This document shows positions 1 to 64,000 of a DNA stretch of 64,000 nt, in pieces. The translations under genes and the position numbers were made by a program. The DNA comes from a virus, in the IMG/VR virus record IMGVR_UViG_2643221642_000002, positions 1 through 64,000 of that record; one strand, given 5' to 3'. The first letter of the stretch is position 1; the number at the start of each line of letters is the position of its first letter. The notes under the pieces are model-generated. The model worked only from the letters and a program-made list of their open reading frames with translations. It made no database searches and was not told the origin of the DNA.

Positions 1-1164
1 TCAATCATTCACCGCTTTTTGGGGACAATTCGGGGACTTTTCGGGCTGATGTAGAGCCGCCATTTTGGCGGCCTCGCGACCGCCGTCGGCCGAGTCGATC
101 CACTTCGAATAGACGTTGAAAAGCATCGCCGTCGTCGCGTGGCCCATCTGCCGAGCGATGTAGGCAGGGTTGACCCCGCCCATCAGCGCGGTCGTCGCAT
201 AGGTATGGCGAGTTTGCACCGCGCCCCGGTGGCGGATGCCCAGGCGCTTCAAGGTCGGCGTGAAATAGGTGGTCCGCTGGTACTCGTCCGTGGCCCAGGG
301 CTGGCCGGTGGCCGGATTGCGGAAGATCGGCCCGTCGACACCCTTCATGAAGCTGATCGGCTTCATGGCGACCAGCGCGGCGACCGCCCGCGGGGTCAGG
401 TCGACGTCCCGGATCGTGCTGGTCTTGGTGCCCTTCTCGCGGCTGTAGGTTCTGGCGGCGTCGATCCTGATCTGAGACCGGCCCCAGTCCACCTTGCCCC
501 ACTTCACCACGATGAGTTCGCTCGGGCGCAGGCCGGTGCAGAAGGCGAATTCGAAATAGGCCCAGACCTCGACGGGCTCTCGTTCCTTCAGCGCCGCCAG
601 GATCGCTTCCATCTCCTCGACCGTGAAGGGATCGGGCACAGGCTTCTGATGCTTCTGGTTCTTGATCCGGACGGCCGGGCTGGCGGGGATCAGGCCATCG
701 TCGACGGCTGAATCCAGGACCCCTCGGAGCGGGATCAGGTCGTTGTTGACGGTCTTGCCCGAGACTTCCTGGACGCGGGCGGCCACGACCTTCTTGATGT
801 CCGACGGCAGCAGCCGCGTGAGCACCTTGGCGCCGAGCGCGGGCGTCCAGACGTTGTTGATGGCGCCTTTGTAGTGCTTGAACGTGCCGAAATCGACGGT
901 CAGGGTTTCCAGCCACTGCTCGGCATAGACACCGAAGGTCAGCTCGGCCGCCGGCGCGCCGGGCGTTTCGAAGAAGTCTTCTCGGCGGTATACACCGGCG
1001 GTGATCGCCGCCTGGATTCGGGCTAGGAGCGTCCCGGCCGCCTTGATGTTGGCGGGCGTGGGCTTCAGGTCCAGCGTCTCGACCAGGCGCTCCCCGTGGT
1101 GCGTGAACTTCAGGCGGATGCAGTTCTGGCGCGGCTCGACGGTCCCCGTTGCCCTTCGACCCAT
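1..1164 (-). CDS. int: Phage tyrosine integrase (site-specific recombinase)
   Basis: 387-aa ORF; C-terminal catalytic domain with conserved R...HxxR...Y arrangement (…RHTYATTALMGGVNPAYIARQMGH…VYSKW); sits at the prophage edge downstream of an excisionase-like gene. Confidence 0.9.
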   Translation of the reverse strand: MGRRATGTVEPRQNCIRLKFTHHGERLVETLDLKPTPANIKAAGTLLARIQAAITAGVYRREDFFETPGAPAAELTFGVYAEQWLETLTVDFGTFKHYKGAINNVWTPALGAKVLTRLLPSDIKKVVAARVQEVSGKTVNNDLIPLRGVLDSAVDDGLIPASPAVRIKNQKHQKPVPDPFTVEEMEAILAALKEREPVEVWAYFEFAFCTGLRPSELIVVKWGKVDWGRSQIRIDAARTYSREKGTKTSTIRDVDLTPRAVAALVAMKPISFMKGVDGPIFRNPATGQPWATDEYQRTTYFTPTLKRLGIRHRGAVQTRHTYATTALMGGVNPAYIARQMGHATTAMLFNVYSKWIDSADGGREAAKMAALHQPEKSPNCPQKAVND

Positions 1165-1337
1165 TGTTCATACCCTTGCGTGTCGATGAGGATTCGGCCG
1201 TCGGGCGCCTTACGCCACTGCTTGTTTTCCAGCCAGACGCCCCGGTGGATCTTGGTCTCGATCGCGCGCTCCGTATAGCCGGTCTCGTCCGAGAACTTTT
1301 CGATGGTCACGTATCGGAGGCTCACGGGGCGCTCCAT
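1110..1337 (-). CDS. Excisionase / AlpA-like HTH DNA-binding protein
   Basis: 75 aa from the internal ATG (MERPVSLRYVTIEKFSDETGYTERAIETKIHRGVW…), a typical phage Xis/AlpA motif. Lies immediately upstream of int and overlaps it by ~55 nt. Confidence 0.6.
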   Translation of the reverse strand: MERPVSLRYVTIEKFSDETGYTERAIETKIHRGVWLENKQWRKAPDGRILIDTQGYEQWVEGQRGPSSRARTASA

Positions 1338-1843
1338 GGCTGGAATTTTGCGGAATAGGGCAGGTAGAGGGGATGGCCAGGCTGACCGCCAGGCAGCACC
1401 TTGAGACAGTGCAACTGGACGCCCAGTTCGGCCGCCAGGGCGGAGATCGTGCGGTCCTGGCCGACGATACCGCCGTCGACGCCCCAGCCCACGTAGACCA
1501 GGCCGCCGGCGTCGCGGATCATGCCCAGGCCGAGGCGCAGGTACGCCATGGTGTCGGGTCCGACGATGTCGAAACCTTGCTTCAGCCGCTTCTTCATCTC
1601 GGCCGGATAGGTCTCGACGTAGCCGTGGGCGTTGAACACCCACAGGCTGCCGTAACCGCCCTGGTGGGCGCGGGTCAGCTGCCGCGTGACCGTCGGATCG
1701 CTCTCGACCGCGCCGGCCTTGGACGGGTTCAGCATTACGGCGGCCAACGGCGGCCGGCTGCTATCCCAGATTCGCCACAGGGCCACGCGCCATGTCCCGC
1801 AGTCCGAGAAGAGGGCGCCGGTCTCGGTCAAGAGATCGCTCAT
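1322..1843 (-). CDS. DUF1643 family protein
   Basis: Contains the VMLNPSKAG…DPT motif characteristic of DUF1643. ATG at 1841-1843 overlaps the upstream stop (ATGA). Confidence 0.65.
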   Translation of the reverse strand: MSDLLTETGALFSDCGTWRVALWRIWDSSRPPLAAVMLNPSKAGAVESDPTVTRQLTRAHQGGYGSLWVFNAHGYVETYPAEMKKRLKQGFDIVGPDTMAYLRLGLGMIRDAGGLVYVGWGVDGGIVGQDRTISALAAELGVQLHCLKVLPGGQPGHPLYLPYSAKFQPWSAP

Positions 1844-2118
1844 CGCCACACGCTGACGCTGGGCCCGAGGAAGCCGCCGACGCAGACCTTGCCGCGCGCC
1901 TGGCGCGAGCGCCAGATGTAGGCGGTGCGGTTCTTGCCGCAGAAGCCGAAGGGGGCTTCCTGGAACTGCTGGACGACGTAGCCGCGTTGGGCGACGGCCG
2001 ACCGCGCTTCCTCCATCCTGGAGGGGACGACGAGCGTGAAATAGCCGACAACGGCGACAGCGCCAAAGCAGCCGAACAGCACCATCTTTGCGGCCGTGTC
2101 GATGTCGTAGTCACGCAT
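1840..2118 (-). CDS. Hypothetical small membrane protein
   Basis: 92 aa with a hydrophobic segment (VLFGCFGAVAVVGYFTLVV); GGAGAAGG Shine-Dalgarno upstream; translationally coupled to its neighbours. Confidence 0.5.
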   Translation of the reverse strand: MRDYDIDTAAKMVLFGCFGAVAVVGYFTLVVPSRMEEARSAVAQRGYVVQQFQEAPFGFCGKNRTAYIWRSRQARGKVCVGGFLGPSVSVWR

Positions 2119-2722
2119 CGGCCTTCTCCGCCGCGGCCTGGATCGCGTAGAGGGGTGTCGATCCGGTCGCGACTAGGGTCCACTCCCGATCGTTCACGCC
2201 GCCGTTGACGCGGTGGACGCGCCAGGACCCCTCATCTTCGGGGTCGTCGTAGCCGTGGCTGAGCTCGTAGATCGGCCGCGCCGCCAGCCACCCCATGGCT
2301 TCGTCGGCAGTCAGGGTTCCTGGGCGATTTGCGGCCGTGAACCACCCAGCGGCGTCGCCGACGTCACAGAAGACCGTGATCGTCTCGACCAAGGCGTCGG
2401 CGTTGCGAAAGTCGTCATGACCCGCGTTGACGTGCCGCGCCATCAGCACCGCTATCGCCCATTCGCAGGTCCGCAGGAGCCGGTGCGCCTCGAGGCCGAA
2501 TTGCACTGGGGACGCGGCCCAGGCCTTCCGCAATGCGGGGAGGGGGCGGCCGAGCCCACCTTGTGCGCCCCTCAGGTGCGAGAAATCCGGCCGGGCCGGG
2601 CGCGCGGTCAAGGTGTAGCCGGCCTCGCCGGCGAGTCGGACGGCGAGGTCCAGGACTTCCGGCGGCGACAGTCTCCGGATCAGTGCGTCGATCTCGGCGG
2701 CGCGTTCGGACGTGACGCTCAT
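2111..2722 (-). CDS. Hypothetical phage protein
   Basis: 203-aa ORF with normal amino-acid composition; ATGA overlap with the upstream small ORF. Confidence 0.55.
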   Translation of the reverse strand: MSVTSERAAEIDALIRRLSPPEVLDLAVRLAGEAGYTLTARPARPDFSHLRGAQGGLGRPLPALRKAWAASPVQFGLEAHRLLRTCEWAIAVLMARHVNAGHDDFRNADALVETITVFCDVGDAAGWFTAANRPGTLTADEAMGWLAARPIYELSHGYDDPEDEGSWRVHRVNGGVNDREWTLVATGSTPLYAIQAAAEKADA

Positions 2723-2892
2723 AGCTCGCCCTTCTCAAACTTGACCAGGCGCTGGGCGATAGCGGCAGGGCGCCGGTCGGGGAGCGTTTGGCACAGGCGG
2801 TCCCACTGCTCCTCGAGCACCCGTTGCTCCTCGGCGGACCAGTGGTTCCTGCCGCCGGTACGGGCGCTGTTGGCAATATCGGCGTCTCTCAT
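2719..2892 (-). CDS. Hypothetical small protein (57 aa, not in the ORF track)
   Basis: My translation of the minus strand gives MRDADIANSARTGGRNHWSAEEQRVLEEQWDRLCQTLPDRRPAAIAQRLVKFEKGEL; its stop overlaps the next start as ATGA. Confidence 0.4.
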   Translation of the reverse strand: MRDADIANSARTGGRNHWSAEEQRVLEEQWDRLCQTLPDRRPAAIAQRLVKFEKGEL

Positions 2893-3401
2893 CCGACGCC
2901 CCCGTCATCCGACGGCGCGAGCGCGCGGTATCGCTCGGCGTGTTCAGGTGAGTAGAAGCCGGCGCCGACCACCTCTTCGTAGAGCTTGCGCATATCGCCG
3001 ATAGCGGAACGCATCCTGGCCTCGTGCCCGATGTTCTCGCCCCCGAAGATCGGCTGGTCGTAGTAGCCAGGCACGCCCAGGCCGTGGTCCTGCCGGATCG
3101 CCATCGACACCAGAAGTTCGACGGGAGGCTCCACCGGAACCAGCACCTGGGCCGGAGTGGTTACCGGGTCCTGCTTGGGTTGGATGTAGTAGGCGACGTG
3201 CTTCTCAGGGCCGCAGTGGCCCGTCGCCTCGTAGGCGTCGGCGCCGCTGTAGATCGCGGCGTTGGCTTGATCGGTGTACCCGGCCCTATCGGACCTCCAC
3301 CAGCCGTTGTCCGAGTGAATCTTGACCCGCTCAGCTCCCAGAAGACGCATCTTGTCGTCGAGCGATATGCCCGTCAGACGGATGATGGTTTCAGCGTTCA
3401 T
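2889..3401 (-). CDS. Hypothetical phage protein
   Basis: 170 aa from the internal ATG at 3399-3401, preceded by GGAGAA (MNAETIIRLTG…); ATGA coupling with the upstream gene. Confidence 0.55.
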   Translation of the reverse strand: MNAETIIRLTGISLDDKMRLLGAERVKIHSDNGWWRSDRAGYTDQANAAIYSGADAYEATGHCGPEKHVAYYIQPKQDPVTTPAQVLVPVEPPVELLVSMAIRQDHGLGVPGYYDQPIFGGENIGHEARMRSAIGDMRKLYEEVVGAGFYSPEHAERYRALAPSDDGGVG

Positions 3402-3910
3402 CGCTGTTCTCCGAAGACATAGGCTCGCCAATGGACGAGCACGAAATCGATGGTGGTGGCCTCCCCAAGGGCCTTCAGACGGCGCTCGGCGGCGCTGATG
3501 CGCGTGATCCAGAAGCCCCACGGCGTGTCGTTGTGCGCGCCGCGCCAGACCAGGGTGATGATCTTGCCCGGCCGGACGGTGGGGATCTCGAAGCGGCGGC
3601 CTTCGACTTCCAGCATCTGGCCCAGGGCATAGCGGCCCAGGACCCGGTGAGCGTATTCCGCCGGCCGGAAGTGCGGCCGCCAGGCCCGGACCACGTTCAG
3701 GTACTTGAGGCCCGAGGTCGGGTCGAAGACCTCCTCAAGGTATGAGGTCAGCGGAAAGGTCCAGAACGACCACGGGTGCGTGTGGGGGTCGGGATCCTGG
3801 TCGCCTCGGTGGAAGACGTGAAGGCGGAAGCGGCCGAGCAGCAGGGCTGTCCGGTAGGGCTTGCCAAAACCGATCGTCTCGACGCGAAGAAAGCGGCGGA
3901 GCAGTTTCAC
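3398..3910 (-). CDS. Hypothetical protein with conserved DPHTHPW motif
   Basis: 170 aa from the GTG at 3908-3910 (GTGA overlap with the upstream stop); contains …RFRLHVFHRGDQDPDPHTHPWSFW…. I do not recognise a named family. Confidence 0.5.
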   Translation of the reverse strand: MKLLRRFLRVETIGFGKPYRTALLLGRFRLHVFHRGDQDPDPHTHPWSFWTFPLTSYLEEVFDPTSGLKYLNVVRAWRPHFRPAEYAHRVLGRYALGQMLEVEGRRFEIPTVRPGKIITLVWRGAHNDTPWGFWITRISAAERRLKALGEATTIDFVLVHWRAYVFGEQR

Positions 3911-4599
3911 GGCTGCACCCGCTTGAACTCGACCACCCAGACCCACGGATTGGCGTCCCAGGACTCGTCGCCGTTGATCGACCGCCAGAGGAATTCCCAC
4001 AGCACCAGGGCCGGGGCAGTGACGCGGGGCAGGGGGCCGACATAGTCCGGGCTGATGACGTGGGGATCGCCCAGGCTGGCCTCACGGACGCCTTCGGCCT
4101 CGGCGTCGGCCTCGGTGATCGCGCGCAGGCGCTCGACCCGCAGGCCGGTGATCTCCAGCGTCAGGCGGCTGGCCCAGTGCGGCATGTGCATGGGCGGGCA
4201 GCGGTTGCCCTCCTTGTGATGCGCCCAGGCGACCATTTCCTTCGCGCGCGGGTCGGTGTGGCGCATTGAGATCGCCTGCTCGTCGGCGCCGTAGACCCAG
4301 TGGCCGATGGTGCTGCGCCGCAGCTCCTCGCGCACCCAGAGACGGTCGCCGACGTTGCCGTACGGGCACTTGACCCAGGTCAGCGGCCCGCCCTTCGGGT
4401 GCTCGAGCTGCGCGCCGACCCGGCTGTCGGCCGGGTTGACGGCCATGGTCGCCGTAGGCGCCCTCTGCAGCTTCTCCGGGGTCAGCCAAGCGGACTGCTT
4501 GCCGGGAGCCGGCTTCATGACCCGGCGGGTCTGGCCCTTGATGTCGGACTGGATGGCGCGGACCATCGGGCCCGAGAACAGGATCGGGCGGTCAACCAT
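3907..4599 (-). CDS. Conserved phage protein (ASCH-like N-terminus)
   Basis: N-terminus ILFSGPMVRAIQSDIKGQTRRV is a widely conserved phage motif; 230 aa. Confidence 0.55.
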   Translation of the reverse strand: MVDRPILFSGPMVRAIQSDIKGQTRRVMKPAPGKQSAWLTPEKLQRAPTATMAVNPADSRVGAQLEHPKGGPLTWVKCPYGNVGDRLWVREELRRSTIGHWVYGADEQAISMRHTDPRAKEMVAWAHHKEGNRCPPMHMPHWASRLTLEITGLRVERLRAITEADAEAEGVREASLGDPHVISPDYVGPLPRVTAPALVLWEFLWRSINGDESWDANPWVWVVEFKRVQP

Positions 4600-5719
4600 G
4601 GGCCATCTCCGGCATATCGTTGTGCTCGCGGCCGTCCAGGAGACGCCCGTTGCCGCCCTTCGACGCCTTGACCATCAGGCGCCAGGCGACGCCCTCCGGC
4701 AGGTTCAGGTGGTGCCCTCGAAAGGTGCGCCCGTCGGCGCTGACGAAGGCGGTCTCCCGACCGGCGAAGAGCGACATGATGCTGTCGGCTGCGTCGTCGT
4801 CAGCGTCGACGATGTCGACCTTGGGGCCGTCCTCGTCGTGGAAGGCTTCCTTGAAGGAGCCCCACTGTTTGAAGAAAAAGGCGACGCTGGCTCGCTCGCA
4901 GTCGGAGCGGATCTTGCGCGGCCAGTCGGGGTGCATCGGTCGGGAGTCAGCACCGCTTTCGCCGCCGACGATCACCTGGTCGAGCGGCGGCAGCCGTGTG
5001 GGACAGTAGTCGCCAAACATACCGCTCAGCTCGCCGGTCAGCGCGTTCAAAACCTCCGCGCCTCGGAAGCGCAGCGTCGAGATCCTGGTGAAATCCAGCC
5101 CCTCCAGCAGGGGTTCAGCCGACACGATACGCTTGGCTGCCGGCGTTTGGAGAAGGTCGACGACGCGGACGATCCGAGCCTGGTCTTCGACGGAGACTCC
5201 CAGCCAGACGTTCGGGAGCGGGCTGGCCAGCAGCCCGGCGTCGACCAGGTCGATCAGCTGGCGACGGCCGGTGGGATGATCGACCCAGGTAAAAAGCAAG
5301 CGGTCCAGGCCGACGGGCGTGAACAGGCCGGCGACGTACTCGCGCATGGCGTCCGCGCGCTTAGTCAGGATCTGATAGGTATGGTGCGGCGTCGCGGCCA
5401 TGACCGCCCAGACCTTGTCGATCAGCGCGATCGGCACGCCTTCGGCGAACAGGTCGCTCATGCTGTTGACGAAGATCCTGCGCGGCCGGCGCCAGCGAAG
5501 CGGCTTGAAGACGACCTCGTCGGGCGCGGCGGCCATCTTGCCGGTCCAGACGAACCCGGCCTTGGTCTTCATGGTCGTGCCCGCGTAGTGCGGGACGCCG
5601 ATCGCCTCGAGGCGGCCGGCCATCTTCATAGCGTAGCAGTGCTTGCAGCCCGGGCTGACGACCTGGCAGCCCACGACGGGGTTCCAGGTCTCGTCCGTCC
5701 ATTCGATCTTGCTGGCCAT
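4592..5719 (-). CDS. Phage Gp37/Gp68 family protein (DUF5131)
   Basis: From the internal ATG at 5717-5719 (GGAG SD 7 nt upstream): MASKIEWTDETWNPVVGCQVVSPGCKHCYAM…, the hallmark N-terminus of the Gp37/Gp68 family. Confidence 0.75.
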   Translation of the reverse strand: MASKIEWTDETWNPVVGCQVVSPGCKHCYAMKMAGRLEAIGVPHYAGTTMKTKAGFVWTGKMAAAPDEVVFKPLRWRRPRRIFVNSMSDLFAEGVPIALIDKVWAVMAATPHHTYQILTKRADAMREYVAGLFTPVGLDRLLFTWVDHPTGRRQLIDLVDAGLLASPLPNVWLGVSVEDQARIVRVVDLLQTPAAKRIVSAEPLLEGLDFTRISTLRFRGAEVLNALTGELSGMFGDYCPTRLPPLDQVIVGGESGADSRPMHPDWPRKIRSDCERASVAFFFKQWGSFKEAFHDEDGPKVDIVDADDDAADSIMSLFAGRETAFVSADGRTFRGHHLNLPEGVAWRLMVKASKGGNGRLLDGREHNDMPEMAHG

Positions 5720-5774
5720 CGGCGCAGGACTCCGGGGCGGCCGGCGTCTAGCGCCGGCCGCGGGGAAGGGGAGA

Positions 5775-6623
5775 TCAGTCGATCTTGATGAAGGGCACGG
5801 CGCCCGAGGTGACGCGCGGCAACACACCGTCCCACTTGGCGATGGCCTGCTGCTGCATGATCTGCGGATTGGCGCGCAGGGCCTGGCCGCGGATGGTCAG
5901 CGCCTGGGCGTCACCCTCGGCCTCGGCGACCTTGCGGCGCTTCTCCGCCTCGGCCACAGCGGCCTCGGCGTTGGCCTTCTGAACGTCCTGGTCCGCCCGG
6001 GCCCGCGCCAGGATCGACGTCGTCACGACCTCGGGGAAACGCGGCGCGCCCGACCATTCCAGCCGGGTGATCTCGATGCCGTCGCCGCGCCAGCGGTTCG
6101 AGACCTCGCTGAAGGCGTCGCGGGCGATCTTCTGGTAGCCGCCGCCCAGCATCGACTCGACGGGCATGGTGGCCGCCGACCGCGCCACGGCCGTGCGGAC
6201 CGCGTTGCGGATCTGGTTCTCCAGCAGGTAGTCCAGGTTGGCCCGGTACTTGGTGTAGACGCTGGGCGCGGCCGTCGGCAGGACGCGGACGCCGATATTG
6301 ATGTCGCCCTTGATCTCCAGGCCGTTCTTGTCGACGAAGACCAGCTCCTCGTTTTCGCCGCCATCACCGTTGGTCTCGCGGGTGTAGCTGTATTGGCGTT
6401 CGATCACCGGATACTGGAAGATGCGCTCACCGGGCATGCGCAGGTGCCAGCCGGTGGCAAGGGCGTCGGCGGCCACGCCGGGCGCGCCGCCGGTCGGGAA
6501 GGCGCGGAACTTCACGCCGACACTGCCCGGCTCGACGGTCGTCGAGTGACATCCGACGAAGCCCAGCAGGGCCACGGCGCTGACGCCGATCAAGATGAAG
6601 CGCACCGCGCTGTTCGTGCTCAT
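5775..6623 (-). CDS. SPFH/band-7 (prohibitin/HflC-like) domain lipoprotein
   Basis: 282 aa from the ATG at 6621-6623 (GGAGAG SD). Signal peptide with lipobox LLGFVGC, then an SPFH-domain body and a coiled-coil C-terminus (…AEAAVAEAEKRRKVAEAEGDAQA…). Confidence 0.7.
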   Translation of the reverse strand: MSTNSAVRFILIGVSAVALLGFVGCHSTTVEPGSVGVKFRAFPTGGAPGVAADALATGWHLRMPGERIFQYPVIERQYSYTRETNGDGGENEELVFVDKNGLEIKGDINIGVRVLPTAAPSVYTKYRANLDYLLENQIRNAVRTAVARSAATMPVESMLGGGYQKIARDAFSEVSNRWRGDGIEITRLEWSGAPRFPEVVTTSILARARADQDVQKANAEAAVAEAEKRRKVAEAEGDAQALTIRGQALRANPQIMQQQAIAKWDGVLPRVTSGAVPFIKID

Positions 6624-6673
6624 AGTGGTCTCTCCTGCGCCCGCCATCCCCCGGGCGCGTGGGGATGGGTGGG

Positions 6674-6940
6674 TCAGGCGGCCGGCGACTGCGCCAGGAT
6701 CTCGGCGGCGCAGGCGTGATACTCGGTCAGGAAGACCTGGGCGGCTTTCGCCAGGCGCACCTTCACCTTGAATTGCGGGTCACGCTGAATGGCTAGGAAC
6801 GTGCTGGGGTTCAGGACCGCACCCGCGCCTTCGGCGAAGTTCACCTGGTCCAGGAAGGCCTGCCAGTCGGTGACCCCCAACAGCATCGCGCTGGTCTTGA
6901 TCGACGACATGCCCAGGGCAAAGTCGTGTTGGATCTTCAT
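6674..6940 (-). CDS. Hypothetical protein
   Basis: 88-aa ORF; ATGA overlap with the upstream gene. Confidence 0.5.
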   Translation of the reverse strand: MKIQHDFALGMSSIKTSAMLLGVTDWQAFLDQVNFAEGAGAVLNPSTFLAIQRDPQFKVKVRLAKAAQVFLTEYHACAAEILAQSPAA

Positions 6941-7209
6941 GACTTCATGTCTCCCCAGATGGCGTCGCTGGCCTGCTCGGCCGTGGCGTCGTCGTGCATT
7001 TCGATGATCAGGGCGGCGGACTGGTCGCCGTCGCGCAGGCGGACGGTCCAGGAGCCGGCGAGACCCAGGGCGCGGAGATCCTTCACCGCCCAGGCGAAGC
7101 GGTTGATGGCCGGCGTGGCGTTGGCCTCGCGGCGCTCGTCCGAGCCGGCGCCGATGCGGTCGCCGGCCTGGACGTCGGCCAGGGTGGTGTAGGCGGGCGC
7201 GGGTTTCAT
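6937..7209 (-). CDS. Hypothetical protein
   Basis: 90 aa from the internal ATG 7207-7209 (MKPAPAYTTLADVQ…); ATGA overlaps on both sides. Confidence 0.5.
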   Translation of the reverse strand: MKPAPAYTTLADVQAGDRIGAGSDERREANATPAINRFAWAVKDLRALGLAGSWTVRLRDGDQSAALIIEMHDDATAEQASDAIWGDMKS

Positions 7210-7439
7210 GCGCGGAACGCCTGCAGGGCGGTGACCTTCAGGCCCTTGCGGCCGTAGCGATCGGCGTGGGCGCGCCAGCTCTCCCACTCCTCGGGCGAGA
7301 TCTTGTGCGCCCTGGTGATCTGGTCGGCCGACAGCTCGCCCCGGCGCTCGGCCAGCAGCAGCTCGTCCTTGCGCGCCGGCGTCCAGCGCGCGACCGGCAG
7401 CAGGCGCGGGTCAGGGTAGACGAGGCGGCGCTTGGCCAT
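7206..7439 (-). CDS. DUF1153 domain protein (small HTH-like)
   Basis: …ARWTPARKDELLLAERRGELSADQITRAHKISPEEWESWRAHADRYGRKGLKVTALQAFRA matches the DUF1153 pattern (RWT..RK…LS.EE…W….G..GL..T..Q). Confidence 0.65.
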   Translation of the reverse strand: MAKRRLVYPDPRLLPVARWTPARKDELLLAERRGELSADQITRAHKISPEEWESWRAHADRYGRKGLKVTALQAFRA

Positions 7440-7714
7440 CACAGGTCCCCCAACAGCTCGGTGTTGGCGTTGCGGCAGCCGTACTCGACGCCGACCTCGA
7501 CCAGCGGACCGTAGCCCTCGACGAAGGGGTTCGGCCCCATATCGATCAGCCCGCGCGCCGCCAGCTGAGCGATATGCTCCGCGTGCTGCTCGACGGTATC
7601 GAACTGGTAGTGGCTGGCCCTGAACTCGGCCATGAAGGCTTCGTCCAGCTTGCTGTCGTCGATCGTCACCTCGACGACCTGCGACACCAGCACCGAGAAC
7701 TTGCGGACGGCCAT
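7439..7714 (-). CDS. Hypothetical protein
   Basis: 91-aa ORF with normal composition; TGATG coupling downstream. Confidence 0.5.
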   Translation of the reverse strand: MAVRKFSVLVSQVVEVTIDDSKLDEAFMAEFRASHYQFDTVEQHAEHIAQLAARGLIDMGPNPFVEGYGPLVEVGVEYGCRNANTELLGDL

Positions 7715-7716
7715 GG

Positions 7717-8151
7717 TCAGGCCGCCTGCAGGGCGCTGCCCGAGGCGTCGCCCGAGAGGGCGCGGGCCAGGCCGATCAGGTGCTGGCGCGCGTGGCTGGG
7801 CGCGGCGACGAAGGCCTTGGCCATCTCGACTCCGCCGGCGACCGAGACCAGCTGCTGGGCGGGGTTGTCGATCGTCGCCGATTGCGCCGTCGACGCAGCG
7901 TCGTCCAGGCCTTCGAAGAAGTAGGAGATCGGGACCTGCAGGGTGCGGGCGATGTCCCAGAGCTTGGAGGCGCTGACGCGGTTGGCGCCGTTCTCGTACT
8001 TCTGGACCTGCTGGAAGGTCAGGCCGAGCGGCGCGGCTAGCGCGTCCTGGCCGAGACCCAGCAGGCGGCGCTGCATGCGGATGCGACCCCCGACGTGGAT
8101 GTCGACCGGGTTTGGCTTGCGGGTTTCGTTGTTGGCGGTGTCGGTGGCCAT
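7717..8151 (-). CDS. XRE-family HTH transcriptional regulator
   Basis: 144 aa from the ATG 8149-8151. Cro/CI-type HTH: RMQRRLLGLGQDALAAPLGLTFQQVQKYENGANRVSASKLWDIARTLQVPISYFF. Confidence 0.75.
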   Translation of the reverse strand: MATDTANNETRKPNPVDIHVGGRIRMQRRLLGLGQDALAAPLGLTFQQVQKYENGANRVSASKLWDIARTLQVPISYFFEGLDDAASTAQSATIDNPAQQLVSVAGGVEMAKAFVAAPSHARQHLIGLARALSGDASGSALQAA

Positions 8152-8261
8152 AGGGGGCGTCCTTGTGGCGGTTGCGGAAAGAAAGGGCCCAGGCCGACAG
8201 GGTGCCGCCGTATCGGCCTGGGCAGGTGCGGCGCCGGCGGTGGGAGCCGGGCCGGGTGGGG

Positions 8262-8534
8262 CTAGCGCGCCGGCGGGTCGGCCTGGCGGCGAGGCGTTGC
8301 GCCGAAGCCAGCGGCGCTGTTGTCCAGGACGACCTTGTCCTTGTCCGCGATCACATCGAGGCGCTGTTCGTCGAACCAAGCGTCTTCGCGGGTCTTGCCA
8401 TCGGCATCGACGGTCGGCGTCACGCCGACGCGGTTACAGCCGGTCAGGTAGGTGGTGTAGCTGGTGGCTACGCCCGAGAAGCCGGTGATCCGGTCCTTCA
8501 CGGTGCTGCCAAGGATAGATTCAGCACGTTGCAT
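8262..8534 (-). CDS. Hypothetical protein
   Basis: 90-aa ORF preceded by a strong AAGGAG SD at 8-nt spacing. Confidence 0.55.
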   Translation of the reverse strand: MQRAESILGSTVKDRITGFSGVATSYTTYLTGCNRVGVTPTVDADGKTREDAWFDEQRLDVIADKDKVVLDNSAAGFGATPRRQADPPAR

Positions 8535-8588
8535 CGGTACTTCTCCTTTGGTGGTGGATGTCAGGCGGCGGTGTCGCCGCGCTGGTGA

Positions 8589-9194
8589 CTAGGCCGTCGG
8601 CTGAAGGCCCTGCAGGTGGCAGACGTCGGCCGGACGGAACACGCCGACCCTGTTCAGGCGGCGATAGCCCTCCTGGATCAGCAGAGCCTGCTCGCGGGCG
8701 TCGTCGAGCGCGTGGTGGAACACGCCTTCGCTGTGTTCGAGCTTCAGGCCGAAGAGGTCGTAGATCGTCCGGCAGTCGCGGCCGGCGTTGTAGCGCCAGG
8801 GCGGCTTGATGCCGGCGGCGCGGTAGGCCGCGCCCAGAAGGGTCTCGTCGTAGCTGGGCCCGTTGGACCAGAGGCGATCCGTCTCGTCAGCGACCGGCGC
8901 GTTGACGATGTAGAAGGCGCTGAACTCGGCCAGCACCTCCATGATGGGCCTGGTATCGACGTCGAGGGCCGCCCGGGCGACGGCGCGCTTGGGCGCATCC
9001 CACCACTCGACCGTGCCGGGATCTTCGATCAGGCCGATGGCCTTGGCGGATTCGCGGTCGATGGTCCGGTAGAACGTCCTGTCGGTCAGACCCGCGCCGG
9101 CGGGATCGAAGGCGACCGCGCCGATGGAGGCGATCGACGCCCCAGGGAAGTTCCCCCAGGTCTCCAGGTCGTGGCAGATGTGCAGCTTGATCAC
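8589..9194 (-). CDS. DEDD-type 3'-5' exonuclease (DnaQ/Rv2179c-like)
   Basis: GTG start at 9192-9194 with AAGGAG SD and a GTGA overlap with the upstream stop. Motifs: IKLHICHDLETWG (Exo I) and GVFHHALDDAREQ (H-x4-D, Exo III). Confidence 0.7.
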   Translation of the reverse strand: MIKLHICHDLETWGNFPGASIASIGAVAFDPAGAGLTDRTFYRTIDRESAKAIGLIEDPGTVEWWDAPKRAVARAALDVDTRPIMEVLAEFSAFYIVNAPVADETDRLWSNGPSYDETLLGAAYRAAGIKPPWRYNAGRDCRTIYDLFGLKLEHSEGVFHHALDDAREQALLIQEGYRRLNRVGVFRPADVCHLQGLQPTA

Positions 9195-9880
9195 GCGGCG
9201 CTCCTTTGGGCGTGGATGTGGGCCAGCAGCTGGTGGCCCAGGTGTTCGGTGAAGGCGGGCGGGATCGCCTCGGACAGCTCGTCGAGCGTCATCCAGTCGA
9301 TGCCCATGGCCTCGCTGGCGGCGGCGTTGTGGCCGCCCTCCCAGACGTCGCGCGTGCCCCGGCCGCCGCGCTTGGCGGCGCGGTTGCGGGCATGGCCGCC
9401 ATAGACGCCGATGACCGGCTTGCGGTGGACGCACGGGCCTGGCGCGCTGATCGCGATGTTGCTCTCGAACAGGCGGTGACGCTCGAGGTGGTGGCCCTGG
9501 GCCCCGAGGCCGAACATCGAGCCGCACAGCTTGATCGGTTCGATCATGTCGAACGCGGCCATCTCGACGTTCTCGATGACGTAGGGCAGGCCCAGGCCCT
9601 GCAGGATCTTGCGGATGCGGCCGATTTCCTGGGGCCGACCCTTCGCGCCCTTGGCGTGGCGCAGGGAGCTGTACCCCTGGCACTCAGGGCTGGCGTGCAC
9701 GGCGTCGGCCGCGGCGTAGAAGCCGGGCGCCAGGCCCCAGACGTCGGCCTGCATGAACTGGAACGGGTAGTTGGGCTGCGGGTCCCAATCGACGCCGATG
9801 ACGTCGAACCCGGCCTGGTGGTAGCCCATGGCCACCCCGCCGGCTTTGCAGAAGAGGTCGATCAAGACGGGCCGGGTCAT
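9191..9880 (-). CDS. Short DNA cytosine-5 methyltransferase-like protein
   Basis: 229 aa with C5-MTase motifs: I (LFCKAGGVAMG), IV (HASPECQGYS, the catalytic PC motif), VI (YVIENVE). Unusually short, with no obvious target-recognition domain. Confidence 0.7.
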   Translation of the reverse strand: MTRPVLIDLFCKAGGVAMGYHQAGFDVIGVDWDPQPNYPFQFMQADVWGLAPGFYAAADAVHASPECQGYSSLRHAKGAKGRPQEIGRIRKILQGLGLPYVIENVEMAAFDMIEPIKLCGSMFGLGAQGHHLERHRLFESNIAISAPGPCVHRKPVIGVYGGHARNRAAKRGGRGTRDVWEGGHNAAASEAMGIDWMTLDELSEAIPPAFTEHLGHQLLAHIHAQRSAA

Positions 9881-12249
9881 TGCACCAGCTCGAAATCAGG
9901 GGCCTCGAGGTAGGGCTGGTCCTCGGTGCGGACGGCCAGGGCCAGGGCCAGCGGCTGAACCCATATCGGCTCGTTCGACAGGATGAAGCTCGTCCCCGTC
10001 ATCGCCATCAGCAGGGTCTTGCCCATGACGGAAGCGATCGCCGTCGCCGAGTCCGAGGGCACGGCGTTGCCGATGCGCTCGCGCTTGTCGGCGTCGCTCT
10101 TGCCCTCCAGCTGGAAGAACCAGGCGTCCTCGAGGTTGAAGAGAGACTGGAGCGCGGCCAGCTCGAGGGTGGTGAACGGGCGGTGCCAAGTGCCATCCAG
10201 CGCGCGGATCACCGCGACCAGGCGGTCCTTGGCGTCCGGCAGCGCCAGGGCGCGCATCACCTGGGCGTCGGGCAGCACGACCCTGGGGTCGCCGACGGAC
10301 CAGAAGCCGTTGTTGTTCTTGGCGTAGGCCGGAACCGCGTTCGAGGCGTTGCGCCACGGCACGACCCCATAGTGGCCCTGGTTGGCGTAGGTATCGCGGT
10401 CCTTGTGCGCTAGGCCGATCGGCCGCGGGTCCGCGACTGACCAGCGGCCGTTGTCCCACGGGTGGGCGTTGGCCAGGACCGCGCCGGTGGTGTCGGTGTA
10501 CTTGACCACGCCGTAGTGGTCGCAGCGCACGGTCTTGTAGGCGGTCAGCCCGATCGGGCGGGGATCGGCGACGCTCAACGCGCCCGAGCCGACTCGGTCG
10601 GAGCCCGTCACCGTCCCGGCCGATCCACGGTAGCCCACGACCCGCAGCTTGTTGCGGTGGCTGTTCTCGCCGAAGCCCGTGCGCGGGTCGGCGACCGAGA
10701 ACATGCCCTGCAGTGGCGAACGGGCGGTCGTCAGGACGCCGGCGGTGTCGCGCCAGCGCATGACACCGGCCTGGCCGGTGGCCCACAGCTCAACGCGAGG
10801 GTCAGCGACCGCATAGGCGCCGTCGCCCGTGGTGCTGGCGCCGATCACCGTCCTGGACGCGCCCCTGTAGGGCGTGACGAGGTACTTGGTGTGGACGTAG
10901 TCGCTGCCGGGGTGTCGCGGGTCGGCGACGGCGGCGAGAGCCCCGCGCGCAGAGGTCACGACCGGGCCGGTGTTCTCCCAGGGCACGATCCGATAGACGT
11001 TGCTGAAGCGCGGTCCCGTGTCCTTGAAGCGAGGATCACTGATCGCGTAGGGACCCGTCCCGACCGAGACGTCGCCCTTGATGCAGGGCGCTGAACAGCT
11101 CCAGCGGCGCACGCCCAATTGAACGGACTTGTGGTGGCCGTCGACGCGGGGATCCGCGACCGAAAACACGCCCTGGCCTGGCCGCCCCTCGCGCACGACA
11201 CCGGCCGTCGCGTTGAAGGCCTGAACGCCGTAGGCGCCGGGATGCCACTGGGCCGTCTCGCGCGGGTCCGCCACCGAATAGCGGCCGGTGGTCGCCTCGG
11301 CGTTGGCAGAGATCACGCCGGCGCTGGCGCCGTAGTGCAGGACGCCGAGCGTGCCGTCGCGCCAGGGGCGTTCGGGCATGATGCCGTAGTCGCGCAGGAC
11401 GCCGTCCTCGACCACGAGATCCTTCAGTGACCGCCAGTCCTTGCCGGCCTCGACGAAAGCCAGGCGCACCCAGGTCTGCCATTGCAGCTTGGGCATGCGG
11501 TGCATGTCCGGGGCCCGGGGATCATCGGGCAGCGGCAGCTTGTCCAGGACTTCGCCGACGCCACGCAGGCGCTGCTTCGGCGGCTCGTACAGGAAGGGTT
11601 GCACCTTCGCGGCGTGGCGGGCCACCAGCAGGAACCGCTTGCGGCTCTGGGCCAGGCCGCCCAGCTCGCCGCAGTCATGGGTCGTCTCGGCCACGGCGTA
11701 GCCGTAGTAGCGAAGCATCGAGATGATCTGGTCGAGCAGGTGGCGGCCGCGCGTCGCGATCCGGGGCACGTTCTCGAAAATGATCAGTTCGATCGGGTCG
11801 TCCTGATAGGCCTCCAGGGCGAGCCATAGGCAGCGCAGCGTCAGCTCGTTCAGCGCCTGGTACTTGACCGTCTTACTGACTTCCTCGGCCAGCAGGCCCG
11901 AGAAGCCCTTGCACGGCGCCGAGATGAACAGGATGTGCGGGTGCTTGTGCTGGAAGGCGGCGTGCAGATCCTGGGGCGTCGCCTCGACGAAGTCGGCTGG
12001 CGGGGCCTTGTCGTGGAAGCGGCGATACTGGTCGACCGTGAACAGGTCGCGGACCGTACCGGGTGTCCCGGTCATGCGTCCGAAGTCACGGATCGCTGCC
12101 GGATCGACGTCGATCCCACCGATGCAGTTGAAGCGCGCGCGCAGGTTGCCGACGCGGGCTTGGCCGTTGTTGAAGCCCCGGGCCCCCGCGCCCAGGCCGC
12201 AGGCCAGGTGGGCGTGGTTGATGTCGACGTCGACGACGAGGGAGCTCAA
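9877..12249 (-). CDS. DNA cytosine-5 methyltransferase with nine tandem ~40-aa SVADPR repeats in the target-recognition domain region
   Basis: Motifs I (LACGLGAGARGF), IV (FISAPCKGFSG), VI (IIFENVPRI) and X (RERIGNAVP) are present. Between motifs VIII and IX sit nine repeats (…SVADPRE…, …SVADPRV…, …ISDPRF…, …AVADPRH…, …AVADPRV…, …SVADPRT…, …SVADPRP… ×2, …SVGDPRV…). Start uncertain: TTG 12247-12249 (GGAGGG SD, TTGA overlap) or GTG 12304-12306. Confidence 0.75.
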   Translation of the reverse strand: MSSLVVDVDINHAHLACGLGAGARGFNNGQARVGNLRARFNCIGGIDVDPAAIRDFGRMTGTPGTVRDLFTVDQYRRFHDKAPPADFVEATPQDLHAAFQHKHPHILFISAPCKGFSGLLAEEVSKTVKYQALNELTLRCLWLALEAYQDDPIELIIFENVPRIATRGRHLLDQIISMLRYYGYAVAETTHDCGELGGLAQSRKRFLLVARHAAKVQPFLYEPPKQRLRGVGEVLDKLPLPDDPRAPDMHRMPKLQWQTWVRLAFVEAGKDWRSLKDLVVEDGVLRDYGIMPERPWRDGTLGVLHYGASAGVISANAEATTGRYSVADPRETAQWHPGAYGVQAFNATAGVVREGRPGQGVFSVADPRVDGHHKSVQLGVRRWSCSAPCIKGDVSVGTGPYAISDPRFKDTGPRFSNVYRIVPWENTGPVVTSARGALAAVADPRHPGSDYVHTKYLVTPYRGASRTVIGASTTGDGAYAVADPRVELWATGQAGVMRWRDTAGVLTTARSPLQGMFSVADPRTGFGENSHRNKLRVVGYRGSAGTVTGSDRVGSGALSVADPRPIGLTAYKTVRCDHYGVVKYTDTTGAVLANAHPWDNGRWSVADPRPIGLAHKDRDTYANQGHYGVVPWRNASNAVPAYAKNNNGFWSVGDPRVVLPDAQVMRALALPDAKDRLVAVIRALDGTWHRPFTTLELAALQSLFNLEDAWFFQLEGKSDADKRERIGNAVPSDSATAIASVMGKTLLMAMTGTSFILSNEPIWVQPLALALAVRTEDQPYLEAPDFELVQ

Positions 12250-12566
12250 TGTGCGCCCTCCGACAGGGCGACGACGCCAGCGACCCTCACGCGCAGTTCC
12301 CTGCACATGGCAGGTCCAGTGTCGGGCTTGCCGGAGGCGTGGCCCAACGAAAAGGCGTCGGCGTCGAAGTGGCCGATCACCGCCTGCTGGCAGGCCAACG
12401 AGATCAGGTAGTCGGCGTGGACAACACCTGCTTCCGGGATCGTGAGCAGGTCGACGACCGGCGGCGCGTCGCCTTCGTCAGCGCGGATCCGCCGTTCGGC
12501 TTCCGCAAAGAGGTCCGCCAGCTGCGCGCGGGTGATCGTGAGCGTGGTGATGCTAAGGAGGGCCAC
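12246..12566 (-). CDS. Hypothetical protein
   Basis: 106-aa ORF with a GTG start; coupled to flanking genes. Confidence 0.45.
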   Translation of the reverse strand: MALLSITTLTITRAQLADLFAEAERRIRADEGDAPPVVDLLTIPEAGVVHADYLISLACQQAVIGHFDADAFSLGHASGKPDTGPAMCRELRVRVAGVVALSEGAH

Positions 12567-12676
12567 TAGAGGAACGGTCCTTGAAGCCAGAGGGCGATGT
12601 GCAGGACGCCGGCGACGATCGCGGCGACCACGACGGGGATGGCCAGGGGGTGACCCCAGCGGAGCAGGGGCTTCAC
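12566..12676 (-). CDS. Possible small hydrophobic peptide (36 aa)
   Basis: GTG at 12674-12676 overlaps the upstream stop as GTGA; encodes VKPLLRWGHPLAIPVVVAAIVAGVLHIALWLQGPFL (one TM segment). Confidence 0.25.
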   Translation of the reverse strand: MKPLLRWGHPLAIPVVVAAIVAGVLHIALWLQGPFL

Positions 12677-13182
12677 GAGCCGGCGGCGTGGTAGAGGTCG
12701 AAGACGGTCTTCCCGAAGAAGAAGGCTCCGATGACCCCGGTGGCAGCCAGGATGATCAGATCCTCGCCGAACCTCTGGACCAGGCCTTCGAAGACGCGGG
12801 CCCACCACGGCCGGCTAGGCTCGACCAGCTTCTGGCGCTCGAGGCGGCGCAGCAGCTCGGTCAGGCTGGGCTCGCGGGCGCTGATGCTGGTCGAGATGGA
12901 ACGGGCTTCGACGTGGCCGACGTAGGGGTAGGGCTGGGGCCGCGCATCCGCTTCGCGGATCGCCGCCAGCTGCTCGCTGGTCAGGGCCCGGCCGCACAGA
13001 TCCTCGGTGATGTCGGGATTGACGCCCCAGTAGACGAAGATCGATGCGGCCTCGGCGGGCGTCAGCTCGGTGATGACCTTCGCGCCGCTCTGGGTCGCCC
13101 AGACGATGCGGGTCGCGGGAGTCGGCGCGCGCGCGGCGCGCAACGGCACAGGATTGCCCAGCAGGGGCTGCTTGCGGGCCAT
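12673..13182 (-). CDS. Hypothetical protein with C-terminal membrane anchor
   Basis: 169 aa from the ATG 13180-13182; C-terminal hydrophobic stretch LIILAATGVIGAFFFG. Confidence 0.5.
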   Translation of the reverse strand: MARKQPLLGNPVPLRAARAPTPATRIVWATQSGAKVITELTPAEAASIFVYWGVNPDITEDLCGRALTSEQLAAIREADARPQPYPYVGHVEARSISTSISAREPSLTELLRRLERQKLVEPSRPWWARVFEGLVQRFGEDLIILAATGVIGAFFFGKTVFDLYHAAGS

Positions 13183-13184
13183 GG

Positions 13185-13712
13185 TCACGCCCCCGTCCAG
13201 CGGTAGACGCGCACCATGTGGCGCTGCAGGCGGGCGAGCTGCGTGTGGATCTTGGGCGGTTCGGGCGCCCAGCACCCGGCGAGCAGGGCGCCGCGATCGT
13301 CGTTCGGTGGACTCACCAGAACCTCGGCCGTCGGGCCGACGCCGACGTGGACGATGACGTCGCCGCGCCGGAACTCGCGGTAGTCATAGCGGCCGACCTG
13401 GGTCAGCCCCCACTCCTCGAGCATGTTGGCGACGCGCTCGTTCCACGGCTCTTCGTCGGGCCAACCCTGGTAGCCGTAGAGGTCGTTCAGCGCGCTGTGG
13501 GTGGCGTGCTCGGCGCAGAGGCGGATGAAGCCGAAGCCGTCGACGCCGTCGGCGCCGCGCCCGCCCGGCTTGTAGCCGATGCCGGCCTTCACGACCGCCT
13601 CGGCGGCTTTGGCCATGATCGCGGCCCGCGATAGGCCGAGGCCGCCGAAGCTGGCCAGGTTCAGCGGTGTGAACTGGTCACGATCCGCACGCTCTTTGGT
13701 GGTGGCGTCCAC
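13185..13712 (-). CDS. Hypothetical protein, first gene of the leftward early operon
   Basis: 175 aa; GTG start preceded by GGGGGAG SD; lies directly downstream of the PL-like promoter and operators. Confidence 0.5.
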   Translation of the reverse strand: MDATTKERADRDQFTPLNLASFGGLGLSRAAIMAKAAEAVVKAGIGYKPGGRGADGVDGFGFIRLCAEHATHSALNDLYGYQGWPDEEPWNERVANMLEEWGLTQVGRYDYREFRRGDVIVHVGVGPTAEVLVSPPNDDRGALLAGCWAPEPPKIHTQLARLQRHMVRVYRWTGA

Positions 13713-13740
13713 GATGGTCTCCCCCGATGGTCGAGGAAGA

Positions 13741-13757
13741 TCGTGAGAAATTCACGA
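13741..13757. promoter_or_regulatory. Operator site OL-a (TCGTGAGAAATTCACGA)
   Basis: Perfect 6-bp inverted repeat with a 5-bp spacer, same consensus as the OR sites. Sits 5 nt downstream of a TTGACA -35 hexamer (minus strand, 13763-13768) and covers the -10 region of the leftward promoter. Confidence 0.65.
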
Positions 13758-13774
13758 CGCCATGTCAATGCTTA

Positions 13775-13791
13775 TCGTGAAAAAATCACGA
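13775..13791. promoter_or_regulatory. Operator site OL-b (TCGTGAAAAAATCACGA)
   Basis: Second palindromic site, 34 bp centre-to-centre from OL-a, immediately upstream of the -35. Confidence 0.6.
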
Positions 13792-13796
13792 CATCG

Positions 13797-14108
13797 CTAG
13801 TTGAGGGTTGCTGACCGCACGGTGTAGGACCCGTTGGAGGAGGTGCACGACGCTTCGCCAGAAAAGCGGCTCCGGATCGGTACGCCGTAAGAGTTTTGAG
13901 CATCGACCTGGCCGATGATCAGGTACTCGTGCACGCCGGTTGTGATCGTTGTGACTTCGATAAATTTAGCTGTGCTCGGCGCTTTCAGTTGGCCGCGGAT
14001 CGCGTCCTTGACCGCCTTTTCAGCGCCGATCGGCATGCATGCCAGGTCCGAGCAACCCGTCAGCATTGTCGCTCCCGCCAGTGCTGCGGCTAGAAAAACG
14101 GCGCGCAT
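13797..14108 (-). CDS. Small lipoprotein co-transcribed with the CI repressor
   Basis: 103 aa from the ATG 14106-14108 (TGATG coupling with cI); signal peptide MRAVFLAAALAGATMLTGC with lipobox LTGC. Confidence 0.6.
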   Translation of the reverse strand: MRAVFLAAALAGATMLTGCSDLACMPIGAEKAVKDAIRGQLKAPSTAKFIEVTTITTGVHEYLIIGQVDAQNSYGVPIRSRFSGEASCTSSNGSYTVRSATLN

Positions 14109-14770
14109 CAGGCGGCCGTATGGTCGAGGCGAATGATCTTCTCCGCCTGGTGTGGGGGCGCGATCCAAGCGATGTGTGCAACCCAGACTAGGCGCTGATC
14201 TTCGAGCGTCGGCGCCTGCAGCGATTGCAGGTCGTAGACGTCCTTGTTGCTGCCCTTCATCAGTCGCTTGAACACGATCTCGCCGCTCTCAAGCTGGCAG
14301 AATACCAGGCGATGAAGCATGTCCTTCGTCGGCTCAGGCAGGCGCTCGTCGTAGTAGATCAGCGATCCGTCATCGACGACGCTTCTATAGGCGTGGCCTT
14401 CGACCTTCAAGATCACGACGTCCTCGCTGGCCCCCGGCGGGATAGGGGCATACTCCCTGGCCTGGCCGGAGGTGAAAGCGACCGAGTCGTCCGGCATGGC
14501 GCCCAGCTTGCCGACGATGCGGCCCATGCGCTCGCTCGGCCCGAACATCAAAAACTCAGGCGTCGTGCGGAACTTCTTTGCGAAGACCTCGGCCTTCTTT
14601 CTAGAGAACGGACTCGTGCCGTTCTCATGCTGGATATAGGTGTTGCGGCTTAGCCCTAGGGCCTCGGCGGCGTCGGTCGCCGTCTCGTAACCGGCGCCCT
14701 CGCGGGAGGCCTTGAGCCTCGCTCCGGCCTCTCGGTTCTTCTGACGGGTTTTGGCGTCGGTCGTGGACAT
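14108..14770 (-). CDS. cI: CI-like repressor (XRE HTH + LexA-like S24 peptidase domain)
   Basis: N-terminal HTH (…ATDAAEALGLSRNTYIQHENGTS…) and C-terminal S24 autopeptidase region (…VVILKVEGHAYRSVVDDGSLIYYD…KRLMKG…). Divergent from cro with three operators in between. Confidence 0.85.
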   Translation of the reverse strand: MSTTDAKTRQKNREAGARLKASREGAGYETATDAAEALGLSRNTYIQHENGTSPFSRKKAEVFAKKFRTTPEFLMFGPSERMGRIVGKLGAMPDDSVAFTSGQAREYAPIPPGASEDVVILKVEGHAYRSVVDDGSLIYYDERLPEPTKDMLHRLVFCQLESGEIVFKRLMKGSNKDVYDLQSLQAPTLEDQRLVWVAHIAWIAPPHQAEKIIRLDHTAA

Positions 14771-14777
14771 TTCACGA
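14761..14777. promoter_or_regulatory. Operator OR3 (TCGTGGACATTTCACGA), overlapping the cI start codon
   Basis: Imperfect copy of the 17-bp operator; the spacer contains the cI ATG (14768-14770). Confidence 0.55.
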
Positions 14778-14792
14778 TTTTACCGGCGCTGA

Positions 14793-14809
14793 TCGTGAAT
14801 GGTTCACGA
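14793..14809. promoter_or_regulatory. Operator OR2 (TCGTGAATGGTTCACGA)
   Basis: Perfect half-sites; 32 bp from OR3 and 35 bp from OR1 (centre-to-centre). Confidence 0.6.
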
Positions 14810-14816
14810 TCTGGGC

Positions 14817-14844
14817 TTGACCTTTCATCGTGAAAATTTCACGA
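14817..14844 (+). promoter_or_regulatory. PR-like promoter (-35 TTGACC) with operator OR1 (TCGTGAAAATTTCACGA, 14828-14844) over the -10 region
   Basis: -35 hexamer at 14817-14822, 5 nt upstream of OR1. Same geometry as the leftward promoter (TTGACA-N5-operator). OR1 abuts the first ATG of the cro frame. Confidence 0.6.
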
Positions 14845-14852
14845 TGCTTGGC

Positions 14853-15137
14853 ATGAGCGAGCGATCTCACCGACAAATCCTGGAAGACGCGGGCGGCGTG
14901 ACGCCCGTTCGCAGGCAACTGGCGAGCGTCGGCATCGACCTGCCGGATCCGACGGTCCGTTCATGGCCGCTCGGCGGCGAAGGTGCAGGCTCGATCCCGC
15001 CCGAGTACTGGCCGTCCCTGGTCCAACTGAAGATCGCCACCCTCGAGGAGCTGGCGCGCGCCGCTGAGGCCCGCAAATTTCCCGAATTGGCCGCCGAGAG
15101 ACGCGCCGTGATTTCCGAAGAAGGCGCCGCCGCATGA
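14853..15137 (+). CDS. cro: Cro-like HTH regulator (YdaS/Cro family)
   Basis: …ILEDAGGVTPVRRQLASVGIDLPDPTVRSWPLGGEGAGSIPPEYWPSLVQL… resembles the Cro/YdaS HTH. Start ambiguous (ATG 14844 or 14853; possibly leaderless). Confidence 0.65.
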   Translation: MSERSHRQILEDAGGVTPVRRQLASVGIDLPDPTVRSWPLGGEGAGSIPPEYWPSLVQLKIATLEELARAAEARKFPELAAERRAVISEEGAAA

Positions 15138-15225
15138 GCGCGCGCCTCGTCCCTTTCCCCGGTGGTGTCGAGCCCTCCCGGGAAAACAGCGCGGTCGGCA
15201 TCCTCCCGCCGGCCGCGCGCCCACC

Positions 15226-15432
15226 TCAGAAGAGGTCGCAGGCCCGGCAATCGTCGCAGCGCCGGCGGATCCACATGCGTTCGATGGTGTCCGGGTGCAG
15301 CGCGAACCCGTCGCGGGCCTTGGGACCCTTGAGCGACTTTAGCCGCTTGCGGGTCTGCTTGCGGCACTTCTCCGGCTTGGCCGGAACGGACGCGGCCAAT
15401 GGGGCCGGGCCCCTGACGCTTAAACTGGACAC
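15226..15432 (-). CDS. Possible small Cys-rich (zinc-ribbon-like) protein
   Basis: 68 aa: …EKCRKQTRKRLKSLKGPKARDGFALHPDTIERMWIRRRCDDCRACDLF. Shares its wobble phase with a long + strand shadow ORF, so coding-strand assignment is uncertain. Confidence 0.35.
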   Translation of the reverse strand: MSSLSVRGPAPLAASVPAKPEKCRKQTRKRLKSLKGPKARDGFALHPDTIERMWIRRRCDDCRACDLF

Positions 15433-15495
15433 CTACGCGCTCCCCCGAACTCTGGTCGAGGGAATTCACGCACACAATCTTAAGGTACGCAAGTT

Positions 15496-15858
15496 CTACG
15501 TGTGCCGCTTTCGGGTATCGCGTTTTCGTTTGTGCCGCTCCTCGGCCCTGGCCCGCGCCCTCACGGACGCCTGGCGCAGCCATTTCACGGCGTCCTTGCG
15601 CGTTTCGCTGTCCTGTTCGGGCGCGGCGTTCGGTCGCAGCTCGGCCACGACCGAGGCGGCCTGGGCGAGCAGCTGGTCCATGACCTTCTGCACGTACCCC
15701 GGCTTGCGGATCTCGCCGACGGTCAGCATGGCCTCCAGGATCAGATCCTGGCGGGATGAGGGTAGCGAAAGCGGGGCTTTGGACTCGTGCGGCATGGGAC
15801 TGATCGGTAACCCGACATGGTCGGGTTGTGGTACAGCCACCGGTTTCACTGCGTCCAA
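15496..15858 (-). CDS. Hypothetical protein (start uncertain)
   Basis: Protein-like composition (…DLILEAMLTVGEIRKPGYVQKVMDQLLAQAASVVAELRPNAAPEQDSETRKDAVKWLRQASVRARARAEERHKRKRD…). The annotated start is TTG; internal ATGs are possible. Confidence 0.35.
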   Translation of the reverse strand: MDAVKPVAVPQPDHVGLPISPMPHESKAPLSLPSSRQDLILEAMLTVGEIRKPGYVQKVMDQLLAQAASVVAELRPNAAPEQDSETRKDAVKWLRQASVRARARAEERHKRKRDTRKRHT

Positions 15859-16149
15859 AAATCGCGATTTTCTCCCCGATATCAGTCATCTAGCCGTCAT
15901 TCTTCGCGTGCGGCGGGAAGGTCCGTGCTGGAGCACGCTTCGCGGGCGCTCATTCGACGACCGTCGGGCGAGGGGGCAAGGGCGCGGCGCGCGCCCCGTC
16001 AGCGCCTCGGCGCAGCAGGCCGACCGCCAGCGCCAAACCGGCCTTGCTGTAGAGCCGCACGCCCGCGGCCTTGGCCGCCTGACGCATGGTCTGGATCGTT
16101 GTGGTCTTGCGCGTGGCCATGGCCCCCTCGGCTTGATTGCGGGGTCACG

Positions 16150-16548
16150 ATGAGGCCCGCCGTCATCAAAGTCAGTCTCCTGGAAGGGAACGAAATCGGT
16201 CGCGATCCGGGCCTCGCCGGTCGCCTGCGCGACTTCCTCGTCCAGAAACACCCGCACCACACCGCCAAGTCGGTTCAACAGGCGCTTGCCGCCTTGGGCG
16301 TCGAGGTTGGGCTGGACGCGATCAAGAAATGGCTGACCGGCGCCTGGCCGTCCTGGCCCTCGCACGTCGAGGCCCTGCTGGGCGCCTACGGCCAGGATCT
16401 GGTCGAGGCCGTGTTCCTGCCGGCCGTGATGTCTGCCGAAGACCTGCAACTGGCGCGGATCGCCCGTGACGAAGCCGAACTGGCCATGCGGCGCGAGCGC
16501 CTGCTGGCCCACCAGCACCGGAGGCGGCTCCTTGCCCAAGCTCGCTAA
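16150..16548 (+). CDS. Hypothetical phage protein
   Basis: 132 aa from the ATG 16150 (MRPAVIKVSLLEGNEIGRDPGLAGRLRDFLVQKH…); first clear gene of the rightward operon. Confidence 0.55.
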   Translation: MRPAVIKVSLLEGNEIGRDPGLAGRLRDFLVQKHPHHTAKSVQQALAALGVEVGLDAIKKWLTGAWPSWPSHVEALLGAYGQDLVEAVFLPAVMSAEDLQLARIARDEAELAMRRERLLAHQHRRRLLAQAR

Positions 16549-16699
16549 GCGCATCGCCCTGACCGCCGTCCTGCTCGGCCTCGAGCTGGTCGACGGCGTC
16601 GCCCTCGTCCTGCGCTCGGTTCGCGCCAGCGACTGGGCCAACGACCGCTGGGAGCGGGCCTACCGACGTCTGGACGGGCTGGTGAACGGCCCCTCGTAG
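16532..16699 (+). CDS. Possible small membrane protein (55 aa, TTG start)
   Basis: GGAGG SD 7 nt upstream of the TTG; hydrophobic core IALTAVLLGLELVDGVALVL; overlaps the end of the preceding gene. Confidence 0.3.
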   Translation: MPKLAKRIALTAVLLGLELVDGVALVLRSVRASDWANDRWERAYRRLDGLVNGPS

Positions 16700-16724
16700 G
16701 CCGTCCGCCACCGTCAACGGGAAA

Positions 16725-16760
16725 GACCGCACCCAGAAACGCGGTCGGGGTTAGGTTTTA
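16725..16760 (+). terminator. Weak hairpin + T-rich tract (possible partial terminator)
   Basis: GACCGC-N10-GCGGTC followed by GGGGTTAGGTTTTA. Confidence 0.25.
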
Positions 16761-16773
16761 GGGGGATGGCGCG

Positions 16774-17415
16774 ATGGCCAACCGGAATCCGTTGCAGGTG
16801 TTCTACGACAAGGTCGTCGAACTCTTCGCTGAACGCGACGAGATCAATCAGCGGATCGCTGAGACGAAAGCCGCCGCTGCCAAGCGCGGGTTCTCGAAGA
16901 AGGTGCTCAACAACGTGCTGCGACGCGCGAAGTTGACGCCCGAACAGCGCGAGGAAGAAGACGCGCTGACCCAGATCTACGAAGGCGCCCTGGGAATGTT
17001 GGGCGGAACGCCTCTCGGCGAGGCCGCTCTGCGCCGACTTTCCGAGGAGCGCAAGCGCCGGCCGGAAGGCGGTGACGATGAAGACTCCGAGCTGCCGTTC
17101 AGCGACGACGACGAACAGGAGCCGCCCGGCGGCGCCAGCGGTGACGTCGTTGCGGACGATCCCGTCGTCGAGGACAGCCAGGATGAGGCCCGAGCGAAGG
17201 GCGCGGCCGCCGCTCAGTCCGGTCAGCCGGTCCTGGCCAACCCCTACAAGCCGCGCACCAAGCAGCGCGGGTGGTGGGACGAGGCGTGGTGCCAGGCCAG
17301 CGGCTCGGACGGCATGGACATCCCCGAGGCCTGGCGTCCGACGCCGAAGCCGAAGAAGGGCGGGCCGAAGCCCGAGGGCGAAGGTGGCGAGGGCTCGGAA
17401 GGCGGTGACGCGTGA
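16774..17415 (+). CDS. GapR-like (DUF2312) DNA-binding protein fused to an acidic linker and a C-terminal RMF-like motif
   Basis: N-terminus: LQVFYDKVVELFAERDEINQRIAETKAAAAKRGFSKKVLNNVLRRAKLTPEQREEEDALTQIYEGALGM aligns to the GapR/DUF2312 core (…IKEVYAEAKGNGFDVKAMRTIIKLRK…EEEAVLETYMAALGM). C-terminus: NPYKPRTKQRGWWDEAWCQA resembles the ribosome modulation factor signature (CPYQTLNQRSQWLGGWREA). Confidence 0.7.
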   Translation: MANRNPLQVFYDKVVELFAERDEINQRIAETKAAAAKRGFSKKVLNNVLRRAKLTPEQREEEDALTQIYEGALGMLGGTPLGEAALRRLSEERKRRPEGGDDEDSELPFSDDDEQEPPGGASGDVVADDPVVEDSQDEARAKGAAAAQSGQPVLANPYKPRTKQRGWWDEAWCQASGSDGMDIPEAWRPTPKPKKGGPKPEGEGGEGSEGGDA

Positions 17416-18353
17416 GCCGCGAAAACCGCACCATGAAGCCGACGCCGTTGAGCGACCTGCTGAAGCCCCCGTCGCTGGACGCCAAGCTTGAAGCGCTGAA
17501 GCAGTACGGCGACCTGCGGATGCCCGACGAAAGCGAGCCACCGATCCTGAACCCGCCGGTCCGCGAAGCCCTGCACCAGTTGATGCTGGAGCTTTCGACC
17601 CCGCCCGAAGAACTGGCGTTGGTTGGAGTGAAGGCACGCCTGCGCGGGATCTTCGACGGCCCGCCGGGCACCGGTAAGACGACGTTGATGCACCACATCG
17701 CCGCCCGCTTGGGTCTGCCGATGCTGGTCGTTGAGGCGGCCAATGTGGCGTCGAAATACGTCAACCAGTCGGCCGAACAGGTCGCGAAACTCTTCGCCTT
17801 GGCCCGTGAAGTCGACGTCGTGCTGTTCCTGGATGAGCTGGACGCCCTGGCGACCAATCGGTCCGACAACAGCGGCTCGGTCGGCCAAGAGGGCAACAAG
17901 GTCGTCATCGCCCTGCTGCAAATGCTGGACCGGCACGACGGGATGGTGTTCGCCGCGACCAATCGGCGCGATATCATCGACCCGGCCATTTGGCGGCGCT
18001 TCCAGGTCCAGATGACCGTGGACCTGCCTGAGCCCGAGCAGCGCTTCGCGATCGTGAAGCGCTACAGCAAGCCGCTCGACATCGACGACGAGACGATCGG
18101 CCGGATCTCGGCGGTGCTCGAGGGCGCGTCACCCGCGCTGATCAAGAACGTCATGGAGAGCGTCCGCCGCGACCAGATCATCGGTCCGAAGCTGAAGCAG
18201 GACATGTCGATCGTCGCGGTGTTTCGCCGGATTGCCGCCTCGTCGGCGCCGGCGGACGAGGGCGACCAGCCCCCGCTCTGGGCCCGGCCAGAGTCCGCTC
18301 TGGCTTATCTGGCCGACGCGCCCTGGCCGCCCGCTCTGCCGAAGGCCGCCTGA
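17412..18353 (+). CDS. AAA+ ATPase
   Basis: Walker A GPPGTGKTT, Walker B VVLFLDELDA, sensor-1 AATNR; GTGA overlap with the upstream stop. Confidence 0.75.
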   Translation: MSRENRTMKPTPLSDLLKPPSLDAKLEALKQYGDLRMPDESEPPILNPPVREALHQLMLELSTPPEELALVGVKARLRGIFDGPPGTGKTTLMHHIAARLGLPMLVVEAANVASKYVNQSAEQVAKLFALAREVDVVLFLDELDALATNRSDNSGSVGQEGNKVVIALLQMLDRHDGMVFAATNRRDIIDPAIWRRFQVQMTVDLPEPEQRFAIVKRYSKPLDIDDETIGRISAVLEGASPALIKNVMESVRRDQIIGPKLKQDMSIVAVFRRIAASSAPADEGDQPPLWARPESALAYLADAPWPPALPKAA

Positions 18354-18796
18354 TGCGCGTGCCGGCGTCCCATCCCCTGGCGCAGCAGGCGCTGGCTCAG
18401 CTGCGGGGCGGTCCCAAGGATCGCCGCGGCGACCGCGCGTTCGCGCTGATCGCGGGGGAGAAGACGCCGGCGCCCAAGCGCAAGAACAAGTACGGCGCGG
18501 TCCGGACCAAGTTCGACGGCATCTGGTTCGACTCCGCGCACGAGGCCCGGCGCTGGGGCGTCCTGAAGCTGATGGTGCGCGCCGGCGAGATCGACCAGCT
18601 GGAGCGCCAGGTGGTTTTCGAGCTGGGCGGTGACCCGCTGATCACCTATCGCGCCGACTTCCGCTACCGCGTGATCGCCACCGGCGCGGTGGTCGTCGAG
18701 GACGCCAAGTCCGAGGCCACGGCCCGCGAGAAATCCTACCGGCTGAAGAAGAGCCTGATGGCCAGCATCCACAACATCAAGATCAAGGAGGTCTGA
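18353..18796 (+). CDS. DUF1064 family phage protein
   Basis: …NKYGAVRTKFDGIWFDSAHEARRWGVLKLMVRAGEIDQLERQVVFEL…YRADFRYRV…VVEDAKS…YRLKKSLM matches the DUF1064 pattern. Confidence 0.65.
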   Translation: MRVPASHPLAQQALAQLRGGPKDRRGDRAFALIAGEKTPAPKRKNKYGAVRTKFDGIWFDSAHEARRWGVLKLMVRAGEIDQLERQVVFELGGDPLITYRADFRYRVIATGAVVVEDAKSEATAREKSYRLKKSLMASIHNIKIKEV

Positions 18797-18797
18797 C

Positions 18798-19493
18798 GTG
18801 GCCGGTTTCCCGTGGACCGACGAAAACAAGCTTCTGGCCGCCGACTGGTTCGTCAAGGATGAGCTGTCGTGCTCGCAGATCGCCAGGAAGCTGTCCGAAA
18901 AATACAAGCATTCTGTCACGCGCAACGCCGTGATCGGCATGCTGTCGCGTAGGGGCATCACGACCGATAGCCGCGCGGCCAAGCCCGAGAAGCCCCGGAC
19001 CTTCAGCCGATCGGTACCTGTCGCGCCTCGGCCGCCGCCGGCCCAGGCCAGTCTCGGCCCCAAGACCTATCCGGGCGGCCCCCGCGCGGTGCTGACGCCC
19101 GAAGCGGCGGCGCCTGACGTCGTTCCCATCGGCAAGCCACCCCTGCCCATGCCGCCGCCAGAACTGGTCGTGGTCGGCCAGGCGGTGCTGCTGGTGGACT
19201 TCGTGCGTGGCGATGACGGAGTCCTGGTCGATCGCGGCCTGAAGGCCTCGTGCTGCAAGTACCCGGTCGGCCCGACTCCGCCGATCGGCGAGATGCACCT
19301 GCAGCTTTTCTGCGCCGCGGGCACCGGCGACCCGATGCGGCCGTATTGCGACTGCCACGAGCGCGTCGCCTGGAAGCCGTCGAACCCCGCCAGCAAGGCC
19401 AAGGTCATCAAGGCGGCCATCGGCGCCGCACACCGCGACATGGTGGCCCGGAACCGCGTGCGCGGCCCGAACAGCTCGCGCGCCGTGATCTAG
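18798..19493 (+). CDS. GcrA-like cell-cycle regulator family protein
   Basis: N-terminus WTDENKLLAADWFVKDELSCSQIARKL…SVTRNAVIGMLSRRG, and C-terminal Cys/His module CCKYPVGPTPPIGEMHLQLFCAAGTGDPMRPYCDCHERVAWKP, as in GcrA (PF07750). Confidence 0.75.
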   Translation: MAGFPWTDENKLLAADWFVKDELSCSQIARKLSEKYKHSVTRNAVIGMLSRRGITTDSRAAKPEKPRTFSRSVPVAPRPPPAQASLGPKTYPGGPRAVLTPEAAAPDVVPIGKPPLPMPPPELVVVGQAVLLVDFVRGDDGVLVDRGLKASCCKYPVGPTPPIGEMHLQLFCAAGTGDPMRPYCDCHERVAWKPSNPASKAKVIKAAIGAAHRDMVARNRVRGPNSSRAVI

Positions 19494-19508
19494 GCGATGG
19501 AGGGGGCG

Positions 19509-19793
19509 ATGACCGAGACCACCAAGAAAATCTCCTGGTTGATCCCGACGGAAGCGGCTCGGGCCCTGGCCATGTCGCCGGGGATCGAAGCGATCGTCGC
19601 CCTCGAGCTGCGCCGCCGCGCGACCTTCCGTCCGCACGCCGAGCTGTCGCTGAACGAGACCGGGTTCTCGGCCGACCTCCAGTACGACGATCCGGCCTAT
19701 CCCGGCCAGGTGCTGCACCTGGCGGTCCAGCTGTCGGCCGTGCCGAAAGAGAACGCCTTCATGCAGCCCCGCATGGAAGGGGTGCGGACGTGA
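19509..19793 (+). CDS. Hypothetical protein
   Basis: 94 aa from the second ATG (GGAGG SD 5 nt upstream). Confidence 0.45.
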   Translation: MTETTKKISWLIPTEAARALAMSPGIEAIVALELRRRATFRPHAELSLNETGFSADLQYDDPAYPGQVLHLAVQLSAVPKENAFMQPRMEGVRT

Positions 19794-20005
19794 TCGGATC
19801 GACAGCAGAGCAAGCCGGCTACATCGCCGCCGCCGCCGTAGACAAGGCGTCTCAGAAGTTCGGGGTCGAGGTGGCGAAATCGCTCGCGATCGCGTTCTTG
19901 TGCGCCTGGGCGGTCGCATTGAAGCGCCTGCTCGGCCCGAAAGCCGCGAGCGAGATTGTCTACCAGGTCGCCGACCAGGTGGCGGCGCCGGAGGAAGACG
20001 TTTGA
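19790..20005 (+). CDS. Hypothetical small protein (GTG start)
   Basis: 71 aa; GTGA overlap upstream and TTGA overlap downstream. Confidence 0.35.
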   Translation: MIGSTAEQAGYIAAAAVDKASQKFGVEVAKSLAIAFLCAWAVALKRLLGPKAASEIVYQVADQVAAPEEDV

Positions 20006-21117
20006 CCGTCTCCATCCTCGTCGGCGACTGCCTGGCCCAGCTGCGCGCCCTACCCAGCAACAGCGTTCACACCTGCATCTGCAGCCCGCCGTATTTCCGG
20101 CTGCGCGACTACGACGTCAAAGGCCAGATCGGGCTGGAGAGGACGCCGGCCGCCTACATCAAGAAGCTGGTCGCGGTGTTCCGCGAAGTCCGCCGGGTCC
20201 TGCGCAAGGACGGCACGCTGTGGGTCAACATCGGCGACAGCTACGTCTCGGTCGGCGGAACAGCGGGCCGCCAAACCGGACAGAAGTTCGCCGATCGGCG
20301 TCGCGGCAAGGAAGACATCTGCAAGGGGGCGCGGATCAAGACTGCATCGCGGAAAGGCGCGGGGTTGAAGCCCAAGGATTTGATCGGCATCCCGTGGATG
20401 CTGGCTTTCGCACTGCGTGAGGATGGATGGTTCCTGCGCCAAGACATCATCTGGAACAAGCCGAACCCCATGCCCGAGAGCGTGGAGGATCGCTGCACCA
20501 AGTCGCACGAGTACATTTTCCTGCTGAGCAAGTCTCGCCGGTACTACTTCGACGCGGGTGCGATCGCTGAACCGATCACGACCGATCCGAAGGAGCGCTA
20601 CGAACAGCGCGCGAGGGTGACCGGTCGGGGAGAACAGGCAGCCGCGGCAGCCCGGGGTCAGGATCGGGACAAGTCAGGTGGCTTTCCGCCAAGGCGCCGC
20701 TCAGGAAACCTGGCAAGGAAACCCGGTGCCGCACGTGGTTGTCCGGACGGAACTGGGGCCAATGTCTGCGGCTCTATTCCTTGGGAGGGGTCTGAGCGGA
20801 ACAAGCGTTCGGTGTGGACCGTGGCTTCAAAGCCTCTGAAGGTCGCGCACTTCGCGGCCTATCCGCCTGAGTTGATCACCCCATGCGTGTTGGCGGGAAG
20901 TCCACGGGGGGGGGTAGTACTCGACCCGTTCGGCGGGGCCGGCACGACAGCGCTGGTCGCCGAACGGCTGGGGCGCGACTCCATCCTGATCGAACTCAAT
21001 CCCGACTACGCGGCCATGGCCCAGCGTCGTCTGAAGAACGAGCTGGCGATGGTGTCTGGGGCGGACGACCGGCGCGGCCTCGAGCCGCTGCCGTTGTTCG
21101 ACGGGGCTGCCGCATGA
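20002..21117 (+). CDS. Beta-class DNA methyltransferase (N6-adenine or N4-cytosine; SPPY motif)
   Basis: N-terminal motif IV …VHTCICSPPYF…; C-terminal motif I VLDPFGGAGTTALVA. This is the beta-class (CcrM/HinfI-type) motif order. S-P-P-Y is the variant usually seen in N4-cytosine enzymes. TTG start with a GGAGGA SD. Confidence 0.75.
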   Translation: MTVSILVGDCLAQLRALPSNSVHTCICSPPYFRLRDYDVKGQIGLERTPAAYIKKLVAVFREVRRVLRKDGTLWVNIGDSYVSVGGTAGRQTGQKFADRRRGKEDICKGARIKTASRKGAGLKPKDLIGIPWMLAFALREDGWFLRQDIIWNKPNPMPESVEDRCTKSHEYIFLLSKSRRYYFDAGAIAEPITTDPKERYEQRARVTGRGEQAAAAARGQDRDKSGGFPPRRRSGNLARKPGAARGCPDGTGANVCGSIPWEGSERNKRSVWTVASKPLKVAHFAAYPPELITPCVLAGSPRGGVVLDPFGGAGTTALVAERLGRDSILIELNPDYAAMAQRRLKNELAMVSGADDRRGLEPLPLFDGAAA

Positions 21118-21635
21118 CGGTCCAGCCCTTCCTGATCGGCGAAGGCTGGATGGAGATGAAAGATGGCGACGCATCGTGCCGCGCCATCTTCGACCGCCAC
21201 TACAGCCGCTACGTCTATGCAGACGGCCGCCGACCGAAGCTGATCGTTGGCCCTGGCGAGAAGCTGGTTCTGATGACCGCCGACGGTGGGGCTCTGTGTG
21301 CCTGGCGCAAGTTCATCAACGACGCCGGTCAGGAAGGGGTGAATTGCGCCATCTTCCGGCGAGAGGGCGGCGACGTCGCCTCCGCGATGCTGACCTCGGC
21401 GATGGACCTGGCCTGGGATCGCTGGCCGGGCGAGCGGTTCTACACCTATGTCGATCCACGCGGCGTCGCGCCTACGATCAGAGCCTCGCGCCCGACATGG
21501 GGCCACTGCTTCTACCAGGCAGGCTGGCGGTTTGCCGGCTTGACCAAAAAGCGCCTGCACATCCTGGAAGTCCCCACGGCCGAAACTCGCGCTGCCGAGG
21601 CCGCTGCAGAAAAAGCGCAGCGGGAGGCCGCATGA
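21114..21635 (+). CDS. Hypothetical protein co-transcribed with the methyltransferase
   Basis: 173-aa ORF; ATGA overlaps on both sides. Confidence 0.5.
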   Translation: MTVQPFLIGEGWMEMKDGDASCRAIFDRHYSRYVYADGRRPKLIVGPGEKLVLMTADGGALCAWRKFINDAGQEGVNCAIFRREGGDVASAMLTSAMDLAWDRWPGERFYTYVDPRGVAPTIRASRPTWGHCFYQAGWRFAGLTKKRLHILEVPTAETRAAEAAAEKAQREAA

Positions 21636-23236
21636 GCCGCTTCGACGACCACTTTATCGACGAGCTGAAGGCCCGGCTGCGGCCCTCGGACGTGATCGGC
21701 AAGACGGTGAAGCTGCGCCGCGCCGGGCGCGAGTATTCCGGTCTGTCGCCCTTCACCAAGGAGAAGAGCCCGTCGTTCTTCGTCAACGACGAGAAGGGCT
21801 TCTACCACTGCTTCTCCAGCGGCAAGCACGGCGACATCATCGAGTTTCTGGTCGAGACCGAGCGCCTGTCGTTCCCGGAGGCGGTCGAGCGCCTGGCCGC
21901 CGAGGCGGGCATGGCCTTGCCGGCGGCCGACCCGCAAGCGGCCGAGATGGACCGGCGCCGCGCGAGCCTGACCGACTGGCTGGATCTGGCCACCACCTGG
22001 TTCGAGGCGCAGTTGCGCCGGCCGGTGGGGCAGGGCGCCCGAGCCTATCTCGAGGGGCGCGGCCTGCCCGAGAGCGAGTGGTCGCGCTTCAAGATCGGCT
22101 ATGCCCCGGAAGGCCGCACGGCCCTGAAGGACTATCTGGTCGCCAAGGGCGCTCGCCCGGGCGAGCTGGTCGCCGCGGGGATCCTGGTCGACGAGGAGAA
22201 CGGCACGGCGCCGTTCGACCGCTTCCGCGACCGGATCATCTTCCCGATCACCGATGCGCGCGGGAAGATCATCTCGTTCGGCGGCCGGGCCCTGAACCCG
22301 TCGGCGAAGGCCAAGTACCTGAACGGGCCGGAGACGGTGCTGTTCGACAAGGGTCGCACGCTCTACGGCCTGTTCGAGGCCCGGCGGATTCAACACGCCG
22401 GCGGCGTCGACGCCGACCTAGCGGTGGTCGAGGGCTATATGGATGTGATCGCCTGCCAGCGGGCGGGGATCGCGGCCGTCGCGCCGATGGGCACGGCGCT
22501 GACCGAGGGCCAGATGCTGGCGCTGTGGCGCTTCCATCACGAGCCGACCCTGTGCTTCGACGGCGACGCCGCCGGCCAGCGCGCCGCCTGGCGCGCGATC
22601 GAACGGGCGCTGCCGCTCCTGGAGCCGCGGCGGACGTTCAAGTTCACCCTGCCCGTGGGCGGCAAGGACCCCGACGATGTGCTGCGCGAGCAGGGCGTGG
22701 CCGCGCTTGTCGCCCAACTTCGCCAGACGCGGCCGCTGGTCGAGCTGCTGTTCGAACACGAGCGCGCCGTCGACGCCTTGGCGACGCCGGAGCAGCGCGC
22801 CGGCCTGCGCGGGCGCCTTCGCCTCGCCGCGCGGACCATCCAGCACGCGGACCTCTCCAGCGCCTACATGCGCGACCTGATGGGCCGCTATGACGCCCAG
22901 TTCCAGGATCTGCGCCGGGGCCAAGGCCCGCGCGGGCGTTGGGCGGCGCCGAAGGCCGGCGCCACGCCCGAGCTGAAGGTCGCCGCGTCCACCCTGGCGA
23001 GCGGTCGGCCGACCATCGACACGATCCTGGCCAAGTCCGAGGTCTCGCCGGCGGAGTCGGCGCTGTTCGACCTGCTGACCGAGCAGGAAGACGTCGATCG
23101 CCGCATCGCTGACGCCCGCGCGCGCCTGGCCGAGCCCGGCGCGCTGGACGAGCTGGTGGCGCTGAAGGCCGAGCGCGGGCGCGTGGCCGAGGCCGTGAAG
23201 GCCGCGAGATTTCAAGATCAGGGAGCAGCCGCATGA
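21632..23236 (+). CDS. dnaG: DNA primase DnaG-like
   Basis: N-terminal CHC2-type zinc-finger region (…SPFTKEKSPSFFVNDEKGFYHCFSSGKHGDIIEF…) followed by a TOPRIM core (…VVEGYMDVIA…FDGDAAGQRAA…). The zinc-finger ligands look partly substituted. Confidence 0.8.
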   Translation: MSRFDDHFIDELKARLRPSDVIGKTVKLRRAGREYSGLSPFTKEKSPSFFVNDEKGFYHCFSSGKHGDIIEFLVETERLSFPEAVERLAAEAGMALPAADPQAAEMDRRRASLTDWLDLATTWFEAQLRRPVGQGARAYLEGRGLPESEWSRFKIGYAPEGRTALKDYLVAKGARPGELVAAGILVDEENGTAPFDRFRDRIIFPITDARGKIISFGGRALNPSAKAKYLNGPETVLFDKGRTLYGLFEARRIQHAGGVDADLAVVEGYMDVIACQRAGIAAVAPMGTALTEGQMLALWRFHHEPTLCFDGDAAGQRAAWRAIERALPLLEPRRTFKFTLPVGGKDPDDVLREQGVAALVAQLRQTRPLVELLFEHERAVDALATPEQRAGLRGRLRLAARTIQHADLSSAYMRDLMGRYDAQFQDLRRGQGPRGRWAAPKAGATPELKVAASTLASGRPTIDTILAKSEVSPAESALFDLLTEQEDVDRRIADARARLAEPGALDELVALKAERGRVAEAVKAARFQDQGAAA

Positions 23237-23901
23237 TCTTCTCGGATGCGGAAGAACGCGTGCGCGCCGCGACGGTAGCCATGCTGCGGGCCGAGTTCCC
23301 AGCCGCCAGGATCATTCACGAGCTGGAGATCGGCGGCGCCAGGCTGGATGTCGCCGCGATCGACCACGACCGGATCGTGGTCTGCGAGATCAAGTCCGAG
23401 AAGGACAGCCTGAAGCGGCTGGCGCATCAGTCAAAATTCGCGCTGTCGGTCAGCGACGACTACCGCGTGATCTGTACGTCGAAGCACGTCGACCAGATCC
23501 TGGGCTTCCGCGAAATCTACGTGACGGTCGATGGGCGCCAAGTCGTCAACAAGAACTTCAATGAGCACTTGCGCGCTGCGACGGTCTGGCTTGAGAGCGG
23601 CGGCCAGCTCCAGAAGGTGAGCAAACCGCTGAAGTGGTACGGCCGCCGCCGCATCCTGGCCGAGTCCGTCCTGAGCCTGATGCACGTCCATGAGGTGAAG
23701 GCGGCGTTGCGGCATCTGGGCGCCAAGTCGCGCTGGACCGGCTCCGACCTTTGCACCTTCGCGATGGAGCACATGTCGGGTGGCGATATTCGGCGCCTGG
23801 TCTGCGCCAGCCTCCGCGCCCGCCGGTTCGCGCGCGCTGACGACCCCTTCACCATCGGAGAAGTGTCGATGAGTTTCAGTACTGCCGTCGTCCATGGCTG
23901 A
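23233..23901 (+). CDS. MmcB-like PD-(D/E)XK nuclease family protein
   Basis: …RIIHELEIGGARLDVAAIDHDRIVVCEIKSEKDS… matches the E…D…E-I-K core of MmcB/DUF1052. Confidence 0.55.
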   Translation: MIFSDAEERVRAATVAMLRAEFPAARIIHELEIGGARLDVAAIDHDRIVVCEIKSEKDSLKRLAHQSKFALSVSDDYRVICTSKHVDQILGFREIYVTVDGRQVVNKNFNEHLRAATVWLESGGQLQKVSKPLKWYGRRRILAESVLSLMHVHEVKAALRHLGAKSRWTGSDLCTFAMEHMSGGDIRRLVCASLRARRFARADDPFTIGEVSMSFSTAVVHG

Positions 23902-25348
23902 CGGCTCGCAATCCTTCCCCGCGGCGGTCCTGCCGCACAACGTCCAGACCGAGATGGCCCTGGTGGGCATGCTGCTGGCCGACAACCAGGCGGTCGAGCG
24001 GATCGACTGGCTGACGCCCGCAGCATTCCACGACCCGTTCCTGGAGCGCCTGTTCACCCGCGTGGTCACGACGATCCGCAAGGGTGAACTGGTCGAGCCC
24101 CGCCTGGCCCACGACTGGCTGGTCGGCGATCCCGCGTACGAGGAGCTGGGCGGCCTGGCCTATCTGGCCCAGCTGGTCGAGTTCGCCCCGCCGGCGTCGA
24201 TGGTGGTCAGCTATGCCCGTCAGTTGCGCACCCTGCTGCGCCGCCGGGAGATGATCCGGATCGGCAACGAGATGGTGCTGGCCGCTGGCCAGGCGATCGA
24301 CGAGGACGAGGTCGACGGGGAGCTGGAGCGGGCCCAGCAGGGGCTCTACAACCTCGCCGAACACGGCGACGTGCGCGGCGGCTACGTGGCCTTTGGCGAC
24401 GCTCTGCGCGGCGCTGTCGAGATGGTGGCCAAGGCCTACGGCAGCGCCGGCGGGGTGGTGGGCGTTTCGACCGGGCTGTCGGACATCGACCAGAAGCTGG
24501 GCGGCATGCACCCGTCCGACCTGATCGTCCTGGCCGGCCGCCCGTCGATGGGCAAGACGGCCCTGGCCACCAACATCGCGTTCAACGTCGCCAAGCGCTA
24601 CGCCTACGAGGTGCAGCCGGACGGCTCGCGCAAGACTATCCAGGGCGGCGTGGTCGCCTTCTACTCCCTGGAAATGAGCGCCGAGCAGCTGGCCCTGCGG
24701 ATGCTGGCCGACGCGTCCGGCGTTTCGGGTGATCGCCTCCGGAAGGGTGAGATCAACGCCAGCGAGTTCGGGCGGGTCCGCGACGCGGCCATGGAGATCC
24801 AGGAAGCGCCGCTCTACATCGACGCGACCGGCGGCCTTTCCATCGCGAAGCTGTGCGCCCGGGCGCGCCGGCTCAAGCGCCAGGTCGGCCTGGACCTCGT
24901 CGTGGTCGACTACCTGCAGCTGGTCACGGGAACGGACCTGGGCCCCAACAGCAATCGGGTGCAGGAAGTCAGCCAGATCACCATGGCCTTGAAGGCGCTG
25001 GCCAAGGAACTTGGCTGCCCGGTGATCGCGCTTTCGCAACTGTCGCGGATGGTCGAGCAGCGCGCCGACAAGCGGCCGATGCTGTCGGACCTGCGGGAGT
25101 CGGGGTCGATCGAGCAGGACGCCGACATCGTCGCGTTCGTCTACCGCGAGGCCTACTACGCCGAACGCACCGAGCCGCGCGAGGGCACCCCTGAACACCT
25201 CGAGTGGCAGCGGCTGATGGAGGAGGTGATCGGCCTTGCCGAGGTGATCATCGCCAAGCAACGGCACGGTCCGATCGGCACCGTCAAGCTGGCCTTCGAC
25301 GCCGACACGACGAAGTTCTCAGACATTCAGAACAGACGCCACCAGTAG
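23894..25348 (+). CDS. dnaB: Replicative DNA helicase DnaB
   Basis: Walker A GRPSMGKTA, Walker B LDLVVVDYLQL, and a RecA-like C-terminal domain (…LSQLSR…SDLRESGSIEQDADIV…). Confidence 0.9.
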   Translation: MADGSQSFPAAVLPHNVQTEMALVGMLLADNQAVERIDWLTPAAFHDPFLERLFTRVVTTIRKGELVEPRLAHDWLVGDPAYEELGGLAYLAQLVEFAPPASMVVSYARQLRTLLRRREMIRIGNEMVLAAGQAIDEDEVDGELERAQQGLYNLAEHGDVRGGYVAFGDALRGAVEMVAKAYGSAGGVVGVSTGLSDIDQKLGGMHPSDLIVLAGRPSMGKTALATNIAFNVAKRYAYEVQPDGSRKTIQGGVVAFYSLEMSAEQLALRMLADASGVSGDRLRKGEINASEFGRVRDAAMEIQEAPLYIDATGGLSIAKLCARARRLKRQVGLDLVVVDYLQLVTGTDLGPNSNRVQEVSQITMALKALAKELGCPVIALSQLSRMVEQRADKRPMLSDLRESGSIEQDADIVAFVYREAYYAERTEPREGTPEHLEWQRLMEEVIGLAEVIIAKQRHGPIGTVKLAFDADTTKFSDIQNRRHQ

Positions 25349-25358
25349 CGGGATCACG

Positions 25359-26549
25359 ATGACGCACGCCCAATTGCCCGACCCGCTTACCTCGACCGAC
25401 TGCGATCTGCGCGGCCTGCCGTACATGCCGTTTGAGGTGCAGAACATCCTGATCTCCGACCTGGTCCTGCTCTCGACCGGAGACGAGTTCAAGGCCGCCA
25501 TGCTGCTGCGCGCGGCCTCGTGGAGCCGGATCCCGGCCGCATCCCTTCCGGACGAGCCGCGCGCCTTGGCCAAGCTGGCCGGCGTCGACTTCTGCGATTG
25601 GGAGAAGGTCAAGGATCGCGCCCTTCATGGCTGGGTCAAATGCTCGGACGGGTTCCTCTACCACCCGGACGTCGCGGATCGGGCGATGAACGCCCTGCCG
25701 GATCATCAGGTCTTCCAGGAAAAGCGGTCGGGCGACGCGGCCCGCAAACGGCGCGAGCGCGACGATCGCCGGCGCCTGTTCGAAGAAGCTTCGGGTCTGA
25801 ACCTGTCGGTCGCCTTCAACACCAAGACGAGCGACCTGCGCCGGTTGGTGGCGGACGCCATGGTCACGCGTGACCAGCGTGACAAGTCACGCGTGACAAG
25901 TCACGGCGAACAACGTGACCAAGACCGTGACCGTCCCCATGACATGTCACGATCTGAAGCTGTGACGGGTCACGAAAAAGTCACGGCTAGAAAGGGAAAG
26001 GGAAAAGAAGATTCCCCCCAACCCCCCACGGGGGGCGATCGTGACAGGTTCGACGAGGCATGGTCGGTCTTGCACGACAAATCCCGTGGTCCGGCGGACA
26101 TGGGCATGGCGCGGACCTTGTGGCGGGAGTTCATCGCTAGCGGCGAGATCGACGCCGACGGGCTGTTCGCGGCGACGAAAGCGGTCTCCGACGTCGTCTT
26201 CGCCTCGGGCGGTAAGCAGCCGATGAAGGCCTTCCACCGTTGGCTCAAGCTGCGCGAATGGCAGAACTGGGCGCCGACGGGCGGGCAGCCGAAGAGCCAC
26301 TGGACGGGGCCGGATCACATCCGTGACGCGATCATCGCCCAGGTCGCCAAGACCCGCTGCAGCCGCAAGGAAGGCGAGGCCTTCGCCGCCAGCTGGCTCG
26401 ACAGCGTGACGACGTGGAGCGACGTGCCTGCGGCGATCGTCTGCCTGGCCACAACGGTCGAGAAGAAGCTGCGGACCACGGTCGGCAAGATGCTGGTCGA
26501 CGAGTTCGGCGTGCAGGTGATCGTCAAGGCCGCCGGGGAGGCCGCCTGA
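25359..26549 (+). CDS. DUF1376-domain replication initiation protein (lambda-O-like role)
   Basis: N-terminal DUF1376 signature (LPYMPFEVQNILISDLVLLSTGDEFKAAMLLRAASWSR…). The central low-complexity linker is encoded by iteron-like DNA. Confidence 0.65.
   Translation: MTHAQLPDPLTSTDCDLRGLPYMPFEVQNILISDLVLLSTGDEFKAAMLLRAASWSRIPAASLPDEPRALAKLAGVDFCDWEKVKDRALHGWVKCSDGFLYHPDVADRAMNALPDHQVFQEKRSGDAARKRRERDDRRRLFEEASGLNLSVAFNTKTSDLRRLVADAMVTRDQRDKSRVTSHGEQRDQDRDRPHDMSRSEAVTGHEKVTARKGKGKEDSPQPPTGGDRDRFDEAWSVLHDKSRGPADMGMARTLWREFIASGEIDADGLFAATKAVSDVVFASGGKQPMKAFHRWLKLREWQNWAPTGGQPKSHWTGPDHIRDAIIAQVAKTRCSRKEGEAFAASWLDSVTTWSDVPAAIVCLATTVEKKLRTTVGKMLVDEFGVQVIVKAAGEAA
25862..26050. repeat. Iteron-like palindromic repeats + A-rich/C-rich tract (candidate origin of replication)
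   Basis: GGTCACGCGTGACC (25862-25875); tandem GCGTGACAAGTCAC ×2 (25877-25904); further GTGAC/GTCAC half-sites to ~25990; then aaagggaaagggaaaagaag and ccccccaaccccccacgggggg. Confidence 0.55.
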
Positions 26550-26734
26550 TGGGTTGGTTCGAGTTGATCATCGGCCTCCACGTCATCGTGCTTGCTGTTG
26601 GCGCTGCGTTTTTGGCGCGTCGAATGCGGCGAGCGAAGCGTCTTGATCGTGCCCTTTTCGAGATTCGGCGCGACGAGATGAAGCGTCGGAACGCTGAGCT
26701 GTTCGCGCGCTACGACCGGAAGGTGGGCCGCTGA
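26549..26734 (+). CDS. Small membrane protein
   Basis: 61 aa with an N-terminal TM segment (WFELIIGLHVIVLAVGAAFLA); TGATG coupling. Confidence 0.45.
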   Translation: MGWFELIIGLHVIVLAVGAAFLARRMRRAKRLDRALFEIRRDEMKRRNAELFARYDRKVGR

Positions 26735-26991
26735 TGGCCACGATCACATGGAGCGTCGAGGACTTCCGGACCGGCAAGCGCTGGGACGGCGCTGCCGAGA
26801 ACGTCATCACGGCCAAGTACGAAGCGCAGATGGCCATAGACGCCACTGGCCGGAAGGCTCTGGCCGGCATCAAGGCGACGGTCGTTCGGTCGCCCAGAAC
26901 TGGGGCGCCGACCCTGTGGCACGCCCGGTCGATCGCGCAGCGGTTCGGCCCCGACAAGCTGACATGGGATGAGGTAAAGGCCGATGCGTGA
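26734..26991 (+). CDS. Hypothetical protein
   Basis: 85-aa ORF; coupled to its neighbours. Confidence 0.45.
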   Translation: MATITWSVEDFRTGKRWDGAAENVITAKYEAQMAIDATGRKALAGIKATVVRSPRTGAPTLWHARSIAQRFGPDKLTWDEVKADA

Positions 26992-27298
26992 ACCGACGAT
27001 CACCTGCGGGGTCCTGGACTGCCGGATCACCGGCCGGCCGACCTTCGGGCGCAAGGCCTTCTTCTGCACCAAGCACGTCGGCCTGGCCTGCGATGACAGG
27101 TCCCTGAACGAGTACACCGGCCTGGCCGGAGAGCGGCGGCGCCTCGAGGCCCGCTGTACGGCCAAGCCGCACCTGGGCGCGGCCTCGTCCAGCCGGGGTC
27201 TCGGCCGCGCGACCTTCCTGGAGACCAACAGCTGGTCCCGCCTGGTCGACCAGATCAAGGCGAAGTTCGAATTGAAGCCGGGCGTGGAGTTGGGGTGA
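26984..27298 (+). CDS. Cys-rich zinc-finger-like protein (candidate transcription factor)
   Basis: C-x4-C…C-x2-H arrangement (ITCGVLDCRITGRPTFGRKAFFCTKH) in a ~100-aa protein. Confidence 0.5.
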   Translation: MREPTITCGVLDCRITGRPTFGRKAFFCTKHVGLACDDRSLNEYTGLAGERRRLEARCTAKPHLGAASSSRGLGRATFLETNSWSRLVDQIKAKFELKPGVELG

Positions 27299-28206
27299 TG
27301 GCGAAGTCGGGGGCGAGACGAGGCATTTTCAAGCCGGGCTTTGACGGGCCAAGGGACGAGACCCTGGGCCTGCCGGGCCGCGGCCAATCCGTGCCGGACG
27401 AGGGGGCGATCGACGCGCTGGAGGCGCGACTCCACCGGGCCATGCTGACCCTGACCACGCTGAGCGGCGACGGGCCGTCGGCGGTGCGCAGCGGCTGGCC
27501 GGACCATGTGATCGAACTGGCCGACCGGATCGAACGCGAGAAGGACGGCGACAAGCCGAAGCGGAAGTTCCGGCCCACCGGCGCCGACGTCGACGACCTG
27601 CTCGGCGCCCTGGCGCTGTTGGAGGGGCTGCGGACCGAGATCTACCAGCTGGTGCGCTACAAGGCGCTCGACGACTTCTACCTCGAGGACGGCGCGTCCT
27701 GGACCGACCTGGGCGACCAGTTCGGGCGCAGCGACAACTGGGCCCGCGAAACCTATCGCCGGGCCATGCTGCAGGCCGCCAAGCGGACCGGGATCGTGTT
27801 CTCGGCGCCGGAGGGTTACGCGGTCGTGGCGATCTGCACGATGGTCGAGGGCACGCTGTTCACGCACCTGTCGATCAGCGCCGACCCGCGCCAGGCCCTC
27901 TACGACATGAAGGCCCGGAACCCGACCGACATCGTCGACAGCTTCGCCGTCTGGACCAACGATCGGGCCACGGCGAAGGTCGTGCTGGACCAGGTGAAGG
28001 CCCACCACCTGGCGCAGCGCAAGCATGGCGGCTGGCACTACCTGAACCCGTTCGACGCCGAGTTCACGATCCTGGAGAAGGCCGAGGCCCTGGGGGCGTC
28101 GGTCCGCCAGCAGTACTTGGCCGGCGAGCCGCTGGAGGCGCCGGTGCGCCAGGTGGTCGTCGATCCCGTCGAAGAGATGCTGATCGCCATGGAGGTCGAG
28201 GCATGA
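27298..28206 (+). CDS. Putative DNA-binding protein (sigma-70 region-4-like HTH) with a C-terminal T5orf172/GIY-YIG-like segment
   Basis: Central segment LRTEIYQLVRYKALDDFYLEDGASWTDLGDQFGRSDNWARETYRRAMLQAAKR resembles a region-4 HTH. The C-terminal half (GYAVVAICTMVEG…HHLAQRKHGGWHYLN) is T5orf172-like. Confidence 0.4.
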   Translation: MAKSGARRGIFKPGFDGPRDETLGLPGRGQSVPDEGAIDALEARLHRAMLTLTTLSGDGPSAVRSGWPDHVIELADRIEREKDGDKPKRKFRPTGADVDDLLGALALLEGLRTEIYQLVRYKALDDFYLEDGASWTDLGDQFGRSDNWARETYRRAMLQAAKRTGIVFSAPEGYAVVAICTMVEGTLFTHLSISADPRQALYDMKARNPTDIVDSFAVWTNDRATAKVVLDQVKAHHLAQRKHGGWHYLNPFDAEFTILEKAEALGASVRQQYLAGEPLEAPVRQVVVDPVEEMLIAMEVEA

Positions 28207-28874
28207 CGGCGCGCGGGGTCACGGTGGCGGAGTTCGCGGACCGCTGTCGCGTCGTGCACCCCTCCCAGCAGCTGGGCAAGACCGAGTTGGCCCGCTGGGA
28301 GGCGCGGGCCGCGCCTTGGGCGCGGGACATCCTGGCGACGGTAATGGCTCCCGATGTCACGCACCTTCGGACCAAGCGTCTCGGGGACGGCGACGATCGC
28401 CGAGGATGGTACCAACGGGCCTTCGGAGAGCCGTTCAGCGACGAGGACATCACCATCGTCAAGCCGTCCTGCTGTGGCTTGACCGAGATCATGATGAGCC
28501 GAGCGCTGGAGGCCTACGACAGGCTCAACAGGTTCAGGGCGGCCAAGCACTGGTGGCGCATTGACGATCACGCGCTCGACGCCGGCCCGATGGTGATCGG
28601 CGTCGACTGGGCTGCCGACCGTGTCGAGTGGGACGTCGCGGACTGGGGAAGCGACAGCTGGCGGACATGCAATCCCGCGCCGACGATCGACCTGACACCG
28701 CCAGCCCGCATGACGAGGCGAGACCTTCTCGCCACTTCGGCGAACGTCGATATCAACAAAGTCAAATCTGTTAGATCGACAAAACCCGTGAATCAGGTGA
28801 TTCGGTCACTAGTGGTGCAGAAACGCGCGCCGCTCCCAAACATCGTCCGGAAGCGAGGCCATGGCCCCGCGTAA
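28203..28874 (+). CDS. Hypothetical protein
   Basis: 223-aa ORF with GGAGG SD and ATGA coupling. Its last ~45 codons run through an atypically AT-rich stretch and overlap terS by 14 nt. Confidence 0.45.
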   Translation: MTARGVTVAEFADRCRVVHPSQQLGKTELARWEARAAPWARDILATVMAPDVTHLRTKRLGDGDDRRGWYQRAFGEPFSDEDITIVKPSCCGLTEIMMSRALEAYDRLNRFRAAKHWWRIDDHALDAGPMVIGVDWAADRVEWDVADWGSDSWRTCNPAPTIDLTPPARMTRRDLLATSANVDINKVKSVRSTKPVNQVIRSLVVQKRAPLPNIVRKRGHGPA

Positions 28875-29658
28875 GACGACGAAGTCTTCTCGTAAATCCA
28901 GGGCCACACCGCTTCGGCGCGCCGACGACGTCACGTGGGTGACGGCCGCCGAGTACGCGCGCCGCGTCGGCATCACCAAGCCTCGGATGAGCGAATTCTT
29001 CAACAAGGGCATGCCGTTCGAGAACGGCAAGGATCCCGAGGGGCGCCGCGACTCCAAACTGGTGAACATCCACGAGGCTGATGCCTGGCGGATGGCCAAC
29101 ACCGAGGTGCGGGTTGCATCTGACGGAAGTCTACGCGGGCTGAACATGGCGGGAGGCGCGGAGCCGCCCGCCGGTTTGTCCCACGCTGGGAACGATCGGG
29201 GCGAGGGCGTCACTCCGGTCGATCCCAAGGCGGCGGTTCCCGACCCTCCCCCGGGGCCGCCGCCAACCCCATCGACATCGGCCCCGCCCGCGGCTTCCAC
29301 GCCGCCGGACTTGAGCCCCCAGCAGTTGGCCATGGCGCGGATCGCCGAGGCCAAGGCCGCGGGGGTCGAGGCGGACACCCGATGGAAGCAACAGCGCCTG
29401 GCCGCCGCCCAAGGCCTTCTGGTCGACCGCGAGGCCGCCGTCGGCGCCCATCGTGCCTTTGTCCAGAAGGTCGGCTCGTCGATCGACCGCATGCCCGCCA
29501 ACTTCGCCGGCGTCGTCGCCGCACGCCTGGGGGTCGCGGAGCACGAGGTGTTCCTGGCCCTGGATGAAATCGTCGCCGTGCAGATGAGAGAAGACCTTGC
29601 CAGCGACGCCCGCAGCCACGCCGCCGCCGCTGCCCAGCGGCGAGGGGGAAAACGATAA
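28861..29658 (+). CDS. terS: Terminase small subunit
   Basis: N-terminal HTH (VTAAEYARRVGITKPRMSEFFNKGMP) and position immediately upstream of the large terminase. Confidence 0.65.
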   Translation: MAPRKTTKSSRKSRATPLRRADDVTWVTAAEYARRVGITKPRMSEFFNKGMPFENGKDPEGRRDSKLVNIHEADAWRMANTEVRVASDGSLRGLNMAGGAEPPAGLSHAGNDRGEGVTPVDPKAAVPDPPPGPPPTPSTSAPPAASTPPDLSPQQLAMARIAEAKAAGVEADTRWKQQRLAAAQGLLVDREAAVGAHRAFVQKVGSSIDRMPANFAGVVAARLGVAEHEVFLALDEIVAVQMREDLASDARSHAAAAAQRRGGKR

Positions 29659-31576
29659 CTGGCCCGAGCTGCTGGGCGCGGCCGCTCTGCTCGACGCCGA
29701 AGCTGACGAGATCTCGCCCAAGGAGCGGCTGACGCCGCTGAAGTTCGGCGAAGAGCACCGGACGTACACCAAGGAAGGCAAGGACTCGCGCTGGCGGTCC
29801 AGAGCCACCCCCTGGGCCCGCGAGATCCTGGAGACCCTGGATCAGAAGAGCCCGTTTCAGCGGGTGGTGGCGCCCAAGGGCACCCAGCTCGGGTTCACGG
29901 AACTTGGCCTGATCTGGGCCGGGCAGGGGGTCACGCAGGGCCAGTCCCTGTTGATGATCCTGCCCAGCGAGGCGGTCGCCAAGCGGATCGTCAAGACCAA
30001 GTTCAAGCCGATGCTCAAGACCACGTCGGTCTTGAAGCAGTGCTTCCCCGGCCGGTCGATCGACACCGCCGGGCTGCACTTCAGCAACGACAACGTCGAC
30101 CTGATGTTCGGGGGCTCCAACAGCCCCAACAACTTCGCCTCGCTGACCGTCCAGCGCTTCATGGGCGACGAGGTCGATCGCTGGTCGCCGGAGCTGCTGA
30201 AGGAAGGCGACCCGGTCGACCTGGCCGCCAACCGCATCGCCGAGTACGGCGTGCTGGGGAAGATGTTCCTGCCGTCGTCGCCGACGGTCGAGGGCGCGTC
30301 GATCGTCTGGCGCGAATGGCTGCAGTCTGACCAGCGGGTGTTCGAGTGCCCCTGCCCAGGGTGCGGGACCAAGCAGCAGTGGCTGTGGGAAAACATCAAG
30401 TGGGACAACGGCGAGCCTGACACCGTCAAGCTCCAATGCGTGGCCTGCGAGGAGCAGTTCACGGAAGGATCCTGGAAAGGGATCTGGAACGACGGGGTCT
30501 GGCGGGCGACCGAACTGAACCCGATCCGAAAGGACACGGCGGGCTTCCACCTGTCGACCCTGTACGCCCGCCTCGGACAGCGCACCTGGGCCCAGCTGGT
30601 GCAGACCTGGGAGGCGGTGGTCGCCTCCGGCCTGTCGTCGCGGATGCAGGTGTTCCAGAACACCATCCTGGGCCTGCCCTGGAAGATCAGCGAAGACGCC
30701 ATGCAGGCGAGCGAGCTGCGCCAGCGGCTGGACGACACCATGGAGAAGGGCGTCGTCCCGGCCGGCGGACTGCTGCTGACGGCGGGTGTCGACTACCAGA
30801 AGAACCGGATCGAAGTGTTCGTCTGGGCTTGGGCCCGGGATCGCGAGCGCTGGCTGGTCGACAAGGTGGTCGTCGAGCGCCTGGACGCGGATCGCAAGCT
30901 GCGGCCGGCGAAGGACATCGCCGCCGACTTGGACGCGATGGCGCTCGACAAGGACTGGCGTCACGAGCTGGGCGGATGCCTGCGGGTCGAGATGGCCTTG
31001 CATGACGCCGGCGACCGGCCCTCGGATGTCTATGACGTCCTCGAGCACCTGGCCAAGTCCCGCAACGTCGGCTCCAAGGGGGCCGAGGGCTGGGGCAAGA
31101 TCGTCCACTTCTCGGCGCCGAAGGTCATCGACGTGACCCGCGACGGTAAGGTCGTGATGGCCGGCCGCCGGCAGATGTGGGTTTACACCGCCGAGGCGAA
31201 GCGGGCCTGGTACGACGACCTGCGTCGCGGCCCGTCCGCCGAAGGCCCCTCCGAGCGTTTCGTGCACCTGCCGTCGTGGATCGACGAGGAGAAAGACCTC
31301 CTGGAGGGCTTCGTCTCCGAGGAGCTGCGCAAGAGCAGCCGCGGCAAGCTGAAGTGGGAAAAGCTGATCGAGCGAAACGAGCCGCTGGACTGCGCGATTC
31401 TGGCGGAGGGCGCGCGCTGGCAGCTGAAGTCGCACCGCTGGAAGGAAGACGACTGGAGGCGTCGCGAGGCGCGGGTCACCAGCGAGGCCGAACCGCCCAA
31501 GGAACAACCCAGTCCGCCCCCAACCCCACAGGGTGGCGATGGCGACTGGATCAAATCACAGAAGGACTGGCTTTGA
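29597..31576 (+). CDS. terL: Terminase large subunit, lambda GpA family
   Basis: GpA-family organisation, including the conserved Cys cluster (ECPCPGCGTKQQW…KLQCVACEEQF). The only in-frame start is the TTG at 29597, which overlaps terS by 62 nt. Confidence 0.85.
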   Translation: MPATPAATPPPLPSGEGENDNWPELLGAAALLDAEADEISPKERLTPLKFGEEHRTYTKEGKDSRWRSRATPWAREILETLDQKSPFQRVVAPKGTQLGFTELGLIWAGQGVTQGQSLLMILPSEAVAKRIVKTKFKPMLKTTSVLKQCFPGRSIDTAGLHFSNDNVDLMFGGSNSPNNFASLTVQRFMGDEVDRWSPELLKEGDPVDLAANRIAEYGVLGKMFLPSSPTVEGASIVWREWLQSDQRVFECPCPGCGTKQQWLWENIKWDNGEPDTVKLQCVACEEQFTEGSWKGIWNDGVWRATELNPIRKDTAGFHLSTLYARLGQRTWAQLVQTWEAVVASGLSSRMQVFQNTILGLPWKISEDAMQASELRQRLDDTMEKGVVPAGGLLLTAGVDYQKNRIEVFVWAWARDRERWLVDKVVVERLDADRKLRPAKDIAADLDAMALDKDWRHELGGCLRVEMALHDAGDRPSDVYDVLEHLAKSRNVGSKGAEGWGKIVHFSAPKVIDVTRDGKVVMAGRRQMWVYTAEAKRAWYDDLRRGPSAEGPSERFVHLPSWIDEEKDLLEGFVSEELRKSSRGKLKWEKLIERNEPLDCAILAEGARWQLKSHRWKEDDWRRREARVTSEAEPPKEQPSPPPTPQGGDGDWIKSQKDWL

Positions 31577-31791
31577 TGACGGACGAGACCGACGCGGCCG
31601 CCGGCCTGGCGCGCCTGCGCAAGATCCGCGACTCCGGCGTCGTCCGCCAGCGCCAGTCCGACGGCAAGGAGACCTTGTTCGCTGAAGGCGCGGATCTGCA
31701 GACGCGCATCGATTCAGCCAAGGCCGACGTGAAGGAAGCGAGCGGTAAGACAACGGCCCGTACCGGCTACGCCGGTTTCGATCGGAACTGA
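31576..31791 (+). CDS. gpW-like head-tail joining protein
   Basis: 71 aa between terL and the portal gene, as in lambda; TGATG coupling. Confidence 0.55.
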   Translation: MTDETDAAAGLARLRKIRDSGVVRQRQSDGKETLFAEGADLQTRIDSAKADVKEASGKTTARTGYAGFDRN

Positions 31792-31792
31792 C

Positions 31793-33301
31793 ATGGCGCT
31801 CTCGCTCAGCTGGATGATCGACCGCACCGTCGAATGGTTTTCGCCGTCCTCGGCGCTCCAGCGCACACGTTCGCGGCTGGCCCTGGATGAGATGAAAGCG
31901 GGCGCCCAGGAGCTTGAACGGCGCCGATACGAGGCGGCCCAGCGTAGCCGTACCTCCGGTGACTGGCGCGGCAACGGCCTGTCGGGCAACGCCAACCTAT
32001 CGCCCGACCTGTCGTGGATCCGAGCCCGTGTCAGGCACATGGAGCAGAACCAAACCGAAGTGGCGACGGCGGTTCGAAACCTTACCGTCGACCTGACCGG
32101 GCTGGACATTCGCGCCGCGCACCCGACGAAGCAGGTCGTGGCAAAGGCCCAGAAGGCCTGGTCCGCGTTCCATGAACTCCTCGACTATGTGGTCAAGGAG
32201 AAGGTGATCGTCCGAGAGGTGATCCTGGGCGGCGAGGTGCTGATCGTCCTGCGCCCGCGCGGCAAGAAGCCCAGCCAGCGCATTCAGATTCTTCCGGGCG
32301 AGCAACTGGACCAGTCGAAGACTGAGATCCTGGCCAACGGCAACACCGTGGTCATGGGCGTGGAGCGCGATGCCGAGAGCGACGTCGTCGCCTACTGGAT
32401 CTTCCCGAACCACCCCGGCGACATGATCGGGACGATGGCATGGGCCTCGGAGCGTATCGAGGCCCGCTATGTTCTGCATGTCTTCGAAGAGCTGTGGCCC
32501 GACCAGGCGCGGGGCGTTCCCTGGTTCTATGCCAGCGTTCTGACCGACGATGAAATCGAACAGCTGCGCACGGCCCTGCGGGTGAAGCGCCGCGTCGAAG
32601 CTTGCCTTTCTATTCACGTCACGCCGGGCGAAGGCGGCCGCGAGGGCGACCTCTTGGGTAGCACTTCGAAGGATGATCGCGGACGGCAAATCGACAAGCT
32701 GGCGCCGGGCATGGTGCTCTATGGCAAGGCTGGGGACAAAGTCGAGGTCATCAACCCCTCGGCGTCAGGCGGGGCGGACGCCTTCGTGAAGTCCGAGGTG
32801 ATGCGGGCGTCGGCGGCCAAAGGTGTGCCGCACCACATCGTCAGCGGCGACGTCAGCAACGCCAACTATTCGTCGCTGCGCGCCGATATCGTGCCTTACC
32901 ACAGACGGCTGGACGACTGGATCTACACGGTCTTCGGCCCGAAGCTCCTGAAGCGCCTGTTCAAGGTCTGCATGGAGCTGGCGGTCCTGGAGACCGGCGA
33001 CAAACGGCTTCTGGATGTTCGGGGCGAGATCGCTGTTCCCGAGCGTGCCTGGGTGGATCCCTACAAGGACATCATGGCGCTTAAGGAACGGCTGCGACTG
33101 TTCCCCGGCCAGTTGCCAGAAGTCATGGCCCGCATGGGGATCGACTGGCGCGAGGCGTTCGCCCTGCAGGCCGAGGTCAACGAGGTGGCGGACGCCGACA
33201 AGCTCATCTACGACGCCGATCCCCGCCTGACGGCTGGTTCCGGCGCGATCCAGGCGGGGCTGATGCCCGCCGACGGACAGGACAAGTCCAAGGCCGCCTA
33301 G
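31793..33301 (+). CDS. Portal protein (lambda gpB family)
   Basis: 502 aa, position and size typical of a lambda-family portal (Phage_portal_2-like). Confidence 0.8.
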   Translation: MALSLSWMIDRTVEWFSPSSALQRTRSRLALDEMKAGAQELERRRYEAAQRSRTSGDWRGNGLSGNANLSPDLSWIRARVRHMEQNQTEVATAVRNLTVDLTGLDIRAAHPTKQVVAKAQKAWSAFHELLDYVVKEKVIVREVILGGEVLIVLRPRGKKPSQRIQILPGEQLDQSKTEILANGNTVVMGVERDAESDVVAYWIFPNHPGDMIGTMAWASERIEARYVLHVFEELWPDQARGVPWFYASVLTDDEIEQLRTALRVKRRVEACLSIHVTPGEGGREGDLLGSTSKDDRGRQIDKLAPGMVLYGKAGDKVEVINPSASGGADAFVKSEVMRASAAKGVPHHIVSGDVSNANYSSLRADIVPYHRRLDDWIYTVFGPKLLKRLFKVCMELAVLETGDKRLLDVRGEIAVPERAWVDPYKDIMALKERLRLFPGQLPEVMARMGIDWREAFALQAEVNEVADADKLIYDADPRLTAGSGAIQAGLMPADGQDKSKAA

Positions 33302-33330
33302 TGGCTGGCCGCTAACCCGAGAGGTTCCAC

Positions 33331-35529
33331 ATGAGGAAGGCCCTTATGGCCGGCGCCGCGCTCGCGGCGGCGGTCACGATGACGCGCGCCGATGCGCCGG
33401 CGACCGGTGATCAGGTGCGTGGCGCGCCGCCGCCATCGCGCGGCGTGCGCTATGTGTCGTTCACCGGCTCGTCTTACGACGCGGCCACGCGTGAGTTTGA
33501 CGCCACGTTCGCGACGGGTTCCACGGTCAACCGCCGCTGGTACACCGAGACGCTGCAGATCGACGACGCATCGGTCGATCTCGCCCGCGTCGCCCTGAAC
33601 CAGGTCTGCCTGCTGTTCGGGCACAACATGGACGAGCCGATCGGCAAGGTGCTGTCGGCCGAGATCCGCAATGGCCAACTGGTAGGCCGGGTCAAGGTCG
33701 CCGAGACGGCCGAGGGCGACCAGTACGCGGGGATGATCCAGCGCGGCGAGCTGACCGGCATCTCGGTCGGCTACAACGTCAGCCAGTGGACCCGCATCAT
33801 CGACGACACCAAGGAGAAGGACGACTGGGTCGCCACTCGTTGGGAGCTGATGGAAGTCAGCCTCGTCCCCGTTCCCGCTGACCCGCTAGCCGGGGTCAGG
33901 TCGGCGGAAGAATCCCCCGGTTCACAGACCGTCGTCGACCCCGGCGCCGGCCAACTCTCCCAAGAGGAAGAAGACATGCAGACTCGTTCCGCCACCGGCG
34001 CCACGCCGGGCGGCGCTTCGGCCGTGGCCGTGCTGGCCGCTCTGGGCGCCACCGACGTCCTGGCCTTGCGCTCCCAAGCCCTGACGCTCGGCCTCACCGG
34101 CGATGCCGCTGACGCCATCCTGTCCCGTACGGGCATCACCAAGGAGACCGCGCAATCGGAGATCCTGGCCGCGGCCACCCAGGCTCGGGCCTCGATCACC
34201 GCCGCCGGTACGACGGCCGCCGCTACCCAGGAAATCGAGCCGGGGTCGACGGGCGGTCTGACCGCCGGCCAGGTGATCACTCTGCGCTCGCAAGGCGTCG
34301 GCCAGGGTATTCCGGAAGCCGATGTCGACGCGATCCTCTCGCGGCCGAGCATCAGCCGCGCCGCTGCTTCCGAAGCGATCCTGGAAGCCGCCGCGACCCG
34401 GCAGGCCGAGCAGACCCGACCCGCGGCTGGCGGCGCGATGCGGGTGGGCGTCGAGGCCCAGGACAAGCAGCGTACCTGCATGATCGACGCGTTGTCGGCG
34501 CGCATGTCGAGCACCACGCCGACCGAGGCCGGTCGCGAATTCATGGGCTGGCGGATGCTGGACATGTGGGGTCACCGCATGGGCATCAACGAGCGGGATC
34601 CGGTCCGCATCTATGATGCCGTGACGGCGCGCATGAGCGGCATGGAACTCTCGACCCGCGCCGGCGGCATGATGTCCACGTCGGATTTCCCGCTCCTCCT
34701 GGAAGCGGCCGCCAACAAGAATCTGCTGGCGGCGTACAAGCTGCAGGAACCGACCTATCGGGAGATGTGCACCCGCAAGTCGTACAACGACTTTAAGCCG
34801 CAGAAATTCCTGCGCGTCGGCGACTTCCCCGAGCTGCTGCCGCTGGGCGAGGGCGGCGAGATCAAGGCCGGCAAGTTCAACGAGAGCCGCGAAGAGTCGC
34901 AACTGGCCACCTCGGCCCGTCTGGTCAACATGACGCGCCAGATGCTGATCAACGACGACATGGGCGCCTTCGGCGACTTCGCCGCCGGGGCCGGCCGTTC
35001 GGCGGCTCGCCGCGAGAACCTGATGTTCTATCAGCTTCTCCTGGCGAACGCTGTCCTGTCGGACAACGTGGCCATGTTCCACGGCACGCACGGCAACCTC
35101 AACAACGCCGCCGCCGTGATCAACAAGGACAGCCTGGCCATCGCGCGCAAGGCCACGCGTAAGCAGAAGGACATCGACGGTCACCCGTTGAACGCCAATC
35201 TGCCCATCCTGCTGGTCGGCCCCGACAAGGAAACCGAAGCCGAGGTCGCGCTGGTCGAGGTCACCGCGACGAAGGTCGAAGACAAGAACATCTTCGCCGG
35301 CAAGCGTCGCATCATCAGCGACGCGCTGATCGCCGACGACAGCTGGTATAACCTCGGCGACGCGACGTCGGGCACCAACTTCGTCTACGGCTACCTGCGC
35401 GATCAGGAAGCGCCGCAGATCAAGCAGGACAAGCCGTTCAACTACGACGGCATGGCCTTCGCCACGATCCACGATTTCGGCGTGGGCGTGATCGACTACC
35501 GCTTCGGCTACAAGTTCCCGAAGACCTAA
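33331..35529 (+). CDS. Prohead protease / scaffold-linker / HK97-fold major capsid protein fusion
   Basis: N-terminal prohead protease region (…LLFGHNMDEPIGKV…). Central Ala/Thr-rich linker with an internal ~35-aa duplication. C-terminal ~300 aa capsid-like. Confidence 0.7.
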   Translation: MRKALMAGAALAAAVTMTRADAPATGDQVRGAPPPSRGVRYVSFTGSSYDAATREFDATFATGSTVNRRWYTETLQIDDASVDLARVALNQVCLLFGHNMDEPIGKVLSAEIRNGQLVGRVKVAETAEGDQYAGMIQRGELTGISVGYNVSQWTRIIDDTKEKDDWVATRWELMEVSLVPVPADPLAGVRSAEESPGSQTVVDPGAGQLSQEEEDMQTRSATGATPGGASAVAVLAALGATDVLALRSQALTLGLTGDAADAILSRTGITKETAQSEILAAATQARASITAAGTTAAATQEIEPGSTGGLTAGQVITLRSQGVGQGIPEADVDAILSRPSISRAAASEAILEAAATRQAEQTRPAAGGAMRVGVEAQDKQRTCMIDALSARMSSTTPTEAGREFMGWRMLDMWGHRMGINERDPVRIYDAVTARMSGMELSTRAGGMMSTSDFPLLLEAAANKNLLAAYKLQEPTYREMCTRKSYNDFKPQKFLRVGDFPELLPLGEGGEIKAGKFNESREESQLATSARLVNMTRQMLINDDMGAFGDFAAGAGRSAARRENLMFYQLLLANAVLSDNVAMFHGTHGNLNNAAAVINKDSLAIARKATRKQKDIDGHPLNANLPILLVGPDKETEAEVALVEVTATKVEDKNIFAGKRRIISDALIADDSWYNLGDATSGTNFVYGYLRDQEAPQIKQDKPFNYDGMAFATIHDFGVGVIDYRFGYKFPKT

Positions 35530-35556
35530 CCGGCGTCACCGCCTCCCACTGAGCCT

Positions 35557-35600
35557 GCGAAGGCCGCCCTGGTTTCGACCCGGGCGGCCTTCGCCGTTTC
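35557..35600 (+). terminator. Strong hairpin after the capsid gene (possible partial terminator/attenuator)
   Basis: GCGAAGGCCGCCC-N11-GGGCGGCCTTCGC (13-bp stem) followed by CGTTTCG. Confidence 0.45.
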
Positions 35601-35633
35601 GAGGGCCGCGCTGGCCCGACCAAGGATTTTTCC

Positions 35634-36137
35634 ATGGCTAAGAACTACATCAACAGCGGCTCGGTCCTCGACGACCTGGTCGCCCCTTCCGGCGGCGTCA
35701 CGTCGGGCAAGGGCTATCTGATCGGCGGCATGTTCGTGGTCGCCCTGACCTCGGCCGCCGCCGCTGAGCTTTTCACCGGCCAGAACGATGGCAACTGGGA
35801 ACTGGACGCGGCGACCCACGCCTCGAACCAGGGCATCGCCCAATGCGGACCGGTGTACTGGGACGTCGCCAATGCTCGATGCACGAACGTGGCTACGGGT
35901 AATCTGCTCATCGGTTCGGCCACGGCCGCGAAGGTTTCGACCGACGCCACCGTGAGCGTGAAGCTGTGGCCGCGCGCGGCGGCTCCCGTTGCCGCGATCA
36001 CGAAACCGGCGGCCACGGGCGCGTCCAACAGCACCCCCTATGGGTTCACGACGGCCCAGCAGGCGAACGACTTGATCGCCGCCGTTCGTGCTCTGGTGGA
36101 CTCCGCGGGCCTGACTGGCGTCGCGGTCCCGAACTGA
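35634..36137 (+). CDS. DUF2190 family protein (likely head decoration/cement protein)
   Basis: MAKNYINSGSVLDDLVAPSGGVTSGKGYLIGGMFVVALTSAAA… matches the DUF2190 N-terminal consensus. Confidence 0.65.
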   Translation: MAKNYINSGSVLDDLVAPSGGVTSGKGYLIGGMFVVALTSAAAAELFTGQNDGNWELDAATHASNQGIAQCGPVYWDVANARCTNVATGNLLIGSATAAKVSTDATVSVKLWPRAAAPVAAITKPAATGASNSTPYGFTTAQQANDLIAAVRALVDSAGLTGVAVPN

Positions 36138-36165
36138 TCCGCGTGATCTTCTAGGAGCCGGCACG

Positions 36166-36525
36166 GTGGACCCCGACGACATGGACGACCTGGTCGTCGA
36201 CGTAGCCTATGAGACCCATGGGCTGCGCGCGACCTATCAACCGTCGTCGGGCGACGCCGTGCCGGACATCCTGCTGGTCATGCACCAGCCGCCCGCCGAC
36301 CAGGTGCGGACGGCGGGCTTCGACCTGTCGCAGGGCCTGAGCGTCGCCGAGAACTACCTGACCATGCTGGTGCGCTCGTCCCAGGTGGAAGCACCTGCGG
36401 AAGACGAGACGATCACGTTCGTCGGCGGTCGCCTGGGCGGCAAGGTCTTCCGGATCGGCGAGGCGCCGACCGACCACGACATGCAGGGCCGCGAGTGGCG
36501 GCTGAAGCTGCAGAAGCTGAGCTGA
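36166..36525 (+). CDS. Hypothetical head-tail connector/adaptor candidate
   Basis: 119 aa, GTG start; position between the decoration and tail genes. Confidence 0.4.
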   Translation: MDPDDMDDLVVDVAYETHGLRATYQPSSGDAVPDILLVMHQPPADQVRTAGFDLSQGLSVAENYLTMLVRSSQVEAPAEDETITFVGGRLGGKVFRIGEAPTDHDMQGREWRLKLQKLS

Positions 36526-36983
36526 TGGCCGACCCCAACCCCAACCGCCTGCGGGCCGCGCACGACGCGCTGTGGGCCCTGGTCGGCACGCTCTTCGCCG
36601 GTGACACGCTGCACCGGAACCCCTCCGGTCTGAAAGCGCCGGCCGCCAAGACGGACGGCCTGGCTGGGTACGTGGCCCAGCACGACGACAATCTTCCCGA
36701 GACCGTGGGCGTGGTCTGCGGTCCGATCTACGACCTCAAGGCCACGGCCGAGGTGACGATCGCGTTCAGCGGCAAGACCAAGGACGATCGCCAGGCGGCG
36801 GCCTACGTCAAACTCGAGATGCTGAAGACGGCCATCGCCGCCGACCGCCAGCTCGGCGGCGCGGTCGACTATGCCGACATCGCCGGCGCCCAGCCCACCG
36901 ACGTTCCCGACAGCGACTGGATGGCCGGCGGACTCTACGTCCAGATCGGCCTGCTGTTCGGCGCCCCGACCCCCGCCGGCTGA
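36525..36983 (+). CDS. Hypothetical head-tail joining candidate
   Basis: 153 aa, TGATG coupling; position only. Confidence 0.4.
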   Translation: MADPNPNRLRAAHDALWALVGTLFAGDTLHRNPSGLKAPAAKTDGLAGYVAQHDDNLPETVGVVCGPIYDLKATAEVTIAFSGKTKDDRQAAAYVKLEMLKTAIAADRQLGGAVDYADIAGAQPTDVPDSDWMAGGLYVQIGLLFGAPTPAG

Positions 36984-37004
36984 GCCGGCCAACCTCCCGA
37001 GGAC

Positions 37005-37289
37005 ATGATGACCAAGACCACCCCGACCCGCGTCCCCTCGGACGCGGGCGCCGCCGTCGGTGCGCCGATCTCGCAGGATCCGGCCGTCCAGAACCAGGAC
37101 TCGGCGCCGACCCATCAGGATCCGGCCGTCACCCATGGCGAGAAGAAGCCGTACCTGTCGACGCGCGACCACGCCGAGTTCGGCGGCGCTGGCCTGTTTC
37201 GCGACCTGACCGACGCCGAACTCGCCGCCACCCCGGAAGGCCTGTTCGCCACGCCGACCGCCGACCAGCTGGCCCTGCGTCGCTACTGA
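37005..37289 (+). CDS. Hypothetical protein
   Basis: 94-aa ORF within the structural operon. Confidence 0.4.
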   Translation: MMTKTTPTRVPSDAGAAVGAPISQDPAVQNQDSAPTHQDPAVTHGEKKPYLSTRDHAEFGGAGLFRDLTDAELAATPEGLFATPTADQLALRRY

Positions 37290-37336
37290 CGCGCGGCCCG
37301 CTATCCCGTTTCAGCCCCTAAGATCAGGAGAGCCGC

Positions 37337-38293
37337 ATGCTCGGCCTTGAAACTACCGTGTCGATCGGCCAGCAGGCCTCGGCCGCCGATCCGACCACGC
37401 TGGCCCGCCAGTCGCTGAACGTCTATTCGATCACCGGCGGCCAGGGCGAGAACTTCGTCGACGACGAGATCCTGGGCGGTGGTCTCAACAACGCCTCCGA
37501 CCCGACCGCGCCGGCGCCGGGCCTCGACGATCACAAGATCACGATCAAGTTCCCACTCTGCATCGCCCAGGCCCCATGGTGGATGGCCGCCTTCTTCGGC
37601 GCCGAAGTCGCCTCGGGCACGACCCCCGACTACGAGCACCTGTGGGCCTCGGGCCAGGCGCTCCCCTACATCTTCCTCGAGCACAAGATGCAGACCGGGC
37701 GGTATCGCCGTCACTTCGGTCTGGTCGGCGAGAGCCTGACGATCGACCTGGATTCGGAGCGCGAGGGCTTCGCCCAGTGCGAGGCGACCTTTGTCGGTCT
37801 GAAGGAGGTCAAGAACTCGGCCGCCCTGACCGGCGTGGTCACGGCCGCGCCGACCCTGGACCGGCCCGCCGCCAAGCTGTGCAGCGTGATCTACAACAGC
37901 GTGGCCGGCGGTGATCTGATCGGCGGCAAGTTCACCTTCGCGCGCAAGCTGAAGCGCTACCGCGCCGCCGACGGCACGGGCACGCCCTACAGCGTCGAGC
38001 AGAGCGGCAAGAGCACGCTCACCGGCACGCTGCGCACCCGCTGCCGGGCCGACACCTTCTATGACGACGGCGTGGGCCAGGTGGAGCGGGCCCTGCAGCT
38101 GAAGCTGCTGAAGTCGTCGGTGCGCGGGATGAAGTTCGACCTGCCGCACATGCGGATCAACCGGACGCCGATCGACATCAACGGCGCCGACGAGATCGAA
38201 CAGAACTACGAGTTCCGCGCATGGCAGACCACGGCCGACGCGGTGCTGTCGGCGACCGCCCTGAGCGGTTCGGCCACGATCGCCTTCAGCTAA
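37337..38293 (+). CDS. Putative major tail (tube) protein
   Basis: 318 aa, located immediately upstream of the frameshifted chaperone pair and the tape measure gene, as in lambda (gene V). Confidence 0.45.
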   Translation: MLGLETTVSIGQQASAADPTTLARQSLNVYSITGGQGENFVDDEILGGGLNNASDPTAPAPGLDDHKITIKFPLCIAQAPWWMAAFFGAEVASGTTPDYEHLWASGQALPYIFLEHKMQTGRYRRHFGLVGESLTIDLDSEREGFAQCEATFVGLKEVKNSAALTGVVTAAPTLDRPAAKLCSVIYNSVAGGDLIGGKFTFARKLKRYRAADGTGTPYSVEQSGKSTLTGTLRTRCRADTFYDDGVGQVERALQLKLLKSSVRGMKFDLPHMRINRTPIDINGADEIEQNYEFRAWQTTADAVLSATALSGSATIAFS

Positions 38294-38871
38294 TGGAAGG
38301 CTTCGCGCCCGCGGTGTTCACCCCCCGAAAGGCGGGCGAACACCGCATCGCCGTCCTGCAGCAGGGCGACGACAAAAAGCCGGTCCTGGCCGTCGAGTTC
38401 ATCACGCCCGACTTCCTGGAGCTGTCGAAGGCCGAGGCGGCCGGCGCCCGCGCCATCCAGGCCGTGCGTGAGAACAGCGAGGTGGTCGAGGCCTATGGCT
38501 TCCCCGCCCGCCGGTTCGAGAACGACGAGCTGCCCGGCCTGTCGCGCCTGATCATCAGCGTTGAGACCGCCTTCCACCTGTGGCGGGACTGGAACTTCGC
38601 CGAGGTCGACCCTGCCACCAAGCAGCCGGTGGTCCTGGAGTTGAACCGCACCAACATCGCCCGCCTGCTGGAGGACCAGCAGGTGAGGGCGGTGTGGGGC
38701 GCGCACCTCGAGGCCGCCTCGCCGCTGGAGCGCGACGAGGGAAACGGCTCAGCCGCCTCGCCGACTGGAACCACGGCGAAGGCGGCGACTTCTGCGCCCA
38801 ATGTCGAAAGCTCGACCGACCCTGCGCCAGCGGGGGGCGAAACCACGCCGGAAACCTCTGCCCCCGGCTGA
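38293..38871 (+). CDS. Tail assembly chaperone (gpG-like), 0-frame product
   Basis: 192 aa; TAATG coupling; contains the slippery heptamer GGGGGGC near its 3' end. Confidence 0.55.
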   Translation: MEGFAPAVFTPRKAGEHRIAVLQQGDDKKPVLAVEFITPDFLELSKAEAAGARAIQAVRENSEVVEAYGFPARRFENDELPGLSRLIISVETAFHLWRDWNFAEVDPATKQPVVLELNRTNIARLLEDQQVRAVWGAHLEAASPLERDEGNGSAASPTGTTAKAATSAPNVESSTDPAPAGGETTPETSAPG

Positions 38872-39116
38872 AGCATGCGCCGCTGACGGCGGAGGGCCTG
38901 CTGGCGGTGGATATCGCCAATCGCCCCGGCATGTGGATCCGGGCCGGCCAGATCGCCTTGATCACCGGCCTGGACTGGGCCGCGATCATGGCCGTGATCC
39001 CGGACACGGCCGATCGCGAAAAGGTCGAGCACCTGGTCAAGGCCTATGAGCGGGGCCTGGTGTCCGGTTCGTCCAAGCTGGCCGCCAAGGCGGCGTCCAA
39101 GGCGCCGAAGGAATAG
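38832..39116 (+). other. Programmed -1 ribosomal frameshift site (G GGG GGC at 38832-38838) and the -1 frame extension giving a G-T-like fusion
   Basis: The heptamer is in X XXY YYZ phase of the 38293 frame. The -1 frame continues …RNHAGNLCPRLKHAPLTAEGLLAVDIANRPGMWIRAGQIALITGLDWAAIMAVIPDTADREKVEHLVKAYERGLVSGSSKLAAKAASKAPKE to the TAG at 39114-39116. This matches the conserved G/GT arrangement just upstream of the tape measure gene. Confidence 0.6.
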
Positions 39117-39119
39117 CCG

Positions 39120-39755
39120 ATGTACGGGATGAGCGTGCGGGGCGACGACCTGGCGTCGTTCGTTCGCGGCACGATGGAAGACAGCGCGGCGGCCGCCGAG
39201 GCTGTTCCGCGCATCTCCGCCTTCCGCTCGGCGCGCGACTGGCGCGGCCAGATCCGCCGGGGGTTCAAGTCCGGCCGGTTGTTCCAGAACCGCGGCTGGA
39301 TGAAGGGCGTCGTCGTCCGGAAGATCGGGCGGGGCACGTACGAGGTCTCGGACAAGGCCCGCTACAGCAAGGGCCGCACGGCCCGGGTGGCGCTGTCCTG
39401 GGTGTTCGACAACGCGCCGACCATCCGGGGCCGCAAGGGCTGGGTGGCCGTGCCGATCGAAGGCCGCGCGCCGGTCGCCCCCAGCGGGCGCCGGTACATG
39501 TGGCCCAGCGAGGCGGCCGCCGCCGGGTGGGAGCTGGAAATCGCTCCGGTCATGGGCAAGCGCTACAAGCTGATTCTGGGTCGCCGGGGTCCGCGCGATC
39601 CCTGGACCCCGCTCTGGTACTACATCCCGCCCTATCGGGCCCGGAAGGGCCTGGACCTGGACGCGATCCATCGCCGCCACGGCGACGTCCAGGACGAGGT
39701 GTGGGGCGAGGAATTCGACAAGCGGTCGGCCAAGCGCGCCCGCCGCCGTCTCTAA
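39120..39755 (+). CDS. Hypothetical tail-associated protein
   Basis: 211 aa between the chaperone pair and the tape measure gene. Confidence 0.45.
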   Translation: MYGMSVRGDDLASFVRGTMEDSAAAAEAVPRISAFRSARDWRGQIRRGFKSGRLFQNRGWMKGVVVRKIGRGTYEVSDKARYSKGRTARVALSWVFDNAPTIRGRKGWVAVPIEGRAPVAPSGRRYMWPSEAAAAGWELEIAPVMGKRYKLILGRRGPRDPWTPLWYYIPPYRARKGLDLDAIHRRHGDVQDEVWGEEFDKRSAKRARRRL

Positions 39756-39790
39756 CGATCACAACACTCTAGCTGAGGAACTTCACGGTC

Positions 39791-42700
39791 ATGGCGACGC
39801 GTGAGAGCAAGATCGTCTATTCCGAATCCGGAACCCAACAGACGACCGCGCGCGTCATCAGCCTGACCCAGGCGCTGGACACCCAGACCCGCAAGCAGCG
39901 CGAACTGGTGGCGCTTATGCCGAAGTCCACGGCCGGGATCGGCCTGGTCGGTTCGGTGTCGCAGAGCGCCAGCGCCAAGATCACCAGCCTGACCAACACC
40001 ATCGGCCCGTTGGGCGCGGGCCTGGGCGCCATCGCACGTTCGGCCAACCCCGCCGCTCAGGGCCTGCTGGCCTGGGCCTCGGCCGCCGAGAAGGCCAGCA
40101 CGGTCTCGCGGATCATGAACGCGACCCTCAACGCCGGCGTCATCGGGTCGATCGCGGCCGGCGCGGTGCTGACGGCCTATGCCGACGACGTCCTGCGGGC
40201 GGCCGACAGCTATTCGACCCTGCACGCCAGGATCCGCACTTTCTCGGACGGCCAGATCGCCGCCGCCCAGAACGAACGCGCCATCTATCAGGCGTCCAAG
40301 GACAGCCGCGTCGCGGTCGCCGACCTGACGACCCTCTACACGCGTCTCGCGCCGGCGGTGAAGGACTATGGCCGCAGCCAGCAAGACGCCCTGACGATCA
40401 CCCAGCTGACCAGCAAAGCGCTGGCCATCCAAGGCGCCGACGTCCGCGAGCAGGCCGCCGCCACGGTACAGTTCAGCCAGGCCATCGCCTCCGGCGTGTT
40501 GCGCGGCGACGAACTGCGCAGCTTGCTCGAAAGCTCGCCCCAGCTGCTGCGCTATGTCGCCCAGAACCTGGAGGTGAACGGCAAGGTCGGCGTCGCCTTC
40601 TCGTCGCTGCGAAAGCTGGGCGAGGCTGGCGCGCTGACGACCGACAAGCTGATCTCGGCCCTTCTCAAGGCGCAACCGGCTATCGAACGCGACTTCATCA
40701 ACGCCCCCAAGACCGCCCAGCAGGGCTGGATCGTGATGAAGGACGAGATCACGCGGGTGATCGGCACGCTCGACAAGACGGTCGGCGGCCAAAAGGCGGT
40801 GGTCGACTGGCTGGGCCGGATGTCGAGCGAGGCCGAGGCCTGGCGCCAGAAGATGCTGCTCGACCCCCACGCCCTCGACGGCCTGAAGCAGGCCGGCGAC
40901 TTCGTCGGCGGCGCCGTCGGGTCGATCGCCACGTTGGGCAAGGTGGCAGCCGAGAACTTCGACATGATCGTCTCGGCCGGCGAGGCGGTGCTGGCCCTGA
41001 AGCTGGGCTCGGTGATCTCCACATGGTTCGTGGCGGCCGCCCAGGCCTCGCGCGGCGCCATCGCTGACCTGCAAGAGTTCCAGAAGACGGCCCGCTTCCA
41101 GGCCGGCGCCGTGCAGCAACCGGTTCTGGCCCAAGCGGCCGTCGCCGCGCGGTCGGGAGCCGTGGCCGCCGATATCACCGCCACCGACCGAGCGGCGGCC
41201 GCCGACCTGGCCAAGGCGCGCGCGACCGGCGTCCGCAGCGCCGCCGACAAGGCGGCCGCTGTGGCCGAGGCCGCGCGCCGCACCGAAGCCGAGGCGCAGA
41301 CCCGCGCCCAGGCGGCGCTAGCGAAGGTTGAGACGGACGTTGGCCGTGACGTCGCTGCCGCGCAGCGCCTGAAGGGCGAGGCCGCCGAGATCCGCGCCCG
41401 CCTCGAGGAAGACGCAGCCCGGCGCAGCGCCGCCGCGGCGAAGTCCGCGAACGCCGCCGCCGCGTCGGGCGACCTGTCGAAGGCCGGTATCGGCACCGCG
41501 GGCACGTACTATGCTCGCCTGGCGCAGCAAGACGCCAAACAGGCGATGCTGCTGACCGACGAGCAGCGCGCCCAGCAACTGGCGCGGTTGCGCGAAATCG
41601 AGGTCGCCGAAGGCCGCGCGGCCGCCACGGTTGCCGCCGCCGAGGAGCGCAAGGCTGTGGCCGTCACGGTCGCCGAGGCAGAAATCGCGTCGGCCCGAAC
41701 CGCCACCGTCGCGCGGGCGACCGCCGAGGCCGAAGCGTCGGCCCTGGTGGCGGCCGCCGAGCGCGCGGAGACCCAGGCCAAAGGGGCCAACGTCGCCGCC
41801 ACGAACGCCGCCGCCGCCGCCGCAACGCGCAACGCCGTGGCTCAGGAAGCCGAAGCCCTCGTCAGCGCCAACGTCACGCGGAGCATGGTCTTCCAACAGG
41901 TCGCGATGAAGACCTTGACGGGCCTCTACAACCTGCTGGGCGGCGGCATTGGGATCGCGACCTTGGCGATCGGTGGTCTGATCTGGGCCTTCATCGAAGC
42001 CGACAAGGCGGTCAAGGCCCATTACAGCGCGCTGCGCGACACGGTCGACATCACCGATCGGCTTCGGGCAGCCACGGATTCGATGGCCGCTGCTACTTGG
42101 GCGGAGATCCCAGGCATCCTCGCCAAGACCAAGGCGCTTCGGGATCAGGCGGCGGCGCAGGAGAAGGTCATCGCGACCCAACTTCGCACCAAGGAAGCCG
42201 AGCTTGCGGCGGTCAAGGAACAGTTGAAATCGCCTGGCACGGGCGAGGCCGCGCAGGGATTGCTGAACGCGGCGGCCCGGCTTGAGCGCGAAGTGACGGC
42301 GCTCAGCGGAATCGCCGGCGGGGCCAAGGTGCGCGCTTCGGCGGCCCAGGACTCGGCCTACCGCGACGGCATCATCGCCGCCGCCAAGGAAAAGGCGGAC
42401 GCCCAGTCGCAGATCACGCGGGGCACGGACGCTGCCGGACGGCCCCTGACCGCTGACCGCAAAGACCAGCTGCAATCGGTCGTCGACGCCAAGACCAAAT
42501 ATCTGCAGGCGCAGGTCGACAAGGTTACGGCGGACATCGCCATCGTCGACGCCAAGATCAAGACCGCCAACGCCCAGGACCGGGTAGGGCTTGGGTCGCT
42601 CCGGACGCAGCTGGGCAAGACCTTGGCCGACGCTTCAGAGGGGCTGCTGTCCGGCGCGCCCGGCACGCCGACAACGGTGACGCCGAAGGCGAAAAAGGTA

Positions 42701-44311
42701 GCGGTGCCGGGCGGCGTGTCGGCCGCCTATGAAGACCTGCTGAAGTCGGGCTTCCTCAACCTGACCGGCGGGAAAGGCTTCGCGGCCTCGGACGGCAAGG
42801 TGACGCTGAATGGCCAGCAGGTGTCGGCGCGGTCGGAGGACGAGGCCACGGCGCTCGCCAAATACGTTCGGGTCGTGGAGAGCCTGAACGACGCGACCGA
42901 CGCGCAGCTGAAGAAGAAGGCTGACCAGCTTGGCGTATCGGTCAAGTCCCGCGAGGAGCTGAAGCTGGCGGCCGGCGCCATGCTGGCGCAGGAACTAGCG
43001 ACCAGCACGGCCGCGCGCGCTGGCGAACGCTGGAGCGACATACAGGACGAGATCGAGGGCAAGTCCCGCGCGGTGACGAAGGCCGAGAAGGACTTGGCCG
43101 ACATGATCCGGGACGGTCTCCAGCCCAAACAGGCTGACGTCGATAAGTACAAGGCCTGGATCGCCGCCAAGGAAAAGGCCGCGAAGCTGGCCGAGCAGCT
43201 GCAGCTGGCCCAGCCGGTGGTGCAGCGCGGGTTCGAGAACGCGCTGGCCGGCACGGTGAAGCCGACGGACTCGCGCGGCGTCGTCGATCAGGTGGCCGCC
43301 GTGCGCCAGGTGGAGGACGCGAAGGCTGCCGTCCTGCTGGACGCGCAGCGCGCTGTCGACGAGGAGATCGAACGTCGGCGCAAGACCGGGCAGGTCAACG
43401 AAGTCGAGCTGCAGCGCCAGCGGGCCGACATGCTGGCCGGCTACCAGGTGGCCGCGGAGATCGAAGCCCAGGACAAGATCGTCGAGATCAAGCGCCAGGC
43501 GCTCCAGGAAAGCGCTCAGGCGGCGGAGCAGCAGGCCCAGGAATCGGCCGACGCGATCGTCGGCGCGCTGAAGGATGTCACCTTTGGTGGTGATCTCGCC
43601 GATGTCGGCAAGCGGCTAGGGATGGACCTGCTGTCGGCGATCTATGACGAGCTGCTGGGAAATCCGCTCCGCTTGCTGATCAAGAACGCGATCCACGACC
43701 TCATGTCCTCCCCCGCCGCCGGGAGCGGTGGTGGGCTCTGGAAGCGGCTGCTGAACGTGGGGATCTCGGCGGCGAAGAGCTTCGGCCCCGCCGGAGCGAC
43801 GCCGGGGGTCAGCATCGGCCCGGGGACTTCGCTAGCCGCCGACGGCCGCATCCCTGGCTTCGCGGACGGCCGCATGGACGGGCCGATCTTCCGGGGGCGC
43901 GGTGGTCCGCGGGGCGACGACAACGTGGTGCGGATCAGCGATGAGGAGGCGATCATCAACGCCAAGTCGACGCGGATCTATTCGCGGATCCTGCGCGAGA
44001 TCAACGAGGGGACCTATAACCCCTATCCGAACATGCGCTACCTGGACGCGCCGGGCCACGCCAGCGGCTACATGCCGACCTCGGCGCCGATGTCGCACAT
44101 GCCGGCCACGTCGGTCACGCGGCGCGAAGGCGACGTGATCCTGAACAACAACACCGGCCAGGCCATGACGGCGACCCGGAACACCGACCGGGACGGCAAC
44201 ACCCACATCGACCTGCGACCGCTGGCCGACCAGATGGCCGGCAGCGCCGGGCGCTCTGGCGCCCTGCGGCGCGGTCTCGACCAGTCTCCACGTCCGACGA
44301 AGAGGGCCTGA
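39791..44311 (+). CDS. Tail tape measure protein
   Basis: 1506 aa, Ala/coiled-coil rich; conserved lambda-family TMP segment ATVQFSQAIASGVLRGDELRSLLESSPQLLRYVAQNL. Confidence 0.85.
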   Translation: MATRESKIVYSESGTQQTTARVISLTQALDTQTRKQRELVALMPKSTAGIGLVGSVSQSASAKITSLTNTIGPLGAGLGAIARSANPAAQGLLAWASAAEKASTVSRIMNATLNAGVIGSIAAGAVLTAYADDVLRAADSYSTLHARIRTFSDGQIAAAQNERAIYQASKDSRVAVADLTTLYTRLAPAVKDYGRSQQDALTITQLTSKALAIQGADVREQAAATVQFSQAIASGVLRGDELRSLLESSPQLLRYVAQNLEVNGKVGVAFSSLRKLGEAGALTTDKLISALLKAQPAIERDFINAPKTAQQGWIVMKDEITRVIGTLDKTVGGQKAVVDWLGRMSSEAEAWRQKMLLDPHALDGLKQAGDFVGGAVGSIATLGKVAAENFDMIVSAGEAVLALKLGSVISTWFVAAAQASRGAIADLQEFQKTARFQAGAVQQPVLAQAAVAARSGAVAADITATDRAAAADLAKARATGVRSAADKAAAVAEAARRTEAEAQTRAQAALAKVETDVGRDVAAAQRLKGEAAEIRARLEEDAARRSAAAAKSANAAAASGDLSKAGIGTAGTYYARLAQQDAKQAMLLTDEQRAQQLARLREIEVAEGRAAATVAAAEERKAVAVTVAEAEIASARTATVARATAEAEASALVAAAERAETQAKGANVAATNAAAAAATRNAVAQEAEALVSANVTRSMVFQQVAMKTLTGLYNLLGGGIGIATLAIGGLIWAFIEADKAVKAHYSALRDTVDITDRLRAATDSMAAATWAEIPGILAKTKALRDQAAAQEKVIATQLRTKEAELAAVKEQLKSPGTGEAAQGLLNAAARLEREVTALSGIAGGAKVRASAAQDSAYRDGIIAAAKEKADAQSQITRGTDAAGRPLTADRKDQLQSVVDAKTKYLQAQVDKVTADIAIVDAKIKTANAQDRVGLGSLRTQLGKTLADASEGLLSGAPGTPTTVTPKAKKVAVPGGVSAAYEDLLKSGFLNLTGGKGFAASDGKVTLNGQQVSARSEDEATALAKYVRVVESLNDATDAQLKKKADQLGVSVKSREELKLAAGAMLAQELATSTAARAGERWSDIQDEIEGKSRAVTKAEKDLADMIRDGLQPKQADVDKYKAWIAAKEKAAKLAEQLQLAQPVVQRGFENALAGTVKPTDSRGVVDQVAAVRQVEDAKAAVLLDAQRAVDEEIERRRKTGQVNEVELQRQRADMLAGYQVAAEIEAQDKIVEIKRQALQESAQAAEQQAQESADAIVGALKDVTFGGDLADVGKRLGMDLLSAIYDELLGNPLRLLIKNAIHDLMSSPAAGSGGGLWKRLLNVGISAAKSFGPAGATPGVSIGPGTSLAADGRIPGFADGRMDGPIFRGRGGPRGDDNVVRISDEEAIINAKSTRIYSRILREINEGTYNPYPNMRYLDAPGHASGYMPTSAPMSHMPATSVTRREGDVILNNNTGQAMTATRNTDRDGNTHIDLRPLADQMAGSAGRSGALRRGLDQSPRPTKRA

Positions 44312-45198
44312 TGGCCGGCAACGACCTGACGAACGCCAGTTTCCTCGACGGGACCGGCGGCTGGACCGCCGTGGGCGGCACGCTGAGCGTGGACGAGGGC
44401 CAGGCAGGCCGGGGCGGCAAGGGCCGCGCGGTCCTGGTCGCCTCGCGCGTCGCCACGAGCGGCGGCCAGACGGCCGGCGCTCGTAGCACCGGAGTCGCCG
44501 TGACCGCCGGCCAAACGCTGGAAGTGGCGGGCCTCTACGGCTCGACCGGCGCCAGCGTCGAGCTGGCCCTGGCCATCTACTCCGGCGTGACCCTGATCTC
44601 GCGGACTGTCCTGCCCAAGATCCGCAGCGCCGCCGGCGTCTGCCGCCAGGGCGCGCCCGAGCTGCTGAACGCGGCCTATGCCCTGATGGCCGCCCCCCAG
44701 ACCGGCCTGGCCAGCGTCGAGGTGGTGGCGACGTCGGGAGGCGCCGGCGCGTTCGAAGCTTGGCTGAGCAAGCCGTACCTGGACGCCGTCTGGGAAGACC
44801 GGAAGGCCTATGTCTGGGATCCGGGCCTGTTCGCCAATCCAGACCTGTCGGCCATGCGCCGCTGGCCCGCGCACTTCCCGCCGATCCTCCTGGAGGGTTA
44901 CGGCAACCAGAAGACCAAGATCCGCGAGGCATTCAGCGGCGACAGCGACCGCGAGGGCACCCTGCGCAAGGCTGGCCTGCCGGCGATCAACGTCACGGGC
45001 CGCATGCACATGACGTTGGCCCAATACGCCGACCTCGAGGACTTCCACACGGCTTCGGACGACCCGTTCCTGTTCGTGCGTCCGGAGACCGCCCAGCTCT
45101 GCCGGGCAACGTGGCGCGCTGACGGCAACCCCGACGACGAGCCGACGGGCGTGGGCACGGTCTACGGCATGATCGGCCTGCAGCTGGTGGTGCTGTAG
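44311..45198 (+). CDS. Minor tail protein (distal tail candidate)
   Basis: 295 aa directly after the TMP; TGATG coupling. Confidence 0.45.
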   Translation: MAGNDLTNASFLDGTGGWTAVGGTLSVDEGQAGRGGKGRAVLVASRVATSGGQTAGARSTGVAVTAGQTLEVAGLYGSTGASVELALAIYSGVTLISRTVLPKIRSAAGVCRQGAPELLNAAYALMAAPQTGLASVEVVATSGGAGAFEAWLSKPYLDAVWEDRKAYVWDPGLFANPDLSAMRRWPAHFPPILLEGYGNQKTKIREAFSGDSDREGTLRKAGLPAINVTGRMHMTLAQYADLEDFHTASDDPFLFVRPETAQLCRATWRADGNPDDEPTGVGTVYGMIGLQLVVL

Positions 45199-45666
45199 AT
45201 GGCGCTGACCGGAGACATGATCCGGGACCTCTATGCCGAGCAGGCCAAGCCCGGCGCGGTCCTGGTGCGCATCGAAGCCGAGGGGCTGCCCGAGCCGTTC
45301 CTGGCCACCAACTGGCCTGACGGTCTGCAGGCGGGCGACGACTTCTACCCTTACGTGCCGTTCAAGATGGACTGGCCGGGGAGCGGAGAGGGCGAGCCCA
45401 GCCGCGAGGCGAAGCTGGAGATCCACGCCAGCGGCGAGGCCGTCGAGCAGATCCGCCTGGCGACGGGCGGCCAGCCGATGGCGCAGATCGCCCGCGTCCG
45501 GACGGCGGCGCCCGACCATATCGAACGCGCCCTGAAGAACGCGATCATCAAGAGCGCCGAGGTGTCGGGCGGGACGATCAAGATCCCGATCACCGGCCGG
45601 GACTACGAGACCGAGCCGGCCGTGGCCGCCCGCTACACCATCAGCCGCACGCCAGGACTGTTCTGA
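45199..45666 (+). CDS. Minor tail protein (DUF1833-like)
   Basis: 155 aa; position and composition consistent with DUF1833 tail proteins. Confidence 0.4.
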   Translation: MALTGDMIRDLYAEQAKPGAVLVRIEAEGLPEPFLATNWPDGLQAGDDFYPYVPFKMDWPGSGEGEPSREAKLEIHASGEAVEQIRLATGGQPMAQIARVRTAAPDHIERALKNAIIKSAEVSGGTIKIPITGRDYETEPAVAARYTISRTPGLF

Positions 45667-45670
45667 TCTC

Positions 45671-46090
45671 ATGACCGAGGAAGACCGCGCCCTGCTGGCC
45701 AAGGCCGCGGGATACCTGGTCGTGCCCTATCGGCTGCACGGGGCGGGCGTAGGGGGCTGGGACTGCCTCGGCATGGTGCGGACCCTACGCCACGAGCTTT
45801 TCGGCCTCTCCACGCCCTACGGCGTCGGCTTCTACAGCCGCCAGGACGCCGACGACTACGAGCGCCGCGGGGCGCTGTTCGACGACGGCGTGAAGGCCTG
45901 GGCCCGGTGCGAGCCCGTACCCGGCGCGGTGGCGCTGTTCAACATTCTGGGCCGACCGGCCCACGTGGGTCTGCTGCTGACGCGGCGGATCTTCATCCAC
46001 GCCCGGGACGAGTCGACCGGGACGGTTATCGAAGACATGGCCGGGTCATGGGCCCGGCGGCTTGTGGGGTATTTCGATGCGGGTCGTTGA
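45671..46090 (+). CDS. Phage NlpC/P60-family cell-wall peptidase (gpK-like tail protein)
   Basis: Cys in GGWDCLGMV and His in RPAHVGLLL; 139 aa, just upstream of the host-specificity gene, as in lambda K/J and GTA g13. Confidence 0.7.
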   Translation: MTEEDRALLAKAAGYLVVPYRLHGAGVGGWDCLGMVRTLRHELFGLSTPYGVGFYSRQDADDYERRGALFDDGVKAWARCEPVPGAVALFNILGRPAHVGLLLTRRIFIHARDESTGTVIEDMAGSWARRLVGYFDAGR

Positions 46091-49000
46091 GCGGTGCGAC
46101 ACGGCGGTCGGGCTGTTCATCGCCCGAGATCCGTCCGCGCCAGACCTGCGCTCGGTCGAGATCAAAGCCGGCGCCGATATCGCCGAGCTGATCGCCCATG
46201 CGGTGAACATCGGCGCGCTCGAGGCCGACGACCTGCCGGATCTGCGCGTCTATGTCGACGGCGAGGCGATCTCGTTCTCGAACTACGAGGAGCGGGCGGA
46301 GTCGCTGGACCTGGTCCCGCCGGCCGGCTCGCTGGTCAACCTGCAGGTCGAGCCCACGGGCGGGTCCAACAGCAGCGCCCGCCTGGCGCTGACCATCGTC
46401 CTGAGCGCGGTGGCGATCGTCTCGGCCTTCACCGTCGGCGCGTTCACCGCGGCGCTGTGGCAGCTGGGCGCGGCGATCGTCCCGCAGCTGATCTTCCCGA
46501 TCCAGACGCCGGACCGCCTGGCAGGGCCGAACGACCAGGGCGGGCTCAACAGCGCCAGCAACACGATCCGCCGGCGCGGGCAGATGCCACTGATGCTGGG
46601 CGAGGGCCGCGTGACGCTGGACGTCGCGGCCCAGGCCTACAGCGTCAACCTCAACGGCGAGACCTGGCTGCACGTGATCATGGCGGGCCACTACGGCGCC
46701 TGCGACATGGCCGACGTGAAGATCGGCGAAACGCTGCTCGCCGACTATCCGGCCTCGGACATCCAGGTCGAGTACAAGCTGACCCCGGGCCCGCGCGAGT
46801 TCTCCTTCTACAACCAGTCGGTCAACCAGGAGAACCTGCAGGACGAGCTGGACCTGGGCGGTCCGGCCGAGGTCCACACCACGGCCGAACAGTGTGAGCG
46901 GGTCGAGATCGACCTGACCTGGCCGCAAGGCCTGCAGTTTCGCAAGGCCAACGGGTCCATCGTCCAGCAAGAGACGCGGGTCCTCGTCGAGTGGGCCCCG
47001 GTAGGGTCGGAGAGCTACACGCCCGCTCCCCTCGAGGGCGGCCCTTACTATGCTCGCTTGGGCGGCGTCCTGCCGGCGGGCACGATCGACGTCATAGCGC
47101 GGACCCAGGACCCGGTCCGCCGGACCCTGGCCTGGAACAAGGCCAACGCCGACCAGATCAAGATCCGGATCAGCGCCTGGGACCCGGACGGTGACGACGC
47201 CACCATGGCGACCCAGGCCACCTATTGGACGGCGTTGCGGTCGATCGTGAAGAAACCGCCGATCGTCGACCAGAACCTGGCCTGCATCGCGCTGCGCATC
47301 AAATCCTCGGACGACCTGGGCGGCACCCTGCCGACCGTGACCGCCAAGATCACGCCGCACGCGCCGGTCTACGACGCTGACACCCAGACCTGGGACGACG
47401 CGGTGGAGAACTGGGCGCCGACCGGCAACCCGGTCGCCCATGTCCGCATGCTGCTGCTCGGGCCCGGCGCCGCTAAGGCGGCCGATCCGGACGAGTGGGG
47501 CCCCGACTTCGGCGAGATGTACGAGTTGGTCGAGGAGCGCGGCTGGAAGGGCGGCTACATCCTGGCCACCGAGGCCTCGCAGAAGGACGCGCTGAAGATC
47601 CTGGGCGCCATAGGCCGGTTCTCGGCCTACGACGCGGGCGAGGGCCTGGTGCTGGTCCCCGACTGGGAAAAGCCGGTCGCACGTCAGCTGTTTGTCGGCC
47701 GCAACGTCCAGGACTTCACCTATACGCGGGACTTCAAGCAGGCCTGCCATGCGGTGGTCGTCGAATTCCAGAACATCGACGAGGGCGGCAAGCAGGACGA
47801 GGTCACGGTCTACAACACCGGCTTCACCGCCGAGACGGCGACCCTGCTGGAGACGATCCGGTTCGACTGGCAGATGACCGGCGAACGCGCCATCAAGGAA
47901 GGCTTCGTCTTCCTGGCCAAGCGTAACGTGCAGGTCGAAGCGTTCGAGTGGACCGCCGGCCCCAGCGCCATCGCCTCGTCCTACGGCGCGCGTGTTCACG
48001 TCCGCCACTACACCAGCCTGTACGGCGCGGGCGAGGGCAGGGTGCTGTTCTGCCATCGCGCCGGCGGCCTGGTCACGGGCGTGCGCCTCGACGACGAAGT
48101 CGAGATGGAAGAGGGGCTGAACTACGCCCTCGACGTCCAGCGCTACGACAAGCTGCTGAGCGGGATCATTCTGATCACAGCCCCCGGCCGCACGCGCGAC
48201 CTTATGTTCCCGTCGCCCTTGCCGGTCGAGGACGCGCCGATGGCCGGCGACCTCGTCGCTTTCGGCAAGGTCGACGTAGTCACCGAGGACGTCGAGATCA
48301 TCGACTTCGCCCCGTCGGGCGACCAGGTGCGAATCTCCGCCCGCAAGTACATCGGCCCGCTGTTGGTGGCGGCCGAGACTGGCGAGATCCCGGAGTTCAC
48401 GACCAAGCTGACGCCGTCGGTCAAGGCGCCGAAGCCTCGGCTGATCGCGATCAACCAGGCCAACCCGGACGGGGTGAAGATCGCCTTCGACGTCGACGAG
48501 GTGCGCGGCGGCCTGATCGAAAGCTTCCCGATCCGCTGGCGGCGGTCGTCGACCAGCTCGGACGAAAATCCGTGGCAGGTGACGACGCCGGCGGCCGCCA
48601 ACGCCCGCTTGGCTGTCACGCCGCCGTTCCCGGAAGCGGTGTCGGCCGGCCAGGACCCTGAAGCGGCCTACAAGGTCGACGTCGAGATCCGCACCAAGCT
48701 GCGCAACGGTGACGTCTCAAAGCCGTTGATCGTAGCCAACATCCAGGTCTCGCGCCTGGTGAACGCGCCCGGGCACTTCACCGCCAACGGCGTCAAGCGC
48801 ACCGGCGCGGACGGCACCTCCTATCCGGCCCTAGCCGTCGCGGCGGACGCCATCGCCTCGGGCCTCGAGCAGGATTTGGTCGTCGAAATTCGTCCAGCCG
48901 GAGGGACTGACGCCGACTGGAAGAGCGCCGGTCAACCGCTGGCCGCGACCAATCCGAAGGGCGACTACGCGGCCGTGACCGGCGGAGCGCACCTGGACGT

Positions 49001-50291
49001 GCGCGCCCAGTGGCGGACCTCGGACAACTGGACCTCCGAGTGGGTCGTCCGGACCAACGTCGAGATCCCTTCTGGCGCCCTGACCGCGACGAATACTCTG
49101 AACATCGGCGAGTTCACGGCCGCTCAGATCAAATTCTACACCGAGCTGACCAATCTGGCCGACGGCAACGCCCGTGACGCCCTGCTGCGCGTCGCCGCGG
49201 CGATGGCCTCGGCGGCGACGCTCTACAACAATCTGCTCGAGCAGATCATGCCCGCCAGCGGCCGCCCGATCGGCGCGACGCTGGACGACCAGGTGCGCAT
49301 CGTCGAGGACAACACCCAGACGATCATCGAACACCACATCGAGATGGTCGCTGGCTTCGATGCGCAGACGGCCGCGCTGCAGATTGAAATGCTGGTTCGC
49401 GCGGCCGCGGATAGCGCGCTGTCGGTCTATCAGATCGACCTCGCGGCGATGGTGGCGGCCAACTACGCCACCCTCACCAGCCAGCTCTCGACCCTGACCA
49501 CCAATCTCAGCTCCACGGCCTCGGCGCTGACGATCTTGACCACCAACTTCAACAACAACGTCACGACCGTCAGCGCCCAACTGACCGCGCTGTCGAACGC
49601 CGACTACACCATGGGGATCAGCATCTCGACGCTGACCTCGACGACCGGCAGCCTGACGTCGTCGGTGAGCATCATCAGCACCACCTTGTCCACGCTCGGC
49701 GGGCAAGTGGGCGCGGCCTTCGGCGTACGGCTGTCCGCCGGCAACAAGATCACGGGCTTCAGGGGGATCAACAACGGGATCGAAGGTGGTTTCATCTTCG
49801 ATGTCGACTACTTCGGGATCGCGACCGGTCTGAGCACGACGTACCCGTTCTTCGTCTCGGGCTCGACCGTCTACATGACCAACGTGGTGATCAGCGGCTC
49901 GCTGCTGGTCCTGGGCTCGGTCGACTTCGCTCAGCTGGCGACGCGAGCCGCGACGCAGACGTCGCGCTCAGAGGCGTCCAGCACGCTAAATGGCACAGGC
50001 AGCCTCCAGACGGTCTTCTCGCACTACGTCCAGATGGACAAGCCCGGAACCGTCGCGGTCGCGGGCGCCATCTCGCAGCACTTTCCCAGCGGCAACCAGA
50101 ACTGGGAATTCCAGCTCTACATCGACGGGGAGCTGAAATACCGAACGTACGGCGCTAACGGCCAGGACTCGATCCCCATCCTCGGGTCCAAGGAGTGCTC
50201 TGACGGCTACCGGTTGGTCGAGCTGCTTTGGAACGCGCACACCAGCGTCAACATCGACTACCGCAACATGACATCGACGGGGACGTGGTGA
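46077..50291 (+). CDS. Host-specificity / central tail fibre protein (gpJ-like)
   Basis: ~1405 aa; position after K-like peptidase; the C-terminal third is Ser/Thr-rich and repetitive (fibre-like). Confidence 0.75.
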   Translation: MRVVERCDTAVGLFIARDPSAPDLRSVEIKAGADIAELIAHAVNIGALEADDLPDLRVYVDGEAISFSNYEERAESLDLVPPAGSLVNLQVEPTGGSNSSARLALTIVLSAVAIVSAFTVGAFTAALWQLGAAIVPQLIFPIQTPDRLAGPNDQGGLNSASNTIRRRGQMPLMLGEGRVTLDVAAQAYSVNLNGETWLHVIMAGHYGACDMADVKIGETLLADYPASDIQVEYKLTPGPREFSFYNQSVNQENLQDELDLGGPAEVHTTAEQCERVEIDLTWPQGLQFRKANGSIVQQETRVLVEWAPVGSESYTPAPLEGGPYYARLGGVLPAGTIDVIARTQDPVRRTLAWNKANADQIKIRISAWDPDGDDATMATQATYWTALRSIVKKPPIVDQNLACIALRIKSSDDLGGTLPTVTAKITPHAPVYDADTQTWDDAVENWAPTGNPVAHVRMLLLGPGAAKAADPDEWGPDFGEMYELVEERGWKGGYILATEASQKDALKILGAIGRFSAYDAGEGLVLVPDWEKPVARQLFVGRNVQDFTYTRDFKQACHAVVVEFQNIDEGGKQDEVTVYNTGFTAETATLLETIRFDWQMTGERAIKEGFVFLAKRNVQVEAFEWTAGPSAIASSYGARVHVRHYTSLYGAGEGRVLFCHRAGGLVTGVRLDDEVEMEEGLNYALDVQRYDKLLSGIILITAPGRTRDLMFPSPLPVEDAPMAGDLVAFGKVDVVTEDVEIIDFAPSGDQVRISARKYIGPLLVAAETGEIPEFTTKLTPSVKAPKPRLIAINQANPDGVKIAFDVDEVRGGLIESFPIRWRRSSTSSDENPWQVTTPAAANARLAVTPPFPEAVSAGQDPEAAYKVDVEIRTKLRNGDVSKPLIVANIQVSRLVNAPGHFTANGVKRTGADGTSYPALAVAADAIASGLEQDLVVEIRPAGGTDADWKSAGQPLAATNPKGDYAAVTGGAHLDVRAQWRTSDNWTSEWVVRTNVEIPSGALTATNTLNIGEFTAAQIKFYTELTNLADGNARDALLRVAAAMASAATLYNNLLEQIMPASGRPIGATLDDQVRIVEDNTQTIIEHHIEMVAGFDAQTAALQIEMLVRAAADSALSVYQIDLAAMVAANYATLTSQLSTLTTNLSSTASALTILTTNFNNNVTTVSAQLTALSNADYTMGISISTLTSTTGSLTSSVSIISTTLSTLGGQVGAAFGVRLSAGNKITGFRGINNGIEGGFIFDVDYFGIATGLSTTYPFFVSGSTVYMTNVVISGSLLVLGSVDFAQLATRAATQTSRSEASSTLNGTGSLQTVFSHYVQMDKPGTVAVAGAISQHFPSGNQNWEFQLYIDGELKYRTYGANGQDSIPILGSKECSDGYRLVELLWNAHTSVNIDYRNMTSTGTW

Positions 50292-50542
50292 TGAAGGAGC
50301 CGATCCCCGCGGTGATCTATGAAGCGCTTCCGAACGATCCGACCAGCGGCCGCATCCTGTGGGCCACCCAGGCCCCGCCGGGAGCGCTGATGCTGGAAAC
50401 GCGGCCATGGATCGCGACCGACCTCTACGACGCGCAGGTCGACCAGACGCACAAGGTTGAGGCCGGCCGTCTCGTCCAGACCCACCAGTGGGTCTTGGAT
50501 GAACAGGGGCGGCGCCTGCGCGTCGAACCTCTCGAACCCTAG
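50291..50542 (+). CDS. Hypothetical protein
   Basis: 83-aa ORF with TGATG coupling. Confidence 0.4.
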   Translation: MKEPIPAVIYEALPNDPTSGRILWATQAPPGALMLETRPWIATDLYDAQVDQTHKVEAGRLVQTHQWVLDEQGRRLRVEPLEP

Positions 50543-50560
50543 TCTTCAAAGGACATCGCT

Positions 50561-50842
50561 ATGACCAAGACCACGACGGCCGCTCCGGCCGGCGATCCCC
50601 TTGACGTGCTCGCCGCGGCCCGGAAGGCCATGGCCCAGGCCGCCTTTCCGACCCTGAAGGCGGTGCTCGAGAAGGCCGAGGACATCCCGGTCGGCAAACT
50701 CACCGACGTATTGGGCATGTTGCTCCCGGCCATGCCGGAGGGGCAGGTGAAGATGGCGCTCACCCTGATGTCGCATCAGATGCCGAGCCTGCCGCAACTG
50801 CTGAAGCAGGGCCTTGCCGAAGCTGAAAAGGCGGACGCTTAA
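50561..50842 (+). CDS. Hypothetical protein
   Basis: 93-aa ORF. Confidence 0.4.
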   Translation: MTKTTTAAPAGDPLDVLAAARKAMAQAAFPTLKAVLEKAEDIPVGKLTDVLGMLLPAMPEGQVKMALTLMSHQMPSLPQLLKQGLAEAEKADA

Positions 50843-50845
50843 GCC

Positions 50846-53737
50846 ATGGCCCTGGGGATCGCGGACTTCACGGCGCAACTGGCCGCTCTCCAGGCCCAGT
50901 TCAAGGCCGGCACGATCGACGAAGACGGTCTGAGCGACGGCCTGCGCGATCTGTGGACGGCGTCGGAGAACATTCCGGCGCTGTTCGACCAGATGCAGCA
51001 GGTCATCGCGATCAGGGCGACGATCCTGACGTCGCTCCAAGCGGCTCTGAACTTGAAGGGTGAAGTCGCGAGCGTAAGCGCCCTGCCGGCGGTAGCGCCC
51101 GACGGCGACACGTATCAATTGGTGAACGCCGCTGATCCGCAGGACGGCTTTCTCTATCGACGGGTGGCCGGCGCATGGACAAACATTGGCCGTCTCCGTG
51201 GTGCGCGGGGAGCCAGCGCTTTCGACGTCGCGGTCGAGGTGGCTGAAGAGGCCGGGGAAGTGCCTCCAGCCGACGAAGAGGCCTGGATCGCATCACTGAA
51301 GCAGCCTGCGCTGGACGCCGCTGCGACAGCAGACGCAGCGGCGGAGAACGCCGACGCAAAGGCAGCCCTGGCCAATACGAAGGCTGGCCTCGCTAACGAC
51401 GCGGCGACGACCGCCGACGAAGCGGCCGCCCTCGCCAACACTAAGGCCGGTTTGGCGAACGACAAAGCCGCCCTCGCGCAAGGGGTTGTCGATGCAGCGG
51501 CTACGCTCCTGGCAGCTAAGGACACTGCTGTGGTGGCCGCCGGCACCGCGACTGACAAGGCTGGCCAAGCCGCTGACGCTCGCGATGCAGCTCTCGCGGC
51601 GCAGAGCAACGGCACTGAAGCACTTGCCTCGCTGAACTTCCTCCTGCGGGGGATCGCTGGGCCCAACATCAGGATGGGCGACCCGGTCGGGAACTATATA
51701 TTTGATCTGTCCCCGGACGGTCTCTTCGCGCGGCTGGTCGGCGGGTCTGTCACGGACGCGGCGTTCGACAGTGCGCTACTTGAAGACGTGCTGGCGCTGC
51801 GGACGCTCCGCCGCCTGATACGATACATTCCTGGGGCTGGCCTGGAGATCGGCGACCCGGTTGGGGCGTTCACCTTCCAGCTCGGTGCGGACGGCTCTCT
51901 GGTCCTGCCCGGCGCGTCGGTTGGCGCTGCAAATCTTCAGCTTGGGGCCGTGGGCGACGCCGCTCTGAACCCGGCACTGCTCGACGATATCCTGGCGATC
52001 CGCGCGCTGCGGACGTTGATCAAGGTGGTTCCTGGGGGGGGGCTCAAGATCGGCGATCCAGCCGGCGCCTTCACGTTCCAAATCGCCGCTGACGGAAGTC
52101 CGACCGCGTCGATCAGTGCGGGCGCTGTCGGCGATAGCGCGCTTTCGGCCGCGCTGTTTGAAGACATGTTGGCGCTGCGGGCGCTGCGCCAGATTGTGCG
52201 CTTCTCACCCTCGGATGGCCTGCAAATCGGGTCTCCCTCTGGTGACTTCACGATCAAGGCCGGGGCGGACGGGAAGCTCGTTTTCACGTTCGCGAACGGG
52301 ACCGTTACGCGGTCGACCTTGGCGACGGATGTCGCGCCGTTCGTTCGCGAAAAGATCGCCAGTTCCGTGCCCGGCCTGGTCTACGCAAAGACCATCAGCA
52401 CTAAGCGCCAGGTCGTCCGGGTGACCGGAGCTGGCGAGGCGACGATCTCCGACGGGACGGCGAACGACGACTATCCCCAAATGGTCGGCGAGGCCGTGCG
52501 TCTCACCTCCGACCGTGACGGCGGCACGGTTCGCGCAATGCGGATGAGCGTCGACGGCAAGAACCTGATCACTGAGCTTGGGTCGACCAAGGTCTACATC
52601 ATCGTGGGTTATGGTCAGAGCCTGTCGATCGGCACGTCGAACTCCGCCCGTTTCGCGCTGACCACGGCCAACGCGGCATCGGGTGTGCTGATGTTCAACC
52701 GAGGTGTCCGGATCATTCCAGGCACGCCGGCCGTCACCGACGTCGTCAACGCGACAGACATCGACCACCTCGTGCCGCTGGCGGCGGGTCTGGACGGGTC
52801 CGCTTATGGGCAGACCCACGTCGAGAGCCTGGCCTACAAACTGTTCGCCGCCTCTAGCCTTCGGTGCATCGGCTTGGCGGCTGGCGTTGGCGGGCAGAGC
52901 TACACCTCCCTGAAGAAGGGAACGGTTCCGTACGCCAACATGATCGCCGCCGTTCAGCGCGCGCGAGACGTGTTGGCGGGCCTTGGCTACGACTGCGAAG
53001 TTGTCGTGACCTGGCAGCACGGGGAGGCGAATACCGGTACCTCGCGAGCCGTCTACAAGGGCTATCTCGCCGAGCTTTCGTCCGACTTGAACGCCGACAT
53101 CAAGCCCATCACAGGTCAAGCCGCGGTTCACCTGTTCGGCGGCCAATCGCCTTCGCTCAGCCAATCCCAGGTCCCGTTGGCGCTGTGGGAGGCGGGGAAG
53201 GAAAATCCGCTCATCCATTGCGTCGGGCCGCTCTACCAATTTCCGCTATCCGACAGCCAGCACCCGACCTCGGTTGGCTACTATCACCTCGGTGAAGAGT
53301 ACTGGAGGCCCTTCAAAGCCGTCGTCGTGGACGGCGGGACCTGGAAGCCGCTGCAACCGGTGTCGGCGACGCTCAGTGGATCTGACATCGACCTGCTGTT
53401 CGAGGGGCAAGTCGGCAACGTCGTGTTCGAGACGACTGACGTCGCGGCCATCACGAATTACGGCCTCGAATACTTCGACGCCTCGGGTTCGCCGCCGGCC
53501 ATCTCTTCGGTCACCACGATCGCGGGCGGCGTGCGGGTCACGCTGTCCACCGCGCCCACGGGCTCGGGCAAGGTCTTGCGCGGGGCGTGGACAGCGCCAG
53601 GCGCGACCACGTCGCCTCAGAACTCCATCCCTGGGGCGAGAACGAACCTCGCTGACCAGGACACGCTCGTCTCTGGCTATACCGGTAGCAAGGCGCTGCC
53701 GAAGCGGTCGGTCATTTTTGAAATCCCCGTCACCTAG
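50846..53737 (+). CDS. Tail fibre protein with internal repeats and a C-terminal SASA/SGNH-type esterase-like domain
   Basis: N-terminal Ala-rich coiled region; three ~60-aa repeats (…LRTLRRLIRYIPGAGLEIGDPVGAFTFQLGADGS… ×3). C-terminal domain has YIIVGYGQSLSIGTSN (GQSN-like) and VVTWQHGEANTG (W-Q-G-E-S-D-like), as in sialate O-acetylesterase-type domains. Confidence 0.65.
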   Translation: MALGIADFTAQLAALQAQFKAGTIDEDGLSDGLRDLWTASENIPALFDQMQQVIAIRATILTSLQAALNLKGEVASVSALPAVAPDGDTYQLVNAADPQDGFLYRRVAGAWTNIGRLRGARGASAFDVAVEVAEEAGEVPPADEEAWIASLKQPALDAAATADAAAENADAKAALANTKAGLANDAATTADEAAALANTKAGLANDKAALAQGVVDAAATLLAAKDTAVVAAGTATDKAGQAADARDAALAAQSNGTEALASLNFLLRGIAGPNIRMGDPVGNYIFDLSPDGLFARLVGGSVTDAAFDSALLEDVLALRTLRRLIRYIPGAGLEIGDPVGAFTFQLGADGSLVLPGASVGAANLQLGAVGDAALNPALLDDILAIRALRTLIKVVPGGGLKIGDPAGAFTFQIAADGSPTASISAGAVGDSALSAALFEDMLALRALRQIVRFSPSDGLQIGSPSGDFTIKAGADGKLVFTFANGTVTRSTLATDVAPFVREKIASSVPGLVYAKTISTKRQVVRVTGAGEATISDGTANDDYPQMVGEAVRLTSDRDGGTVRAMRMSVDGKNLITELGSTKVYIIVGYGQSLSIGTSNSARFALTTANAASGVLMFNRGVRIIPGTPAVTDVVNATDIDHLVPLAAGLDGSAYGQTHVESLAYKLFAASSLRCIGLAAGVGGQSYTSLKKGTVPYANMIAAVQRARDVLAGLGYDCEVVVTWQHGEANTGTSRAVYKGYLAELSSDLNADIKPITGQAAVHLFGGQSPSLSQSQVPLALWEAGKENPLIHCVGPLYQFPLSDSQHPTSVGYYHLGEEYWRPFKAVVVDGGTWKPLQPVSATLSGSDIDLLFEGQVGNVVFETTDVAAITNYGLEYFDASGSPPAISSVTTIAGGVRVTLSTAPTGSGKVLRGAWTAPGATTSPQNSIPGARTNLADQDTLVSGYTGSKALPKRSVIFEIPVT

Positions 53738-53748
53738 GAGCTGCTGAC

Positions 53749-54522
53749 ATGGGCCTTTATGTTGGAATTCCGGGCAGCGACTACGCTACCTCCCCGGCCA
53801 AGCAAGGTACGCAAACCTTTCCGAGCGACGATCCGCTGCCGTTCCTGGCGTTGCCGGGTCTGGTGAATTGGTGGCGTGGGGATGACGCGGTCCAGTTGTC
53901 TAGCGTCACCTCGGTCAAGGATAGGATCGCGGGCGTTTCCCTGGCCAGCATCAACTCGGCTCAGAGCCCGTCGCTGTCGACGGTGGGCGGGAAGCAAGGT
54001 CTGCTTTTCGCGGGCGCGCAGACGATGTCGGCCGCCGCTTCGGTCGTGAAGAACAGTGCCTATACCTGGGTGATCGTGCAGAAGGCGGCGGCGAGCCTCA
54101 CCACGGGGGCCTATATCTTGACGGCCGGCACCGCTCCGACCGCCAATTGGTATCAGTGGGCCGACGGCCACACCTCGGCCCGAACCGCGTCGGGCACGCC
54201 CGGACAGCCCGCCAGCGACGCCGGCAAGGTCATTGCGAACGCGACCCAGATCATCGGCTTGAGTTTCGATTCCACGGGCGTGAAATACGGGTTCTCTTTC
54301 GATGGCGTGTTCAACAAGTCTGTCCCGATCACCTCGGGCCAGGCGGGGGCCGAGAGCGTAGCGACCTCGTTCAACTTCGGCGCCAGCAACCTGCTGGGCA
54401 ATCCGTTCTCCGGGACAATCTTCGACATCTTCCAGTTCGATCGCGACTACCACGCCGCCGCGAGCGCGGCGTATTGGGCTTGGCTCGTGAGCAAGCTGAA
54501 GATCCGTTATGGGATCAGCTAG
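53749..54522 (+). CDS. Tail fibre-associated hypothetical protein
   Basis: 257 aa; RBS context CACCTAGGAGCTG is shared with the next small ORF. Confidence 0.5.
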   Translation: MGLYVGIPGSDYATSPAKQGTQTFPSDDPLPFLALPGLVNWWRGDDAVQLSSVTSVKDRIAGVSLASINSAQSPSLSTVGGKQGLLFAGAQTMSAAASVVKNSAYTWVIVQKAAASLTTGAYILTAGTAPTANWYQWADGHTSARTASGTPGQPASDAGKVIANATQIIGLSFDSTGVKYGFSFDGVFNKSVPITSGQAGAESVATSFNFGASNLLGNPFSGTIFDIFQFDRDYHAAASAAYWAWLVSKLKIRYGIS

Positions 54523-54582
54523 GGCGTCGCACGAGCCTGATGTTCACCCGCCCCTAAAGCGTCAACACTAGGAGCTAATACC

Positions 54583-54759
54583 GTGAAGACCGCCGACACT
54601 CCCGGACCTGCCGCGCAGCGTCATCCTGATGCCCATCGTGAGCGGGTTGACGTCATGGACTGCCTGCAAATCGGCGATGCAAAGGGCAATGTGACCATGC
54701 GCATCTGCGACTACCCGACCGCTAGCCTCCCGAGCAGCGCTCCCTTGGGCCGAATGTAA
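54583..54759 (+). CDS. Possible small protein (58 aa, GTG start)
   Basis: AGGAGC SD 7 nt upstream; GC3 is lower than in neighbouring genes. Confidence 0.25.
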   Translation: MKTADTPGPAAQRHPDAHRERVDVMDCLQIGDAKGNVTMRICDYPTASLPSSAPLGRM

Positions 54760-54770
54760 CCTGACGCTAG

Positions 54771-54941
54771 GTCCAGGTTATCGTCGCGTCTTTTTCCTCA
54801 TCCGTCAGCGGTGTGGAGACGGCGCGGAAGTACCAGCGAACGGCCTTGCCTATCGCGCCCAGAACCTTGCCGAGCGCGCCGGTGGCGCCCTGTTCGGGCG
54901 TCAAACCGCCGACGTCTTCGGTCGTAACTTCGCTCATAGCT
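54771..54941 (-). CDS. Possible small protein (56 aa)
   Basis: Translation MSEVTTEDVGGLTPEQGATGALGKVLGAIGKAVRWYFRAVSTPLTDEEKDATITWT; G-rich SD. Confidence 0.3.
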
Positions 54942-55049
54942 CGCCCCCCGGGTTGCTAAGGCTCAGCTAACGCCTGGCGCGCAACTAAGGCAAGGCTTCA
55001 TCTGAAGTACCATCCATCAAGTTTACATTCATTTGAGGAGGGGCGGCCG

Positions 55050-55427
55050 ATGGCCGACAATACCGGGGACCCGCACCTGCTGGCGGTCCTGAGCAAGCTC
55101 GCGCCCATGACGCCGGGGGTCGCGGGCGCCGTCCTGTCCCTCGCGTTTGGCGAAAAGCTGACCGTCAGGGGCAAGACGATCAGCGTCGTCATAGGCCTGG
55201 CCAGCGCGCTGTGGATCGCGCCGGCCGTGATCGCCGTGCTCGCCGTACTGTGGCCGTGGGGCAAGTTTCCCGTCGAGCTGGGAAACGCGATCACGTTCCT
55301 GACCGGCCTGCTGGGCATGATCGCCCTGGCCGGTTTCGCCCAGGCCGTCGGCAAGTACGCCGGCGACCCCCTGAAGCTGATCAAGTTCGAGGTCGGCGGC
55401 CTGCGTATCGGCGGCGGGGAGGCGTGA
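55050..55427 (+). CDS. Holin-like membrane protein
   Basis: 125 aa with 3 predicted TM segments; GAGGAGGGG SD; first gene of the lysis cassette. Confidence 0.6.
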   Translation: MADNTGDPHLLAVLSKLAPMTPGVAGAVLSLAFGEKLTVRGKTISVVIGLASALWIAPAVIAVLAVLWPWGKFPVELGNAITFLTGLLGMIALAGFAQAVGKYAGDPLKLIKFEVGGLRIGGGEA

Positions 55428-55430
55428 GCC

Positions 55431-55742
55431 ATGCTGGCCCAAATGATCTCCATACTGGCCGCGGCGATCCTGCTGCTGGCCATCGCCCTGCTGCTCCTCG
55501 GTTGGGGCGGTCTCCTGACCCTCTGCCAGCGGATCGGACTGGCCATGTTCGGCGCCGGCCTGGTCCTAGCGGCCATCCCGCGCTTCCAGGGCAGGCCGCC
55601 CGGCTGGGGTGATGTCCTCATGCTGAGCGGCCTGGTGCTCTACCTGGGCGCCACGTACGCCCCCAAGATCATCCAGCACGTCGACGGTCTCGACGGTAAG
55701 ATCGACGGCCGGTTCGGCCGCCCGCGTCAGCCCCGCGCTTAG
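55431..55742 (+). CDS. Second holin/antiholin-like membrane protein
   Basis: 103 aa with 2-3 TM segments. Confidence 0.55.
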   Translation: MLAQMISILAAAILLLAIALLLLGWGGLLTLCQRIGLAMFGAGLVLAAIPRFQGRPPGWGDVLMLSGLVLYLGATYAPKIIQHVDGLDGKIDGRFGRPRQPRA

Positions 55743-55779
55743 GGCCAACCCAACCCACATCGCTAGAAGGATCGAAGTC

Positions 55780-56274
55780 ATGGCCGAAGCGCCTTGGCTC
55801 GCGGTCGCGCGCGCCCTGATCGGCACGCGCGAAACCCCCGGGCCCGCCAACAACCCGAAGATCATGGACTGGGCCAACAAGCTCGGCGGGAAGAAGCTGG
55901 GCGTCGCGTACGCCGGCGACGCCGTCCCGTGGTGCGGCCTGTTCGCGGCCCACTGCGTCAACGCGGTCGGTCTGGCCTTGCCGCCGATCGCCGTTCGGGC
56001 CTCGGCTTGGTCGAGCTGGGGCCTGCGCGTCACGCCCTGTGTCGGCGCGATCCTGGTCTTCACGCGCGAGGGCGGTGGTCACGTCGGCTTCTATGTCGGC
56101 GAGGACGAGACCCACTTCCTGGTCCTGGGCGGCAACCAGGGCGACCAGGTGTCGATCGTCAAGATCGCCAAGGATCGCCTGAGCGCCTGTCGCTGGCCCG
56201 GCGGCGTGCCGCTGACCGGCAAGCCCTTCCGGGTCACCGCCAGCGGCGCGGCTATCAGCGGGAACGAGGCCTGA
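55780..56274 (+). CDS. Endolysin, TIGR02594-family (CHAP-like peptidase)
   Basis: …DAVPWCGLFAAHCVN…GGGHVGFYVGED…LGGNQGDQVSIVKI… matches the TIGR02594 phage peptidase signature. Confidence 0.7.
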   Translation: MAEAPWLAVARALIGTRETPGPANNPKIMDWANKLGGKKLGVAYAGDAVPWCGLFAAHCVNAVGLALPPIAVRASAWSSWGLRVTPCVGAILVFTREGGGHVGFYVGEDETHFLVLGGNQGDQVSIVKIAKDRLSACRWPGGVPLTGKPFRVTASGAAISGNEA

Positions 56275-56278
56275 CGCC

Positions 56279-56920
56279 ATGACCAAGGTCTTCTTCTGCG
56301 AGCCGACCGACCAGGTCTTCACCAAGCTGCGGGTCTACGAGAGCTGCGACGGCGACATGCCGCCGTGTCCTCTGTTCCCCGGACAATACAGTCGCCACGA
56401 CGCCTCGAGCGATCGGGTGGCGGTGATCACCATCCCGGCCGAGGAGGTGATCCCGGCCAGTGGCTCCACAGGCGAGTATGCCGGCGACGAGCGCTGGCCG
56501 ACCGCCTGCGGATGCGGCCACGTGTTCGGGTCCGGTGCGAACCGCAGCGTGCACCATCAGCGGCTGGTCCGACGCACCGACACGGGCGAGGCGTTCGAAG
56601 GCTATCAGGCCCTCCCGGTGGGAGCGGTCTGGAACGCCTTCTGGATGGTCGAGGGTCGCCGCGGCGACTGGGTCGGCCCCGACGGCAGGTCGCTGGTCTG
56701 CAGGCTGCCCGACGGCTCGGTGTGGATGATCGACAGCCGAGCGTCGAACTGCACCATGCCGGACGACGACGTGCACAAGTGCTGGGTGCGGCACGGTCGG
56801 CCGGAAGACGGCGACCTGCACGTCGACAAGGCGGGTCACACCTGCGCGGCAGGCGCCGGGTCGATCGCCACCCCCACCTGGCACGGCTTCCTGCACCACG
56901 GTCAGCTCACCGTCTGCTGA
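56279..56920 (+). CDS. Cys/His-rich hypothetical protein inside the lysis cassette
   Basis: 213 aa with 12 Cys and many His (…CPLFPGQY…ACGCGHVFG…CRLPDGS…CTMPDDDVHKCW…HTCAAG…); no TM segment. Confidence 0.5.
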   Translation: MTKVFFCEPTDQVFTKLRVYESCDGDMPPCPLFPGQYSRHDASSDRVAVITIPAEEVIPASGSTGEYAGDERWPTACGCGHVFGSGANRSVHHQRLVRRTDTGEAFEGYQALPVGAVWNAFWMVEGRRGDWVGPDGRSLVCRLPDGSVWMIDSRASNCTMPDDDVHKCWVRHGRPEDGDLHVDKAGHTCAAGAGSIATPTWHGFLHHGQLTVC

Positions 56921-56958
56921 CCCGCGTCCCTTCCACGACAACCTGAGAGGACAGTCAC

Positions 56959-57126
56959 ATGAAAAGTGGAGAGAAGTCGGCCGTCGGCGTGCTCGCCGGC
57001 CTGGCCTGCGTCGTCCTGGCCGTGCTCGGCCTGACCGTGCTCGGCCTGACCGGCGCGCTCTATGGCAAGCCGGGGCCGGCCTACGCCACGCCCATCGGCT
57101 ACCAGGGCGAAGCGGGCCCGACATGA
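56959..57126 (+). CDS. Small single-TM protein (55 aa)
   Basis: GAGAGG SD; high GC3; hydrophobic core VLAGLACVVLAVLGLTVLGLTGAL (contains a 15-nt tandem duplication). Confidence 0.45.
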   Translation: MKSGEKSAVGVLAGLACVVLAVLGLTVLGLTGALYGKPGPAYATPIGYQGEAGPT

Positions 57127-57515
57127 GCGGCCCGACCGGCGCCGCGCTGAAGATCTGCACCGCCTTGGCGGTGGTCGCTCTGGTGCTGATCGGCGCCGGC
57201 GCGGCCATCGACTGGGTCAAGCACCCTTTCGGCCTGGGCAGGAACGCCCTGCCGGCCGCCCGCGCCGAGGCGAAGGTCAATGGCCAGCAGGCCCAGATCA
57301 ACGCCGACGGGGCAGCCATCAACGACTCGCGGGCAGGCAACATCGCCCGCATCCACCAAACCGCCCAGGAGGCCCGCCATGCGGTCCAGCAGACTGCTGA
57401 CTACGACGTTCGGCTGCGTCGCTATCTCGATGGCCTTGACGGCGTGCGAAACGACGGCGCCGCCCCGATCGCCGCAGATCCTGCTGACGGCGGGGGACAC
57501 GACCCGATCCGCTGA
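57123..57515 (+). CDS. i-spanin (Rz-like)
   Basis: N-terminal TM segment (LKICTALAVVALVLIGAGAAI) followed by a periplasmic coiled-coil region; ATGA coupling. Confidence 0.6.
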   Translation: MSGPTGAALKICTALAVVALVLIGAGAAIDWVKHPFGLGRNALPAARAEAKVNGQQAQINADGAAINDSRAGNIARIHQTAQEARHAVQQTADYDVRLRRYLDGLDGVRNDGAAPIAADPADGGGHDPIR

Positions 57516-57756
57516 CCCGGAGAAGCCCGCTTTCCCGCCGCTGGAGCCCGTGTTGGACGCCTCGGCGAAGGCGGAGCGCGACTATCTGTTCCGGGCCGTC
57601 ATCGGGCCGCTCCTGGACTTCAGCCTGGCCCAGGAAGCGGTCAAGCAGGCCGAAGGACAGCGAGCCGACGGTGTCGTCGCGAAGGTGTTGGCGTTCAACG
57701 CGGTCGTGGAGCGGAAGAGACGCCGCTGGTGGCCCTTCGCCCGCGACAAGCCGTAG
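57379..57756 (+). CDS. o-spanin (Rz1-like lipoprotein), starts within the i-spanin gene in the +1 frame
   Basis: GGAGG SD 6 nt upstream of the ATG 57379; lipoprotein signal MRSSRLLTTTFGCVAISMALTAC (lipobox LTAC); Pro-rich mature region. Confidence 0.6.
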   Translation: MRSSRLLTTTFGCVAISMALTACETTAPPRSPQILLTAGDTTRSADPEKPAFPPLEPVLDASAKAERDYLFRAVIGPLLDFSLAQEAVKQAEGQRADGVVAKVLAFNAVVERKRRRWWPFARDKP

Positions 57757-57813
57757 AGCGGCCTCCACGGCGATCTATTCTGCCCAGGCGGTGGTCTGGG
57801 ATCACAACGCACA

Positions 57814-57850
57814 GCGCCCCCGGCTTCGGCCGGGGGCGCTTTTGTCGTTT
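57814..57850 (+). terminator. Rho-independent terminator
   Basis: GCGCCCCCGGC-ttcg-GCCGGGGGCGC followed by TTTTGTCGTTT. Confidence 0.8.
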
Positions 57851-57896
57851 GTGGGCTACGGCCCTATATCCAAGATGAAAGGGAGGCCGACCACCA

Positions 57897-58087
57897 TGCG
57901 CGACAGTTGGAGCTACATCACCGAGGTGTCCGACAACTACATCCTCGACTGCTATCTGGCGATCCGGCGAGAGCTGGGCGTGGACCCCGCCAATGTTCGT
58001 GAACATCCGGACTTCAGGGAGTGGGCAAGCGCCCTCGAGGCGGAGATGGATAAGCGAGGCGTCGACTACGTCCGGGTCGTGTTCTAG
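57897..58087 (+). CDS. Hypothetical protein
   Basis: 63 aa from the ATG with AAGGGAGG SD (an alternative ATG lies at 57876). Confidence 0.45.
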
Positions 58088-58100
58088 CGGCCAAGCGGAG

Positions 58101-59291
58101 CTATCGCGTCGGCGTCGGCATGCCGATCTTGGAAAGGGCGACGATTGCGTTCAAGTCCGGCGGACCGTCGTCCTTCACTACGCCGTCGACAGAGGGCCGG
58201 AACAGCGCCTGCAGGATGATGGCCCGGTCGGTCGACTCCAGCGAGCCCTTCTGGATCAGCGCCAGGTAGGCGTTGGCCATGACGGCCCGTTCGTCGGCGT
58301 CCGTTCGCAGGTGGTGCTCGCTGAGATAGAGGCGCGTCAGGATGCGTGCGATCCACAGCAGCAGGGCGGCGAACAGCGTCAGCCCAGCACCCACCACGAT
58401 CAGAACCGGCGTCGGCACGGTGATCAGCTCGTGGAGCTTGTCGGCCGCCTGGTAGAAGACGAACAGGATCGCGACGGCCGCGCCGGCGAAGTAGAACCGC
58501 AGCATGCGTAGGTGCTGAGCCTCTTTCGCCTTGTGGATGCGAGACTTGCGTTTCCAGTACGTCACCGGAGCCTCGAGCCCGAGCTTTTCGGCATAGGCTA
58601 GCTCGGTGGTGTCGATGCGCAGGATGGCCTCGTCGACCCTGACCTTCATCTCGGTCCAGGCATCTTCCTTCGAAGCGATCGCCGCCTTGGCCTGGGAGAT
58701 CACTATGCGGATGGTTTCGTTGGCCAGCTTCTTCCTGGAATTCAGCACCTTGCCAAAATGCTCGACCAGGGCCTTCTCCGTGACCTCGAACCGGCGTGTC
58801 AGCTCGCCCATGGTTCGGCGCGACTGGGTTCTTTCGGCGGATAGATCCTTGATCAGCTGGTCGACGGGAACACGAGCAGGGTAGGCGAAGGCCATGATCC
58901 CCCGCAGCGCCGCCATGCCGCGTATCTCACCGAAGCTCACGAACTGACGGTAGTAGGCGTAGGCGGCGACGGCCGCCTCATCGCCTTCGCTACGGCGTAT
59001 TTCCAGGATCCGGCGCCCTTCGTCGCTACCGGAATAGACGAGCGGCCCGCTATGAAAGCGCGACTCCACCTGCGGCGTAATCACATGGAGCGGTTGTCCG
59101 TTCTGGGCGTTGCGCAACACCTCGTTGTTCAGCTCGTGGAACATCTGCGAGGCGGCGTTCCACGCGCTTTGCGTCAGGCCGCGACCGTTCATCCAGTCCC
59201 ATTGAGTCCGTTCCGCCTCGAGCCAGGCGCCCAGCTTCTGATGATCGTCGAACGGGATGCTGACGTCGCCGACAGTGAGTAGGGTGGACAT
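58101..59291 (-). CDS. Membrane protein: N-terminal cytoplasmic domain, two TM helices, short C-terminal domain
   Basis: 396 aa from the ATG 59289-59291. TM helices LRFYFAGAAVAILFVFYQAA and VLIVVGAGLTLFAALLLWIARIL. Distal gene of a three-gene coupled operon. Confidence 0.55.
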   Translation of the reverse strand: MSTLLTVGDVSIPFDDHQKLGAWLEAERTQWDWMNGRGLTQSAWNAASQMFHELNNEVLRNAQNGQPLHVITPQVESRFHSGPLVYSGSDEGRRILEIRRSEGDEAAVAAYAYYRQFVSFGEIRGMAALRGIMAFAYPARVPVDQLIKDLSAERTQSRRTMGELTRRFEVTEKALVEHFGKVLNSRKKLANETIRIVISQAKAAIASKEDAWTEMKVRVDEAILRIDTTELAYAEKLGLEAPVTYWKRKSRIHKAKEAQHLRMLRFYFAGAAVAILFVFYQAADKLHELITVPTPVLIVVGAGLTLFAALLLWIARILTRLYLSEHHLRTDADERAVMANAYLALIQKGSLESTDRAIILQALFRPSVDGVVKDDGPPDLNAIVALSKIGMPTPTR

Positions 59292-59293
59292 GC

Positions 59294-59752
59294 TCAAGCG
59301 CCCAGTTTGGGTAGGTTCACCGAAGCCCACGCGCCGACAATCGCGTCAAGCACCTGCTCGGCGCTGACCTCGACCACGACGTCGCCAGGCCAGGCGTCGG
59401 TCTTGCCGATCCACTCGCCGTCATCGGTGCTGTCGGCCCGGATCGGGTTGTGCGGCGTCGACTCGAACTCGGCGGTCCCGAACCCTTCCGGCGCCAATGG
59501 CAGCAGGTGGCGCTTCACCAGTTCCTGCAGGGTGGCGGTGCCCAGAAAGCGCCCGTCGTAGACCGTAGAGTTGGGGCCTGGCTGCACCTCGGCGAACTTG
59601 TCGATGTTCCAGCGGTCGAAGTAGTCGTCCAGGATCTCGCCGTCAGCGAACCCCCAGTTGGCGAACAGGCAGCTCGCATAGAGCCGCACCGGGCCCGGAC
59701 CGAGATCCTTGCTCGGATCGACGCTTCTCAGGTCTTGCGCGAAGGTGTTCAT
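59294..59752 (-). CDS. Hypothetical protein (middle gene of the operon)
   Basis: 152 aa from the ATG 59750-59752; separated by 2 nt from the downstream start. Confidence 0.5.
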   Translation of the reverse strand: MNTFAQDLRSVDPSKDLGPGPVRLYASCLFANWGFADGEILDDYFDRWNIDKFAEVQPGPNSTVYDGRFLGTATLQELVKRHLLPLAPEGFGTAEFESTPHNPIRADSTDDGEWIGKTDAWPGDVVVEVSAEQVLDAIVGAWASVNLPKLGA

Positions 59753-60267
59753 CAGACTGGCTCCTTGTCCATGACGACCGTGACCTCGTAGTCGTCGGCC
59801 GCCAGCCACTGCGCAGCCCGGCTGATGGCCGCGTCCACCATGGCGGTGAAGAAGTCGGCGCCCGAGGCGTCCAGGGCCTCCAGCTGCGCCTCGTCGAAGC
59901 GGAGATCGTGATCGGGCAGGCGCAGCAGGCGAAGCGCGTGGCGACCGCCCAGCGGCCGGCGCAAGAGGCCGCGCCCCGCATGCTCACCCCGTCCGCGCCG
60001 CGCATCCTCCTCGAGATCCTTAGCTAGGCCCTCCACAGCGCTCTCTACGCGCCATAGGGCGTCCCGCACCGGGTTCGGATAGCCCTCCCGGCTCGACCGC
60101 TCCCAGGAAACCACCTGGCTGTTGGTCACCTCGACGTCGCGGACGCGCAGGGCGTTGGCCAGGCCGACGATGTGGCGGCGCTCCATGCAGCAGGCGACGC
60201 GCAGGGCGCGGCTCTCGGGCCCGGTGAGCGGGCGGCCGCGCGAGCCGATCAGGGTGCGGAAGGTCAT
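59752..60267 (-). CDS. Hypothetical protein (first gene of the operon)
   Basis: 171 aa from the ATG 60265-60267; TGATG coupling with the next gene. Confidence 0.45.
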   Translation of the reverse strand: MTFRTLIGSRGRPLTGPESRALRVACCMERRHIVGLANALRVRDVEVTNSQVVSWERSSREGYPNPVRDALWRVESAVEGLAKDLEEDARRGRGEHAGRGLLRRPLGGRHALRLLRLPDHDLRFDEAQLEALDASGADFFTAMVDAAISRAAQWLAADDYEVTVVMDKEPV

Positions 60268-60313
60268 AGGCGGTGGTTCCTTGCTGAAGCCCCGCGCCTG
60301 CGGGGCAGATGGA

Positions 60314-60631
60314 TCAACGGACGGTGGAAAGGGGCGGCGGCGTGGGCAGCGGGTCTTTGCCGTCAGCCGCGCGCCGGCGGTTAACGGCGACCACCAGCTG
60401 GCTGACGGCCTCATCGGCGATGGCGTAACCCTGGCTGGCGTCTCGGAAGTCGCTCAGCTTGAAAAAGTGCGCGACGCTGTAGTCGCCATCCACGGCGATC
60501 AGCACGAAGAGGCGACCGTCGAGGTGGCCGCTCCATGTGAGGCCCGGATGCTTGATCCCAGCCGCGGTGACAAGCGCATCGCCTTCCTTGGTGAGTTCCT
60601 GCAGCGCGCGCTGTTCGGGAAGTAGGTACAC
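60314..60631 (-). CDS. Hypothetical protein
   Basis: 105-aa ORF with GGAGG SD; preceded by a partial copy of the repeated intercistronic element. Confidence 0.5.
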   Translation of the reverse strand: MYLLPEQRALQELTKEGDALVTAAGIKHPGLTWSGHLDGRLFVLIAVDGDYSVAHFFKLSDFRDASQGYAIADEAVSQLVVAVNRRRAADGKDPLPTPPPLSTVR

Positions 60632-60639
60632 GGCCGCCT

Positions 60640-60680
60640 CCGAGGCAGACTGGGTGATAGGGTAGGGGCGGATTAGGCCG
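60640..60680 (-). repeat. Partial copy D of the repeat element (GGCCTAATCCGCCCCTACCCTA box only)
   Basis: Shares the stop-codon box and ACCCTA with copies A-C but lacks the hairpin part. Confidence 0.5.
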
Positions 60681-61065
60681 AAGGGTCCCGCGGACGCTTG
60701 CCGAGGCTGGCCAGCATCTGACGATCACGAGCGAGCCGCCAACCATAGAGGTAGAAGGCGCCGCCCAGGGCGCGAGCGTCAGGATCCTGGCTGAGGTAGC
60801 CGTCCAGTTGGGCCATGGACTGCTCGATGTCGCTCGTCTGAATCCAGACGCCCCAGAACACATTCCAGCCCTCGCGCAGGGCCAGCTCGGCCTCGTTGAC
60901 GTTCCAGCTCACCCAGCCGTGGGAGGTCCGGCACCGGGTCGCGGCCACTACGGCCGAAACGACGTCGTCGTAGATGACCTGGGCGGCCGCCCGGCCGCCT
61001 TGCAGCGTCGCGCCCAGGGCCAGGGTGCGCTCGGTGGCCTCCGAATAGGTCTGCGGGATGTCCAT
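60673..61065 (-). CDS. Hypothetical protein
   Basis: 130 aa; the stop codon lies inside the GGCCTAATCCGCCCC box. Confidence 0.5.
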   Translation of the reverse strand: MDIPQTYSEATERTLALGATLQGGRAAAQVIYDDVVSAVVAATRCRTSHGWVSWNVNEAELALREGWNVFWGVWIQTSDIEQSMAQLDGYLSQDPDARALGGAFYLYGWRLARDRQMLASLGKRPRDPSA

Positions 61066-61357
61066 GGTCTGCTCTCGACTTTCACGGGCAATAGGGGCGG
61101 ATCAGGGCAGAGGGTCAAGGCTCCACCGTTCGGCAAAACGCGTCCACCGTTCGGCTTGGAACGGTCGCCCGAAACGGTCAGCTCTGGGCGGTGGTCGCAA
61201 AGCCTTGCGGGGCAAGGCCTAGGACCGTGCGAACGGTAGCCATTCCGGCGCCCGAATAGAGGGGTACGCCCGCCGCTTTCGCAGCGGCGCGGGCTTGGCG
61301 GATAACGGTCGACTTGGAAGGCATGGGCGTATGCTCCAGGTTGAGATGAGATAGCGC

Positions 61358-61798
61358 TCAGGCGAGCGGCGGATGAGACGGAAGAGGTAGACCCCGGCGG
61401 CAGGCTGTCGTGAACCTGAACCTCCCAGCCCACAGTACGTGCTCGGCGTCTCGACAGCTCCAGTCGCCTTCCAAATGCGGAAGGCAACGAGACCCGAAAG
61501 GCGGCTGTCTGAGGATAGGCGTCAGGGCTTCGATGGCCGTCCAGTAGCGCTGAACCGCGCGTTCCCGGAGCTGCTTGCCTTCCCTGCGCAGGCTCCAAGC
61601 GATGGAGGACCCGCCGCCGAGGCCCCGGGATGCCTCATAGGCGCTGCGCGAGTTTATCGAGTCTGACATGGCGATGGAGGCCAGCTGGGCGGCCTCGGGC
61701 GATCCATTTTGCGCGGCGAAGTCCATCAGCCGCTCACAAAGTTCGGTGATCGCGTCGGCAGCTTCTTTTCCGGGGGAGCGAACGTTACGCTTTCTCAT
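61358..61798 (-). CDS. Hypothetical protein
   Basis: 146-aa ORF. The N-terminal ~100 aa are protein-like; the C-terminal tail is low-complexity. Preceded by a full repeat element. Confidence 0.4.
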   Translation of the reverse strand: MRKRNVRSPGKEAADAITELCERLMDFAAQNGSPEAAQLASIAMSDSINSRSAYEASRGLGGGSSIAWSLRREGKQLRERAVQRYWTAIEALTPILRQPPFGSRCLPHLEGDWSCRDAEHVLWAGRFRFTTACRRGLPLPSHPPLA

Positions 61799-61872
61799 GG
61801 CGGTAGTTCCTTGATCTCCCGCGCCGCATGCGCGGGGCCGATTGGGCTGTAGGGTTGGGGCGGATTAGGCCT
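61799..61872 (-). repeat. Intercistronic repeat element, copy A (~70 bp)
   Basis: On the coding (minus) strand: GCC-TAA-TCCGCCCC…ACCCTACAGC-CAATC-GGCCCCGCGCATGCGGCGCGGGAGATCAAGGAACTACCGCC-ATG. Contains the upstream stop codon, a 7-bp GC hairpin (CCCGCGC-ATGCG-GCGCGGG) and an AAGGAAC RBS. Confidence 0.7.
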
Positions 61873-63136
61873 TGGGGTACGTCAGAGCGCCGGCCGGGAA
61901 GGTCAGCTCGACCTCGACCCGCTCGGCGTCCTGGATGACGGTGTGGACCTTGAAGCCGGCGTGGACCTTGAAGCCGGCGGCGCGGGCCGCCTTGCGCTCG
62001 GCCTGGGCCTTCTCGCGCGCTTCCTTCGCCGCCTTCTGGGCCAGCAGATCCTCGAAACGGGCGATGATGTCGCCGGCCGTCGGATAGATGTTCTCCAGGC
62101 TGTGGTGACCAAGGATGATCGCCCGCACCTCGGCAATGCGCTCAGCCTCGGCCTGCGTCGGCGCCCGGATGGGCCAGCCCTTCTCGTAGCGCAGGCCCTT
62201 GATGTTGATCTCAGCTTCCAGGCGCCGTCGCTCCTCGGCCTTGTCCTTGGCCCAGGTGACGCGCTCGACCAGGTCGGCGCCCAGCAAGCGCGGCGTGACG
62301 TCCGCCAGCCAACGCGTGGGCTGGAAGCTGAAGGTGCTCGACGCCTCCATCTCCACCAGGTGGCGATAGGTCCAGTGGTTGGACTCGACACGGTTCGAGG
62401 CGCGCTGATCTTCCTGACGCTGGAGGACGCAGAACGAGCAGCCCAAGCGGGAAGAGCCGGCGTCATATGCCAGGTGAAGCGGCAGATCGTGGCGGTGGTG
62501 GTAGGCGAACACCTCCTCGGTCTTCACCTCGACCGCCGGGTGCCAGGTCATCAGCGTGGTGCCGTCGTCCTTGCACCAGCGAGGCTCGGGCTTGGAGATG
62601 GGCGTGTTGGCGCGGCTGGCGCTCTCCTCGCGCCGGATCCCGACCACGGAAATGATCGTCTGCCCGGGGAATTCCTTTTGGAGGGCGGGACTGATTACCT
62701 GCTGCTTCATCTCGGCGGTGCAGAACCGCAACGACGCGCTCGACCAGGGGCCGATCAGGTTGAAGACCTCCAGATTGGCGTAGCGGCGCTTGCCCTCGGC
62801 GAAACGCGCCTCCCAGCGCGAGATCATGTCGTGCTTGTTGTGCCGGACCACCATCAACGGGACGTCGAGCGTGCTCGCGATCGACTGGACCATGTCCAAC
62901 GTCACGTCCCATTCGATCCGCCCCAGGTCAGCATGGATGGCCCGGCGCAGCGCCTTGGGGTGGCCGAGCATGTCGAGCAGTTGGTTGGCCTTGTGCGCGG
63001 CCACGGCCGAGTCCTTGCCGCCGCTCAGGCTGTAGACCACGACCGCGCCGGCGCAGATGGCGGCCAGGGTTTGATCGTCGATCGCGATGTCGAGGGTGGC
63101 GCAGGTCTCGACAGCCTGGGCGGTGGTCATACGCAT
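61865..63136 (-). CDS. PP-loop ATP pyrophosphatase, PAPS-reductase-like family protein
   Basis: N-terminal VVVYSLSGGKDSAVAAH (the SGGxDS PP-loop); ~250-aa PAPS-reductase-like core; coiled-coil C-terminus ending in a duplicated AGFKVH. Confidence 0.65.
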   Translation of the reverse strand: MRMTTAQAVETCATLDIAIDDQTLAAICAGAVVVYSLSGGKDSAVAAHKANQLLDMLGHPKALRRAIHADLGRIEWDVTLDMVQSIASTLDVPLMVVRHNKHDMISRWEARFAEGKRRYANLEVFNLIGPWSSASLRFCTAEMKQQVISPALQKEFPGQTIISVVGIRREESASRANTPISKPEPRWCKDDGTTLMTWHPAVEVKTEEVFAYHHRHDLPLHLAYDAGSSRLGCSFCVLQRQEDQRASNRVESNHWTYRHLVEMEASSTFSFQPTRWLADVTPRLLGADLVERVTWAKDKAEERRRLEAEINIKGLRYEKGWPIRAPTQAEAERIAEVRAIILGHHSLENIYPTAGDIIARFEDLLAQKAAKEAREKAQAERKAARAAGFKVHAGFKVHTVIQDAERVEVELTFPAGALTYPKA

Positions 63137-63205
63137 CTGGCGTTCCTTGGTCTCCCGCGCCGCATGCGCAGGGCTGATTGTGCTGTAGGGTCAGGGCGGA
63201 TTAGG
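63137..63205 (-). repeat. Intercistronic repeat element, copy B
   Basis: ~88% identical to copy A, in the same stop-hairpin-RBS-ATG arrangement. Confidence 0.7.
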
Positions 63206-63737
63206 CCGCCTGGTCCAAGTCGTAGGCGGGCAGCTCGTCGCGAGGATCGGCGTCGTTGTCGAACATCACGTAGTCGAAGCCCTGGGAGCGGGCCCAGGCC
63301 AGCGGGGCGTAGAGACCTTCGAAGGCGTCGATCTCGCGGTCGCTGTGCTCATGGGCGTAGATCACGGCGCCGCAGCCGGTCGGACCGCCCGAGACAGGCC
63401 AGTCCTTCAGCGGGAGAGCGAGCAGGGTTTCCCACGTCGCTTGCGGGATATGCGCCGTCGACAGGACGACGGTCCGCCTCGTCTCGAACTCCTGGGCGGT
63501 GGTCGTGACGGTGGTGCGCTCGAGCCCGGCCGCATCGAGGATCGCGTTCGCCACCTGAAGGGCCGCTTCGCGTGGAAGGTAGATCATGCAGCGGGTCAGC
63601 CACCCGGTCTTGTTGAGGGGCTGGAGGCGGATGTCATCGTCAGGCCCGAACGATTCGACGCTCAGGCCGCACGGGGTGCTGGAGCCGTTGCGGCCGAGGT
63701 TGAAATAGCCGGGGATGCGCGAGAACTTGATCAACAT
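63201..63737 (-). CDS. Hypothetical protein
   Basis: 178-aa ORF flanked on both sides by the repeat element. Confidence 0.5.
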   Translation of the reverse strand: MLIKFSRIPGYFNLGRNGSSTPCGLSVESFGPDDDIRLQPLNKTGWLTRCMIYLPREAALQVANAILDAAGLERTTVTTTAQEFETRRTVVLSTAHIPQATWETLLALPLKDWPVSGGPTGCGAVIYAHEHSDREIDAFEGLYAPLAWARSQGFDYVMFDNDADPRDELPAYDLDQAA

Positions 63738-63800
63738 GGCGGTGGTTCCTTGGTCTGCCCGCGCCGCATGCGCGGGGCTGATTGAGCTGTAGGGTCTAGG
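63738..63800 (-). repeat. Intercistronic repeat element, copy C (variant 5' box GCCGCCTAGACCC)
   Basis: Same hairpin and RBS core; here the upstream stop is TAG. Confidence 0.65.
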
Positions 63801-64000
63801 CGGCCAGATCGCGGCGAACGCCGATGAACGCGGCGCAGCGCGGGGCGCCGTCGCGGGTCATGCCGGCGTAGCGTACCGTGCCCAGCTGGCCGGGCAGATT
63901 GGCCCGGAGGGTCAGGAGGCGCGTCGCCAGGGTGCGCGACATCGCGACAGGGGCGGAGAACACCCGGCCGCCCATCTTGAGCGTGACGGACCCCGCCGCA
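63796..64000 (-). CDS. Partial CDS (C-terminal end only; continues beyond the window)
   Basis: In-frame C-terminus …TLKMGGRVFSAPVAMSRTLATRLLTLRANLPGQLGTVRYAGMTRDGAPRCAAFIGVRRDLAA ending at TAG 63796-63798. Followed by a variant copy of the repeat element. Confidence 0.4.
   Translation of the reverse strand, partial: AAGSVTLKMGGRVFSAPVAMSRTLATRLLTLRANLPGQLGTVRYAGMTRDGAPRCAAFIGVRRDLAA

Follow-up and report, generated by a model that had tools for sequence, protein, structure and literature searches.

Gene Organization of the Locus

The window analysed here is the whole stretch of 64,000 nucleotides taken from IMG/VR record IMGVR_UViG_2643221642_000002 (positions 1 to 64,000) and contains a prophage of ~55 kb, the host of which is Caulobacter sp. 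Root343. Three consecutive genes in its early-left operon, all on the minus strand, encode a large C5 DNA cytosine methyltransferase (MTase), a small C5-MTase-like protein and a DEDDh exonuclease (Table 1). The genes are joined by four-base start/stop overlaps: the large MTase starts at a TTG within the TGA that ends an upstream 106-aa open reading frame (TTGA), the ATG of the small MTase overlaps the stop of the large one (ATGA), and the stop of the small one in turn overlaps the GTG of the exonuclease (GTGA), which is preceded by aaaggag. Such overlaps are commonplace in phage operons and carry little weight alone. The leftward operon occupies the region between a CI-like repressor and an integrase, and no terminator-like sites were found on the strand of the trio between positions 7000 and 15300. 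The integrase reading frame starts at the first base of the window, the edge of which may clip its 3' end. Pfam and PADLOC searches found no nuclease partner adjoining either MTase, so both are orphans.

A sequence-only reading of this DNA had described the three overlapping genes and interpreted them as an anti-restriction module. The coordinates, overlaps and prophage location were all confirmed, whereas the interpretation was only partly supported; that reading also focused on the short gene, but the unusual gene is the large MTase.

Table 1. Features of the locus, with window coordinates and residue numbers
Feature	Window position	Strand	Residues (aa)	Basis or remark
Phage integrase, far end of leftward operon	1..1164	-		PF00589, PF12167
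Rv2179c-like DEDDh 3'-5' exonuclease, 201 aa, GTG start	9194..8589	-		ORF, Pfam, motif segments
Exonuclease DEDDh motif segments				HDLET, SYDET, HHALDDA
Small C5-MTase-like protein, 229 aa, ATG start	9880..9191	-		ORF, motifs, fold model
Small MTase motif I				DLFCKAGG
Small MTase motif IV				HASPECQGY, Cys67
Small MTase motif VI				ENV
Small MTase motif VIII			134-139	RHRLFE
Small MTase putative mini recognition segment, ~40 aa			141-182	basic loop HARNRAAKRGGRGTRDVW
Small MTase IX/X-like segment			190-215	EAMGIDWMT...EAIPPAFTEHLG
Large orphan C5-MTase, 790 aa, TTG start	12249..9877	-		ORF, motifs, Pfam
Large MTase motif I			16-26	ACGLGAGARGF
Large MTase motif IV				SAPCKGFS, nucleophile Cys113
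Large MTase motif VI			159-161	ENV
Large MTase motif VIII			201-206	QSRKRF
Conserved first part of variable region, before array	11380..11607	-	215-290	GKDWRSL; invariant columns
Nine-cassette tandem array	10282..11379	-	291-656	repeat analysis
Cassette c1	11260-11379	-
Cassette c2	11146-11259	-
Cassette c3	11029-11145	-
Cassette c4	10915-11028	-
Cassette c5	10795-10914	-
Cassette c6	10681-10794	-
Cassette c7	10558-10680	-
Cassette c8	10423-10557	-
Cassette c9	10282-10422	-
Conserved post-array segment (LP..DRLVAVIRALDGTWHRP), then motifs IX and X, C-terminal tail, stop	9877..10281	-		alignment, model
Large MTase motif IX			689-701	HRPFTTLELAALQ
Large MTase motif X			727-731	GNAVP
106-aa ORF upstream of large MTase	12246..12566	-		ORF; common only to related prophage L025
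CI-like repressor, head of leftward early region	14108..14770	-		phrog_4 transcriptional repressor match, aa 5-204

The Large Methyltransferase Has a Canonical C5-MTase Core

Over its entire length the large MTase has 100% identity to a Caulobacter sp. Root343 protein in NCBI. Its match to PF00145 (48.2 bits, cut-off 22) is confined to the N-terminal half, where residues 34-214 align with profile positions 21-164 only, and its score of 32 bits against NCBIfam TIGR00675 lies below the cut-off of 100.65. Motifs I, IV, VI, VIII, IX and X are present in canonical order and are invariant across 99 homologs. AlphaFold2 modelled the catalytic core with a pLDDT above 90, and Foldseek matched this core to MET1, DNMT1, HhaI and HaeIII with E-values from 5e-11 to 1e-8. 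By Pfam, motifs and fold, the protein belongs to the C5 DNA cytosine methyltransferases (PF00145/Dcm superfamily), having all six motifs and the core fold in common with M.HhaI, M.HaeIII and DNMT1/MET1, and it is predicted to be catalytically active. The conserved segment that precedes the array aligns with the G-ADW-HDLP segment of MET1, as well as with the PADLOC MTase_II profile up to position 234 of 344.

A Nine-Cassette Array Lies between Motifs VIII and IX

The array lies at the recognition-domain site of C5-MTases, between motifs VIII and IX, a placement found in 37 of 39 full-length representatives. The "giant repeat" that had been remarked on earlier is real and consists of nine tandem units of 38-47 aa, each of which closes with (S/A)(V/I)(A/S/G)DPR. 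At the DNA level the cassettes have only a ~14-nt boundary word in common (CGCGGGTCGGCGAC, plus strand), and by type they read G-A-F-C-E-I-B-G-D. All cassette types are built on a common scaffold (V13, W16, V23, G32 and VADPR), whereas columns 5-12 and 24-31 are conserved inside a type and different among types. These two segments flank an "RvY..G.a.TvT" hairpin, presumably the site of base contacts as in loops I and II of M.HhaI and loop II of DNMT1. Cassettes of the same type are 57% identical across proteins, compared with 29% for different types inside one protein, which suggests that each type is kept distinct by selection.

A search with the cassette profile retrieved 558 protein clusters among 1.84 billion, with E-values down to 1e-131, showing that the array is far beyond chance; in these protein-cluster searches, cassettes were seen in C5-MTases only. 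The family is represented by no fewer than 582 matches in IMG/VR and by 41 phage records, from hosts among the Alpha-, Beta- and Gammaproteobacteria, with cassette-bearing homologs in phiCTX (orf41), PBC5 (gp34), LKA5 (gp10) and rhizobial prophages. We found no published description of it. The closest 120 homologs carry 6-11 cassettes per protein (4-12 over all clusters), drawn from ~13 conserved types and arranged in 97 architectures. Among these 120 proteins, cassettes have been inserted, lost, duplicated and in some cases swapped in order, and the lengths of the variable region are quantised in steps of ~40 aa. In most proteins the last cassette is of type D, and the arrangement F-C-E/H...B...D is kept in part.

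Candidate Recognition Modules and a Single-Specificity Alternative

We compared the array with known recognition regions using constructs of the large MTase that retained one cassette or none. The one-cassette profile aligned with MET1 in a colinear but weak manner (E 0.009), with GsDWrsL...GhYGvvaW against GADWHDLP...GLYGRLDW, so that the two proteins correspond in their G-DW-L element and in the "YG..W" with which the recognition hairpin begins. M.HhaI, M.HaeIII and DNMT1/MET1 have a single recognition hairpin with loops, whereas the large MTase would have nine putative versions of it. With a cassette of type F or I, the construct aligned over the whole of the DruM2 C5-MTase profile, and a type C cassette added ~5 bits to the alignment with MTase_II. 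The zero-cassette construct, in turn, aligned end to end with the canonical 344-position MTase profile, and for this reason the array could have been inserted into an enzyme that was complete without it, which argues against multispecificity.

An enzyme of single or very relaxed specificity would indeed accommodate this last result. The array would then be one repeat domain, or mostly pseudo-domains, and its function would be to bind DNA non-specifically, to aid processivity or sliding, or to make contacts between proteins. No more than one cassette would read the target, a candidate being type D, the near-universal last one. Several further properties would suit such a role. The array is basic (pI 9.7) and Gly/Pro-rich, and AlphaFold2 gave it no confident fold (residues 294-667, pLDDT below 50, no secondary structure), a result that may stem from wrong registration of the repeats in the alignment or from genuine disorder. 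The closing position of type D and the partly kept order are as expected for a positionally constrained domain. In addition, the cassette profile had no significant match among solved structures and found nothing in the recognition domains of SPbeta MtbP, hhalign aligning motifs VI-VIII only. We nevertheless consider this alternative unlikely. A closed or cooperative repeat fold would poorly tolerate the free change of cassette number seen in close relatives, the types keep their own residues in two segments with no convergence on one repeat consensus, and the cassettes match no known repeat family in Pfam.

The Small Methyltransferase Is a Predicted Complete Enzyme

The small MTase scores 17.6 bits against PF00145, below the gathering score of 22, and 16 bits against TIGR00675 (cut-off 100.65), and many of its homologs have a precomputed PF00145 match. 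It had been described from the sequence as having motifs I, IV and VI but no clear motif IX/X and no recognisable target-recognition domain, and as possibly truncated or dependent on a partner. Motif VIII and the IX/X-like segment are, however, present and conserved in the family, as is the putative recognition segment, for which the alignment and the AlphaFold model indicate a pair of strands and a basic loop that is almost invariant. AGG, HASP-CQ, ENV and R-R are invariant in 60 homologs, the model has a pLDDT of 91.5, and Foldseek assigned it a probability of 1.0 to HaeIII, DNMT3 and HhaI. The same length of ~229 aa recurs in more than 7800 homolog clusters (family range ~220-235 aa), and the family occurs in 311 phage records, mostly actinophages without the large MTase; in prophage L003 the small MTase is found alone. 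Length, motifs, model and occurrence all argue against truncation or partner dependence, and point to a complete member of a very large and common phage C5-MTase family, an outcome that the sequence-only reading had itself named as one that would refute it.

The catalytic domain of DNMT3A/B, among the top structural matches (TM 0.60-0.67, query-normalised), also has the C5-MTase fold, and its recognition region is very short, as is the putative one of the small MTase. The small MTase is ~50 residues shorter, has no partner domains and is 12-15% identical to it; its motif X reads IPP, not GNAVP, and motif IV of the window copy reads PECQ, not PPCQ. We also considered a split C5-MTase of the M.AquI/M.EcoHK31I type, in which the catalytic motifs reside on two polypeptides that always co-occur. 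This was rejected for the small protein, which has the whole motif set and is found without the large MTase.

The Exonuclease and the Question of a Three-Gene Module

The exonuclease matches PF16473 (Rv2179c-like) over residues 5-175 with 125.4 bits (E 2.7e-36, cut-off 27) and contains the DEDDh segments, which confirms the identity that it had been given at the outset. It has the full-length Pfam match and the DEDDh residues in common with M. tuberculosis Rv2179c, although here the copy is phage-borne. Its relatives are found in 568 phage records, annotated variously as exonuclease or exoribonuclease, and it is a common, generic phage DEDDh gene without a demonstrated link to modification.

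A dedicated modification or evasion module, in which a truncated short MTase needs the large MTase or the exonuclease, would account for the overlaps that join the genes and for the order of large MTase, small MTase and DEDD exonuclease, which recurs in prophages L002 and L025. The trio was found, however, in these two related prophages only, and they have the flanking genes in common too, so the arrangement is inherited synteny of one operon rather than a co-dependent module. Within 5 kb of the large MTase at 80 other IMG/VR loci, the small MTase occurred once and an Rv2179c-like exonuclease never, and in PBC5, LKA5 and phiCTX neither a small MTase nor an annotated exonuclease lies directly beside the large MTase. 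The exonuclease of L025 is from a different Pfam family, and the short MTase, with all its motifs and a confident complete fold, is encoded in 311 phage records and in L003 where neither of the other genes is present. The module reading is thus largely refuted, and we regard it as highly improbable. In LKA5, a gene annotated as "DNA polymerase associated exonuclease" (annotation only) is located ~4 kb upstream of the large MTase.

A Proposed Multispecific Methyltransferase

The best explanation, in which we place moderate confidence, is that the locus holds three early genes of a temperate phage that are distributed independently of one another, namely a multispecific orphan MTase, a self-sufficient small MTase and a generic exonuclease. 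From the position and size of the array, its modular variation and conservation pattern, its basic charge, the partial alignments with ordinary MTases, the restriction of cassettes to C5-MTases and the orphan state of the genes in an early operon, we infer that the cassettes are recognition domains, that the large MTase is multispecific and that its role is anti-restriction. Judging from gene order, induction would lead to the leftward early transcript, on which the overlapping stop and start codons would permit serial translation of the three proteins. Nine different cassettes of ~40 aa would replace the ordinary hairpin-and-loops DNA-reading element of a C5-MTase on a single catalytic core, and each cassette, or most of them, would recognise a target autonomously, the modules docking one after another on the common core. 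One enzyme would in this way introduce 5-methylcytosine at several different short sequences of the replicating phage DNA, the 229-aa MTase would contribute one further specificity, and the modified progeny DNA would be protected from many of the restriction systems that it meets on entering another host. More tentatively, there may be ~13 or more autonomous types with their own targets, carried 4-12 per core and passed between temperate proteobacterial phages, of which the window enzyme would use its set to methylate ~8-9 sequences. We know of no structural precedent for nine to twelve domains on one active site, and some cassettes could be inactive pseudo-domains such as those described for Bacillus phage enzymes.

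Since both MTases are orphans, a role in restriction evasion on induction would fit the known orphan MTases of temperate phages (PMC12707154). Alternatively, the two MTases could act mainly as regulators of the phage cycle or the host, by epigenetically controlling replication, packaging or gene expression, or by self-marking of phage DNA against a phage-borne nuclease. Orphan phage MTases with regulatory or packaging functions are known, e.g., P1 Dmt (PMC12707154), and the near-invariance of the recognition segment in the small family across very different hosts suggests a fixed target over an arms race. The fast modular turnover of cassettes in the large enzyme, in contrast, points to diversifying pressure and not to a fixed site, and no nuclease partner gene adjoins, which makes a mainly regulatory role quite unlikely.

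The multispecific reading draws on the orphan C5-MTases of temperate Bacillus phages (M.SPRI, M.Phi3TI, M.Rho11sI, M.SPBetaI/MtbP and M.H2I), as well as on M.BssHII/M.phiBssHII (PMC12707154, PMC8936443). Like these, the large MTase is a phage- or prophage-borne orphan with one core and several short modules in tandem between motifs VIII and IX, and the modules are of recognition-domain size, differ from one another and vary in content among relatives. The presumed purpose, protection against several restriction systems, is likewise the same (PMC12707154, PMC8936443). The activity and specificity of the Bacillus enzymes are proven, whereas those of the present family are predicted. The Bacillus recognition domains are reportedly similar in size to the cassettes (Trautner et al. 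1996). The Bacillus enzymes carry 2-5 modules, fewer than the 4-12 of the present family, which has a more variable array, the invariant VADPR module end and the common V/W/V/G scaffold, is found in proteobacterial hosts, and shows no detectable sequence similarity to them in the recognition region. As the cassette profile finds nothing in SPbeta MtbP, our best reading is that the large MTase works like the Bacillus multispecific enzymes, without being filed as a member of that group.

Implications

To our knowledge, recognition-domain arrays on a single cytosine methylase have been a textbook curiosity of a few Bacillus phages only. Reviews from 2022 and 2025 cite such arrays from Bacillus phages only (PMC12707154, PMC8936443). 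With regard to the locus itself, a false lead is removed: the 229-aa methylase is an ordinary representative of a phage family that is very common, and the "module" is inherited synteny. If the cassettes are recognition domains, the strategy would be in wide use by temperate proteobacterial phages, the classic phiCTX among them, and taken much further, with up to 12 modules per enzyme; it would also account for their passage across restriction barriers. The cassettes would in addition provide ~13 compact (~40 aa), portable DNA-reading modules for studies of C5-MTase recognition and for specificity engineering. If the window enzyme does methylate ~8-9 targets, it would be the most multispecific DNA methyltransferase known, and if the types form a combinatorial library, the target set of an enzyme would be readable and re-programmable from its cassette string. 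The m5C methylomes of lysogens may then hold many motifs that derive from one gene.

Genomic context of the methylase genes

The source strain is Caulobacter sp. Root343, for which an NCBI entry is 100% identical to the large methyltransferase (MTase) over 790 aa, and the G+C content of the window is 66-71%. A codon-position G+C filter gave a clear gene map, in which a run of minus-strand genes starts at a CI-like repressor and ends at a tyrosine integrase, and plus-strand genes occupy the region between ~14.8 kb and ~57 kb. Among the latter are very long ORFs (1506 and 1409 aa), whose size is that expected of tail genes. The element is a lambda-like prophage, and the trio of large MTase, small MTase and exonuclease lies within its leftward early operon. 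Between 7000 and 15300 the minus strand showed no terminator-like site, and a promoter scan found no sites with an E. coli-type consensus, which is not informative for Caulobacter.

The sequence-only reading had the three genes overlapping, and the minus-strand sequence of the junctions bears this out: gcgcacaTTGAgctcc combines the stop of a 106-aa ORF with the start of the large MTase, gtgcaATGAcccgg the stop of the large MTase with the start of the small one, and aaaggagcgccgcGTGAtcaag the stop of the small MTase with the start of the exonuclease, together with a ribosome-binding site.

Positions of features in the window
Feature	Positions	Strand	Remarks
Tyrosine integrase	1-1164	minus	PF00589 + arm-binding domain; end of minus-strand gene run
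DUF1643 protein	1322-1849	minus	
DUF5131 protein	4592-5827	minus	411 aa
SPFH/Band-7 protein	5775-6647	minus	
DUF1153 protein	7206-7442	minus	
HTH_3 protein	7717-8379	minus	longest ORF, 220 aa
Gene overlapping the HTH_3 ORF	8262-8534		90 aa
DEDD exonuclease	9194-8589	minus	201 aa; GTG start at 9194; PF16473 (Rv2179c-like), 125 bits
Small MTase	9880-9191	minus	229 aa; start at 9880; PF00145, 17.6 bits, sub-threshold (22)
Motif IV of small MTase	9680-9694	minus	HASPECQGY
Large MTase	12249-9877	minus	790 aa; TTG start at 12249; PF00145, 48 bits, N-terminal half only
Cassette array	10282-11379	minus	
Boundary word CGCGGGTCGGCGAC, examples	10424-10437, 10682-10695, 10916-10929	plus	cassette ends
CI-like repressor	14108-14770	minus	phrog_4; start of minus-strand gene run
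GapR-like DNA-binding domain protein	16774-17415	plus	rightward early region

Several neighbors were also recorded. Two candidate-defence models of PADLOC, PDC-M41B (E 8e-74) and PDC-M30B (E 4e-70), match the DUF5131 protein of the early-left operon, which also encodes the SPFH/Band-7, DUF1643 and DUF1153 proteins. In L002, a related prophage, the DUF1643 and DUF1153 genes have counterparts and the Band-7 gene has none; L002 also encodes a GapR-like protein. The first ~75 residues of the HTH_3 ORF are of low complexity, and translation probably begins at an internal Met near 8151, which would make the protein ~144 aa long, similar to the L002 homolog (139 aa).

The large methylase carries an array of variable cassettes

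The unusual part of the locus is the large MTase, not the short one or the trio. Its description as a "giant repeat" enzyme holds, with nine tandem units of 38-47 aa. Motif VIII (QSRKRF, aa 201-206) is followed by a conserved 75-aa stretch ending in GKDWRSLKDLVVEDGVLRDYGI, by the nine units, which end in (S/A)(V/I)(A/S/G)DPR, by a conserved segment LP...DRLVAVIRALDGTWHRPFT, and then by motifs IX and X. By motifs, Pfam score and fold the protein is a bona fide C5-MTase, with catalysis predicted.

Relatives of the large MTase form >6600 clusters, with at least 582 IMG/VR matches and 41 phage records. In the best 120 homologs, a cassette HMM detected 6-11 units, and the lengths of the variable region (~355, 396, 437, 477, 517 and 558 aa) rise in one-unit steps. 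Clustering of 996 cassettes gave about 13 types, which are arranged in 97 different strings among the 120 proteins (G-A-F-C-E-I-B-G-D in the window); the strings keep part of a common order (…F-C-E/H…B…D) and differ by gain, loss, duplication and, occasionally, swapping of cassettes. Cassettes of the same type are 57% identical between proteins, compared with 29% for different types within one protein and 13-46% among the units of the window protein. All types have a common scaffold (V13, W16, V23, G32 and V36-A-D-P-R40), whereas columns 5-12 and 24-31 are conserved within a type and differ between types, the other positions being free. Searching 1.84 billion representative proteins with the cassette profile returned 558 clusters (4-12 cassettes in the top 150). 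Of the 39 representatives passing a full-length test, 37 have the array after motif VI/VIII and before motif X. Family members of 900-1200 aa owe their length to an intein (Hint + LAGLIDADG) placed exactly at the motif IV catalytic cysteine, as seen in homologs P0039, P0243, P0314 and P0374 (in P0039, with junctions marked by slashes, SAPC/LPADG...THN/CKGFS).

Tandem Repeats Finder found no repeats in the array DNA, and the only DNA-level repeat is a ~14-nt word, CGCGGGTCGGCGAC on the plus strand, which encodes VADPR and recurs at cassette ends. With only this boundary word in common, the repeats are old at the DNA level and not recent duplications. The shared word may act as microhomology that aids cassette gain and loss.

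Proposed mapping of the cassettes onto a recognition domain

We take the cassette pattern ..YGVv.W...aGtVT........G..SVADPR to match the hairpin of M.HhaI (GQGERIYSTRGIAITLSAYGGG) and DNMT1 that is flanked by two base-reading loops, in which case the two type-specific segments of a cassette would presumably fall on these loops. The conserved hairpin after the array, LVAVIRALDGTWHRP, would match the strand pair leading into motif IX. Tool support for the predicted mapping of cassette to hairpin was weak but consistent. A profile of constructs consisting of the N-terminus, last cassette and C-terminus gave a weak match to Arabidopsis MET1 in the PDB (E 0.009); the match consists of three colinear segments, in one of which GsDWrsL…GhYGvvaW aligned with GADWHDLP…GLYGRLDW. 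One-cassette constructs compared with PADLOC profiles gave a mixed picture, in that most cassettes break the alignment and types C, F and I help: constructs with type F or I aligned over the full length of a 368-position C5-MTase profile, and type C gave a longer alignment, by about 5 bits, to a 344-position profile. What speaks against the mapping is that the control with no cassette likewise covers the 344-position profile end to end.

A phmmer search of the PDB with the full large MTase found no MTase, and the cassette-only profile gave only chance matches among PDB sequences (NF-kB, E ~0.7). The cassette HMM did not match the SPbeta enzyme MtbP, for which hhalign aligned only motifs VI-VIII. 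The AlphaFold2 model of the full 790 aa, built with 99 homologs, has a well-modelled core and an array with pLDDT <50, and gives no structural verdict on the array. Two other readings of the repeats were rejected, a closed beta-propeller by the variation in repeat number among close relatives and a DNA-mimic decoy by the basic character of the array (pI 9.7).

The small methylase is a complete enzyme

The 229-aa MTase had been described as lacking the later motifs and as possibly truncated or partner dependent. Neither description survives, as equivalents of VIII and IX/X are conserved in a 60-member alignment, the fold is confidently predicted, and the protein occurs in phages without the large MTase. 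A homology search retrieved 7896 clusters among 8000 scored, and the best 120 homologs have a median length of 229 aa, all but one being 218-261 aa. Invariant or nearly so in the 60 proteins are AGG (motif I), HASP-CQ (IV), ENV (VI), R134 and R136 of RHRLFE (VIII), the segment PVIGVYGGHAR.R.AK.GGRGTRDVW and the IX/X equivalent EAMGIDWMT..E.SEAIPPA.TE.LG. The AlphaFold2 model (pLDDT 91.5, pTM 0.90) is flexible only at a basic loop (aa 167-180), and its best Foldseek matches are M.HaeIII, DNMT3A/B and M.HhaI (probability 1.0, TM up to 0.71). The family occurs in 311 phage records, mostly annotated "DNA methyltransferase", of which 187 are mycobacteriophages, followed by phages of Streptomyces, Paenibacillus, Arthrobacter, Gordonia and Vibrio; none of these host genera was found among the 41 phage records with the large MTase. 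Another prophage has the small MTase on its own, with recombination genes (ERF, YqaJ) on one side and the integrase on the other. Length, motifs, modelled fold, phage distribution and lone occurrence together indicate an ordinary, complete and self-sufficient mini C5-MTase with a putative recognition segment of ~40 aa, about as long as a single cassette of the large MTase. An M.AquI-type split MTase was rejected because the small protein has the full motif set. The actinophage methylase studied in PMC9957025 is not the small MTase but another protein of much greater size.

Motif IV of the window protein has Glu-Cys in place of Pro-Cys (PECQ versus PPCQ). Among the 120 homologs the residue preceding the cysteine is P in 101, E in 7, D in 5, H in 2, and K and M in one each, with 3 off-pattern. 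Family-wide, C119, C150, H152 and H163 show (near) invariance, and together they may make up a metal site. One family member, P0226 (396 aa), has a permuted or duplicated layout, with the C-terminal half (motif IV onward) ahead of a full copy.

The trio reflects inherited gene order

The three genes had also been proposed to form an anti-restriction module, which is contradicted by near-nil co-occurrence: within 5 kb of 80 IMG/VR large-MTase loci, the small MTase was found at one and an Rv2179c-like exonuclease at none, with a PF00929-type exonuclease upstream at two further loci. All three genes, overlapping in the same way, are found in the close relative L002 (73% and 82% identity). A more distant relative, L025 (53% and 67% identity), keeps the order large MTase, small MTase, DEDD exonuclease; its exonuclease (5148-5891, plus strand), in the slot after the small MTase, is a PF00929 RNase_T with no detectable similarity to the Rv2179c-like enzyme of the window, which could be a non-orthologous replacement or extreme divergence. 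Because L002 and L025 share the flanking ORFs, of unknown function, too, the order of the trio is inherited operon synteny and not a module. In phages PBC5 (gp34), LKA5 (gp10) and phiCTX (orf41), neither partner gene directly adjoins the large-MTase gene; LKA5 has a gene annotated "DNA polymerase associated exonuclease" ~4 kb upstream of gp10. A restriction-modification system was rejected, as no nuclease neighbor was found.

The identification of the third protein as a DEDD exonuclease was correct, with the DEDDh segments HDLET, SYDET and HHALDDA present. It matches phrog_255 "exonuclease", its relatives occur in 568 phage records from many hosts, and it is an ordinary phage gene. The original finding, a short MTase without a recognition domain in a three-gene module, is thus mostly explained away.

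Discussion

We favor, by a modest degree, a multispecific large MTase in which target-recognition domains are strung together on a single catalytic core. Such an array would be expected to show the position, unit size, common scaffold with segments specific to each type, and modular turnover observed here. We hold this reading no more firmly because of the no-cassette control, the lack of a match to a structure or to MtbP, and the unmodelled array. In the multispecific MTases of Bacillus phages (PMC12707154, PMC8936443), which are the closest in function, this arrangement has been proven. Homology of the recognition region to these enzymes was tested and not found, so the large MTase does not belong to the Bacillus group by descent.

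Phage genome papers annotate large-MTase genes simply as C5 methylases, phiCTX orf41 is still a "hypothetical protein", and recent reviews treat Bacillus phages only (PMC12707154, PMC8936443). Our literature search found no description of the cassette array; it did not cover REBASE, where the array may already have been recognized.

After induction, a multispecific large MTase would methylate several different short sequences on the replicating phage DNA, which would protect the progeny against multiple restriction systems. On the same reading, the methylated DNA would also be a target for methylation-dependent nucleases. The "giant repeat" MTase is a widespread and apparently undescribed variation on the theme of multispecific methylases, and it merits an experiment.

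What the first reader, a model, noticed from the sequence alone, without database searches (positions are those of the whole stretch)
9877..12249. Cytosine-5 methyltransferase whose target-recognition domain region is replaced by nine tandem ~40-aa 'SVADPR' repeats
The catalytic motifs I, IV (PCKGFSG), VI (ENV) and X (GNAVP) are intact. Between motifs VIII and IX lies a ~340-aa insert (nt ~10267-11283) built from nine repeats with 38-47-aa spacing, each centred on (S/A)-V-A-D-P-R. The repeat is also visible at DNA level with ~120-nt periodicity (…GTCGGCGACCG…). Multispecific phage C5-MTases such as SPR and phi3T carry several ~40-50-aa target-recognition domains in tandem. A nine-module array would therefore be either an extreme multispecific anti-restriction methylase or a new repeat fold (propeller-like) acting as a DNA-recognition domain. 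I have not seen this architecture described.
Basis: partly seen in the sequence, partly recalled or inferred. Interest (0 to 1): 0.8.

Follow-up and report, generated by a model that had tools for sequence, protein, structure and literature searches.

The report
Prophage cytosine methylase with nine recognition cassettes
A prophage DNA cytosine methyltransferase carries nine different ~40-residue cassettes where such enzymes normally have one DNA-recognition domain, so it probably protects phage DNA against many restriction enzymes at once; it belongs to a large, shuffled and uncharacterised family.

Summary
Gene 9877-12249 (-) encodes a 790-aa C5 cytosine methyltransferase with all catalytic motifs. 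Between motifs VIII and IX lie nine 38-47-aa modules, each ending in xVADPR (9 observed, 0.009 expected by shuffling).

The array is not a propeller-like fold. AlphaFold gives it no confident structure. In a 2-module relative, the module next to motif IX folds confidently, and the whole model superposes on M.HhaI over 297 of 327 residues, so large and small domains are both covered.

The family forms at least 359 clusters at 50% identity. It occurs in prophages and phages of Alpha-, Beta- and Gammaproteobacteria, including phiCTX and PBC5, with 1 to 11 modules per protein. The modules fall into about 25 conserved types that are swapped like cassettes: 106 architectures in 118 proteins, and proteins with identical cores carry different arrays.

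The best explanation is a multispecific anti-restriction methylase with alternative recognition modules. This works like the Bacillus-phage enzymes SPR and phi3T but is unrelated in sequence and carries far more modules. No experiment exists for this family. An unrelated Paracoccus prophage methylase family that also has tandem modules blocks at least 16 restriction enzymes.

Verdict: new variant of a known kind.

The parts
9877..12249 (-). Complete gene for the 790-aa C5 cytosine methyltransferase (TTG start, TGA stop)
   Evidence: It is 100% identical to P0001. The start overlaps the upstream stop (ATTGA) and follows a GGAGGG. The stop overlaps the ATG of the next ORF (ATGA).
11575..12249 (-). 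Catalytic (large) domain, aa 1-225. Motif I is at 12172-12201, motif IV PCKGFSG at 11896-11916, motif VI ENV at 11767-11775 and motif VIII QSRKR at 11635-11649.
   Evidence: PF00145 E=1.4e-12, profile positions 21-164. AlphaFold pLDDT is above 90. Foldseek matches DNMT1, M.HaeIII and M.HhaI at E about 1e-10.
11425..11574 (-). Conserved segment before the array, aa 226-275 (…MHRMPxLQWQTWVRLAFVEAGKDWRSL…). It is the N-terminal part of the small domain.
   Evidence: Nearly invariant columns in alignment A1. Helices are predicted in both models.
11260..11424 (-). Linker plus module 1 (type J), aa 276-330, ending in SVADPR
   Evidence: Orthologous modules occur in 36 other proteins at 59% identity.
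11146..11259 (-). Module 2 (type O), aa 331-368
   Evidence: Found in 14 other proteins at 53% identity.
11029..11145 (-). Module 3 (type E), aa 369-407, type motif DGHxKSVQLGVRxW…VGTGPY
   Evidence: Found in 73 other proteins at 68% identity.
10915..11028 (-). Module 4 (type C), aa 408-445, type motif PRF(S/N)NxxRIV
   Evidence: Found in 110 other proteins at 51% identity.
10795..10914 (-). Module 5 (type B), aa 446-485, type motif KYxVT…VIxASTTGxGA
   Evidence: Found in 114 other proteins at 60% identity.
10681..10794 (-). Module 6 (type H), aa 486-523, type motif T..RSPxQG
   Evidence: Found in 52 other proteins at 55% identity.
10558..10680 (-). Module 7 (type F), aa 524-564, type motif HxNK…VTGSDRVGSGA
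   Evidence: Found in 62 other proteins at 68% identity.
10423..10557 (-). Module 8 (type M), aa 565-609, type motif DHYGV…DNGRW
   Evidence: Found in 16 other proteins at 60% identity.
10282..10422 (-). Module 9 (type D, normally the last module in the family), aa 610-656, type motif GHYGV..W…AVP, ending in SVGDPR
   Evidence: Found in 98 other proteins at 55% identity.
9880..10281 (-). C-terminal part, aa 657-790. Motif IX WHRPFTTLELAALQS is at 10144-10188 and motif X GNAVP at 10057-10071.
   Evidence: PF00145 profile positions 270-323. AlphaFold pLDDT is about 90 for aa 690-760.

Best explanation
This is a prophage-encoded orphan DNA (cytosine-5) methyltransferase with one catalytic core and nine alternative target-recognition modules strung between motifs VIII and IX.

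Shown:
- the catalytic core is an intact C5-methyltransferase fold;
- the nine modules are distinct, individually conserved types;
- the family reshuffles these types as cassettes;
- in a short relative, the module next to motif IX folds confidently and the whole model matches known enzymes over both domains.

Inferred:
- one module at a time docks into the small-domain slot, its 'xVAD' strand joining the sheet, and presents its two type-specific loops to the DNA;
- each module therefore directs methylation of its own short sequence, giving up to nine specificities, though some modules may be silent;
- the enzyme is made from the early leftward operon after induction or infection and pre-methylates phage DNA, so the phage escapes many host Type II restriction systems;
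- module exchange between phages retunes the protection spectrum.
For: 1. Position. PF00145 matches profile positions 21-164 before the array and 270-323 after it, so the array occupies the variable TRD region.

2. Module signature. The module consensus is h-G-V-x-x-W-x-x-x-a-G-x-V-T-g…G-x-x-S-V-A-D-P-R. It includes the '(W)xxP/AxT-V/I-T' plus Gly core, which from my own knowledge is typical of C5-methyltransferase TRDs. The same pattern is visible in both TRDs of SPbeta MtbP.

3. Discrete types. 977 modules from 118 homologues cluster into about 25 recurrent types with type-specific invariant motifs. Each of the nine window modules is 51-68% identical to its orthologues in 14-114 other proteins. 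That is close to the catalytic domain (66-71%) and well above the 26-38% identity to its sister modules.

4. Cassette exchange. There are 106 architectures in 118 proteins. P0037 and P0062 have 100% identical N-domains and 98% identical C-termini, but their arrays are A-K-ECBLGD and X-I-H-ECBLGD. P0046 versus P0115 shows a precise loss of module L. P0055 versus P0111 shows L-G replaced by A. All breakpoints lie at the DPR boundary.

5. Continuum of module number. Complete members of the clade carry from about 1 to 10 modules. P0236, 468 aa, has a single module.

7. Context. The gene lies in a prophage: integrase, S24/cI-type repressor, primase, DnaB and tape-measure genes are present. It sits in an early operon with no restriction endonuclease nearby. 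Homologues occur in phages PBC5, phiCTX, LKA5, H66, Dobby, PS3 and CF418P1.

8. Precedent. [quoted passage not shown] The unrelated ~700-aa Paracoccus prophage methylases partially protect against at least 16 restriction enzymes (PMC3925955). Their 69%-identical homologue Pyei1_p05 has 8 tandem '(D/R)EPxxT(I/V)' modules.
Against: - No methylation data exist for any member of this family in the literature I could search.
- Single modules match nothing in Pfam or the PDB at sequence level.
- hhalign finds no similarity to SPbeta MtbP or to Pyei1_p05. The TRD assignment therefore rests on position, motif pattern and a fold match of the whole model, not on residue-level homology.
- AlphaFold docks only the last module. 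Module type D is almost always last, so it is possible that only this one acts as a TRD.
- Types C, B and D are nearly universal, which could mean a structural rather than a specificity role for them.
- The Paracoccus enzymes were interpreted by their authors as 'relaxed specificity', not multispecificity, and protection was only partial.
Confidence: 0.65

Rival explanations
1. Only the module adjacent to motif IX (type D, or the last module) is the true target-recognition element. The upstream modules are accessory. They could be non-specific DNA clamps that raise processivity or affinity, or spacers, so the enzyme would have one specificity or very few.
For: AlphaFold folds only the last module confidently in the 2-module relative. 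Type D is present and last in 100 of 118 proteins. Types C and B are nearly universal.
Against: The upstream modules are as conserved within type as the catalytic domain, and they carry type-specific invariant loop motifs. It is exactly these upstream modules that are exchanged between otherwise identical proteins, which is the pattern expected for specificity determinants. From my own knowledge (Wilke et al. 1988; Trautner et al. 1996), internal TRDs are active in the Bacillus-phage enzymes.
Confidence: 0.15
2. The array acts collectively to give a relaxed, nearly sequence-independent cytosine methylase (for example any CC or GC context). It would not be a set of discrete specificities.
For: The ~700-aa Paracoccus prophage methylases with tandem modules were reported as 'relaxed specificity', with only partial protection at many sites (PMC3925955; PMC5537653).
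Against: That is a different family. tblastn finds no hit between them, and the catalytic motifs differ. A non-specific binder would not need about 25 sharply distinct, conserved module types or cassette turnover. In the Paracoccus data some sites (CGCG, GATC, GGNNCC, CCATGG) stayed fully cleavable, which fits a finite list of motifs better than non-specificity.
Confidence: 0.12
3. The nine repeats form one new repeat fold, such as a propeller or solenoid, that serves as a single DNA-binding or protein-binding domain.
For: The period is regular at about 40 residues with an invariant DPR.
Against: AlphaFold with 115 sequences gives pLDDT 35-55 and almost no secondary structure across the array. 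Module number ranges from 1 to 11 among relatives, and there are 106 architectures in 118 proteins. Precise single-module indels occur between near-identical proteins. The 2-module relative matches the canonical two-domain methyltransferase architecture.
Confidence: 0.03

Closest known systems
Multispecific C5 methyltransferases of temperate Bacillus phages (M.SPRI, M.Phi3TI, M.SPBetaI/MtbP, M.Rho11sI, M.H2I; also M.phiBssHII)
   Same: Both have one catalytic core with several tandem, non-overlapping recognition modules of about 40-50 aa between motifs VIII and IX. Both are phage-borne orphans without a restriction enzyme, and both presumably serve to evade many host restriction systems (PMC12707154; PMC8936443). 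The module core pattern 'xxPT(L/V)T…GG' is visible in MtbP.
   Different: There is no detectable sequence relationship. hhalign of the module profile against MtbP gives probability 0.2%, and the catalytic domain belongs to a separate clade of only 776 clusters. This enzyme has 9 modules and the family up to 11, against 2-5 in the Bacillus enzymes. Every module ends in an invariant xVADPR, which the Bacillus enzymes lack. The hosts are Proteobacteria. About 25 module types are recombined into 106 architectures in 118 proteins. Multispecificity is experimentally proven for the Bacillus enzymes and untested here.
About 700-aa 'relaxed-specificity' m5C methylases of Paracoccus and Sinorhizobium prophages (JCM7686_0772, JCM7686_2655, Pyei1_p05, Phi2LM21_p23)
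   Same: Both are large prophage orphan C5 methylases of Alphaproteobacteria. Pyei1_p05 carries 8 tandem TRD-like modules spaced 22-42 aa in its variable region. Its close homologues partially protect DNA against at least 16 different restriction enzymes.
   Different: This is a different family. Its motifs are FAGGGG, SPDCKHFS and GNSVCPP, it has no xVADPR punctuation, tblastn with the window protein does not find it, and hhalign shows no similarity. The authors did not describe the tandem modules.
Monospecific bacterial C5 methyltransferases (M.HhaI, M.HaeIII; E. coli prophage CP-933R methylase 3g7u)
   Different: These enzymes have a single TRD. Sequence similarity is too low for HMMER to detect against the PDB, even with a family profile.

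Membership tests
DNA (cytosine-5) methyltransferase (PF00145 / TIGR00675 superfamily) | Conserved motifs I, IV (PC), VI (ENV), VIII (QxRxR), IX and X (GNAVP) in canonical order | tested here: met
   All motifs can be read in the translation. PF00145 scores E=1.4e-12 over profile positions 21-164, and 1.3e-3 over positions 270-323. TIGR00675 scores below its cut-off at 32 bits.
DNA (cytosine-5) methyltransferase (PF00145 / TIGR00675 superfamily) | Two-domain fold: a Rossmann-like catalytic domain plus a small TRD domain | tested here: met
Multispecific phage C5 methyltransferases (SPR / phi3T / SPbeta type) | Several tandem, non-overlapping modules of about 40-50 aa in the variable region between motifs VIII and IX of a single polypeptide | tested here: met
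   There are nine 38-47-aa modules at aa 276-656, flanked by PF00145 positions up to 164 and from 270.
Multispecific phage C5 methyltransferases (SPR / phi3T / SPbeta type) | Modules are autonomous units: distinct in sequence, individually conserved, and can be added, lost or exchanged without disturbing the rest | tested here: met
   About 25 types were found. Identity within a type is 51-68%, against 26-38% between sister modules. Precise cassette indels and swaps occur between proteins with 92-100% identical cores. This is comparative evidence only.
Multispecific phage C5 methyltransferases (SPR / phi3T / SPbeta type) | Each module confers methylation of its own target sequence (shown by deletion or swap experiments) | not testable with these tools
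   This needs expression plus 5mC mapping. No data for this family were found in the literature.
Multispecific phage C5 methyltransferases (SPR / phi3T / SPbeta type) | Sequence homology to the Bacillus-phage enzymes (common descent of core and TRDs) | tested here: not met
   hhalign of the module profile against SPbeta MtbP gives probability 0.2%. The N-domain search returns a separate clade. The enzyme is therefore filed as 'works like', not as a member.
Multispecific phage C5 methyltransferases (SPR / phi3T / SPbeta type) | Encoded by a temperate phage as an orphan, with no cognate endonuclease | tested here: met
   Prophage genes surround it, and no nuclease of restriction type was detected among the neighbouring ORFs scanned. 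Some neighbouring ORFs have no family match.
Paracoccus / Sinorhizobium ~700-aa 'relaxed specificity' prophage m5C methylases | Sequence homology to JCM7686_0772 / Pyei1_p05 | tested here: not met
   Pyei1 is not among the 41 tblastn hits. Its motifs differ. hhalign gives probability 0.2%.
Closed repeat fold (beta-propeller or solenoid) | Confidently predicted regular repeat structure with a fixed or constrained repeat number | tested here: not met
   The array has pLDDT 35-55 and almost no secondary structure. Relatives carry 1-11 modules.

The most novel reading that the evidence does not exclude
The xVADPR-delimited modules are a natural plug-and-play library of at least 25 autonomous, roughly 40-residue DNA-sequence readers. 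Each would confer its own methylation target on a shared catalytic core. This enzyme would then have nine specificities, and relatives up to eleven, which is two to three times the record of the Bacillus-phage enzymes. Phages would retune their anti-restriction spectrum by recombining cassettes at the conserved boundary.
Probability: 0.5. Interest if true: 0.75.

Novelty: new variant of a known kind. Interest (0 to 1): 0.62.

Why it matters
If each cassette reads its own sequence, this family is the richest known natural example of modular specificity in a DNA methyltransferase. That has three consequences.

1. Phage biology. It would explain how temperate phages of Caulobacter, rhizobia, Pseudomonas (phiCTX, F116-like phages) and others cross many restriction barriers with one gene.

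2. A testable recognition code. Natural variants with identical cores but different cassettes, such as P0037 and P0062, would let one assign motifs to 40-residue modules by simple methylome sequencing. That makes the long-standing question of a TRD 'recognition code' directly testable.

3. Engineering and annotation. It would supply compact parts for engineered targeted methylation. It also means that 5mC methylomes of lysogens could be far more complex than the annotation 'DNA cytosine methyltransferase' suggests.

Tried and rejected
- Tandem Repeats Finder on the DNA found nothing in the array.
- Pfam, NCBIfam and PDB sequence searches with single modules or a module profile gave only chance hits.
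- phmmer and a family-profile hmmsearch of the whole protein against the PDB found no methylase, so the family is too divergent at sequence level.
- hhalign of the module profile against SPbeta MtbP and against Pyei1_p05 gave no similarity.
- The AlphaFold model of the 9-module protein with a 115-sequence alignment left the array unresolved. Part of this may be an artefact, because MAFFT cannot align shuffled cassettes.
- I considered that the conserved VADPR codons act as DNA-level recombination sites. Synonymous positions differ among the nine copies, so there is no special DNA conservation, and I do not claim this.
- I first took the Paracoccus and Sinorhizobium ~700-aa methylases to be the same family. 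After reading Pyei1_p05 I rejected this.
- The older Trautner-lab papers (PMC450048, PMC1171429) are not held. Details about the Bacillus enzymes therefore rest on my own knowledge plus two secondary citations.
- The Pseudomonas phage PA8 homologue looked like a possible short member but is a frameshifted pseudogene.
Full report
**1. What is in the window**

The ORF 9877..12306 on the minus strand is 809 aa. The real start is the TTG at 12249. It overlaps the stop codon of the upstream ORF (ATTGA) and is preceded by GGAGGG. The resulting 790-aa product is identical to the NCBI protein 'DNA cytosine methyltransferase [Caulobacter sp. Root343]' (P0001). The stop codon overlaps the ATG of the next ORF (ATGA), so the gene sits in a translationally coupled operon.

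The surrounding sequence is a prophage. It has an integrase at 1-1164, an XRE-type regulator, an S24/cI-type repressor at 14108-14770, a primase, a DnaB helicase and a 1506-aa tape-measure protein. No restriction endonuclease was detected among the neighbouring ORFs I scanned.

**2.

The protein has motifs I, IV (PCKGFSG), VI (ENV), VIII (QSRKR), IX (WHRPFTTLELAALQS) and X (GNAVP).

Pfam PF00145 matches profile positions 21-164 in the N-terminal part and 270-323 in the C-terminal part. The segment in between therefore lies exactly where C5 methyltransferases have their variable target-recognition domain (TRD).

That segment contains nine [VI][AGS]DPR motifs spaced 38-47 residues apart. Shuffling the protein gives 0.009 such motifs on average and never more than one. 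No other reading frame of the window has any.

At DNA level only the codons of xVADPR recur. Tandem Repeats Finder reports nothing, and module DNA identity is 35-58%. This is an ancient protein repeat, not a recent tandem duplication.

**3. The architecture is common but unannotated**

The word-indexed search returned more than 100 full-length relatives of 650-880 aa, at 45-73% identity over about 95% of the query. All are annotated only as cytosine methyltransferase or left unnamed.

tblastn against phage genomes finds the family in the following phages, usually labelled 'hypothetical protein':
- Sinorhizobium phage PBC5;
- Pseudomonas phages phiCTX (orf41, with five modules), LKA5, H66 and Dobby;
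- Marinobacter phage PS3;
- Achromobacter phage CF418P1.

An exhaustive search with the catalytic domain alone finds 776 clusters at 50% identity, 359 of them with E <= 1e-30. This is a distinct, moderately large clade.

Pfam, NCBIfam, PHROGs and the PDB have no model or structure for the array.

**4. The modules are discrete cassettes**

I split the arrays of 118 homologues at the DPR boundary. This gave 977 modules, with 6-11 per protein.

Average-linkage clustering at 50% identity gives 37 clusters, 25 of them with at least three members. Each type has its own invariant residues in two places: the stretch before the 'hGVxxW' strand, and the loop between 'VT' and the Gly-x-x-SVADPR end. Examples are DGHxKSVQLGVR…VGTGPY, KYRVT…ASTTGxGA, HxNK…VTGSDRVGSGA and EYxQYGVRxW…INVKSPGQG.

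The window protein reads J-O-E-C-B-H-F-M-D. Each of its nine modules has orthologues in 14-114 other proteins at 51-68% identity. That is close to the catalytic domain (66-71%) and well above the 26-38% identity to the other eight modules of the same protein. All nine are therefore maintained by selection as different things.

The 118 proteins show 106 different architectures, with order largely conserved: 43 violations in 1727 ordered pairs.

Proteins with nearly identical cores differ by whole cassettes, always at the DPR boundary:
- P0037 and P0062 have 100% identical N-domains and 98% identical C-termini, but carry A-K and X-I-H respectively in front of the shared ECBLGD;
- P0046 and P0115 differ by a precise loss of L;
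- P0055 and P0111 differ by L-G versus A.

This pattern of fast, modular turnover on a stable scaffold is what one expects of specificity determinants in an arms race. It is hard to reconcile with a cooperative repeat fold.

**5. Structure**

AlphaFold2 on the window protein (115-sequence alignment) gives pLDDT above 90 for the catalytic domain and the C-terminal helices. Across the array it gives 35-55 with almost no secondary structure. Foldseek places the confident part with DNMT1, M.HaeIII and M.HhaI.

The clade contains complete members with very few modules. P0236 (468 aa) has one. P0196, P0202 and P0192 have two.

The model of the 2-module P0196 has mean pLDDT 88 and pTM 0.87. Its second module, next to motif IX, scores 78-94, and its first module scores 30-67.

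**6. Most likely mechanism**

One catalytic core is served by nine alternative recognition modules. One module at a time occupies the small-domain slot and reads its own short DNA sequence with its two type-specific loops. The enzyme would therefore methylate several unrelated targets.

It is made from a prophage early operon and has no cognate endonuclease. Its role would be to pre-empt many host Type II restriction systems. Cassette exchange between phages would change the protection spectrum.

The catalytic identity, the modular anatomy, the cassette dynamics and the prophage context are shown. The one-module-one-motif rule and the anti-restriction role are inferred.

**7. Comparison with what is known**

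The principle is that of the Bacillus temperate-phage enzymes (SPR, phi3T, SPbeta, rho11s, H2). [quoted passage not shown]

SPbeta MtbP, which I extracted for comparison, shows two 'xxPT(L/V)T…GG' cores. There is no detectable homology to the modules here, and the catalytic clade is separate. This enzyme also has far more modules and a unique xVADPR punctuation. It works like those enzymes but is not a member of their family.

A second, independent analogue emerged from the literature. The ~700-aa prophage m5C methylases JCM7686_0772 and JCM7686_2655 of Paracoccus aminophilus were expressed in E. coli. They gave partial protection against AluI, BglI, BsuRI, EcoRII, Hin6I, HpaII, MspI, NciI, PvuII, TaiI, XhoI and others. 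CGCG, GATC, GGNNCC and CCATGG sites stayed cleavable (PMC3925955). The authors called this 'relaxed specificity' and noted that such large enzymes are widespread (PMC5537653; PMC6536676).

Their 69%-identical homologue Pyei1_p05 belongs to a different C5-methylase family, with motifs FAGGGG, SPDCKHFS and GNSVCPP. It is absent from my tblastn hits. Yet it too has eight tandem '(D/R)EPxxT(I/V)' modules spaced 22-42 residues apart. This is convergent support that tandem TRD-like arrays go with multi-site methylation.

I found no paper that describes the xVADPR family or its cassettes. The library lacks most subscription journals and REBASE, so I cannot exclude prior description.

**8. Rivals**

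(a) Only the last module (type D, nearly always terminal, and the one AlphaFold docks) is a TRD, and the others are accessory. Against this, the upstream modules are the ones conserved by type and exchanged as cassettes.

(b) The array gives relaxed, near non-specific methylation. Against this stand the many sharply distinct types.

(c) The array is a single propeller or solenoid fold. Against this stand the AlphaFold result, the 1-11 range in module number and the precise single-cassette indels.

**9. Verdict**

The multispecific reading is the best supported (about 0.65). The repeat-fold reading is rejected. The finding is a new, much expanded and combinatorially shuffled variant of a known kind of enzyme, in a widespread family that has not been characterised. 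A single expression plus EM-seq experiment would settle it.

Noticed in passing
window 9191-9880 (-): A 229-aa ORF lies immediately downstream, with its ATG overlapping the methylase stop (ATGA). It looks like a minimal C5 methyltransferase with motifs I, IV-like (SPECQGYS), VI (ENV) and VIII (RHRLF), but with no room for a TRD. It matches phrog_363 'DNA methyltransferase' at 5e-30, PF00145 only weakly, and M.HaeIII at E=0.013. The same 229-aa gene follows the methylase in the 73%-identical locus L005, but not in Ancylobacter or phiCTX. Its function is unknown, as is whether it uses the neighbour's modules.
   Followed up: partly
P0040 (Mesorhizobium sp. L-8-10, 1129 aa); representatives P0136, P0140, P0156, P0163, P0173, P0195: Several family members carry an insertion of about 390 aa at the motif IV PCKG region. 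P0040 reads SAPC|…LAGLIDADG domain…|HNCKGFSG and hits PF14528, so it looks like an intein in the active site. Six cluster representatives show the same split of the N-domain match at query residue ~110.
   Followed up: partly
L008:1990-4011 (-) (Paracoccus phage vB_PyeM_Pyei1, pyei1_p05): This unrelated 673-aa C5 methylase has eight tandem '(D/R)EPxxT(I/V)' modules in its variable region. Its 69%-identical relatives were published as 'relaxed specificity' enzymes. The tandem modules are not mentioned in the passages I read, and they may explain the multi-site protection.
   Followed up: partly
L001:1420-2480 (Pseudomonas phage PA8, NC_073672): The PA8 homologue is broken by frameshifts and stops after about 100 codons, and is annotated as two hypothetical proteins. 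It is a decayed copy of the family.
   Followed up: yes
AF448724.1 41810-43957 (Sinorhizobium phage PBC5): The original GenBank record splits the PBC5 methylase gene into four 'unknown' ORFs (orf51-54). The RefSeq copy annotates one methyltransferase.
   Followed up: no
window 8589-9683 (-): The mechanical ORF is 364 aa, but the Rv2179c-like 3'-5' exonuclease domain starts at residue 168. The syntenic gene in L005 is 206 aa. The real gene probably starts near 9200, directly after the 229-aa ORF.
   Followed up: partly
window 4592-5827 (-) and 5775-6647 (-): The same leftward operon contains a DUF5131 (phage Gp37/Gp68-type) protein (1e-85) and an SPFH/Band-7 protein. DUF5131 is also present in the syntenic locus L005. 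Their roles are unknown.
   Followed up: no
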